Of a stretch of 51,090 nucleotides of DNA, positions 1 through 51,090 are shown piece by piece (within the stretch, counting starts at the first letter, position 1; the number at the start of each line of letters is the position of its first letter). The stretch comes from Octopus bimaculoides (taxonomy: Eukaryota), in assembly GCF_001194135.2 (NCBI RefSeq), contig NC_068997.1, forward strand, positions 19,916,602 to 19,967,691, given 5' to 3'. A program made the position numbers and the translations under genes. Under the pieces are notes generated by a model that did not search any database, had not been told where the DNA came from, and saw nothing but the letters and a program-made list of their open reading frames with translations.

Positions 1-112
1 ATATATATATATATGTGTGTGTGTGTGTTGTGTATGTGTGTATTCAGGATGTATGTATGTGCTCATATTTGTGTGACTTTTTAAAATTTAATCTGTAATT
101 TTCTACTTTCAG

Positions 113-230
113 AATGTCAAAGACGATGGTACACATTGTTGGTATCTAAAGCATTTTCGTTCCCAGATGTCTTGTAATATGTGTAAATCTGTTTTGTCTG
201 GTATGGGAAAAAAAGGATTATGTTGCCAAT
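113..230 (+). CDS. DGKB: Type I diacylglycerol kinase, internal exon encoding the first part of C1A
   Basis: Acceptor ttctactttcAG|, donor |GTAAGT, 118 nt, phase 0 to 1. Translates NVKDDGTHCWYLKHFRSQMSCNMCKSVLSGMGKKGLCCQ, which aligns by eye to the DGKB segment [39 protein letters not shown] as recalled. Probably co-orthologous to DGKA/B/G. Confidence 0.95.
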
Positions 231-799
231 GTAAGTCGACAGCTTATTAATTACAAACTTTAACGAATTGTCTGTCTTGCAGAGACGTTTAATTTTAATT
301 GCTTTGTGTTTTTATTCGTTTGTTTTTTTTACTATGTATCTTATTTAAGTTTGGAAAATAATACAAATAAATGAACTAACAAATACCAACGTTATGTAGA
401 AAGATATTGTTTAGATGAAGATGTTTACTTTGGCTTAGAGAGTATTTTTAAAGAAAGGTTAATCTTCACGTAGGCCTCAAGATTCCAAAGTCTCCAGTCA
501 TTAACTTTGGATTCTGAAGCGTTATACAAGATGTTAGTCTATTACATGTGACATAACTTACCCCAAATGTTCTGCTTCCCTATTCTTTTGTATGGCTTAA
601 TCAATTATGCCTCATGGAATTAAAATTCTCCAACTAAAACCTTGCTATGAATTCAAACTTGTTGGACAATAAACAAGTAGGTCTCTTACTGTATCTATAG
701 TGCCATTGTGCCATTTTACTCCAAGGCTTACTATGATTTGTTACTCTATATACTAGAGTATACAGGTTTAAATTGTGTGACATGATTTCATATCATCAT

Positions 800-1395
800 C
801 ACCATGATCATCATCACCATCATTTAACGTTTGTTGTTCATGCTGGCATGGGTTGGACGGTTTGACTGGGCTGGCACACTGGAAGGCTACGCCATGCTCC
901 AGTCTGAATTGGCATGGTTTTCTACGGCTGGATACCCTTCCTAATGCCAACCACTCCGTGAGTTCAATGGGTGTTTTTATGTGCCACCGGCACGGGTGCC
1001 ATTTGCATGAAACCGGTATCTGCCACGACTGTGATTTTCCTTGGCTTGATGGGGTTTTTTTCTCAAGCACGACATAATACCAAAGGTCTTGGTCATTGCT
1101 TCCGTAAGGCCCAACACTCAAAAGGAATTCGGCTACTTTGCTCCCATGGGGCCCAATACATGAAAGGAACTCAGCCAACTTGCCTCTGTGAGATCCTCAT
1201 CATCATTTGATGTCCGTTTTCCATGCTGGTATGGGTTGGACGGTTTTGACAGGAGCTGATCAGCCAAAGGGCTCTGTTCAGGTTCCATATCTGTTTTGGC
1301 ATGGTTTCTACGACTGAGTGCCCTTCCTAACACCAATCACTTTACAGAGTGTACTGGGTGCATGTATGCAGCACCAGCATGGGTGCTTTTTACAT
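800..1395 (-). mobile_element. SINE-like family A (RTE-type 3' tail ending in (GAT)n), two adjacent copies
   Basis: (CAT)n-TTTAACGT...CATGCTGGCATGGGTTGGACGG...GGATACCCTTCCTAATGCCAACCAC. The same motif recurs more than 10 times in the window. Confidence 0.8.
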
Positions 1396-1439
1396 GGCAC
1401 CAGCACCTATGAGCTCACAAGAGATTAGGGATGCTCATC

Positions 1440-2172
1440 TGGAGAGGGACAAAGTGGTGAAGCAGGATCTTCGAACTTTGAGCATCACAAAGGCAATGAC
1501 TAGTGACCGAGACTTTTGGTGATATGCTGTGCTTGAGAAAACCCATCAAGCCAAGTGAAATCGTAGTCATGGCTGATGTTGGTGTCATATAATTGGCACC
1601 CATGCCAGTGGCACATTAATTGCACCATTGGAGCATTAAGCCTCACGAAGGTAAAGTGGCTGAGTTCCTTTCAAGCGTCATGGAGGGCCTCATGGAGTGT
1701 TGGGCCTCATGGAGGCAAAGTGGCTGATTTCGTTTTGAGCATTGGGCCTCATGAACACAAAGTAGCCAAGTTCCTTTCAAGCATTTGGCCTCATAGAGGC
1801 AAAGTGGTCAAGTTCCTTTCGAGCGTTGGGCCTCACAGAGGCAAAGTGACTGAGTTCCTTTCAGATGTTGGACCTCACAAAGGCAATGACCAAGACCTTT
1901 GGCATTATGTCATACTTGAGAAGAAGACCCATCAAGCTGAGCAAAATCGCAGTCGTGGCAGATACCGGTGTTACACAAATGGCACCCATGCCAGCGGCAC
2001 ATAAAAGCACCCATTACACTTTCAGAGTGTTTGGCATTAGGAAGGGCATCCAGCCATAGAAAAACCATGCCAAATCAGACTGGAGCCTGGTGCAGCCTTC
2101 CAGCTTACCATCCCTGGTCAAACCGTCCAACCCATGTCAACATGGACAACAGATGTTAAATGATGATGATGA
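1440..2172 (+). mobile_element. SINE-like family A with an internal 42-bp minisatellite
   Basis: About 5.5 units of TTGGGCCTCATGGAGGCAAAGTGGCTGAGTTCCTTTCAAGCG (~1637-1890), then the family A tail ...CAACCCATGTCAACATGGACAACAGATGTTAAATGATGATGATG. Confidence 0.8.
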
Positions 2173-2241
2173 TGGGGATATATATCAATGCATATAAATA
2201 TATATATATAAAAAATAAAAATGACAAAGGAAAATAAATTA

Positions 2242-2394
2242 TGTCATGAACTTCATTAGCTTACAATGCATCTTACAGCAGAAACTTCATGTTTGGAGTC
2301 CTGATGAAGCTAGAGGGTGATACACAAGCATTCAACGATGAATACATTGCATCCTATAGCAGAGAACAGCTGTAAGCTAATGAAGTTTATGACA
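2242..2394 (+). mobile_element. Short element with 24-bp inverted ends and a decayed hammerhead core
   Basis: TGTCATGAACTTCATTAGCTTACA ... TGTAAGCTAATGAAGTTTATGACA (1 mismatch). Internal CTGATGA-A-GCTA...TAGC-A-GAGAAC-AGCT-GTA. Confidence 0.6.
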
Positions 2395-3039
2395 ATTTCT
2401 TTTCCATTGTCATTTATTTTCTCATATCTGCTCTGTACTTGACTAACACTCTATTCTGAAGCAAATATATATATTTTGAATTCTAACACTAGGTTATTAG
2501 TATCACTATGCCTAAGCGAAATAATAAAACACACACACACACACACACAAATACACACGCATATCTATCTATATATATGTATGTATGTATATCGAATGCT
2601 GCCCACCCACCTCTTATGGTTCTCATTCATGTCCTATAGATCAGCTGGTACTCATTAAAATTCTCCTAACACTGGCCTACTGTTGTCAAACTGTCCTGTT
2701 TTCCTGACATTCTAGTGGTTTTACTGCTTCTTTGAACTTGCTGAAACAATATCACGTACATCCATTTAAATTGACCTGCAACCCTTTCTTCTGTTTTCAC
2801 CTCTTAACCTCCACTTTGTCTCATCTCCCAAACTAAATTATAAAGCACAAGAAATTGAATAATGCCAGCTTTTCATAGTGTGAATCGGATGAGAAATATA
2901 AATAAAAGAGATGTTAACGTGCTGTGAGAAATACACAGCAAGGTTTCATACAATCCTTGTGTTATTTGTTCTTTATGAAAAGTTCCTCACATAAACTGCT
3001 TGTCTCAATTTCTCACATGCTAACATATGCTTCTTGTTT

Positions 3040-3420
3040 ATATATTTCTACATGAAATCTTTCGAGCGGGATCGTTGCCAGTACCCCTGGACTGGCTCAT
3101 GTGCGGGCGACACATGAATTCTTTTGAGCGAGATCGTTGCCGGTGCCCCTGGGCTGGCTCTTGTGCGGGTGACACATGAGGTTTCTCGAGCGAGATGAGC
3201 GTGGCCGTTGCCAGTACCGCCTGACTGGCCTTCATGCGGGTGACACGTAAAAGCACCCACTACACTCTCTGAGTGGTTGGCGTTAGGAAGGGCATCCAGC
3301 TGTAGAAACTCTGCCAAATCAGATTGGAGCCTGGTGTAGCCATCTGGTTTCACCAGTCCTCAGTCAAATCGTCCAACCCATGCTAGCATGGAAAGCGGAC
3401 GTTAAACGACGACGACGACC
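3040..3420 (+). mobile_element. SINE-like family A, young subfamily with ~60-bp internal repeats x3
   Basis: 3060-3250 holds three tandem ~60-bp units. The tail is about 97% identical by eye to the reverse copy at 16860-17060. Confidence 0.8.
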
Positions 3421-3434
3421 TCCTCAACACTTTC

Positions 3435-3660
3435 TCTAATTCTTTTCTACTCTAGGCACAAAGCCTGAAATTTTGGAGGAGGGGACCAGTCGATTAGATT
3501 GACCCCAGTACATCACTGGTACTTAATTTATCGATCCTAAATGGATGAAAGGCAAAGTCAACCTTGGCGGAATTTGAACTCAGAATGTAAAGACAGACAA
3601 AATACCGCTAAATATTTCAGCCAGCATGCTAACATTTCTGCCAGATCGTTGCCTTTCTCT
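3435..3660 (-). mobile_element. tRNA-derived SINE family B
   Basis: Reverse of A-box TGGCAGAAATGTTAGC, B-box GAGTTCAAATTCC and the conserved core GACTTTGCCTTTCATCC...GATAAATTAAGTACCAG. Further minus-strand copies at ~5530-5735 and 18085-18268. Confidence 0.8.
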
Positions 3661-4892
3661 AATTAAATACCTGAGATGAGTTGTCATTAATAAATTTGAA
3701 GTGACATTGCTGTACTCAAGATGACCTGCCAACCACAACAGAATTGAGATCTTAAAAACAAGATACCATGTAAAAAGCATTGGTGTGGGTACTGGTACCA
3801 CGTAAAAAACACTGGTGCTGGTACCATGTAAGAAGTGCTAATGCTAGTGCCAGCACTGGTGCTGGTGCCACATAAAAAGGCACTGGTGATAGTGCCATTT
3901 AAAGTACCTGTAAAGTGGCTGTAAAGAGTGCAACACACTAATCTCTAACCCATGCACTTTCACCAGCAATACATCACTACAGATTCATTGGTTTCTAATC
4001 TGTGATTGCCATGACATATCTTTCCTCTGCGATATGTACATGGTACCAAACTGGATTCTAAATAAGAACATTTATTTCTAAACTAAGGGCAATAAATGTT
4101 CTTAGCTCAGATTAATTTTGGTACTACTTATATATTATCCTTATATATTATATAAATACACCTGGTGATGATAGGGGATCAAATGTAACAAAATACAGTA
4201 TACATGTAAATCTTTTATTGTGTATCTTGTTTCAGACATTAAACTGTGGCCATGCTGGGGCCCCCACTTCAACAAGCTTTTAGTCAAACAAACCGACCTC
4301 AGTACTTTTTTTTTTAAGCCTGATATTTATGCTTTCAGTCTCTTTTGCCAAATTGGTAAGTTATGAGTATGTAAACAAAACAACAATGGTTGTCAAGCAG
4401 TGGTAGGAAACAAAGACAGACACAAAGAGATACATACATAACTATGTATATATTATGGGCTTCTTTTAGTTCCTGTCTACCAAATCTACCCACAAGGCTT
4501 TGGTTGGCCTAAGGTTATAGTAGAAGACACCTATCTGTATGGATGTATACATATATGTAAGTATGTATATATGTATGTATGCATATATACATTCATACAT
4601 GCACATACACATACATACATACTTATATGTGTGCCTTTGTATTTGTCCCCTACTGCCTCTTGATCACCAGTGTTGGTTTGTTTATGTCCATGTAAATTAT
4701 CAGTTCAGCAAAAATAGACTTGTAGTAAATACCATACTGAAAAGCAAATCAGTATTGGGGTTGGACTATTCAAGGTGGTGCCCCAGTATGGCCACAGTCC
4801 AGTGACTGAATGATATTGATATAAATCTTAGTTATCCCTGTTCATAATTGCTTTCTTATTCATCTTTCCTTTTTTTCTCCTCTCTTTTACAG

Positions 4893-4981
4893 TTTGTAAA
4901 TATATTGTACATGAACGCTGTGTGCAGAAGGCCCCAGCATCTTGTATTATGACCTATGTGAAATCTAAGAAATCTTTCCAG
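4893..4981 (+). CDS. DGKB: DGK exon, end of C1A
   Basis: Polypyrimidine tract with tttacAG|, donor |GTATGT, 89 nt, phase 1 to 0. (F)[29 protein letters not shown] completes the HX12CX2CX13CX2CX4HX2CX7C motif. Confidence 0.95.
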
Positions 4982-6564
4982 GTATGTCTTGTTATTTTAT
5001 TTTATTTTTTTTTTCAAAGAATTTAAACCTAATTACTGTTGCTGATGTCGTAAGAACTTATAAACTGTGAGAGAATGTGCAATAAACCATTTAACCCTTT
5101 AGCATTCAAACCAGCCATATCTGGTCAAAATATTTGATTTGTTTTATGTTGAAACTGGCTATATCTGGCTTCTCGCTGGTATATTTATGCCCCTGCAGCT
5201 TAGCAGTTTTAGCAAGAAAGATCAAAAGATCAAAAGATCAAAAGATCAAGTACCAAGCTCAAGAAAAAGTAAAAAATAAATGCTAGAACTGATTTATTTG
5301 ACTGAAAGTTCTTCAAGGCGGTGCCCCAGCTTGGCCTCAGTTTAATGATTGAAACAAGCAAGAGATAAAAGATTAAAAAAGATAAAGTGAGCTGGAATGC
5401 CCGATAACAAACGGTCACAGCTTGATCTAACACCTTTGATCTTTGGTCCTTTCAATCAGGGCTGACTCGAGATTAAACAACTGCAACTACAGCAAAAGCT
5501 GAAACGAGTCAGAGCTGATATTGGTTTCAAACTTTGGCACAAGGCCAGCAATTTCTGGGGGAGTGCGTAAGTTGGTTACATTGATCCCAGTGTTCAACTA
5601 GTACTTATTTTATCAACCCCGAAAGGACGAAGGGCAAAGTCAACCACAGTGGAATTTGAACTCAGAATGTAAAGACAAATGAAATGCCTATAAGCATTTC
5701 ACCCAGCATGCTTATGATTCTGCCAGCTTGCGACCTTATGAATTATGTTATACTAATTGGCCCCATGCTGTCAAAAACGATGGCTAATTGTAGTATTTTA
5801 GATAGATAGACAGACGGATAGATAGACAAACAGACGGACAGACAGACAGACAGATAGGTAGGTAGGTAGATAGATAGATAGAGAGAGAGAAGGAGAGAGA
5901 CAGGCAGACAGATAGATAGACAAATAGACAGGTAGATAGATAGATAGACAGACAGATAGATATACATACATATATGTACATATATACACACACATATGAT
6001 AGGCTTTCAGTTTCCATCTACCAAATCCACTCACAAGGCTTTGGTTTGAGACACTTGCCCAAGGTGTCACACTGTGGAAGTGAAACTGGAACCAGGAACA
6101 CCTATGAATTTTTTTTCGTTTCTCCTTTTAGGTAAAAAATCAACCACACTACACATTGCAATCCACTTTAATGTAAAAAAAAACAAAAAAAAACTCACAT
6201 GCACACAAAACAAAACAACACAAAAATAAAATAAACACCCCCTTCTTTTTCATAGTTGAATGATTCTTCTGATGAGAAAGAAAACTGCCGCAACAACTGA
6301 CTCAAATGTCCAACATCGAAAGTCATCTTGCTTGTACGCTTACATTTATGTATAACATTCAAAGCTTTTCATTGGAGCAAGAAATGACATAAATTGTTAT
6401 AATTTGGTAGCAATTAAATAACAAGAAAGAACATTTTTACCTAAAGTAGACAGCTGTACTTTGTCAGTTTTGCAAAATTTATCTTAGGTTCACGGCACAT
6501 TGACAATTCTATGGAATAAAACCTATTTCTAGCCTACAGACAGAAGACTCAGTGTTCATTCTCA

Positions 6565-6566
6565 GC

Positions 6567-6601
<35 letters not shown>

Positions 6602-7122
6602 CCTCTCTCTCCCCACTATTCCCCCTCTCTCTCTTAATTTGTCATGCTCTCAATCTCTCAGTTTGCCACTGACTCAAATGTCTCCCTCTCTCTTTCTCCC
6701 TCTCTCTTTCTCCCTAACTCTCCTCTCTCTCTTTCTATTTTCCCTCTCTCCCTTCCACTCTCCCTCTCTTTCCCTCTCCTCTCTCTCCCACCCCCATGTC
6801 TTTCTCTATCCTTCCTCTTTAACTTTCTCACTCTCTCTAACTCTTCTTTCTTTTAACTTACTCTCTCTATTTACCACTCCCACAAATGTTTTCCTCCTCT
6901 CTTACTTTCTCCTTCTCTCTCCTCTCTCTGTTTCTCTCTCACTTTCTCCCTCTCTTCTCTCTTTAACTCACTCTCTTTCAGTTTACTCCTCTCAAATATT
7001 CCTCTCTTTCTTTCAGTTTACCAATCTCCTTTCCCTCTCTCTAACTCATTGCTTTTCCTTTTACCACACTCTCTCTCAGTTTACCACTATCTCTCTTTCT
7101 TCCTTTCTCCTTCTCCCTCCTT

Positions 7123-7159
<37 letters not shown>

Positions 7160-7160
7160 T
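6565..7160. repeat. ~600-bp CT-rich polypyrimidine low-complexity tract
   Basis: Almost only C/T on the + strand, with (CT)n at both ends. Followed by (GAT/GAC)n at ~7260-7510. A similar tract lies at 39150-39480. Confidence 0.9.
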
Positions 7161-8752
7161 CAACACATTCACCACACCCTCTTCCATTATGCACAGAGTC
7201 ACTTAAATAACAGCAATTACAACAAAATCGGTTTTCAATTTCTTTAATTTTTTTTTGAAATGATGACGATGACAACGATGATGATGACAATGATGATGAT
7301 GATGACAATGTTTATGATGAAGATGATAACAATGATGATTAGATGATGCTGACAACAATGATGATGGTTACAATAACGATGAGATGACGATGACGATGAT
7401 GATGACGGTAATGGTAATCATTATGATGTTGCCGCCACCGATGACAACGCTGCTGACAATGATGATGACGATGATGACGATGACAATGATGCTGACAATG
7501 ATGAGGATAATTACTCGTTGCTAACAAAGAATTGAGATATATCATATTTTCTTCCTCGAATGACAAGTTTAATTGAAGGTTCCATTTTCTTGTAATAAAT
7601 AATACGACTTGTTTGCATTAATAGGCATTTTGTTAAATTAGAAGAAAATATAGTTTGTTGCTTCTCAATAGAGTCATCTTTCATTCTGTATCTTTTACTT
7701 GTTTCAGTCATTGGACTGTGCTCATGCTGGGGCATCACCTTGAAGAATTTCTATTCAAATGAATCAACCCCAGTATTTATTCATTTTAAGCCTGGTACTT
7801 ATTTCTTTGGTCTCATTTGCCAAACTGTTAAGTTACAGGAACATAAGCCAACCAACACCAGTTGTCAAGGAGAGCAGGGTTACAAACACTGACACAAACA
7901 CACACACACACACACACACACACATATGTGAGATAGGCTCCTTTCAGTTTCCATCTTTCAAATCTACTCACAAGGCTTTGGTTGGCCCAAGTCTATAACA
8001 GAAGACATTTGCCCAAGGTGCCACGCAATGGGACTGAACCCAAAACTTCTTCTCTCACACACACACACACACACACATACATACACGAACCATTTGACAA
8101 CTAGTGTTGGTTTGTTTATGTTCTTGTGACTTAGCACCACTTATGCGGTCACCTTGTAACTTGCAAAACTGAAATCCTATTCAACTGAGTGGGGCTACAG
8201 TAGAGAAGAAGGTAGGTTTATGCGAGGAAATAAGGGTTTAGAATATGACAGAAAAGGAATAAAACAGAACAGAGTTCTTGCTGTAGAGCAGCTTCACAGC
8301 TTTTAAAATTATAGAAAGAACTGGCACTCCATCAGTTATGACAATGAGGGTTCCAGTTGATCTGATCAATGGAACTGTCTGCTCATGAAATTAATGTGCA
8401 AGTGGCCAAGCACTCCACAAAAAATGTGTACCCTTAACATAGTACTCAGAGAGATTCAGCGTGACACAGAATGTGACAAGGCTGTGTGGAAACCTGTTGT
8501 GTGTGTGTATATGTGTTTGTTCTTTTATTGCTTGAAAACTGGTGTTGGTTTGTTTATATTCAGCAAAAAATGACAAATAGAATAAGTATTAGAGTTTACC
8601 AAAAATACTGGGATTGATTTCTTTGGCTAAACCCCTCAAGGCAGTGTCCCAGCATAGCTGCCGTAAAATGACTGAAACAGGTAAAAGATGAGAGATAAAA
8701 TGAAGTATATGATGATTCCTTTTCATCTCGCATGTTGTTTTCTCTTTCACAG

Positions 8753-8863
8753 GATATGCAGCATCACTGGATAGATGGAAACTGTACCAAAAAATGTGAT
8801 AAATGCAAAAAGTCTATTAAGTCCGGCATCAATGGCAAAACATGTCGATGGTGTAAAGCATCG
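8753..8863 (+). CDS. DGKB: DGK exon, first part of C1B
   Basis: Acceptor tctctttcacAG|, donor |GTAAGT, 111 nt, phase 0 to 0. Translates DMQHHWIDGNCTKKCDKCKKSIKSGINGKTCRWCKAS. Confidence 0.95.
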
Positions 8864-8994
8864 GTAAGTTTTTCTTAACTAACTTTGTATAATAATTATT
8901 AGCAACAGAAGCAGTTTTGATACTCCAAGGCAGTCTTTATAACCAACTTAACATTGATGTTTTGTTACAATGCCAAATATTGTGGTATTCACTT

Positions 8995-9065
8995 TGAGAG
9001 GTGAATATAGACACATGGTGCATAATATAGACACATGGTGCATTGTATAGATACATGGTGCATAA
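8995..9065 (+). repeat. ~20-bp tandem repeat x3
   Basis: ATAGA(C/T)ACATGGTGCAT repeated three times. Confidence 0.8.
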
Positions 9066-11819
9066 AAGCACACATAGTTTTATTGTTAACAGATGAACTG
9101 CCAGTTCACTTGATTTCAACATACCCTGTCTCCTCAGTGACAGACATCCACTAGCTGTATACCAACCACATCTCACTGCCAACATTATATAGAATTTCAG
9201 TAACTTTATATAATTTTAAAGGTTTTGCTGCTTCTTTTCACTGGCATGAGTTGAACAGTTCTGCAAATATAAATATTTGCATAAATTGTTGGATGAAACG
9301 TTTTACAGTTGGACAGCTAAGACTATGTTTAGTGACTCTTAACCTCTTCTAAGCTGTTGTTTAGGAATATCTCGTCATTCCATCACTGTCAATCTTCTGT
9401 TTAAACTAAGGAATCTATGTTGCCATTGCTTTTTTTTGTGTTTTCTTTTAATTTCATTTTTCATTTTTTTTTATGCTTTCTGTTGATTGCACCTCCTGAC
9501 AAACGTGTCAACAAGTTTCAACATTTTTGTTTTCTGGTCACGTGTGTGCAATCACACACACGCACACACACATTTGAACATTTACAAAGCATTGAGAATG
9601 GATTTGGTAGGTGGGAACTGGACGAAACCTGTTGTGTATACGTGTGTGTGTGTGTGTGCCACCTCATCTCAACATTAGGTGATAGTTGTAAATGAGTATC
9701 ACTGTCGTACAAGTGGTGTTATTGGTTTCCAGTCTTCTATGGAAACACATCCATTCATGAGTAAATATCACCTTACTTGGAAACATGTGAGGATGGGTGA
9801 CAAAGAAGGCATCTGGCTGTAGAAAATCCACCTTGATGAATTCCATCTGACCCATCCAAGTATGGAAAAGTGAATGTTAAAACAATGTTGTTGTTGTTGG
9901 TGGTGGTGGTGGTGGTGGTGATCTTTAAATAAGACATACAATAAATAACCTTTCTTGAGTAGTTATATAACATTAGAAGCGAAAATATAGTATTGATTTT
10001 TCAGTTACACATAATTCCAATTTAATGTTTTCTTATAGGATTTTAAAGAACACTTTTATGCAAAAAAAAAAAAAAAAAATTACTTGGAATAATATTGCTA
10101 GCATATTCAAGGAGTTGGGGGTAAATGGACATGTGCTTAGAATAATGGTACTTAAAGGGGCATTGGTTACAGTTCTGTTATAGATTTTGCATTGTATTAT
10201 CTATTATTAAGTACCATTGTTTCCTCTTCCAGAACAAAACTATTTCACTTTGCTGTAGAATAATTGGCATAATATATGTGAAAGTTTGGCTGTGTGGTTA
10301 AGAAGCTTGCTTTGCAAGCATGCCGTTTTGAGTTCAGTCCTGCTACACAACTTCTTAGGCGAGTGTCTTCTACTATTGCCCTGGCCACTGATGCTTTTTG
10401 AGCGAATTTGGTAGATGGTAACTCAGTGGAAGCTCATCATGTATACGGGCATACATACATACATACATACATACATACATACAAAGTGAAACAAAGTGTC
10501 TTGCACAAGAACACAACATACAGCTTGGTCTGGGAATCGAACTCACTATCTCATGATTGTGAGCTTGACGCTCCAACCACTGAGTCATATGCTTTCATAA
10601 CAAACCTAAGCTAAGTAGTAAATGACCAAGTGTTTTAGGTAAGCTTTGAGAAAATAAGGGCTAGAAATACTGATTTAGACAATCAACATTTGAAATTGGT
10701 TTATTGGCATTATCTATAAAGAAACGTATAGAATAAGATCAGAAATGACTCAGCAGAGAGAAGAAAATTCTAAACTAATTGATCTCTGGCTCTTTTCTAT
10801 ATCTTTTGAAAGGAAAATCATTTTGTAGATCAAACTCATTTGACAGTGCATCAAACCATAAAACCTTTGTTCCAATTATAAAGTTTTGTCATAATCATTC
10901 CTTTTATCTGTAACTGATACGTGACTGGGCATGCTTATTTCATGTCACCATGAAAAAAAAAAAAAATAACAAACAAAACAAACGGAAAAAGACAAAGAAA
11001 ATAAACAAAATTTAGCATTCGCTGAAATAATCATGCTCATGATGGTGATAATGTTGCAAATCTTATTCACAATTTAAAAATACTTAAAATTTTGAGGGTT
11101 AAATTGTATTTCATCAGATGTTAAATTTGTCATGTAAAGAAATCACAAAGGTATAACAAGAAATGGTTTGAAAAATGACATTTATTTAACAAGTAGAATT
11201 CTGTTATGTTGCTTGGGGTTCAATATCAATCAGATACAGGTAGTTACTTTAACTGCTGTAAGTTTAGCAGTTCTTTGCCATATCTATCTTTAATCCATCT
11301 TGTTTTCATAACTACATAACAGTGCATCATTCAATAGCTTGCTGTACATACACACACACACACACACATATATATTCAAACATTTAATCCCACCAAATAT
11401 TATGAAGAAATGACTATCTACCTTGTACTAAGTGTCGGCTAAGGACTTCATGTCTTATGTATGTTTGTATGTGTTGTAAAAAAAGTTAGTACAATTCCGT
11501 CTTGAGTCATGCTGACTCATAAGGGCTGGTTTCCTGGTTCCATGGCATATAAATTACCCCGCCTGGATGGGACGCCAATCCATCACAAGATTACTCATTT
11601 TTGCCAGCTGAGTGAACTGGAGCAATGTGAAACGAAGTGTTTTGCTCAAGAACACAACACTTTGCCTGGTCTAAGAATCTAAACCACAATCTTACAGTCA
11701 GGAGTCCAACACCCTAACCACTAAGCCAGGCATCTCCACTAGTGTATGTATTATAAACACATACATTAGTTCCTCTCTTCAAATGCACCTGCTCCTCTCA
11801 TAATTCCTTGTCTTGCAAA

Positions 11820-12140
11820 GTTACTTGCTGACACTGCCAGTGCTGGTGCCACATAAAATGCATCCAGACCACACTGTAAAGTGGCTGGCATTTGGAAGGG
11901 CATCCAGCTGTAAAAGGCATCCAACTGTCGAAACAGTGCCAAAACTGACCTCACCTGTGCTTGTGCCATGTAAAAAGCACTAAGTCCACTCTTCTGGGTG
12001 GTTGGTCTTAGGAAGGGCGTCCAGCTGTAAAAACCCTGCTAAAGAGTCACAGAAGTCTGGTGCAGGCTTCTGCCTGGCCAGCTTCTGTCAAACCATTCCA
12101 CCCATGCCAGCATGGAAGGTGGATGTTAAACGATGATGAT
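11820..12140 (+). mobile_element. SINE-like family A, two tandem 3' segments
   Basis: Two GGAAGGGC(A/G)TCCAGCTGTAAAA motifs, and the tail CACCCATGCCAGCATGGAAGGTGGATGTTAAACGATGATG. Confidence 0.75.
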
Positions 12141-12665
12141 ATATTTATATNNNNNNNNNNNNNNNNNNNNNNNNNNNNNNNNNNNNNNNNNNNNNNNNNN
12201 NNNNNNNNNNNNNNNNNNNNNNNNNNNNNNNNNNNNNNNNNNNNNNNNNNNNNNNNNNNNNNNNNNNNNNNNNNNNNNNNNNNNNNNNNNNNNNNNNNNN
12301 NNNNNNNNNNNNNNNNNNNNNNNNNNNNNNNNNNNNNNNNNNNNNNNNNNNNNNNNNNNNNNNNNNNNNNNNNNNNNNNNNNNNNNNNNNNNNNNNNNNN
12401 NNNNNNNNNNNNNNNNNNNNNNNNNNNNNNNNNNNNNNNNNNNNNNNNNNNNNNNNNNNNNNNNNNNNNNNNNNNNNNNNNNNNNNNNNNNNNNNNNNNN
12501 NNNNNNNNNNNNNNNNNNNNNNNNNNNNNNNNNNNNNNNNNNNNNNNNNNNNNNNNNNNNNNNNNNNNNNNNNNNNNNNNNNNNNNNNNNNNNNNNNNNN
12601 NNNNNNNNNNNNNNNNNNNNNNNNNNNNNNNNNNNNNNNNNNNNNNNNNNNNNNNNNNNNNNNNN

Positions 12666-12727
12666 TTGCCCTCACTCAAGATTGCCCTCACTCAAGATTG
12701 CCCTCACTCAAGATTGCCCTCACTCAG
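12666..12727 (+). repeat. 16-bp tandem repeat TTGCCCTCACTCAAGA, ~4 units, running into a gap
   Basis: Three perfect units plus one partial immediately right of the N-run at 12151-12665. Confidence 0.9.
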
Positions 12728-13392
12728 GTTTTAACAAGAGTAGGATATGGATCGGATAAGTTATGAGTGAGCTGAGTGCAGCATTTACATTTCACCTCTC
12801 TCACATTGCTTGACAACCAATGTTGGTTTGTCTCTGTAAATACTAAACTTGAAAAAAAAAAGAATCTTTTCAACTACAAATGCCTCAAGGCTGTGCCCCA
12901 GCATGGCCACAGACCAATGATTGAAATAAATAAAACATAAAACTAATTTTACTACATTTAACACCTAGAATGTGGAGGTAAGATAGTTATAACCTTAACA
13001 AAAAAAAACCCATCAATTACTGAAAAATTGCAATGTTTTGTACAAGATTCACAGGAAGAAATAAAGAATTATCATTTTCATTTGACCAACCACATCATTC
13101 TCATGAACTGAATCAATTTCAGAAGACTAATAGCTTTTATTATAATTCTAGGTTTTATTTTATGTATATTTATTTTGTTAATAGTGTATATTTTAGTAAT
13201 GATTCAAGACCACTCAACAAGATGACTTTAGTAATTGTATGTATGAGTGTGTATCCTATCTATCTGTCTGTCTGTCTGTCTGTCTGTCTGGCTGTCTGTC
13301 TGTCTGTCTGTCTATCTATTTATCTATCTATCTATCTATCTATCTGTCTGTGTGGCTGTATGTCTGTCTCTCTCTCTATCTCTGCCTATCTG

Positions 13393-13447
<55 letters not shown>

Positions 13448-14158
13448 GTCTGTGTGGCTGCATGTCTGTCTCTCTCTCTATCTCTGTCAATCTGTCTGTC
13501 TATCTATCTATCTATCTTTTTTCTATCAAGTGCTCATATGCCCCAATATTAGATTATTTTCTTTAGTCAATACATGGTAATCTCTTACAAGCTTTAAGCT
13601 TATAAAATACTGTTATTATCATTATTTACAAAATAGTAAAATTTGGCACCATTTTTCAAAAACATCACATATATATATATATTTATATATACATACACAC
13701 ACACATGATGGGCTTCTTTCAGTTTCTGTCTATCAAATCCACTCACAAGGCTTTGATCAGCCCAAGGTTATAGCGGAAGACATTTGCTCAAAATTCCATG
13801 TAGTGGAAGTGAACCTGGAACTACGTGGTTGGCAAGCAAGCATCTTACCACACAGCCATGCCATTTTATAAATGAAAATAAGCTAAGAGAGATCAGTATG
13901 ACCATTGGCAAATATTTGAACAACAAAGATGAATAAAAGTATATGTTAAGTATCAATCTAGATAAATTCGTAATTTATTGAAATTATCTCCACTTACAGA
14001 GAAAGTAGATTGATCGCTTTGGGGCAATTGGGTCCAACTCCAAATGAGAAAAGTAGATGAGCTTAAGATTTAAGATTTCTCCAATACATACATACATACA
14101 TGTATGTATATATATATGTATACATATATATATGTTTATGTATTTATGTGTATGTATA

Positions 14159-14191
<33 letters not shown>

Positions 14192-14312
14192 TAAATAAGA
14201 TGAGATAATAAAGCCATATATATATATATATATGTGTATATGCATTAAATAGAATGAGACAACAAAGCCATGGCTGTGTGGAATTTTCAGGACATTCATA
14301 AAGAGAAAGTTA

Positions 14313-14360
14313 GTCTTACAGCTGTTTCTGGGATATTAGGGATAGCTCTTCATCAGAGAC
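14313..14360 (-). ncRNA. Minimal hammerhead-like motif with a decayed helix II
   Basis: Minus strand GTCT-CTGATGA-AGAGCTATCCCTAATATCCCA-GAAAC-AGCT-GTA-AGAC. Helix I GTCT/AGAC, palindromic helix III ACAGCTGT, GUA site. Confidence 0.65.
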
Positions 14361-14839
14361 AATGTGAGATGGTTAAATAGAGGGAAATAGTAGAGTTCAG
14401 TATAAGGAGTTATTTGGGAAAAGGATGGAAATAAGTATAAAGAGAAATAAGAGAATAAAAATTAAAATATGTGCAGGATGTTATAGTTGCAGTGCCATTA
14501 TCTAAGGAAAGTGATGTGTAGAAGTGGTAGAAATGCTTCTTGTCCATGGTATGTAAATTCCGATAGGAGTTCATATTTTGTCATTACAAATGGAAAGTGT
14601 GGAGACGTAGATTCCATGTGCTGTTCATTTAAAGGGGTCTTTGTGGTGTGAATGAAATTTTGAGAATGTAGTGGTACTAAGTACCTCTCTTTCTTTCTTC
14701 TTTCCTCACCTATTCCTTTTGACCATTCTCCTCATTTTAACATACACATCTTTCTCCCCTCTCTACCTACTTAGAGTTGTAGGCAAACCTCAGAATATGA
14801 ATACCTTTCAAATGGTGTAGATTATGATTATATTGGTGT

Positions 14840-15057
14840 TTAACACTTCAGCATTTAAACCAGCCATATCTGGCTCAAATATTCTGTGTTCTATGCTGAA
14901 ACTGACCAGATTCAAACTCTCACACCTACCCTGCTATGTCATTCTAAAAATAAGTACATATATCAAAATCTCAAAGCTATGAGATAATACATGATCAATT
15001 CAAACATTGTAAATCAGGATTACATTTAACAGAATAATCTGAATACAAAAGTGTTAA
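14840..15057. mobile_element. piggyBac-like MITE (TTAA at both ends)
   Basis: TTAACACTTCAGCATTTA ... TGAATACAAAAGTGTTAA, imperfect TIRs with TTAA flanks. A related 5' end TTAACCCTTTAGCATTCAAACCAGCCATATCTGG occurs at ~5091-5190. Confidence 0.6.
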
Positions 15058-15129
15058 TGCAAAAATAAAAAACAAAAAATGGTAAATTCTCACACAAACT
15101 TACTGACACACATCACATAATTATCATTA

Positions 15130-16102
15130 GAGATATAAAGCAGCTGAAAAAGTTATTCAAATGTTTGATGCTTTTCGTGGATGGTTAGCAAAGTTCAAAT
15201 ATCAATATAGTCTGCATATCATTTAGATAACAATGGAATCAGGAAGTGCTGACATCCTCCAGACTGCATCAGAAGTTCTAGCGTAAGTGAAATGCTTCAT
15301 AGAAAGAAGTAAATATACAGCAAATATAATTTTTAATGTAGTCAGATGTAGATTATTTTGGAAAAGTCTAAAACTTTTTATATTATTAGCATGCTCGTTA
15401 GTACATCAGACAAAATAGTTAGTTGCAATTTTCTAGTTCTTTACATTCTGAGTTCCAATATCACTGAGGTCACCTTTGCCGTTCATCCTTGCAGGGTTGA
15501 TGAAATGAAGTACAAGTGAAGGACTGTGTTGATGTCATTGAGTTACCCCGTTTCATCTGAATTTGCTGGCCTTGTGCCAAAATTTGAAACTGTTATTTGC
15601 GTAGTCATCACAAGATCTACAATATCAGTGTGATTGGTTCCCTTAACAGTTTGTTTAAAGCAATGGTTCCCAAAGTGGGCAGTATTGCTCCCTTGTGGGG
15701 CAGTGGAAAGTTCCAAGGGGGCATTGAAAAAAAGTGGGGTGATAATGAGGTAGTGATTCATGTAAAAAGGGGTGATAATGGGGTGTCGATTCATGTAAAA
15801 GCAACAAAATAATGGATTCATTAGGTTAAGTTTTATTTGTGAAATACAGTTGCTTCGAATTTGTTTCAGAAAGAGGTCTATGTTTGCCTGTATCACAAAA
15901 AAGTACTCAGTATACTCAGTAAAGAAGTTGGTATTATAAAGGACACTCAACCATAGAAACTAAGCCGAAACTGACACTGGAACTCAACACAGCCCAGTCC
16001 CTTGCCAGATCCTGTCAAACCACCCAACCAATGCCAGCATGGAAAACAGACATTTGGTGGTGGTGGTGGTGGTGGTGGTGACAACGACATTGATGAAGAT
16101 GG

Positions 16103-16134
<32 letters not shown>

Positions 16135-16660
16135 GTGATGATTGTAGAAGACCTTTAAGTTAGTTGATTGCAGCAACTGATGATAAACACCAGTGTGTTA
16201 AAGAAAAATTCTGGAAAAAATTATATTATAAAAGAAAAAAAATGTTAAATGACTGGGAAGAAGTTAATTGTGCCTAATTAGGTTTCAGAGCAAAAAAAAA
16301 AAAAAGAAAAAGAAGAAGGAAAAAAAATTGCATCTAAATATAATTAAGAAGAACTTTAGGATTGGACGAAACATTTTCAATCTGCAATAATAGCCTTGAA
16401 CAAATGACACAAGAAAGGAGATTTGAAGACATTGATGCAGGAGATATCAATGATTTATTGTGAATTGATAACAAGACCCTCACCTTTTGGGACATTAAGG
16501 AGATAATGGAACTGCAGGCTTGTAGATCAGATAGCAAACAAGAGAAAAGCCTGAGTGAGGTAACGCATACTATGGAGTGAATTTCAAAGATCAGTTCAAA
16601 TTTTGAACAAAGTATGAAGTTAAAAAGTTGTCAATGGTAGTGCTAAATTGTTACAGGAAA
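15130..16660 (+). pseudogene. Fragmented Tigger/pogo-like transposase relic interrupted by later insertions
   Basis: 15130-15310 reads FDAFRGWLAKFKYQYSLHII*ITMESGSAD (CENP-B HTH-like, compare FxASRGWxxxFKxRxxL...GESASAD). About 16400-16520 reads FEDIDAGDINDLL*IDNKTLTFWDIKEIMEL. Contains stops and frameshifts. Confidence 0.6.
15661..15790 (+). mobile_element. hAT (Charlie-like) terminal fragment
   Basis: Begins CAATGGTTCCCAAAGTGGG, resembling the CAGTGGTTCCCAAA termini of Charlie-type hATs. No partner end found. Confidence 0.5.
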
Positions 16661-16844
16661 GAATCAGAGGCTTGTCAGAACAAAGCAAAGCAGCCAAATG
16701 CAGCCATAAATCTAACTGGATCAGTAAATAGTACTGTATTTATTTTAGTTTTGTAGATTTGTTTTACTTGTTGCATAAGGTGTGTATATATTTTTCATTG
16801 CTTTTTTCCAAAGATTTATGTATATATACATATATATATATATC

Positions 16845-17130
16845 ATCATCATCATCATCATCGTTTAACGTCTGCTTTCCATGCTAGCATGGGTTGGACG
16901 ATTTGACTGAGGACTGGTGAAACCGGATGGCTACACCAGGCTCCAATCTGATTTGGCAGAGTTTCTACAGCTGGATGCCCTTCCTAACGCCAACCACTCT
17001 GAGAGTGTAGTGGGTGCTTTTACCTGCCACCCGCATGAGGCCAGTCAGGTGGTACTGGCAATGGCCACACTCAAATGGTGTATTTTATGTGCCACCCACA
17101 CAAGAGCCAGTCCAGGGGCACTGGCAACAA
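16845..17130 (-). mobile_element. SINE-like family A, young subfamily
   Basis: Near-identical reverse complement of 3200-3415. Confidence 0.8.
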
Positions 17131-17230
17131 TCTTGCTCGAAAGTCCATTACACATGTCATGGGCACAAGTGCCAGAAAGGCGACGCTGGGCATAGGTACC
17201 ATCCCGATTTTGCTTTATATATATATATAT

Positions 17231-18080
17231 ATGAGGGGGTACCCAAAGGAAACCAGAATTTTGCAATATTATTTTATTCACTTAGTTTTTTATATGTCTA
17301 CATTTTTATCGCTTCAAAGTATTCTCCATTTGAAGCAATGCATCAGCCCAGACACGTTTTCCACTGTTTGGGGCAGTGCTGGAACTCTAGCGATGTGGTA
17401 CCTTTTAACGCCTGTCATTTTTTCCTTCACCTCTTCCACATCTGCAAATTCCGTAGCACCAGCTTTCATCACCAGTGATGGCCTTTAACAAGAGGTCGGG
17501 ATCAACTTTTAGCTGTTCTTTCAGTTCACAACACTCATTCAATCATGACTGCTTTTGATCTTCCGTGAGCTAGCAAAGCACAAGTTTTGCTGCAACTCTA
17601 TTCATTTGCAATTCTTCACTCAAAATTCATTGACAGGAGCTCCAGTACACACCAGTCATATATCAACAAGTCTGTCAATTGTTCGGTGACAATCCTCCAA
17701 GATTCGTTTGGGAGGTCAACAGCCATCCTGAATGAGGTTGGTCTTCAAGCAACAAGTGACCATTCCTAAAGCATGAAAACCACTCATAAACTTGTGTTTT
17801 GTTCATGGCAGCATCTTTGTAAGCTGTTTGAAGCATGACAACTGTTTCAGCCACCGTTTTCCCCAGCAGAAAACAGAATTTCATGGAAGCATATTGTTCC
17901 TTTAATTCAGCCATCGCAAAAATCGATGAACTGTGGAGAAGCACTGCAAAAAAAAAGATGTACCATGTGGCAGTATGACCTGACTGGACACGGCTGATGA
18001 GCAGACTGATGCCTGAGGGTGACATCAAGTGGCTTCTAGCAGTGGAAGCCTGAACTACAATGAGCTTGTCCTACACAGAA
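17231..18080 (-). mobile_element. Internally deleted mariner (Tc1/mariner) transposon
   Basis: N-terminal HTH MAELKEQYASMKFCFLLGKTVAETVVMLQTAYKDAAMNKTQVYEWFSCFRNGHLLLEDQPHSG, and C-terminus ...CIASNGEYFE near 17320-17350. One end (GAGGGGGTACCCAAA) abuts a (TA)n run. The other end is not found before a SINE at 18085. Confidence 0.85.
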
Positions 18081-18084
18081 CTAT

Positions 18085-18268
18085 TTCTTTATTGCCCACA
18101 AGGGGATAAACATAGAGGGGACAAACAAGGACAGACAAAGGGATTAAGCTGATTACATCAACCCCAGTGCGTAACTGGTACTTAATTTATTGACCCTGAA
18201 AGGATGAAAGGCAGAGTCGTCCTCGGTGGAATTTGAACTTAGAACGTAACGGCAGGCGAAATGCTTAA
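18085..18268 (-). mobile_element. tRNA-derived SINE family B, 5'-truncated, antisense, ~215 bp upstream of the DGK exon at 18484
   Basis: The reverse complement matches the + copy at ~43850-44033, including the TTTGTCCCCTCTATGTTTA(T/G)CCCCTTGTGGGCAAT tail. Confidence 0.8.
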
Positions 18269-18483
18269 GTTACTATCTTAAGGAATTGCTATCATATTGT
18301 ATTTAACTGATTTTTTTTTTCAAAAGGGTCTCTAATTTGATGTCAATGCTCTTGATATTTGACACTTCTTTGCACATATATGCACGTGTGTGTGTGTGTG
18401 CGTGTTCATGTATTTGGTTTCCTTCCTATCTTTCTTGTTAACCTTTCTAAACCTTTTTTTTTTGTCATTTATTTTCATTTCAG

Positions 18484-18582
18484 TATCATGAAAAATGTGC
18501 TTCGAGTATAAAACAAGAATGTGATTTAGGAGAGTTCAGAGAGCATATTTTACCACCGACATCCATTGTTCCAGCAGTTGTG
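18484..18582 (+). CDS. DGKB: DGK exon, end of C1B plus the conserved HILPP extension
   Basis: Acceptor attttcatttcAG|, donor |GTAAGA, 99 nt, phase 0 to 0. Translates [33 protein letters not shown] (compare DGKB [33 protein letters not shown]). Confidence 0.95.
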
Positions 18583-18606
18583 GTAAGAAGAATCATTAAC
18601 ATAGTT

Positions 18607-18660
<54 letters not shown>

Positions 18661-19493
18661 GTTATTATTATTATTATTGTTGTTATTATTATTATTATTA
18701 TTATTAAAAACAGTGAGTGACAAGATCGTTAGCACACTAGACAAAATGCTTGGTGGCACTTGGTCTGTCTTTATGATCTGAGTTCAAATTCTGCCTTTTA
18801 TCCCTCTTTGGATTTGATAACATAAGTACCAGTTGGGTAGTGGGAATCAACATTACTGACTAGCCCCTTTCTCCTCAAAAACTGGACCAAAATTTGAAGC
18901 CATTATTATTCATCATCATCATATTATTATATTATTATTATTATTTTATGTTTGACTTTTGTTTTGCATTTGTACAAGTTGGCTCCAAGTCTCACCCATA
19001 GACTTCAAGAGACAACAAGTTAGAAATTCATGTAGGTGTTATGCCTAGGGTACCATATATTTGGATTTGTACATAGTGTTGTTCTAGAGAATGTTTAAGA
19101 AACCATAAGAAAATTATGTGTTTGTTTTAAAATTTGAGATCACATAGACAGTATTTTACGTAGGATATGGGCAGTTCCCATGAGCACTATCTTTTGAACT
19201 TCAGCCATTTTGGGGTTTCCTGGTATCTGAGCTAGGTAGTAATTATTATTATTATTATTATTATTGTTATTAAAGACAATGAAATGGCAGAATTACTAGC
19301 TCACTGGACAAAACGCTTAGCATTGTTTCTTCCGGTTTTATATTCTGAGTCTAAATTCCACCAAGGTTAAATAACTTTACCTCTCACCCTTTTGGCATGA
19401 TAAAATAAATGCCAGTCAAATACTAGAGTCAATATAACCAAATAGTCACCTTTCCAACAAATTTCAGGCTTTGTACCTATAGTAGAAGGATTA

Positions 19494-19552
<59 letters not shown>

Positions 19553-20137
19553 ATAAATATTATTGTTGTCATTTAACTGCCTTCTTTCTATTGTGTGCTT
19601 TTACTGCACTACCAAGTATAACTTTGTGTGCCTTATGTATGTACACTGTATGAGATATGTAGCATTGCTATTTTACGTATGTTATGCATATCTGTAAGTC
19701 TTTGGGTTGTGGTTATGTGTTTGTCTACATGTGTTTTTTTATCATTCCCAAAGTACCTATTATCATAGAGATTGTTTCTGTTCTCAGGCCCCACTTTCAG
19801 GTTATTTCTCTTTCCAGACCTTAATATTCCTCCATTTCTTTTGGAGTTACATTATCATCTGTTGGGATTGATATGTTAATTAAGAAATATTTCATTTCCT
19901 GGTGGTTCTCATCAACACTATCTTGTTGAATATCCTTGATTTCTGTCTGTATATATTGGCATATCTCAGAGTATGGTTGGTTTGCCATTCTTAGAGACCT
20001 ATCATTATTATTATTCTTTTTAACTCAGGTTTTGTTGGAACTCCTGGACTCTTGTATGCATTGTGGCCTTGCTGCCTGCAGCCTGCAGTACCATACTATC
20101 TGTTCTTTTCAACTATCTAATACTTTCCTGATCATTA

Positions 20138-20168
<31 letters not shown>

Positions 20169-21515
20169 ATGATGGCGGCAGCCAAAATTCTTAACGGTAT
20201 TTCGTCTGCCACTACATTCTGAGTTCAGATTCCACCGAGGTCAGTTTTGTCTTTCATCCTTTTGGGACCAATAAATTAAGCACCAGTTGAGTCCAGGGCT
20301 CAATGTAATTGACTTACCCCTCCCCTAAAATTTCAAACCTTGTGCCTAGAGTAGAAAAGATTATCATTATTATTATTATTATTAATAATAATAATTTTAT
20401 TATTATTATTATTATTAGTAGTAGTAGTAGTAGTAGTATTGAAGGCTCTGAGGTGGCAGTATTGTTACTGCACCAAAATGCTTAGCAGCAGTTCTTTTGG
20501 CTTTATGTTCAAGGTCAAGGTCGACTTTGCTCTTCATCTTCTTGAGGCCAATAAAATCACTGCCAGTTGAGTACTAGATTTATGTAATCAACTATCTCTA
20601 CCCTCAAAATTTCTGATCTGTCTACATTACTATTATGTATTTGTATTGATGTTCGTAATTTGATCAATGATTCTTTTTGCTGATTTTAGAGGAGTGGCGA
20701 TGTACACAGACATCAAGCCACAGGTAGTCCTCAGACGTTGCATTGCTTATTTAGATTAGGAACATAACTGCATAACTGCATCATACATTTGTGTCTTATT
20801 GCCTTTTAGAGTGTGCTGAATATAGTTCATGTCAATTCTTTTGTCTTACATAATTCAAACAAATCAAATGTTATTTTTAATGTTCTTAATATCAAAATGC
20901 TCCTTTTAATGTTCCCTAATATCAAAAGACAAAACAATCTAATTCTGATAACAATGTCTGGTCTGTTAATAATAGTGGTGTTTGTTAATTTTATATACAT
21001 TGCTTATGTCTTATTTCAGGTATCTGAGAATTTTACCTTGCATGGGTTGGTGTAGTAGTGACCTTATTATTGTTGTTGTTGTTGTTACTATCATAATTGC
21101 TTAGTTGCATTTCTTCCATGTTGAATATGTTCGAAGCTAAATCCCACTGAAGTCAAATCTTTTATGATTGATACAATAACGTATCAGTCAAGTACTGGGG
21201 TGGATGTAATTGACTTTTCTATCTCTTCAAAAAATTGCTAGCCAGAATTAGAAAGAATTATTATTATCATTATTGTTTGGTGGTATTTCTTCTGGCTCTA
21301 TATCATTCTGAGTTCAAATCCCACCAGGTTTAACCTTACCTTACGTCCTTTCAGAATCAATAAAACAATGTACCAGTCAAATACTGGGGTTGATATAATC
21401 AACCAACTCCATTCTTCTAAAACTATTGACTTTGGTCCAAAATTTGAAACAATTATAAAGATTTAGAAATAATACATTTCTAAATCTCTCAGAGAGATTT
21501 ATGCAGTAGTGATAC

Positions 21516-21935
21516 ATTGAAGTAGTTGTATGCTGTCAACTTAATGTGACAGTCCCATGAAGGGAATAATACTACTGTTGTTTAGACCTAGGAAGCTGCA
21601 CCTCTTTCTGTCGGCCTTGACACATTTCCTGTGTCCTTATGTTTACAAGAGGGAGACAAGCACCTCCACACAGCTAAGCCTACAAGAGCTTGACAGGCAT
21701 CTTCAACTAACAAGTCATGCTGCTCTAGACTGATGATGAGCAAAGACTCAGAAACATGTCTCTGGATGCAGGCTTAGCTGGGTGGAGGTGCTTGTCTCCC
21801 CCTTGTAAACATAAGGACACAGGAAATGTGTCAAGGCCAACAGGAAGTGGTGCAGCTTCCTAGGTCTAAACAACAGTAGTATTATTTCCTTCATGGGACT
21901 GTCACATTAAGTTGACAGCATACAACTGCTTCAAT
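21516..21935. mobile_element. Fold-back element: 169-bp inverted arms around a hammerhead-containing loop (possibly Penelope-like derived)
   Basis: Arms 21516-21684 and 21767-21935 are reverse complements with 8 mismatches by manual comparison. Confidence 0.85.
21724..21766 (+). ncRNA. Minimal type I hammerhead ribozyme motif
   Basis: TCTAGA-CTGATGA-TGAG(CAAAGA)CTCA-GAAA-CATGT-C-TCTGGA. Helix I has 6 bp (one G.U), core CUGAUGA, helix II 4 bp, GAAA, palindromic helix III ACAUGU and a GUC cleavage triplet at 21758-21760. Confidence 0.8.
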
Positions 21936-22559
21936 TATAAAGATATCAAGCTGCTAGAATCACTAGTGTTGGATAAAATGCTAGGTGGCATTTCTACCAA
22001 CACTTCACTTCCTGAGTCCAAATCTCAACAAGGTCAACTTTACCTTTCATCCTTTCAGAGTTGATAAAATAACTGTTTCCATACATCTCCACTGATTATG
22101 AAGAGATTTCTTATGTATTTCCTAGATTTTTTTGTTTTTTGTTTTTCTGTTCCATGGTTACAAAATCTATTTTACAGACCATGAAGCCTTACAGATTTTT
22201 TTCTCTCATTTGGTTTAGACTGTGTTCTCATTTCTTAATGTCTATCATCACACACATTTTGTTTGAAAATAATGGCTACCTTAGAAAGCTATCATAACCT
22301 GTTAAAAAGTGTTCCTGTCATTTTGCACTGATAATTACACATTATTAAACTAATTAGTTGTAGAAACTGGTTCTCAGTGGTTTTACTTTTTTTTTTCTGA
22401 TTTCAATTTCTATAGGAAAAGTTCTACAATAAAACCATCATTTTACTATTTAATGCTATTGAATTTGCAGCACTGAAGTCTGGTATTTTATTGATTTTCA
22501 GAGTTCTTTCCAAAGACCATATCCCAAAATTGCTTACTTCATTTATTTATTTATTTATC

Positions 22560-22615
<56 letters not shown>

Positions 22616-23949
22616 AGTACTGAAAATTTCATAATTAATATTCTAGCACAGCCCTTTAAAATTCAGAATATAGAAGAAAATCTCTCTAAGGATATACCAT
22701 TTACTCAACCTATATGAACTATGTTATCAAAAGAAAGAAAGAAATTATATGAAATTAAGCTAATGACGTTAACAATCAGCCCTAGTAATTTGTTAAAAAT
22801 CATTTCCATTAGCAAGTCATAATTATAATTTTTTTTTTTACTATTTCTATTTCATATGCATCATAGACATGCTTGCTTTTTGATCAGTTGAGAGAAATTA
22901 TTTTACAAATATCTGCAGTTATACAAACATAAATAAAGACTATGCAATAAGCACCAATCTAAAACAAATAGCCAGCCAGCCTGCAATTAGAGCAATCAAA
23001 TCTCTCTAAGAAACAATTTAGGCAGCTTCCACCTGCTTCATGTTATGTTCTGTAATATGTGCACTGCAGTCTTGTCAGCATTCATTCAACACATTTATAA
23101 TATTGGCTAGAAAACTTTAAACACTTTTCTCCAGTGTTGGCACAGAATATTTTTCTGGATACTTTCAAAGTGTGGGATTTTGATATTGCTGTACCATCAG
23201 AGATGAAAGCCAAAGATTATTATGTAACACAGGCAATTGGTTAAAACATGCAGCCTGCCACACCATGCTGTAATGAAGGCGCACTTCATGTATTCTTACC
23301 AAAGAACAGATTGATTTAATATTATTAACTCTTTTTCAAATGTTTTCCTGGATATTTTTCCCACCAGCTGCATGCATAATTTCAAATTTAATTAAGATTT
23401 TGGAATTTTCTCCCCATTTTGGTTATTTGATATTTTGGAGTTGTTGACCCATTTCAAGTTTTGATGTTTTCGTTCATCCTTGCTGGCCTTGATCAAACTT
23501 TTACATTGTTCTAATGATTTCTCCTGGTCAATTAATTCATAGAGAATTTCAATTAACCTAAATATTAAATTATCTATTTCTGTAAACATATATATATATA
23601 TATAAAACTAATGGGTACTCTGTCGGTTACGATGATGTGGTTTCTAGCTGATTCATAAATTAATGTGCAAGTGGCTGAGTACTCCACAGAGGCATGTACC
23701 CTTAACGTAGTTCTCAGGGAGATTGAGAATGACACAAAGTGTGACAAGGCTGACCCATTGAATTACAGGTACTACTCATTTTTACTAAGCTGATTGGACT
23801 GGAGCAATGTGAAATAAAGTATCTTGCTCAAGGACACAACACTCCACCAGGTATTGAACTTACAACCTTCCAATCATGTGCTGAATATCCTAACCACTCA
23901 GCTACGTGCCTTCACACACACACACAAACACGTGCATACACAAATAACA

Positions 23950-24577
23950 AAGTGCAAAGAATATTAATACTGTATATAGGGATCAGTTCCAGAAATTCTG
24001 AGCCGGAAACTACAGCCTAGAAGATGAGCCTCCTTCTGGAAGATCTGTAGAGCTTGACAAGGACATCCTGCAAACCCTTGTGGAACAAAATCCCATCATT
24101 ACTGTAGAGGAACTAGCAGAGAAACTTGGATTTCGTCATTCAACCATTCATCAACACCAGTGCTAGAAGGAAAATGACAATCTTTGGTTTCAAGATGAAA
24201 GGTGTTCTTCCATCAGGATAAATCTTGGCATTCCATAGGCTGGAGCAGTTTTAATTGGAAATGATGCCCCATGTAACATATTTGCCAGACATTGCCCCAT
24301 CTGATTATCATTTATTCTGCAGTCTTCAAAACCATTTGGACAGAAAAAATATGAATTCTGTAGACGAAATCAGAGGAGTACTGGTGGAGAATTTTTCATC
24401 ATAGACAAGTGAGTTTTGGAAGAGGGGCCTTGCAAGTCTATCAGATAGATGGAAGAGCATTGTAGGAAATTGTAGAAATTGAAGGAGAGTACATTTTAGA
24501 TTATAAAAAACTTTGTTTATCTTAATTTTGAAAAATAAAAGTATAAAAAACTGCATTATTTATGGGATGACCTAGTA
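23950..24577 (+). mobile_element. Internally deleted mariner transposon (second family)
   Basis: GNYSLEDEPPSGRSVELDKDILQTLVEQNPIITVEELAEKLG and YLPDIAPSDYHLFCSLQNHL (the mariner YSPDLAPSD motif). Terminal TTATGGGATGACCTAGTA is followed by (TA)n. Confidence 0.9.
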
Positions 24578-25744
24578 TATATATATAACTTAGTTATTGC
24601 ACATTGGAAAATCCAGCCTTTATTTTTCTACTTAAATTGTACAAATTTGTAACTTTTAAAAGTTCTGTCTGTGCACTCTAAGAAGCTTATTCCTAAGAAA
24701 AATACAGCAGGTGTTTATTGAAGTAGCAGGCTGTTATTGACCACAGGGGTATAAGTTCAAATCTAACCTCTACATTCACCTAACCATACTTNNNNNNNNN
24801 NNNNNNNNNNNNNNNNNNNNNNNNNNNNNNNNNNNNNNNNNNNNNNNNNNNNNNNNNNNNNNNNNNNNNNNNNNNNNNNNNNNNNNNNNNNNNNNNNNNN
24901 NNNNNNNNNNNNNNNNNNNNNNNNNNNNNNNNNNNNNNNNNNNNNNNNNNNNNNNNNNNNNNNNNNNNNNNNNNNNNNNNNNNNNNNNNNNNNNNNNNNN
25001 NNNNNNNNNNNNNNNNNNNNNNNNNNNNNNNNNNNNNNNNNNNNNNNNNNNNNNNNNNNNNNNNNNNNNNNNNNNNNNNNNNNNNNNNNNNNNNNNNNNN
25101 NNNNNNNNNNNNNNNNNNNNNNNNNNNNNNNNNNNNNNNNNNNNNNNNNNNNNNNNNNNNNNNNNNNNNNNNNNNNNNNNNNNNNNNNNNNNNNNNNNNN
25201 NNNNNNNNNNNNNNNNNNNNNNNNNNNNNNNNNNNNNNNNNNNNNNNNNNNNNNNNNNNNNNNNNNNNNNNNNNNNNNNNNNNNNNNNNNNNNNNNNNNN
25301 NNNNNNNNNNNNNNNNNNNNNNNNNNNNNNNNNNNNNNNNNNNNNNNNNNNNNNNNNNNNNNNNNNNNNNNNNNNNNNNNNNNNNNNNNNNNNNNNNNNN
25401 NNNNNNNNNNNNNNNNNNNNNNNNNNNNNNNNNNNNNNNNNNNNNNNNNNNNNNNNNNNNNNNNNNNNNNNNNNNNNNNNNNNNNNNNNNNNNNNNNNNN
25501 NNNNNNNNNNNNNNNNNNNNNNNNNNNNNNNNNNNNNNNNNNNNNNNNNNNNNNNNNNNNNNNNNNNNNNNNNNNNNNNNNNNNNNNNNNNNNNNNNNNN
25601 NNNNNNNNNNNNNNNNNNNNNNNNNNNNNNNNNNNNNNNNNNNNNNNNNNNNNNNNNNNNNNNNNNNNNNNNNNNNNNNNNNNNNNNNNNNNNNNNNNNN
25701 NNNNNNNNNNNNNNNNNNNNNNNNNNNNNNNNNNNNNNNNNNNN

Positions 25745-26062
25745 AACAGAGGAAGAACGAGAGGGGGAAAAAAGATAGAGGAAGAGGAAGAGAAAGAGAT
25801 AGAGTAGCGTCGGAAGATATAAGTTTACGAAAACTACTTACGATTGGAGACGCCGGGTTCAGTCATGTAAAAACAAATAGTAAATGAGTATATGCATATA
25901 TACGTACAGGTATGTGCATACCAACATCCACCTGTATGTATAGGTGCATATCTGGGTACAGGACATTGCAAACAAAACGTAGACGAGAAAACACACAAGC
26001 CACATAGAGAACATTCTACTTCATCAGCTACCCACGTTTTAACACCGGCGTTTCAACGAGCT
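25745..26062. mobile_element. Unclassified repeat end inserted at a (TA)n run
   Basis: Relatively GC/CpG-rich segment ending ...ACACCGGCGTTTCAACGAGCT then (TA)n. It sits between a gap and a 205-bp exact duplicate of upstream sequence. Confidence 0.45.
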
Positions 26063-27095
26063 TATATATATATATATAACTTAGTTATTGCACATTGGAA
26101 AATCCAGCCTTTATTTTTCTACTTAAATTGTACAAATTTGTAACTTTTAAAAGTTCTGTCTGTGCACTCTAAGAAGCTTATTCCTAAGAAAAATACAGCA
26201 GGTGTTTATTGAAGTAGCAGGCTGTTATTGACCACAGGGGTATAAGTTCAAATCTAACCTCTACATTCACCTAACCATACTTTTATTATCCTAAATAAAG
26301 ACACATTACTCTGTTTGGATTAGTCTGTCTGATAAGTTCCTTTCAATTTTTTTTTTTGAGTTGTGTAGAGAAAGTAATTGCTTCAACAATATGCAAATAT
26401 CAAAATCTTGTAAAAACTCTCTGACTCATATTAACATAGAAGTATGTGTGTAACAAACTAGAAAAACATAACTAAATATGTTTTGTATGAAAAAGGCAAT
26501 ACACATATTACAGATGTTGATTTTATTTGGTATCTGAATAAAATTTGTGGTAATTGAAATATAAGTATTAATATTCAGAATTCTTAGATTTTTTTTTTTT
26601 TTTACTTAAGTTTTTAAGAAATTTTTTTAAAGTGATTTTTTTTTCTTTTTTTCTTGTCTAATATTTTAGAATTTTTGAAGTAATGGTCTAGTAATTTTCA
26701 CAAATTTTAAACTAGTTATTTTTAAAAGTTTTAACACACATTGTTTTACACATACATGCACACATACAAACATGTGTACATACACACAAATATGTATGTA
26801 TATATGTGTGAATGTGTGTGTATGAGTGTGTGTTTGTGTGTGTGTGTATTTATGAGATTTTTTTTCTATTCTTCTAATATTTTAATAAAATTTTCAGAGG
26901 CCAGATTTTAGCAATTCTTTAGATTAAGATTTAGACTGTAGATTTTGATTGTAATTTTTTGAAATTTTATTTTTATATTTTATTATTTCTTTTATTTCTT
27001 AACTGCACCAATTATTTTGCAAAAGCTTTTGATAGTTTCACTCACTCTCACTTCGACAGAATAGTTTTCCATTCATCTGTCTATCTGTCTTCTAG

Positions 27096-27158
27096 GAGTT
27101 AGCACGAAGACGTTCTCTTGTTGGAGAAGAGAGCATAAATTTTAAATCTGAAGGAAAC
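27096..27158 (+). CDS. DGKB: Probable DGK linker exon between C1B and the catalytic domain
   Basis: Acceptor ctgtcttctAG|, consensus donor |GTGAGT, 63 nt, phase 0 to 0, open in the frame required by the previous exon: ELARRRSLVGEESINFKSEGN. No recognisable homology, so it rests on splice signals and phase. Confidence 0.7.
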
Positions 27159-27721
27159 GTGAGTAGTATTTGGTGTTTCCAGATGTTGTGTGCCTCTTCA
27201 AAGAGCTGATATATCATCAGTAGAGAATTTTGGCACATTTTGATTTGGTTTCGCCCTACCAATATAAACTAAATGAAGCAAAAATTCACACTATTTTTGA
27301 TATGTCTTGCTTTATCTAAAACACTGCTATTTTCCTGTCTCCACCATCCCCCAATTTTTCATCAGTATCTCCTATCTATTTCTAGCTATCACTCATGACC
27401 TGTCCCTTCCACCAGTGTCAGACCAATACTGATTCCTGATTCCTTTTAACATTAATTGATATTAGATGAATACCTAAAGAAATTAGTATTTTCCATATAC
27501 GTGTGTGTGTGTGTATATATATATATATGTATATATACATATGTATACATACAGTATATATATATGTATGTGTGTGTGTATAAATGTGTGTGTGAGTGTA
27601 GATATACATGTATCTATATACTCGTATATTTATAATTAACCTAAGTGGATACATCAGTTACAAATAGTTTCTAAACTATTACCTCTCCAATAGTTCCCAT
27701 CACCCTATTTAGCATATATGT

Positions 27722-27780
<59 letters not shown>

Positions 27781-28147
27781 CATTATTATTATCATTATTA
27801 TTAGATGTCATAGTTATGGAAGTATAGATACAATTTAGAATAGCAATCCCAATCCCTTTTATTTATATATTTTGATGTGTTTTTTCTTTCCTTATTCTTG
27901 ATGTTATAAATGTTTACTTAAATTTGTTCTTTATTTCTTTAATAACAGCTCTGCTTTTCATTTCACACACCTACACACAGGCGCATGCACGTACAAACAC
28001 ATACACATTCTCATGCTGATGCAAACACACATTCATATTCGGATAAGGCCTAGTTGATATTGAAGACATGTACATACTCACACACACACGTACATAAATA
28101 TATGTACATATACATTTGTGTGTGTGTATATATATAGATACACACAT

Positions 28148-28182
<35 letters not shown>

Positions 28183-28199
28183 CATATAATCATACACAT

Positions 28200-28256
<57 letters not shown>

Positions 28257-29039
28257 CATTCATAATTTGTCTGTGAATGTCTTAACAGGCCGGAAAATAA
28301 ATTCTCCAAAACTAACCATGTAATGGAATAACTGCGATGTGTTAAATGATCATATTTTTCAGCAAAGCTCAATGTATTCTTCTCCTCTCTGGACATTTTT
28401 TACTAATTAAATGCTGCATATGAAAGGTCAAAATTTCTTAATTGGATTTTCTTTTTTTAACTAATAGATTTATTAATTATTGATATAAACAGAATGCATG
28501 TGTGTGTGTGTGTGTGTGTGTGTCATCAGCATCATTTAGCATCTGTTTTCCATGCTGGCATGGGTTGGACAGTTTGACAGGAGCTGGTAAGTCAGAGGAC
28601 TCTACCAAGCTCTTCTGTCTGCTTTGGTACAGTTTCTAAGGCTGGATGCCCTTCTTAACACCATTCACTTTATATATGAGTGTGTGTACACATATCTATC
28701 TATCTATCTATTTATCTACATACACATATGTATCATCATTATCACTATCATCATCATTGCCATTGTCGTTAGTCAATGTCCATGTTCCAAGCTGGCACAG
28801 TTTGGATAGTTTGATAGGATCTCATACAATGGCGTGACGGACTTTGGCATGGTCCCTACAGCTGGATACTCTTGCTAATGGCAACCACTTTGCAGCATAT
28901 CTTGGGTCCTTAAGGAAACTTTATGCTAAGAGAATGAAGAGTAGAAACTGGTAACCATTAGCCCACTTGCCTTCAATCATCACAGAATAGAACAGGTTAT
29001 ATAGATTATTAACATTATGCTTATTATTTACATTATTTA

Positions 29040-29620
29040 CATTTGACGGATATTTGTCCTCATCTTGTTTGTTGTTAACACAGTGTTTCGGCTGATATAC
29101 TCTCCAGCTTTCTTCAGGTGTCCTGGTGAAATTTGGAACCTGGGTTCTCATTCCTAAGGTATTTTTCAATAAGGGTAGATGAACATTGCAAAGCTGTGAC
29201 ACGAGGAGATATTGATAAATCGGGTATAGCTGATCATGTGTGGAAAAATGGAGACCACCTCCCCCTGTGGGATGAAGTTAAAATAATAGGCAGAACACCA
29301 CTGGAAAATATGAAAACTAAAAGCAGCAGCACATATGCTACGACATAATAACCTCCTAAGCAGACCTAGTGCAGATATGAGTAGCATATGGGAATCGGTA
29401 TTAAAGAAGGATAGGAAAATATTAGATTTATAAGCCTTAAAATTCACTCCATAATTGCCATATGGCGTAGTGGTTAAGAGCATGGACTACTAACCCCAAA
29501 TTCCAAGTTCAATTCCAGGCAGTGACTTGAATAATAATAATAATAACATCAAACCCAGGTTCGAAATATCCCCAGGACACCTGGAGAGTATACCAGCCGA
29601 AATATTGTGTTAACAAATAT
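29040..29620 (+). mobile_element. Penelope-like element relic: GIY-YIG C-terminal fragment between inverted copies of a hammerhead-bearing segment
   Basis: About 29170-29420 reads RVDEHCKAVTRGDIDKSGIADHVWKNGDHLPLWDEVKII..., like the C-terminal part of PLE GIY-YIG domains. 29071-29146 and ~29551-29618 are inverted copies. A tRNA-like SINE head lies at ~29462-29530. Confidence 0.75.
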
Positions 29621-30229
29621 CCATCAAATATAGAACTATATTATGTTCGTTATTTGTTATTGCTTAAATGAAAACACCCTTGGGATTGCACCTAGAAAGT
29701 TACCCTCTGAGGAACAAGTCCAGGCAAGGTTGTCTATGGAAGACCATAGATGAAGACCATAGATAGACACATGCATACCAGCCTTCCCTCTCCATGCTAA
29801 CGATGTTATCCAAGGGAAAGGCAAAGAACACAACACACAGCCCAGTTGTGATTGTGAGCCTGACCTTTCTAACCACTGAGTCATAAATTATATAAGAAAG
29901 TAAAATGCTGGACTGTAGAGATATCAGTCTTAGATCATAGTTACATGATTCGTGATCAGAAGGGTGCCCAGCTGTAAAAACAGAGATCTAAATTTGCAAC
30001 TTCCTACTTGTTTTGTTGATGGGATATCTTTTTACTGATATTGTGTTATTTTTGTTGAAGCTACAATAAACTGATTTGGGATCTCTAGCAAACAGTCTCT
30101 CCATTGTTTTCCATTTATACTCTGCAGGTTTATATTTTAATTTCTCAGCTGTCGCCGTTAGTTCTTATTTTCTTATTTAGGCTGATGATGTCAGAAAAAG
30201 GAAACTGACAAAAAAAAAAAAAATACAAG

Positions 30230-30385
30230 TGCAGATGTGTGGTAAGAAGCTTGCTTCGCAACCACATGATTCTGGGTTCAGTCCCACCTTGTGAAACATC
30301 GGGCGAGTCTCTTTTATTATAGCCTCAGCCTGACCAAAGCCTTGTGAGTGGATTTGGTGGTAGACAGAAGCTGAAGGAAGCCTGT

Positions 30386-30421
<36 letters not shown>

Positions 30422-30665
30422 TGTCTACTTTTGTGTCTGTGTTTGTCCCCACATCTGCTTGACAACCAGTGTTGTTGTTTACATCTCCATAACTTAGCAG
30501 TTAGGCAAAAGAGACTGATAGAATAAGTACCAAACTTTAAAAAAACTTTTTAAAAAAGGTCTAAGGTTAATTCATTTGACCAAAAATTCTTCAAGGCAGC
30601 GCTCCAGTATGGCCACAGTCTAATAACTGAAACATGTAAAAGTTAAAAGATAAAAAAGGTAAAAG
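30230..30665 (+). mobile_element. tRNA-derived SINE family C with an internal (GT)n microsatellite (near full length)
   Basis: Head GTGTGGTAAGAAGCTTGCTT...GGGTTCAGTCCCAC, body CCAAAGCCTTGTGAGTGGATTTGGTAGACAGAA, then (GT)n and tail ...CCAGTATGGCCACAGTC...ACTGAAACA. Other copies at ~4215-4535(-), 4625-4810(+), 5995-6095(-), 7690-8045(-), 10285-10445(+), 13705-13862(-), 34970-35165(+), 44470-45430(+) and 48455-48725(-). Confidence 0.8.
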
Positions 30666-31164
30666 AAGTTCAAGAAAGGAATTTGATTTCTCATATGCCA
30701 CAATCATAAACCATTCATTTATATCCAGTTACTCTGTTCTGATTAGACAAATTTCAGTAATATTTGTTTTAAGTCATTAGTTTACCATTTACATTGTCGT
30801 TATAGTTGTTGTATCATCGGTGTTGTTTTCATTATTGTTGTTGTTATTATTGTTGTATCAATTCATAGTTAGTTATTGTTGTATTTTCATTTATATACCT
30901 ATGTTTAATCAAAAATTGATGTCTGCATGTATTTAAAAAGAACAAAAAAAATCCTTTTACCGTTTGCATTCTTTCTTTATAAATTTTTTGCTCGTCCCAC
31001 CCCTATTATACTTGCTTTATTGTAAGAATTCCATCACATATTTGTTACTAATTCTTCAAATGTAACTTAATGAACTTATTATCATTATATTTTACTTCTC
31101 AGAGCTCTCAATCTTATCTCTTAAATGTCTATTTCCACAAATTATAAGACTCATTAGTTAGGCA

Positions 31165-31410
31165 TTAAGTTTCATGGAATATACTCAACACCCAAGTACC
31201 AATCTGAAAATCCTGGCTGTCCTCAATACTCTCTACTCTCATGACAATTCCGACTTCTCCAAAATATTTCTCAAATTTGGTTATTAGTGTTCCAAGTCTC
31301 CCTACAACCATTGGGATAACAGTTACTCTCTTCTTTGCAATTTTGTCTTTTAGTAATTGGTATTTTTCCACCTTTTCCAGCTCTTTGTCACCTATGCATG
31401 CATGCTCTGC
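31165..31410 (-). mobile_element. R4/NeSL-like (RLE-type) non-LTR retrotransposon 3' coding fragment
   Basis: IGDKELEKVEKYQLLKDKIAKKRVTVIPMVVGRLGTLITKFEKYFGEVGI matches the EKxxKYxxL...V.V.P.V.G.LG pattern after the restriction-like endonuclease. Confidence 0.7.
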
Positions 31411-32060
31411 TGCTTCAAATTCCGCTGAGGTCAACTTTGCCTTTCATCCTTTCGGGGTTGATAAATTAAGTACCAGTTGCATACTGGGGTCGATGTAATC
31501 GACTATCCCCCTCCCCATAATATCAGACCTTGTGCATATAGTAGAAATTATTATTATTATTATTATTATTATTATTGTTGTTATTATTAACGTGGTGAGC
31601 TGGCAGAATTGTTAGCATGCTGGGCAAAATGGTTAGCAGTATTTCATCTGCCATTACATTCTGAGTTCAAATTCCACCAAAGTCGACTTTGGCTTTCATC
31701 CTTTCGGGGTCAATAAATCAAGTACCAGTGAAACGCTGGGGGTCAATGTAATTGACTAGTCCCCTCCCACGAAATTTCAGGCCTTGTGTCTTTAGTAAAA
31801 AGGATTATTACTATCATTATTATTTTTATTATGAAGTCAGTGAGCTGGGAGGATCATTAGCACACCAGACAAAATATTTTGTGGCATTTCTTCTGGTTTT
31901 ATGTTCTGAGTTCAAATTCCACTGAGGTTGACTTTGCCTTTCATCCTGTTGGAAGTTGATAGAATAAATAGCAGATGAACACTGGGGTTGGTGTATTCAA
32001 CTAGCCCTTTCCCCTAAAAATTCTAAAAATTCATTTTCTTGTGCCTACAGTTGAAAAAGT
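31410..32060 (+). mobile_element. Three head-to-tail family B SINEs
   Basis: Cores at ~31425, 31680 and 31925, each followed by an (ATT)n tail. Confidence 0.8.
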
Positions 32061-32284
32061 TTTTATTATAATTATTATTTTTGTTATTATTATTATTATT
32101 CCATCAGCCAAAGGAAATTTCACAATAATTCATCAATTTATGCTCCAAGTGCCACCTTTATTGTTTTGTTACAATATTTTTGCTGAATTACACTGCCTGT
32201 ATTTCGGTTAGTTTTTAAAATATTTAGTAAATTTAGAATTTAGNNNNNNNNNNNNNNNNNNNNNNNNNNNNNNNNNNNNNNNNN

Positions 32285-33840
32285 AATTAACTTTGTCATT
32301 ATTAAGCCGGTAATTTAGAGCATAAATTAACACGAAATTGTGATGGAAGGTTTTAATTTAGATCATTTAAAAACATAAACTTTGTATTTTAGAACCAGAG
32401 ATGGTGCCAGATGGTTGGCATCAAACAGTTAATAATGACAAAGTTTTTGATTAGCTTTAATTATTTTCAAACTTAATTGAAAAACAAGGCAGTATGTTTC
32501 AACAGAAATATGGTAACGAAAGGATTAATATCATTGAGTATAGAAAAAGATGGTGGTGGTGGTGGTAGGTGTGTGTGGGGGTAATGATAGAAACTGAACT
32601 TAGATATCTTGTGATATTTATCTCAATCCCTTAAGCCTATTGATTCCAACCTGCCCAAGACAGCCTGGTTCTATGGCAACAACTTCCTGTTTTAAAGTGA
32701 TATAAGTTAAAAACGCCAATCAAAATCCCATGTTAATTTACGTTCCAAACATCAGCTTAATAATGACAAGATTATTTTTAGTCAATTCTTAATTGTTTTG
32801 AAAATTAATTGAAACAAAGGTAGTATATTTCAAGTGAAATATGGTAATAAATGGATTGATATTGTTGTTGTTGTTGGCACTCCGTCGCTTACGACGTTGA
32901 GGGTTCCAGTTGATCCGATCAATGGAACAACCTGCTCGTGAAATTAACGTGCAAGTGGCTGAGCACTCCACAGACACGTGTACCCTTAACGTAGTTCTCG
33001 GGGATATTCAGCATGACACAGTGTGACAAGGCTGACCCTTTGAATTACAGGCACAACAGAGACAGGAAGTAAGAGTGAGAGAAAGTTGTGGTGGAAGAGT
33101 ACAGTAGGGTTCGCCACCATCCCCTGCCGGAGCCTCGTGGAGCTTTAGGTGTTTTTGCTCANNNNNNNNNNNNNNNNNNNNNNNNNNNNNNNNNNNNNNN
33201 NNNNNNNNNNNNNNNNNNNNNNNNNNNNNNNNNNNNNNNNNNNNNNNNNNNNNNNNNNNNNNNNNNNNNNNNNNNNNNNNNNNNNNNNNNNNNNNNNNNN
33301 NNNNNNNNNNNNNNNNNNNNNNNNNNNNNNNNNNNNNNNNNNNNNNNNNNNNNNNNNNNNNNNNNNNNNNNNNNNNNNNNNNNNNNNNNNNNNNNNNNNN
33401 NNNNNNNNNNNNNNNNNNNNNNNNNNNNNNNNNNNNNNNNNNNNNNNNNNNNNNNNNNNNNNNNNNNNNNNNNNNNNNNNNNNNNNNNNNNNNNNNNNNN
33501 NNNNNNNNNNNNNNNNNNNNNNNNNNNNNNNNNNNNNNNNNNNNNNNNNNNNNNNNNNNNNNNNNNNNNNNNNNNNNNNNNNNNNNNNNNNNNNNNNNNN
33601 NNNNNNNNNNNNNNNNNNNNNNNNNNNNNNNNNNNNNNNNNNNNNNNNNNNNNNNNNNNNNNNNNNNNNNNNNNNNNNNNNNNNNNNNNNNNNNNNNAAA
33701 GTGATCTAAATAAAAAAAAAACAACCTCCAATCAAAATTCCATGTTAATTATGTTCCAAACACCAGCTTAATAATGACATGGTTATTTTTAATAAATTCT
33801 TCATTATTTTCTAAAATTGATTATGGTAACAAATGGGTGA
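32285..33840. mobile_element. Cluster of related TTAA-type MITE segments
   Basis: Segments ~32285-32527, ~32630-32860 and ~33698-33840 share TTAATAATGACA...AATTGA...ATATGGTAA. The first ends ATATGGTAACGAAAGGATTAA, a piggyBac-like terminus. A SINE and a gap interrupt the cluster. Confidence 0.5.
32875..33161 (-). mobile_element. SINE family D (tRNA head, RTE-like body, (AAC)n tail)
   Basis: GGCACTCCGTC...GAGGGTTCCAGTTGATCCGATCAATGGAAC...GTACCCTTAACGTAGTTCTC. Related pieces at ~8320-8485, 10490-10590, 11500-11740, 23610-23915, 29665-29885, 46125-46450 and 47500-47700. Confidence 0.75.
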
Positions 33841-34584
33841 AAGTTCCAAACTGGGAAGAAGAAGAAAAAAACCCGAAATCCTGCCTTGGGTTAAACTTTG
33901 ATTGCCATCGCTCAAGTGTCATTAAAATAAACAGCAATGATGTAATGATAGTAGTAGGACCCATACAGTAGTAGTAATAGTAGCAGTAGTAGTAGTAGCA
34001 GCAGCAGTAGTAGTAGTAGTAGCAGCAGCAGTAGTAGTAATGGTGGTGGTGGTGGTGGTGGTGGTATGGAGGTTCGGGCTTGGACAGTAAGGATGGCTCT
34101 TTCATTCCAATCAACTATATACCTTCTTTACGCACTTCCCTGGCCTTGTGCCAGTCCAGGAAATCAATATGACTGAGAACATTGGTTTGGAATTATGTTT
34201 AGAGCAACTAATGTAAATAAATTTTTTTTAAATGTTTTATTTTTCACTTATTAGCCAGTTCAAAACATATACAAATACTTACATATACACACACTTATAA
34301 AAATACATACTTATACACACAGCTGATATATTATAAAGAATTATATAATTACATATACGTTCAAATGTATGTGTGTCTATGTTTAAAAGTGTGCATATAT
34401 GTGCGCATATATATGTATATATATATTTGTGTGTGTATACATATATATATATATATATATATATCTAGGTATATACACGCATATGTACATGCATTTTATA
34501 TATACATACATACNNNNNNNNNNGAGAAAAACACGGAGAAAAAAAATTGAATAGTGTTCAGTCAACGGTCAATCATATATATGT

Positions 34585-34925
34585 ATATATCATCATCATC
34601 TAACATCAGTTGTCCATGCTGACATAGGTTGGACGGATTGACTGGGTTGGCATACTGGAAGGCTGCGCCAGGATCCAGTCTGATTCGGCATGGTTTTTTA
34701 CGGCTGGATGCCCTTCCTAATGCCAACCACTTCATGAGTGTAACGGGTGCTTTCACCTGCCATTTGCATGACACCGGTATCTGCCATGACTGTGATTTTT
34801 CTCAGCTTGATGGGTCTTCTTCTCAAGCACGAGATAATGCCAAAGGTCTTAGCCATTGCCTCTGTGAGGACCAAAACTCGAAAGGAACTCGGCCACTTTG
34901 CCTCTTTGAGACCCAATACTCAAAA
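34585..34925 (-). mobile_element. SINE-like family A, same subfamily as 800-1200
   Basis: Colinear with 820-1200, including the 42-bp unit remnant. Confidence 0.8.
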
Positions 34926-35319
34926 GAAACTCATATATATATATATATGTATACATATAGCGCAGACATAGCTGTGTGGTAAGAAGCTTGCTTCCCAACC
35001 ACATGGTTCCGGGTTCAGTCCCACTGCTTGGCACCTTGGGCTGACCAAAGCTTTCTGAGTGGACTTGGTACACAGATAAAGTCCTGGGGGTCGATTGGTT
35101 TGACTAAAACCCTTCAAGGCGATGCTCCAGCATGGATGCTGCCAAATGACTGAAACAATAGAAGAGCAGAAGAATATAACCAGTGAGTGTGTTAAGTAAT
35201 AAGGCACTAAAAGGGAATGATCCCTCCCCCCAGACACAATAATATATATATAAGCATAAATATATATTCATGTATATATATGTACATAGGTACATGTTTT
35301 TGTGTGTATGTGTATATAT

Positions 35320-35880
35320 CATCATCATCATCATCATCGTTTAACGTCCGTTTTCCATGCTAGCATGGGTTGGACGATTTGACTGAGGACTGGTGAACCA
35401 GATGTCTTCACCAGGTTCCAATCTGATTTGGCAGAGTTTCTACAGCTGGATGCCCTTCCTAATGCCAGCCACTCCAAGAGTGTAGTGGATGCTTTTACAT
35501 GCCACCGGCACGAAGGCCAGTCAGGTGGTACTGGCAGTAAATTTATATATACACATACACACACACATATACATACATCATCATCATCATCATCATCATC
35601 TTCGTTTAACGTCCGCTTTCCATGCTAGCATGGGTTGGACGATTTGACTGAGGACTGGCGAACCAGATGGTTACACCAGGCTCCAATCTGATTTGGCAGA
35701 GTTTCTACAGCTGGATGCCCTTCCTAATGCCAGCCACTCCAAGAGTGTAGTGGNNNNNNNNNNTTGGCAGAGTTTCTACAGCTGGATGCCCTTCCTAATG
35801 CCAGCCACTCCAAGAGTGTAGTGGGTGCTTTTACATGCCACCGGCACGAAGGCCAGTCAGGCGGTACTGGCAGTAAATTT
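35320..35880 (-). mobile_element. SINE-like family A, tandem copies (partly an assembly overlap)
   Basis: Two ~255-bp units share the same downstream flank. 35694-35753 is repeated after the 10-N gap at 35764. Confidence 0.75.
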
Positions 35881-36244
35881 ATATATACACATACACACAC
35901 ACATACATACATATATACATATATTTATATAATATATAATATATAAACACACACACACACATGTATATCACTGCACTTAGAAAGGAAAGTTTAATATTAA
36001 TAAGCACCAACCTTCAACACATGCCAGCATAGAAAAACATTGTAATATGAAGAGATTGATGAGCAAAGAAAGAACGGTGAGAGAAAGCAAAGAACAAACA
36101 CAAAAAGAAAAAAGAAGGAAAATGTAGAAATTAATAAACAAAATATATTAAAAATGTAAGAACCGGGTTGTACAAGACGGCACTTAAGTTTATTCTCTAC
36201 AATTTACCTTTTACTCCAAAATTCTAAACTTATAGATTAGAACA

Positions 36245-36312
36245 TACATACACACACACACACACACACATTCACACACACACATAAACACACATATATG
36301 TGTATGTTCTAA

Positions 36313-36346
<34 letters not shown>

Positions 36347-36439
36347 GATTAGAACATATACGTAACATATATATTTATATATGCATGTATGTATATACGT
36401 ATGAATATATATATGTGTGTGTGTGTTTGTGTATGTGTA

Positions 36440-36481
<42 letters not shown>

Positions 36482-36810
36482 CATATATATATATATATAT
36501 ACATACACACATATATATATATATATATATAAGTATATGTGTGTGTGTATGCCTGTGTGCTTGTCATGTGTGTGTGTGTATGCATGTGTGCTTGTCATGT
36601 GTGTGTGTGTATGCATGTGTGCTTGTCGTGTGTGTGTGTGTGTGTGTGTATGAAGACAAAACTAACAGCAGCAGACAAAACTTTTATAGTGAGAAAGATC
36701 TTATATTTTGATTCCTACTTAAAAAACAAGTTTGTTTATCTTAGTTGTCGTATTTATAAGGTTATTTTCCTTTTACACACTCACACGTACACACCTACAC
36801 TCCCCGCTGC

Positions 36811-36846
<36 letters not shown>

Positions 36847-37880
36847 CATATAATCACATACATATCTTTACATGTGTGCACACACACACACACACATATA
36901 TATATGTATATATATATATATNNNNNNNNNNNNNNNNNNNNNNNNNNNNNNNNNNNNNNNNNNNNNNNNNNNNNNNNNNNNNNNNNNNNNNNNNNNNNNN
37001 NNNNNNNNNNNNNNNNNNNNNNNNNNNNNNNNNNNNNNNNNNNNNNNNNNNNNNNNNNNNNNNNNNNNNNNNNNNNNNNNNNNNNNNNNNNNNNNNNNNN
37101 NNNNNNNNNNNNNNNNNNNNNNNNNNNNNNNNNNNNNNNNNNNNNNNNNNNNNNNNNNNNNNNNNNNNNNNNNNNNNNNNNNNNNNNNNNNNNNNNNNNN
37201 NNNNNNNNNNNNNNNNNNNNNNNNNNNNNNNNNNNNNNNNNNNNNNNNNNNNNNNNNNNNNNNNNNNNNNNNNNNNNNNNNNNNNNNNNNNNNNNNNNNN
37301 NNNNNNNNNNNNNNNNNNNNNNNNNNNNNNNNNNNNNNNNNNNNNNNNNNNNNNNNNNNNNNNNNNNNNNNNNNNNNNNNNNNNNNNNNNNNNNNNNNNN
37401 NNNNNNNNNNNNNNNNNNNNNNNNNNNNNNNNNNNNNNNNNNNNNNNNNNNNNNNNNNNNNNNNNNNNNNNNNNNNNNNNNNNNNNNNNNNNNNNNNNNN
37501 NNNNNNNNNNNNNNNNNNNNNNNNNNNNNNNNNNNNNNNNNNNNNNNNNNNNNNNNNNNNNNNNNNNNNNNNNNNNNNNNNNNNNNNNNNNNNNNNNNNN
37601 NNNNNNNATAAAAAGCAATCTACTTCCTTATGGCTTGTTGCCACTGCCATCACCCCCACCACCATCACCCACCGCCATCATCAACACCACCACCAACATC
37701 ATCATCACCACCATCATCACCAACAATATCATCACCATACACCTCTGACATCACCACCACCACCACCACCACCATATACAACCACTGCACACCCCCACCA
37801 CCATCATCACTATCATCACCACTACCACCACCACCACCATCACCATCACCGCCACCCCCATTACCAATGCCACCATCATA
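36245..37880. repeat. Compound microsatellite field ((CA)n, (TA)n, (TG)n, (CAC/CAT)n) around the gap at 36922-37607
   Basis: Direct reading. It explains the His/Tyr/Ile/Val/Cys-rich spurious ORFs. Many smaller (ATT)n, (TCTA)n, (CAT)n and (TA)n tracts occur throughout the window. Confidence 0.95.
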
Positions 37881-38018
37881 TTTCCTCTCTAGATTCTAAC
37901 CTGGCCTACACTGTTTATAGTTTTGAATATCAAATATACCAAGTGTAGGATTGCCTGCTGTTGATTCAAGCTGTACAACATCTATTCTTCTTCTTATTAC
38001 CGGCTGTCAAGTGTAAAA

Positions 38019-38575
38019 CTCTTGCAAGGAATTGTGGTGATTCACCAGACATTATTTTTGCATCAAAGAGGAACCAGGTTCAATTCTTGCAAGGTACAGT
38101 AATAAATCACCAGGTTTTTTGGTTTTTTTTTACATCAAAGAGAAATCAGGTTTCAATTCTTGCCAGTTCTTGTAAGGAATGGTGGTGAATCACCAGTTGT
38201 TTTATTTGTATCAAAGAGGAACCAGGTTCAATTCTTGCCAGTTCTTGCAAGAAATGATGGTGAATCACCAGTGTCTTTTAAGGGGGTTTTTTTTTGCATC
38301 ATAGAGCAACCAAGTTCAATTCTTGGTTCGTTAAACAGGATGTTTAATTTTAATTTCTATTGAATTTTACTTATTCCAGTTGGGATAATTCACATACAAA
38401 AACACACAAGCAAATGGAAAACATGTAAATATATTTCATTTTGTACTTGGTTTGCAAGATTCTTGATGTGAATTTGTGTGTTGAAACAAATTTTGCTGTG
38501 TTTTGGGAGAGTCAAAGATTCTTGATGTGAATTTGTGTGTTGAAACAAATTTTGTAGTGTTTTGGGAAAGTCACT
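38019..38575 (+). repeat. Two local tandem repeat blocks
   Basis: 38019-38330 has variable units built from GGTGA(T/A)TCACCAG...CATCAAAGAGGAACCAGGTTCAATTCTTGC. 38456-38570 has a ~60-bp unit x2 (CAAGATTCTTGATGTGAATTTGTGTGTTGAAACAAATTTTG...). Confidence 0.8.
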
Positions 38576-38926
38576 TTCACCCTTACCACGTCTTCCAAAG
38601 GAATCTATAAATACACATGCAGACATCCATAAGGCCAATATGCAGACAGACAAAAACAGACCCTGGAGCAAGTTAGGGAGTCACAGGTCATTGAAAAGGT
38701 TACAAACAGCAATGAAAGAACTTTGAGGGATAAACAAAACAACCAAGTGGTTGTTTAATCAACATGTTAAACAACTGATCAATTAGTTAGTTGGCTAGAT
38801 ATTTAAGCAATTAACTAACAATAAAGAAGTGGAATTGACCCTGTGTGAGTGTTATTATTGGCGTAATGACTTTCCCAGGACACAACAAAAAAAATGTAAA
38901 TATAAGAGTACTAAAATGAATGATTA

Positions 38927-38958
<32 letters not shown>

Positions 38959-39152
38959 GTGAATGAAGAAGCAAGCATTTGGCGTTATGAAAGCATCTGA
39001 CTGAATCAATAATTTATAAAGTGGAAGTTACTAGACAGTTGAGCTATGGAATTGGTGTAATATGGAATGGATTGGAATGGAATATATTCCAACCAAACAA
39101 TGAAATAATGTTTTCTCTTTCCCAGCATTAAAGATGCTGGTTTGAAAGTACA

Positions 39153-39233
<81 letters not shown>

Positions 39234-39604
39234 ATCTATCTATCTATCTATCTATTGATCAATCTGTCTATCTATCTATCTCCCTTTCAGGATAAAACAA
39301 CCTCACTTTCTCTACCTTCTCTTCTTCTCTCTCCCTCCCTCTACCTTCTCCTCCCCCCCTCTACCTTCTCCTCCTCTCTCTCTCTCCCTCCCTCTCTATC
39401 TCTCCCTGTTCTCTAGTCTGCATTACTGTCTCACTTCTACAATGCATTTCTCTCTCTCTCTCTCTCACTCTTTCCTAGTGTGCATCTTTTTCTCCTAAAT
39501 ATGCATTGCTCTATCTCTCACTTTCTCTCTTTCTCTAAGTAAGTCCCTCACCCTTTCTGCCTCCCAGTATGCATGTAGCTCTCTCTCTATCTCTCTTTCA
39601 CTCT

Positions 39605-39667
<63 letters not shown>

Positions 39668-39944
39668 CACACACCTTTTTGTTTGCAGAATCACAAACGG
39701 ATATTAAACTACACTCACACAAACAAATACACACACATCAAGGCATGCATATATACACACATTTATATACAGTCACATGAATAACCATACATATGCACAT
39801 ATGACCCAAAAGTCAGAAAACATGGCCTATATTAATATAGTGAGAACATAGTGAATAAATATTTTTGCTGTTGAGTCCCATTCAGCATTTGCTGAGCAAA
39901 CCTGTAATCAAAGGCATTCCAGCCATGACCATCTTGTTTGTTCC

Positions 39945-40390
39945 TTTGAGCATTGCATATCTAGGAATACATCATTCAATGTATGTTTCCCTTTCCAAGA
40001 TTCTATGGCATGTAATCTGAGGGAGGTGTTGCTGTTATTTCCAGCAGATTGATTGACCATGTTGAAATTCCCTCGTTTGTTCAGGTCAAGACCATATAAA
40101 TTCCGTTTGAGCATTGCTTATCTAGGAATACATCATTCAATGTATGCTTCCTTTTTCATGATGCTACAGTATGTAATTTGGGGTAGGTTTTGCTGCTATT
40201 TCTAGCAGATTGATTGACCATGTAAAAACCCACTCGTGTTCAAACCAAGACTGTTCTGTTCTTTTGAGCATTGCATATCTAGGACTACATCAGTCAATGT
40301 ATGCTTCCTTTTTCATGATGCTACAGTGTGTAATTTGATAGAGATAAAGTGTTGCTGCTATTTCTGGTGGATTGGTTGACAATGTGGAAG
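39945..40390 (+). repeat. ~160-bp tandem repeat, ~2.7 units
   Basis: GAGCATTGC(A/T)TATCTAGGA starts at 39948, 40109 and 40266. Confidence 0.85.
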
Positions 40391-40761
40391 CTCCCTTATT
40401 TTCTTGCTAGTAGTGAATATGTGTATATTTCATGAATTGGCACCAGAAGCATAATTGGTTGTCTGACATTACATGATCAATGCTATCTTTCGTGGCTGCC
40501 TTAATTGGATACACACATAATCAGTAACTTCCACAAGCTGTCGTCAGTCATGTCTGGCCACTAGAATGGCTACATGGTGAAGAGGTTTGCTTCACAACCG
40601 TGTGAGATTCCAGATTTGGCTGTACGTCATGGCATTTTCTCTGTGAGTGTTTTCTTTCATAGCCTCAGATTGGCTAATATCTAATGAGAGGAACTTGGTA
40701 AACAAAAAAAAGAAATCTTTTGGCAGCTCACTATCGTCATCATCATCACCATCATCATCAC

Positions 40762-40798
<37 letters not shown>

Positions 40799-41386
40799 GT
40801 CATTGTCCTTGTCATCATTTAACATCAGTTCCATGCTGGCATGGGTTGAATGGTTCAACAAGATCCCACGAGCCAGAGGATTGTATCACACCCCAATGTC
40901 TCTGGTAGGCATGGCCAACTGCTGGTTTTCAATAAACAACCTTACCCAGACTTGTGCCTTGGAGGGAAATTTTCTAGGTGCAATTCCATGGTCATTCATG
41001 ACCAGATGGGATCCTTTTTTTTTTTTTTTTTTGCTGCTGTTGTTGTTAAGGTGATAAACTAGCAGAATCTTTAGCCAGTTGGATCAAAAGCTTTGCAGTA
41101 TTTCTTCTAGCTTTATGTTCTGAGTTCAAATTCAGCTGAGGTCAATTTACCATTCATCCTTTTTTTGTGGTCAATAAAAAATAAGTACTGATTGAATAAT
41201 GGAGTCAGTATAATTGACTAGCCCCCTCCCTCAAATTTCAGGGCTTGTGCCTATACTAAGAAAGAATTATTATTATTGTTATTGCTATTGTTGTTGCTGT
41301 TGTTATTGTCTTCTTATAGTCAACTAAACCCCAGCCACCCCTAAAAGCAGTGGAAAATTCTGGCCTTGTTCTAAGAATTAGAAAGA

Positions 41387-41445
<59 letters not shown>

Positions 41446-41468
41446 GCCCTTGTGGCAAAATTTGAAGC

Positions 41469-41532
<64 letters not shown>

Positions 41533-41610
41533 TGTTATTGTCATCATTATCATTTATTATTATTATTTCATATATGCACAACAGATTGGCTTGTTGAAAA
41601 ATAATAATAA

Positions 41611-41651
<41 letters not shown>

Positions 41652-42336
41652 TTGTTCATTACATTTCAGTTATAATAATTATTCATTTTGGTGAAGTTAT
41701 TAAAATTTCAAAGTCATCATCCTATGAAAAATGTTTATTGGTTTACAGTGGCAGTAGCGGTGCTGGTGGCCAAGCACTAAGTGAGAGTTAGCTGCATATC
41801 ATGATGCAGTCATGATTGTTAAAGATATGTACTTTAACGTTTCCTTTTTCGAGAGTTCATCATGTGATTTTCTACAGTTGTTCTTTGAATTTCAATGAGG
41901 AAAGCTTATTTATTTGATTCAGATTGGTTACATACTTTATGCGTATCTGTGTGTGTGTGTGTGTGTGTATGTGTGTGTGCACGTGTGTGATGGCTGAAGG
42001 TAGAGATTAAGAGGTAAAGAATAAAAAAAGAAAGAAAGATTATATAGACATGCGTTCACAGGTGTGTATAGACATAAATGTACATTCAAGTAAGCAGTCA
42101 CACATATTAAAACTCACATAAACATGTATGCGTATGTGTGTGCATGTAAATATATATATACATACACACAGAGACACACACATACACGCAGATATGCACA
42201 CAATTACATTCAACTATACATTGTATCATGGCATGGAAAAATATACATGTATCTACAACACATGCAAACATAACATATAATTAAATGCATTTGCATACTG
42301 GAAACTATTTACGAATACTAAAATCCATTTATGCAA

Positions 42337-42370
<34 letters not shown>

Positions 42371-42523
42371 GTATATGTATATAAGTATATATATACATGC
42401 ATGAACATTCATAAGCACAGACACTCAAATATACACATGACTAACATAAGTTTACCGGAACACACATGTATCCATACACATACATTCTCATACATACATA
42501 CAAGTACATGCATATGTAACATA

Positions 42524-42564
<41 letters not shown>

Positions 42565-42630
42565 TATATGTATTTATACATATATATATACATATATATG
42601 TATATGTTTGCATGCACATATAATTGTATG

Positions 42631-42671
<41 letters not shown>

Positions 42672-43384
42672 ATATAAATACATATAAATACATATGCAGA
42701 ATTATTGGAGAAGCAATAAGATTATTCCTGTTCATGCAGCAAAATTGAAAAGTAGATTTACAAAAAAATAAAAAGAACAATAAAAAAAACTATAATAATA
42801 ATAATAATGTTATTTGCTATAAATGTATATATATTATTTTATTGGATTTAGTTTTACATTATTTATTTATCTTTCATTATAAATATGTATGTGTATGTGT
42901 ATATATATATATATATATACATATATATGTATATGTGTATATATAACTTTTAGCATTTTACATTATAATAAAAGCATGATATAACATTGCTGTGAATTCC
43001 TATTTTGGAAGGCTGTTCATTATTATGAGGTCATTCAGGATATATACAACAATCAACGATGTATAAGCCCCATGGTAAAGCCAAACACTTTTCTTCTTTT
43101 CCATGCTCTTTTTCTTCATCTTCTTCTTCTTACCACTATTACATAGAACAACTACTTAAAACTTACCTCTATTTTATCTGCATTCCCTAACAGTGCTTAA
43201 TTTTTTATAATTGTTTTTTTTTATTTTTATAAAATTCTAATACTTTTGTTTTATTGGGTTTTCTTTTCTTTTTTCTGTTCTTCACTAATTAAACTTAATC
43301 ACTCTTCATTTTCTAGAAATATTTTGAAAACTTTCTTAGTGGTGGTTTGGCTGTTGCTAGGCAATATTTGCTGGTCCTTAAAGC

Positions 43385-44230
43385 CGTGAGCAGGCAGAAT
43401 CGTTGGCATGCTGGGCAAAATGCTTAGTGGTATTTCATCTGCTGCTACATTCTGAGTTCAAATTCCGCTGAGATCAACTTCACCTTTCATTCTTTCAGGG
43501 CCAATAAATTGAGTACCAGTTGAGTACTGTGGTCAATGAAATTGACTAGCCCCCTCCCCAAAATTTCAGGCCTTGCGTCTATAAAGCATTGAACTGGCGG
43601 AATCATTTGCATGCTGGACAAAATGCTTAGCAGCATTTCATCTGTCTTAACATCCTGAGTTCAAATATTGTCATGGTTGACTTTGCCTTTCATCCTTTCA
43701 GGGTTCGATATAATAAGTAGCAGCTGAGCACTAGGGTTCATATAACCAACTTATGACCACCCAACCACAAATTGCTCGCCATGTGCCAAAATATAAAACT
43801 AATATCATTGAAGGGGCAAAATGGCAGAATTCTTAGCACGCCGGGCAAAATGCTTAGCGGTGTTTCGTCTGCCATTATGTTCTGAGTTCAAATTCCGCTG
43901 AGGTCGACTTTGCCTTTCATCCTTTCGGGGTCGATAAATTAAGTGCCAGTTACACACTGGGGTCGATATGATTGACTTATTACCTTTGTTTGTCCCCTCT
44001 ATGTTTAGCCCCTTGTGGGCAATGAAGAAATAAGAATCATTAGCACACCAGGCAAACTGCATAAATGGCATGTCATCCATCTTTACGTTCTGAGTTCAAA
44101 TCCCGCCAAGGTTGACTTTGCATTTCATCCTTTCAGGATCAACAAAATAAGTAACAGTTGAGCATGGTATATAATCGACTTACCCCTCCCCTTCAATTAC
44201 TGGCCTTGTGCCAAAATTTGAAACCAATAA
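43385..44230 (+). mobile_element. Four head-to-tail family B SINEs
   Basis: B-boxes at ~43455, 43657, 43885 and 44092. Additional + copies at ~41055-41270 and 46530-46665. Confidence 0.8.
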
Positions 44231-44690
44231 TTGTTAGTCAATATTTTGTTAGAAGAGGTAGGAGTTAGGTCTTTTAGTAGATCTTAAATCAATGTTAGTT
44301 AATGTCATTGAAAAGGTTATTGTCATATTTACGTCACAGCTAATCCGTTGGACAGTTTTCTGAGGAGAGAAACACTATTTCTTTTTCTCTCCTTAATCAT
44401 AAATTTTGAGCAAGACTTGACATGCAACAAAGTTAAAGTTTTATTTCAATTTTGTTTAATTTTTGTTGGTGCAGGCATGGCTGTATGGTTAAGAAGCTTG
44501 CTTTGCAACCACATGGTTCCAGGTTCAGTCCCACTGTGTGGCACCTTAAGCAAGTGTCTTCTATTATAGCCCTTGACTGGCCAATGCTTTGTGAGGGAAT
44601 TTGGTAGACAGAAACTGTGTGGAAGCCTGTCATGTGTGTGGGTGTGTGTCTTTGTGTGTATGTTTATGTCTGTATGTACATATTTGTATG

Positions 44691-44721
<31 letters not shown>

Positions 44722-44730
44722 AAAATATAT

Positions 44731-44954
44731 AGTTTTAGGAAAAATAACCAAGTTTCAAGAACTCATCGATGAAAATCCACTATCATATATAGAAAAATTA
44801 ATAATTAAAAGCACAATAAATGAGTATAATATAAAGTAAAGTAAATATCATAAGATAAATATAATAATGATATATAATTATGATATTTACTTTACTTTAT
44901 ATTATACTCATTTATTGTACTTTTAATTATTAATTTTTCTATATGTGATAGTGG
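44731..44954. mobile_element. AT-rich palindromic MITE-like insertion in (TA)n
   Basis: Arms 44777-44853 and 44878-44954 (77 bp, 2 mismatches) with a 24-nt loop. The right arm runs into a gap. Confidence 0.75.
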
Positions 44955-45266
44955 NNNNNNNNNNNNNNNNNNNNNNNNNNNNNNNNNNNNNNNNNNNNNN
45001 NNNNNNNNNNNNNNNNNNNNNNNNNNNNNNNNNNNNNNNNNNNNNNNNNNNNNNNNNNNNNNNNNNNNNNNNNNNNNNNNNNNNNNNNNNNNNNNNNNNN
45101 NNNNNNNNNNNNNNNNNNNNNNNNNNNNNNNNNNNNNNNNNNNNNNNNNNNNNNNNNNNNNNNNNNNNNNNNNNNNNNNNNNNNAACTGTGTGGAAGCCT
45201 GTCATGTGTGTGGGTGTGTGTCTTTGTGTGTATGTTTATGTCTGTATGTACATATTTGTATGTGTG

Positions 45267-45297
<31 letters not shown>

Positions 45298-46959
45298 ATA
45301 TATATTTATATGTATGTATGTATGCGTGTCTGTATTTGTCACCACCATCACCACTTAATAACCAATATTGGTTTGTTTATGGCCCCATAACTTAGTTTAG
45401 CAAAATAGACTGATAGAGTAAGTACCAACAGATTTATTTCAATTTGATTTCAATTCTAAAAGAAAAAAAAAAGTATTTTTTTTTTACTTGAACAATAGAA
45501 ATATTTTATTCTCATACCAATTTTTAAACAAGTTCCCCAATTATTGTTGAAATATCTATAAAAATCTCAACAGATCACAATATTCTTTAAATATAATTAC
45601 AATGTACTTTTTTATTGTTGAGAAGAAATATATATTTTCTTGGGTGTCTTTGAGAAAATTACCATGATATGTATTCCATTCTAAATGGTTTAGGTCAACA
45701 TGACTTTGCTTTGGAGTGTCTGATACAGAATATCTGTGGCAATTTATGAACTTAGCTGACCAACCTTCTTCACCCCAATCCCCTACAGCAGCTATGACTT
45801 TCAGCTTAATTCAAATTTTGATTGCATGTTCAAACCTGTTATTAGTTTGTGTCAATGTTAACATATGCAACAATACCTGGCAATAAATTATAGGGCATGT
45901 CACCAAACCCCTTTAGTAAGAGTTGGAAAATGCAAAATAGTTGATACATACATTAAAATGAAACAGAACCTGAAATTTACTACGTTATGTATGAACAAGT
46001 CTGTCATTGAGTGATGTTATTTGAGCAGAATAATATAAGCTGTTATATAACACCAGAAGGTCTATTTCCTAAATAAATTTTCAGATTTATTGTACGAGAT
46101 AGATCACTCCATTGTAAAGAGTAAAGACCCCCTTTGGTCATGAATGACCATGGGATTGCACCTAGAAAGTTCTCCTCCCAGACACAAGTCCAGGCATGAT
46201 TGTTTATGGAAGACCAGCAGTCGCCCATGCATACCAGCCTCTCCTCTCCATGCCATTGATGTTATCCAAGAGAAAAGCAAAGGCCAATACAACTTGGCAC
46301 CAGTAACATTGCAACTCATTTCTACAAATGAGTGAATTGGAGCTACATGAAATAGAGTATCTTGCTCAAGAACACAACACAGAGCCCAGTCCGGAAATTG
46401 AACTCATTACATCATGATCGTAAGCCCAACACTCTAACCGCTTAAGCCATCCTCTATTGTAGCATACCTCATGCCAAACAAGCCCTTTGTAACAAAATAA
46501 CATTGTTGTGTTTGTGGAGACAAATATGGCAAGCTGCCAGAACCGTTTGCACACCAGGCAAAATCCTTAGTGGCATTTCATTCACTTTTACATTCTGAGT
46601 TCAAATTCTGCTGAGGTCGACTTTACCTTTCGTTTTTTCGAGGTTGATAAAATAAATACCAGTTGNNNNNNNNNNNNNNNNNNNNNNNNNNNNNNNNNNN
46701 NNNNNNNNNNNNNNNNNNNNNNNNNNNNNNNNNNNNNNNNNNNNNNNNNNNNNNNNNNNNNNNNNNNNNNNNNNNNNNNNNNNNNNNNNNNNNNNNNNNN
46801 NNNNNNNNNNNNNNNNNNNNNNNNNNNNNNNNNNNNNNNNNNNNNNNNNNNNNNNNNNNNNNNNNNNNNNNNNNNNNNNNNNNNNNNNNNNNNNNNNNNN
46901 NNNNNNNNNNNNNNNNNNNNNNNNNNNNNNNNNNNNNNNNNNNNNNNNNNNNNNNTAAT

Positions 46960-47182
46960 AAAAATGAACCTGACTGCTCTCGAAAATTAAGTAAAAAACA
47001 GGAAAAATAATCCAGAATCCTTGTCCGGTACCAGATCAATCCCAAAATCTAATCAGTCACAAGGCCAAACATCCCTGAAAGTTTCATCCGAATCCATCCA
47101 GCGGTTCTTGAGATATATTGTCCATGGACAAACAAACACGGCTGAAAACAATACCTCTGCCTTCGTTAAGGCAGAGGTAATA
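46960..47182 (+). mobile_element. HINE/DINE-1-like (Helentron-associated) non-autonomous element 3' part
   Basis: Core AAAGTTTCATCCGAATCCATCCAGCGGTTCTTGAGATAT, followed by a perfect 12-bp hairpin TACCTCTGCCTT-CGTT-AAGGCAGAGGTA (47152-47179) and an AT-rich flank. The 5' part is lost in a gap. Confidence 0.55.
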
Positions 47183-47199
47183 ATAAGGAAATTATTGTG

Positions 47200-47490
47200 T
47201 ATAGTACCCAGGTGCACTACAACTCATCAAAGGTGCATGTACAGTATATAGAATTATGTATGAAAGTCAGGAAAGTGAACAGTATATGAGTCATGATATA
47301 CATGTGTGCATGCATATGAAGTGGGGGGGGATATTAGGTGTAGTGTTGGGAAATTTCAGGAAGCATGGGTGTTTTAAAGGATACAATGTCTCAGCAGCTA
47401 ACAACTGATGCAGGTAGTTTGTTCCATGCTTCAGTGTGAGAAAATGTTTCCGAAAGTCATGGGAGCTGTGCTGTTTTCTGAGCTGGTTTT
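47200..47490 (-). mobile_element. CR1/L2-type LINE 3' end fragment
   Basis: Minus strand LRKQHSSHDFRKHFLTL, then with a frameshift EAWNKLPASVVSC. This is the typical RKxFFxxRVxxxWNxLP C-terminus of CR1-clade ORF2. Confidence 0.65.
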
Positions 47491-48780
47491 TAGGTTTCCA
47501 TGGTGTATAAACTCCCCACCTGGATGGGACAGCAGCCTGTTGCATGATTATTCACTTTTGCCCGCTGAGTGAACTGGAGCAATGTGAAATGTAGTGTTTT
47601 GCTCAAGAACACAATGTGTCACCCGATCCAGGAATCGAAACCACTATCTTATGATCATGAGTCCAATACCCTCACCACTAAGCCACTCACCTCCACAACC
47701 ATGTTAGTGCTCCATGTCTCCCCTTCACCGTAAACTAACATACTTCATTCATGTACTTTTATTGAATGGATTCTTGCCAAAGCTGACCAGCACCAGTCTC
47801 CTTGGATATCAGAGAATATGTGTTACATTATAACAATTTAGTTGTGAAGAGAAAACACAGTACTGTCCTATAATGGATATGATTAACTGAATAGTATAAC
47901 TATCATTAAATAGAAAGCCTATCTAACTGCACACCACTACATAGCAACTAAAACGGTATTAAATAAAGACTAAGTAATCATCAATTGGCAAGGTGAGATT
48001 ACACAAGTTTTATTTTCCTTTTTTCAAAGATTTTTTTTTTTAGAATGACTCAGTATATTTATTATTAAGCACAGTCATCAGATATTTATGAACGACAAGA
48101 TATCTCTGCTATAAAGCTGAACTATCAGCAACACTACAATATAAAATGAAGTGTTTTTATAGGATGGTAGAAGAGGCAAGTTGTCTGGCTGTTTCAAGCT
48201 GTTCTAAAATTTCTTTAGTAAAAAAGATTAGATTCGTCATCAACATTTAATGCCAACCATTACCTGTTTCCAAGCAAAGTAATAGTTTCATACAGCCAGA
48301 CACATTTTTTTTCTTGTAAGACTGGAAACAAACAACATTTCTTGTGTATGACGGTGGTGATACTTGTTTACAATCATCACATGATGTCAGGACAATGGCA
48401 CATACAAAGACACACATGTATTCGTATATATATATATGTGTGTATGTATATATATATATTTTCTTTTATTTGTTTCAGTCATTTGACTGCAAGGGTTTTA
48501 GTCAAACAAACCAACCCCAGGATTTATTTATTAAGCCTAGTACTTATTCTATCAGTCTTTTGCTGTACTGCTAAGTTGCTGGGTTGTAAGCACACCAATG
48601 TTGGTTGTCAAGCAGTGATGGGGGTACAAATACAGACACACAGACATGCGCAGACAGACACACACACACACAAAACAACATATATATGAATAAACTAACA
48701 GTGGTGCCCCAGCATGGATGCAGCTCTTGATTTGGAGCTGGTAAAAGAGAAAACATTGAAGCATTGAATGAGTTGGTAGT

Positions 48781-49010
48781 TTTAGAAATGAAGAAAACCT
48801 TGAATACAGAAGAATAGTTGTGAAAACAGCTTTTAGAGAATCAGGTAAAAAAAAAATACCCCTGTAGACAGAATTTGAAAGGTACAGAGTATGGATCTCT
48901 GTAGTAGCTATTGGCCACTTTTTTCCATTTATAGCGGTAATTTTACCTGATTTTCTAAAATCTGTTTTCACAGTTGTTCTTCTGCATTCAAGATTTCTCT
49001 AATTTCTAAA
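48781..49010. mobile_element. Older fold-back/MITE-like element
   Basis: 70-bp arms 48781-48850 and 48941-49010, roughly 80-85% complementary, with a 90-bp spacer. Confidence 0.6.
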
Positions 49011-49842
49011 TATATCATCATTATCATCATTTAATGTCCGTTTTCCATGCTGGCACGAATTGGATGATTCGACAGGAGCTGACCAGCCAGAGAGCTGCGC
49101 CAGGTTCCAGTTGTCTGTTTTAGCAGTTTCTGCAGCTGGATGCCCTTCCTAATCCTAGTGCCTTTTATGTGATTCCAGCATGAGTGCTTTTTACATGGCT
49201 GTTATAGAAGACACTTGTCCAAGGTGTTGGCAGTAGGACTGAACCAAAGACCACCAAGCTGGGTGGCAAGCTCCTTAATCACATAGCTATGTCTGTGCCT
49301 ATTGATTGTAGTGTAAATTTTACAGTGATGTCTGCATTGAGAATCTACAAATATGGCAGTCTTGTAGTAAATAGAATATCACCATAAGAATATTTTAGCC
49401 ATTCAAGACCTCTAATGATAATTTATTCATTGTTTTTAAGAGATCCATTAAACTGTACACATGAGACTGTCCCTTGTTGCCCATACTTTTACAAAGACTA
49501 AATTGCATAAGAAGTTTCACTGATTAAATTCATGTGCTGAGGTTATGGGTTCAAATTTCATCACAGACATACCATTGTTACAGTGAGAAGAGGTACATTA
49601 CACTATTTACCTAAGTATATANNNNNNNNNNNNNNNNNNNNNNNNNNNNNNNNNNNNNNNNNNNNNNNNNNNNNNNNNNNNNNNNNNNNNNNNNNNNNNN
49701 NNNNNNNNNNNNNNNNNNNNNNNNNNNNNNNNNNNNNNNNNNNNNNNNGTATATATGAAGCATATGCATATGTGTGTGTGTATACATATATATGTATATA
49801 CATACGTATATATATATATGTGTTTGTGTGTGTATATGTCTA

Positions 49843-49902
<60 letters not shown>

Positions 49903-50216
49903 CAGGGGATAATTACTAAAGCACTTGAATTTTGTGCTTAACAAGTGGCAGCGCAAAACACAAGTGCGTCTGTGGTAACTTTCTGTTGCATTTTTCAGTT
50001 ACATAACTAATACATGTATGTATGTATGTATGTATGTATGTATGGTTATGCTTATATATATGTATGTATGTATGGTTATGCTTATATATATATAAAATGT
50101 ACATGTCTATGTTAGTTCCAAGATACATTTCAAGAATGCTCTAGGAAGCATCATCAGTGAAGTCCCTAAAGTCTTAGGGTGTATAGGGCCTTTCAACTGC
50201 CGACTACCTTACTCCA

Positions 50217-50262
<46 letters not shown>

Positions 50263-51090
50263 TATGTATATATGCATATACATACATGTGTGTGTGTGTG
50301 TACATATACATCCATTTGAATTAAATTAACATGTTATTTTCAGACTTTTTCATTTCAACTAATAATTGGTGAATATTCATTTCACTTTACTCAAAATACA
50401 ATTCTGTTTCTCAGCTTTTTATACATTTATAAAAGAATATCACATACATATTTATATATTTATTGATATTATTAGTATTACTGGAACATTTCTAGAAACT
50501 TTTGCTTCAACTAATTCATTTACAATTAATTTTTTCCCTCCCGTTTTCGCTTAAAATATTTAACAATCTTAACAATATTCTAGCCTAAAAGCTCAGTCAT
50601 CATCTGTTTAAAGCTTCTGCTCTCATCAACTTCAAACATAAAATTTTTACAGAGGCTTTAGTGTGTCTGTTTTAATAAAATAACATTGGTGCAGTTTTTA
50701 TGGTTGGGGTATACAACTTCACTGACAGCTAAATATATTAACATTTTCAAGTGTTAAATAAGTTTTTGTTTTCCTCTATGTTTATGTATGTATTTTTTTT
50801 TTTTTATGTATTTGTATTCATTTATAAGCACAGGTGCAAAAATGGCTGAGTGGTAAAAAAGATTACTTTAAAACAATGAAGTTTTCAGTTCAGTCTGTAA
50901 AGTAAATGGAATGAGTATTAAACGTAAAAAAGCAAAGAAAAAATTAACAAAGGAATATATTTTTTAGTTTTTGCATCTATATGCATCTAACAATTTCTCA
51001 ATGAAATAAACATGGCTTATATGATATCAAGGGAGGTAATTGTAGAATAGAGTTATCACCCTTAGTTATTATTGTTGAACTGTTCTGTTC

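What the first reader, a model, noticed from the sequence alone, without database searches (positions are those of the whole stretch)
21516..21935. Fold-back element carrying an intact-looking hammerhead ribozyme in its loop, on the sense strand of a DGK intron
Seen: 169-bp arms (8 mismatches) enclose an 82-nt loop. The loop contains TCTAGA-CUGAUGA-UGAG(CAAAGA)CUCA-GAAA-CAUGU-C-UCUGGA, i.e. the full catalytic core, 6-bp helix I, 4-bp helix II, palindromic helix III (ACAUGU) and a GUC triplet. The right arm starts immediately after helix I, 7 nt past the predicted cut. The first helix II pair is U-A rather than the usual G-C. Established: minimal type I hammerheads with palindromic helix III occur in Penelope-like elements and retrozymes, and cleave best as dimers. 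Inference: this is a non-autonomous, ribozyme-processed retroelement whose 5'-inverted duplication makes it look like a MITE. It is co-transcribed with DGK pre-mRNA, so it yields a long dsRNA hairpin (ADAR/Dicer substrate) with a self-cleavage site at its tip.
Basis: partly seen in the sequence, partly recalled or inferred. Interest (0 to 1): 0.88.

Follow-up and report, generated by a model that had tools for sequence, protein, structure and literature searches.

The report
Hammerhead-bearing retroelement insertion in DGK intron
A 469-bp piece of a ribozyme-carrying jumping gene landed head-to-head in an intron of a diacylglycerol kinase gene; this is an ordinary relic of a known class (Penelope-like elements and their retrozyme derivatives), not a new device.

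Summary
That is also the sense strand of a type I DGK gene, with exons at 113-230, 4893-4981, 8753-8863 and 18463-18591.

New findings:
- A 13-bp target-site duplication (CAATTATAAAGAT) brackets a 469-bp insert, 21463-21931. It sits in the AT-rich tail between two SINE-like repeats.
- The insert reads: 53-nt extension, then an inverted 169-nt copy, then a direct 251-nt copy. This is the published layout of Penelope-like element (PLE) insertions.
- The hammerhead caps its own 26-bp G·U-rich stem, which forms only on the + strand.

The ribozyme matches the canonical metazoan type I design, including a single-pair helix III with a palindromic tetraloop, so it should need a partner copy to cleave. 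Only one copy is present, 10.1-11.1 is U-A, and no Rfam hammerhead model matches. I expect it to be weak or inactive in cis.

No second copy could be retrieved, so family conservation, covariation and non-autonomy remain untested. Verdict: a new member of a known kind, of modest interest.

The parts
21450..21462 (.). Left copy of the 13-bp target-site duplication, CAATTATAAAGAT. It lies in the AT-rich tail of the upstream SINE-like repeat.
   Evidence: Longest shared word between the two flanks. P(>=13) = 3.5e-4 with shuffled flanks, and 2.8% with real window pairs, a figure inflated by microsatellites.
21463..21515 (-). 53-nt extension between the TSD and the inverted copy. It is either a PLE-type 'tail' present at one end only, or templated filler. 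It holds two overlapping small palindromes (21459-21487 and 21481-21501).
   Evidence: It shows no homology to the loop, the arm or the flanks. The joined flanks are continuous without it. The PLE tail is described.
21516..21684 (-). Inverted, 5'-truncated copy of the element (left arm). Its inner end corresponds to the 7th nt after the hammerhead cut.
21685..21931 (+). Direct 5'-truncated copy: 39 nt upstream sequence, the hammerhead, then the 3' body (right arm). The last 4 nt of the arm (CAAT, 21932-21935) overlap the right TSD copy, which suggests microhomology.
   Evidence: 251 nt including the CAAT: -82.7 kcal/mol, z = -2.9. No reading frame is open through it in either copy.
21692..21720 (+). 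5' strand of the distal stem that closes helix I. It pairs with 21768-21796 (26 bp, 5 G.U). It is followed by the internal loop, 5' UGC (21721-21723) opposite 3' U (21767).
   Evidence: The stem is absent on the - strand.
21724..21766 (+). Type I hammerhead motif: helix I 6 bp, CUGAUGA, helix II 4 bp with loop CAAAGA, GAAA, a 1-bp helix III with palindromic CAUG tetraloop, and GUC. The predicted cut is after C21760.
   Evidence: The architecture is as described for canonical metazoan type I HHRs.
21768..21796 (+). 3' strand of the distal stem. It is also the start of the right arm, so in the genomic fold-back it can pair either with 21692-21720 or with the left arm.
21932..21944 (.). Right copy of the 13-bp target-site duplication.
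18463..18591 (+). Nearest upstream exon of the host type I DGK gene. Earlier exons lie at 113-230, 4893-4981 and 8753-8863.
   Evidence: tblastn with DGK relatives, splice sites, Pfam C1_1 and the domain architecture of relatives.

Best explanation
This is a dead, heavily 5'-truncated, head-to-head insertion of a hammerhead-bearing Penelope-like retroelement, or of a non-coding retrozyme-type derivative mobilised by one.

Insertion (inferred). The element's RT/endonuclease cut an AT-rich SINE tail in a type I DGK intron and primed reverse transcription on both DNA strands. One cDNA started at the distal start site, so it kept a 53-nt extension. It stopped 6 nt short of the ribozyme cut site, giving the inverted 169-nt copy. 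The other cDNA ran 251 nt, through the ribozyme, giving the direct copy. Joining them produced a 469-bp insert flanked by a 13-bp duplication, which looks like a MITE.

Ribozyme role (from the literature). The hammerhead belongs to the element. In the parent it sits at the tip of a long imperfect stem and, having only a one-pair helix III with a palindromic tetraloop, cleaves multimeric transcripts by pairing two copies.

At this locus (inferred). Only one copy is present, so self-cleavage in cis should be weak or absent. In DGK pre-mRNA the arms would form a 169-bp duplex with the ribozyme stem-loop at its tip. That is a by-product of insertion, not a designed function.

Shown: the anatomy, the TSD, the strand, the motif, the strand-specific stem and the host gene. 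Inferred: the PLE machinery, the two-strand priming and the activity.
For: - Inverted repeat and hairpin. The arms differ at 8 sites, so this is a real and fairly old duplication.
- 13-bp TSD. The joined flanks read through as SINE tail followed by the next SINE head, as in other arrays of the window.
- Published PLE anatomy: strong 5' truncation, an inverted 5'-truncated copy adjacent to the direct copy, a 30-40-bp tail often at one end only, AT-rich or microsatellite targets, and an HHR near the 3' end (PMC8557442).
- PLE enzymology: the Anolis PLE protein cleaves and extends both strands, prefers 5'-ATT-3' in AT-rich DNA, and starts RT internally about 90 nt past the HHR cut, with two start sites defining the tail (PMC11167929).
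- The hammerhead is on the strand and side predicted by that layout: it lies in the longer, direct copy, 171-175 nt from the 3' end.
- Motif statistics.
- Architecture equals the canonical metazoan type I HHR: helix I 6 bp, helix II 4 bp, helix III 1-2 bp capped by a 2-4-nt palindromic loop (PMC4209133). Axolotl HHR_Amex1 has a single pair plus palindromic tetraloop, and HHR_Amex2 has a U.U at the base of helix II yet still cleaves (PMC7229834).
- Loop 2 CAAAGA against CAAAUA in the Schistosoma Sm1-derived N79 ribozyme.
- The hammerhead-compatible fold lies within 1.9 kcal/mol of the MFE and is closed by a 26-bp stem with 5 G.U pairs. The + strand scores z = -2.65 and the - strand z = -0.23.
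- Helix III: adding the single A-U pair closing the CAUG tetraloop raises the monomer fold from -6.5 to -0.4 kcal/mol, about +6. As an ACAUGU self-duplex between two copies it contributes -6.0.
- About 43% of Xenopus retrozyme copies are intronic, so such a location is common.
Against: - No second copy of the arm or the ribozyme could be retrieved: not in the window, nor in metagenome, prokaryotic-genome or viral collections, nor in the paper library. Family membership, core conservation and covariation are therefore untested.
- No RT or GIY-YIG coding sequence was seen in the window. Only ORFs of 30 aa or more on the + strand were scanned, and that scan was insensitive.
- No Rfam hammerhead model matches, neither at gathering score nor at E <= 10 on 551 or 69 nt.
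- U10.1-A11.1 replaces the G-C pair that the PLE-HHR authors list as highly conserved.
- The 53-nt extension is longer than the usual 30-40 bp and is palindromic, so it may be filler rather than a tail.
- The TSD's significance falls to 2.8% against real window sequence.
Confidence: 0.72

Rival explanations
1. Chance hammerhead look-alike. The fold-back has another origin, such as a MITE, a Foldback-type DNA transposon or a palindromic duplication made during repair. The CUGAUGA...GAAA...GUC arrangement in its loop would then be a coincidence picked out by a scan of many windows.
For: - The relaxed descriptor is expected about 75 times per Gb by chance.
- No Rfam hammerhead hit.
- U-A at 10.1-11.1.
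- No other copy is available to show conservation.
Against: - The expected chance count inside one 82-nt loop on one strand is about 3e-6, derived.
- Several features the descriptor did not demand all fit real type I hammerheads: palindromic tetraloop, loop 2 matching at 5 of 6 positions, 6-bp helix I followed by an internal loop, and a strand-specific closing stem.
- The TSD is 13 bp and lies 53 nt from the left arm. That does not fit cut-and-paste transposons.
Confidence: 0.14
2. Exapted host element. The sense-strand ribozyme, the long hairpin, or both, are kept by selection to regulate DGK pre-mRNA through intron cleavage, splicing choice, ADAR editing or small-RNA production. The analogy is the conserved intronic hammerheads of amniote genes.
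For: - Sense orientation in a DGK intron.
- The core is intact despite 4.7% divergence between the arms.
- Precedent: conserved intronic HHRs in RECK, CTCL and DTNB (PMC6155905).
Against: - At about 2.4% divergence per copy, roughly one change is expected in the 43-nt motif. Intactness therefore needs no selection.
- The monomer is predicted to fold poorly into the active form.
- Intronic copies of such elements are commonplace.
- No orthologue could be compared.
Confidence: 0.04
3. Box C/D snoRNA hosted in the intron. The GAUGAUGA would be a C box.
For: The only Rfam matches are to C/D-box families (SNORD109A 14.1 bits, SNORD44 10.3 bits and others).
Against: - All scores lie far below the gathering scores of 35-80 bits, with E-values of 1-9.
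- The matches cover only the UGAUGA word.
- No CUGA D box follows at a usable distance.
Confidence: 0.01

Closest known systems
Penelope-like elements (Penelope/Poseidon, Neptune, Hydra clades) with hammerhead motifs in their pseudo-LTRs
   Same: - A head-to-head pair of 5'-truncated copies, with an extension at one end only.
- An AT-rich target containing ATT, and a TSD longer than 4 bp.
- A type I hammerhead a short distance upstream of the 3' end, with a weak palindromic helix III that implies dimeric action.
   Different: - No RT/GIY-YIG ORF is present or linked here.
- Most metazoan PLE hammerheads are 'minimal' variants with a long helix II and an unpaired base before 10.1. This one has the canonical 6-bp/4-bp layout.
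- The region after the ribozyme is non-coding in both copies. In the Anolis Poseidon element the ORF starts inside the ribozyme.
- The extension is 53 nt rather than 30-40 nt.
Metazoan non-LTR retrozymes (tandem 170-400-bp repeats with canonical type I hammerheads; coral, mussel, axolotl, Xenopus)
   Same: - Canonical type I hammerhead, with helix I closed by a long stem.
- Non-coding and AT-rich: the 251-nt direct copy is about 45% GC by my count of the sequence, and published units are below 45-50% GC.
- The 251-nt direct copy falls within the size range of a retrozyme unit.
- TSD longer than 4 bp, and solitary copies are frequent, many in introns.
   Different: - There is no tandem repeat and only one hammerhead.
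- The 53-nt extension shows no homology to the sequence upstream of the ribozyme, so nothing indicates more than one unit.
- The inverted partner is a PLE-insertion trait and is not described for retrozymes.
Schistosoma Sm-alpha / Sm1 hammerhead (and its engineered N79 derivative)
   Same: - 6-bp helix I followed by an internal loop and a distal stem.
- 4-bp helix II with a 6-nt loop, CAAAUA against CAAAGA here.
- GUC cleavage triplet.
   Different: - Helix II starts G-C in Sm1 and U-A here.
- Sm1 has a longer helix III.
- The internal-loop nucleotides differ: 5' (G)UAC / 3' UCCA in N79 against 5' UGC / 3' U here.
Conserved intronic hammerheads of amniotes (Rfam HH9/HH10; RECK, CTCL, DTNB introns)
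   Same: A type I hammerhead on the sense strand of an intron, thought to derive from retroelements.
   Different: Those are conserved across orders and fold as monomers. Here conservation could not be tested, helix III is minimal, and the element still carries fresh insertion hallmarks.
MITEs / Foldback DNA transposons
   Same: Long, nearly perfect inverted arms and a short unique centre.
   Different: The TSD is 13 bp and does not abut the left arm. The arms are two copies of the same 3' end of a directional element rather than transposase-binding termini.

Membership tests
Hammerhead ribozyme, type I (canonical metazoan) | Catalytic core C3-U4-G5-A6-N7-G8-A9 ... G12-A13-A14 ... A15.1-U16.1, with H17 at the cleavage site | tested here: met
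   CUGAUGA, GAA, A...U and C17 read at 21730-21760. This is the only descriptor hit in the window.
Hammerhead ribozyme, type I (canonical metazoan) | Helix I of about 6 bp open to the flanks, helix II of about 4 bp capped by a loop, helix III of 1-2 bp capped by a 2-4-nt palindromic loop | tested here: met
   6 bp (one U.G), 4 bp plus a 6-nt loop, and an A-U pair plus the CAUG tetraloop. Definition taken. Pair probabilities: helix II >= 0.97, helix I 0.35-0.78.
Hammerhead ribozyme, type I (canonical metazoan) | G10.1-C11.1 pair at the base of helix II | tested here: not met
   It is U21737-A21750. The G-C pair is described as highly conserved. A natural family with U.U at this position still cleaves.
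Hammerhead ribozyme, type I (canonical metazoan) | Match to the Rfam hammerhead covariance models (clan CL00010) at gathering score | tested here: not met
   No hammerhead family is listed at gathering score or at E <= 10 on 551 nt or 69 nt. I could not check how sensitive these models are to hammerheads with a 1-bp helix III.
Hammerhead ribozyme, type I (canonical metazoan) | Site-specific self-cleavage after H17 | not testable with these tools
   This needs in vitro transcription of monomer and dimer RNA.
Hammerhead ribozyme, type I (canonical metazoan) | Conservation of the core, with compensatory changes in the helices, among family members | tested here: inconclusive
   No other copy could be retrieved.
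Penelope-like element insertion | ORF encoding a telomerase-like RT plus a GIY-YIG endonuclease | tested here: inconclusive
   None lies within the 469-bp insert, and all three frames are closed. The window scan was partial (+ strand ORFs only) and insensitive. A 5'-truncated copy is expected to lack the ORF.
Penelope-like element insertion | 5'-truncated copy with an adjacent inverted 5'-truncated copy, both outer ends being the element's 3' end | tested here: met
   A 169-nt inverted copy plus a 251-nt direct copy sharing the same 3' 169 nt. Definition taken.
Penelope-like element insertion | Optional 30-40-bp tail at one end | tested here: inconclusive
   A 53-nt extra segment sits at the left end only, inside the TSD. 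Without other copies it cannot be shown to be element sequence.
Penelope-like element insertion | AT-rich or microsatellite target with a variable TSD | tested here: met
   The TSD CAATTATAAAGAT lies in a SINE tail that is (ATT)n-like in sister copies. Target preference taken.
Non-LTR retrozyme | Head-to-tail tandem repeats with a type I hammerhead in each unit (at least two units for an active element) | tested here: not met
   There is one hammerhead only, and no direct repeat of the unit. It could still be a solitary or truncated offspring copy, as described.
MITE / Foldback DNA transposon | Terminal inverted repeats directly flanked by a short TSD of fixed length | tested here: not met
   There is no direct repeat at the arm boundaries. 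The only significant repeat is 13 bp and lies 53 nt outside the left arm.
Box C/D snoRNA | C box and D box brought together by a terminal stem, with a score above the family threshold | tested here: not met
   The best score is 14.1 bits against a threshold of 35, and there is no D box.

The most novel reading that the evidence does not exclude
The locus may be more than a relic, in two ways.

(a) The inner end of the inverted copy lies 6 nt from the predicted cut. It could therefore be a genomic footprint of reverse transcription running off a template that the hammerhead had already cleaved in vivo. Recent in vitro work on a PLE found no need for cleavage and no RNA ends at the cut site.

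(b) In DGK pre-mRNA, a 169-bp duplex capped by a sense-strand ribozyme could couple editing or dicing with trans-dimer cleavage of the intron.

Neither reading is excluded, and neither has support beyond one coincidence. A random truncation point falls within 7 nt of the cut about 6% of the time.
Probability: 0.1. Interest if true: 0.6.

Novelty: new member of a known kind. Interest (0 to 1): 0.3.

Why it matters
The locus is a clean, fully bounded example of how a PLE-type insertion produces a MITE-like fold-back, with the TSD, the one-sided extension, both truncation points and the ribozyme all readable in 495 bp.

It offers a cheap test of an open question: whether hammerhead cleavage precedes reverse transcription in vivo. 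If many copies of this family have their inverted arm ending at the cut site, that would count as evidence.

It also places a long perfect-ish duplex on the sense strand of a signalling-kinase intron in a protostome invertebrate, which may matter for dsRNA sensing or editing studies. As a biological novelty it is modest, because solitary intronic copies of hammerhead-bearing elements are common in animals.

Tried and rejected
- Protein-database trick to find other copies, using the 58-aa arm ORF: no candidates. This is uninformative, because short ORFs of this genome are evidently not in that collection. The window's own C1 exon ORFs were not found either, and long window ORFs are not on record.
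- Exact-pattern scans: the 31-nt ribozyme and two 24-nt arm words against metagenome and prokaryotic-genome contigs, and a relaxed ribozyme pattern plus an arm word against viral contigs. All returned zero. These collections probably hold no DNA of the host, so the result is not evidence of absence.
- Literature string searches for the ribozyme and for the SINE-like repeat: nothing relevant. The supplement of the PLE catalogue paper is not held.
- Pfam on concatenated + strand ORFs to find further exons or a PLE RT: no hits at all, not even the C1 domain known to be present, so the approach was insensitive. tblastn with retrieved DGK relatives solved the exon question instead.
- PDB sequence search: only PKC C1 domains, so it could not separate DGK from PKC.
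- Test for a tandem unit, comparing the 53-nt extension with the sequence upstream of the ribozyme: no similarity.
- Test for an ORF continuing from the ribozyme into the arm, as in Anolis Poseidon: stops in all frames, shared by both copies.
- snoRNA reading: rejected.
- Organism: not identified. The closest named DGKs are from a rotifer, an ostracod and flies. A cephalopod or other mollusc is my unverified guess, based on composition and repeat content.

Full report
**1. The observation**

The fold-back is exactly as described. The arms are 21516-21684 and 21767-21935, 169 nt each and 95% complementary, with 82 nt between them. They differ at 8 positions, 6 of them transitions. As single-stranded RNA the 420 nt fold to -325.4 kcal/mol, against -118 ± 6 for shuffles, z = -34.8. 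Because the arms differ, an assembly artefact is unlikely, even though this is a gapped draft with ten N runs.

The hammerhead motif reads as follows:
- Helix I: UCUAGA (21724-21729) pairs with UCUGGA (21761-21766), 6 bp with one U·G.
- Core: CUGAUGA (21730-21736).
- Helix II: UGAG/CUCA, closing the loop CAAAGA.
- GAA, then A15.1, the tetraloop CAUG, U16.1 and C17 (21760).
- The right arm begins at 21767, the seventh base after the predicted cut.

**2. Is it more than chance?**

I wrote a type I descriptor. It requires at least 5 of 6 helix I pairs, CUGANGA, a 4-bp helix II with a 3-10-nt loop, GAAA, 0-6 nt, then U, H and the other helix I strand. It hits only this site on either strand of the window. 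A wider descriptor covering the 'minimal' PLE variants also hits only this site.

In 40 Mb of second-order Markov sequence modelled on the window, the descriptor scored 3 times. That is about 0.004 per window, or on the order of 75 per Gb. In a genome-scale scan the motif alone is therefore not decisive.

Features the descriptor did not require carry the weight:
- **Loop 3** is a palindromic tetraloop on a single A-U pair. This is the design described for canonical metazoan type I hammerheads and for axolotl HHR_Amex1.
- **Loop 2**, CAAAGA, matches the CAAAUA of the Schistosoma Sm1-derived N79 ribozyme at 5 of 6 positions. The sequence CTGATGAGTCCCAAATAGGACGAAAC is printed in the paper read and occurs in other papers.
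- **The 'loop' of the fold-back is structured.** Positions 21692-21720 pair with 21768-21796 (26 bp, five G·U), so the hammerhead caps its own imperfect hairpin. With helices I and II enforced and the core left open, the 115-nt stretch folds to -39.8 kcal/mol, against an unconstrained MFE of -41.7.
- **The stem is strand-specific.** The + strand scores z = -2.65, with 3 of 200 shuffles as stable. The - strand scores z = -0.23 and loses the stem. This is what G·U pairs predict for a structure that matters at the RNA level on the ribozyme strand.
- **Helix I** is followed by an asymmetric internal loop (5' UGC, 3' U) and then the distal stem. Sm1/N79 has the same plan.

**3. What the fold-back is**

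A 13-bp direct repeat, CAATTATAAAGAT, lies at 21450-21462 and 21932-21944. With shuffled flanks, a repeat this long appears in 0.035% of trials. With real pairs of window segments the figure is 2.8%, inflated by the many microsatellites.

The flanks, joined across the repeat, align continuously with head-to-tail arrays of a SINE-like repeat found elsewhere in the window, for example 43421-43716. The left flank is the AT-rich tail of one repeat copy, and the right flank is the head of the next.

The insert is therefore 21463-21931, 469 bp, and consists of:
- a 53-nt segment unrelated to anything nearby;
- the inverted 169-nt copy;
- the direct 251-nt copy (247 nt up to the TSD), whose last four bases (CAAT) overlap the duplication.

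This is point for point the anatomy published for Penelope-like elements. [quoted passage not shown] A 30-40-bp tail is often present at one end only, targets are AT-rich or microsatellite, and the hammerhead lies near the 3' end (PMC8557442).

Biochemistry on an Anolis PLE explains the layout. The protein cleaves and extends both DNA strands and prefers 5'-ATT-3' in AT-rich DNA. It starts reverse transcription internally, about 90 nt past the hammerhead cut, at two sites whose spacing is the tail (PMC11167929).

Two cDNAs primed on opposite strands and joined in the middle would give exactly this fold-back. Both outer ends are the element's 3' end, and the centre holds whatever extra 5' sequence the longer copy has. 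The hammerhead lies in the longer copy, on its sense strand, 171-175 nt from its 3' end, as the model requires.

**4. Host gene and strand**

Four + strand exons with canonical AG/GT boundaries lie at 113-230, 4893-4981, 8753-8863 and 18463-18591. They encode two C1 domains and the segment that follows them (Pfam C1_1, E = 1.2e-11).

An exhaustive HMMER search found 455 relatives. The six long high-scoring relatives I scanned (55-64% identity) all combine EF-hands, two C1 domains and DAGK_cat. Five also carry DAG_kinase_N and four DAGK_acc; some of these proteins are partial. Named ones are diacylglycerol kinases of a rotifer, an ostracod and flies.

The host is thus a protostome invertebrate. 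I could not identify the species. No catalytic exon lies in the remaining 32 kb of the window, so the element sits in an intron, on the sense strand.

**5. Would the ribozyme work here?**

As a monomer, the hammerhead fold including helix III scores -0.4 kcal/mol, against -8.1 for the MFE of the 43-mer. Helix II is solid (pair probability at least 0.97) and helix I moderate (0.35-0.78). An intermolecular ACAUGU/ACAUGU helix III contributes -6.0 kcal/mol.

That is the signature of hammerheads that act as dimers in tandem transcripts. Only one copy exists at this locus.

Further negatives:
- U10.1-A11.1 replaces a pair described as highly conserved. An axolotl family with U·U at that position still cleaves weakly.
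- No Rfam hammerhead model matches, at gathering score or at E ≤ 10 on 551 or 69 nt. The only weak matches are C/D-box snoRNA models triggered by UGAUGA, far below threshold.

I therefore expect weak or no cleavage in cis. In DGK pre-mRNA the arms should form a 169-bp duplex with the ribozyme stem-loop at its tip. Editing or dicing of that duplex is plausible but is pure inference.

**6. What remains open**

I could not retrieve a second copy. There is none in the window. There are none in the accessible DNA collections, which are microbial, viral or metagenomic. The protein route also failed. Conservation of the core, covariation, copy number, tandem forms and an autonomous partner are therefore untested.

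Both copies share stop codons in all three frames downstream of the ribozyme. The source element was thus non-coding there, which leans towards a retrozyme-like or untranslated-region origin but does not settle 'non-autonomous'.

The arms differ by 4.7%. At that age about one substitution is expected in the 43-nt motif, so its intactness does not require selection.

The inverted copy ends 6 nt from the predicted cut. That would fit run-off on a self-cleaved template, but a random end would fall that close about 6% of the time, and this is a single case.

**7. Verdict**

The best explanation, at about 0.72, is a dead head-to-head insertion of a hammerhead-bearing PLE-type retroelement in a type I DGK intron. 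A chance motif in an unrelated fold-back stands at about 0.14, and host exaptation at about 0.04. This is a new member of a known kind, of modest interest.

Noticed in passing
window 31414-32019, 43409-44224; also 3489-3612(-), 5518-5730(-), 15431-15596, 18150-18244(-), 19326-19441, 20196-20287, 21274-21456, 21947-22072, 41078-41162, 46560-46655: A SINE-like repeat of about 200-250 bp (…GTTCTGAGTTCAAATTCCGC…GTCGACTTTGCCTTTCATCCTTTCGGGGTCGATAAA…) occurs at least 15 times at about 70-78% identity. Copies often lie head to tail, with AT-rich or (ATT)n tails between them. The hammerhead element inserted into one such tail. Rfam reports no tRNA or other hit for these copies at gathering score.
   Followed up: partly
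window 113-230, 4893-4981, 8753-8863, 18463-18591 (+): Four exons of a type I diacylglycerol kinase (two C1 domains plus the following segment), separated by introns of about 3.8-9.6 kb. The intron after 18591 is longer than 32 kb, or else its exons are hidden in N gaps. The closest named relatives are protostome DGKs.
   Followed up: yes
window 17678-18070 (-) and 24002-24401 (+): Mariner/Mos1-type transposase remnants. The first matches Pfam HTH_48 (E = 2.5e-10). The second carries a …DIAPSDYHLF… segment typical of mariner, but its Pfam matches were only weak HTH families, none reaching the curated cut-off.
   Followed up: partly
window 21459-21501: The 53-nt extension next to the left TSD contains two overlapping palindromes: AGATTTAGAAAT…ATTTCTAAATCT and AAATCTCTC-A-GAGAGATTT. 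Both reuse the AGATTT that spans the TSD boundary. This looks like snap-back templated filler made during joining rather than element sequence.
   Followed up: partly
window 3048-3353 (-) and 16917-17195 (+): Two inverted copies of another repeat, each encoding the same ORF start (MKPDGYTRLQSDLAEFLQLDALPNANHSESVVGAFTCHPHE…). There is no Pfam match.
   Followed up: partly
window 12151-12665, 24792-25744, 33162-33697, 36922-37607 and six shorter runs: Ten N gaps (3,398 N in all) and very dense TA/CA-type microsatellites. GC is 35% excluding N, and CpG observed/expected is 0.32. This is a draft assembly of a methylated, repeat-rich invertebrate genome.
   Followed up: no
window 21886-21935: The element's 3' end carries a small hairpin, CTGTCA-CATTAAGT-TGACAG, followed by an AC-rich run (CATACAAC). 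This recalls the AC-rich stem-loop where the Anolis PLE starts reverse transcription.
   Followed up: no
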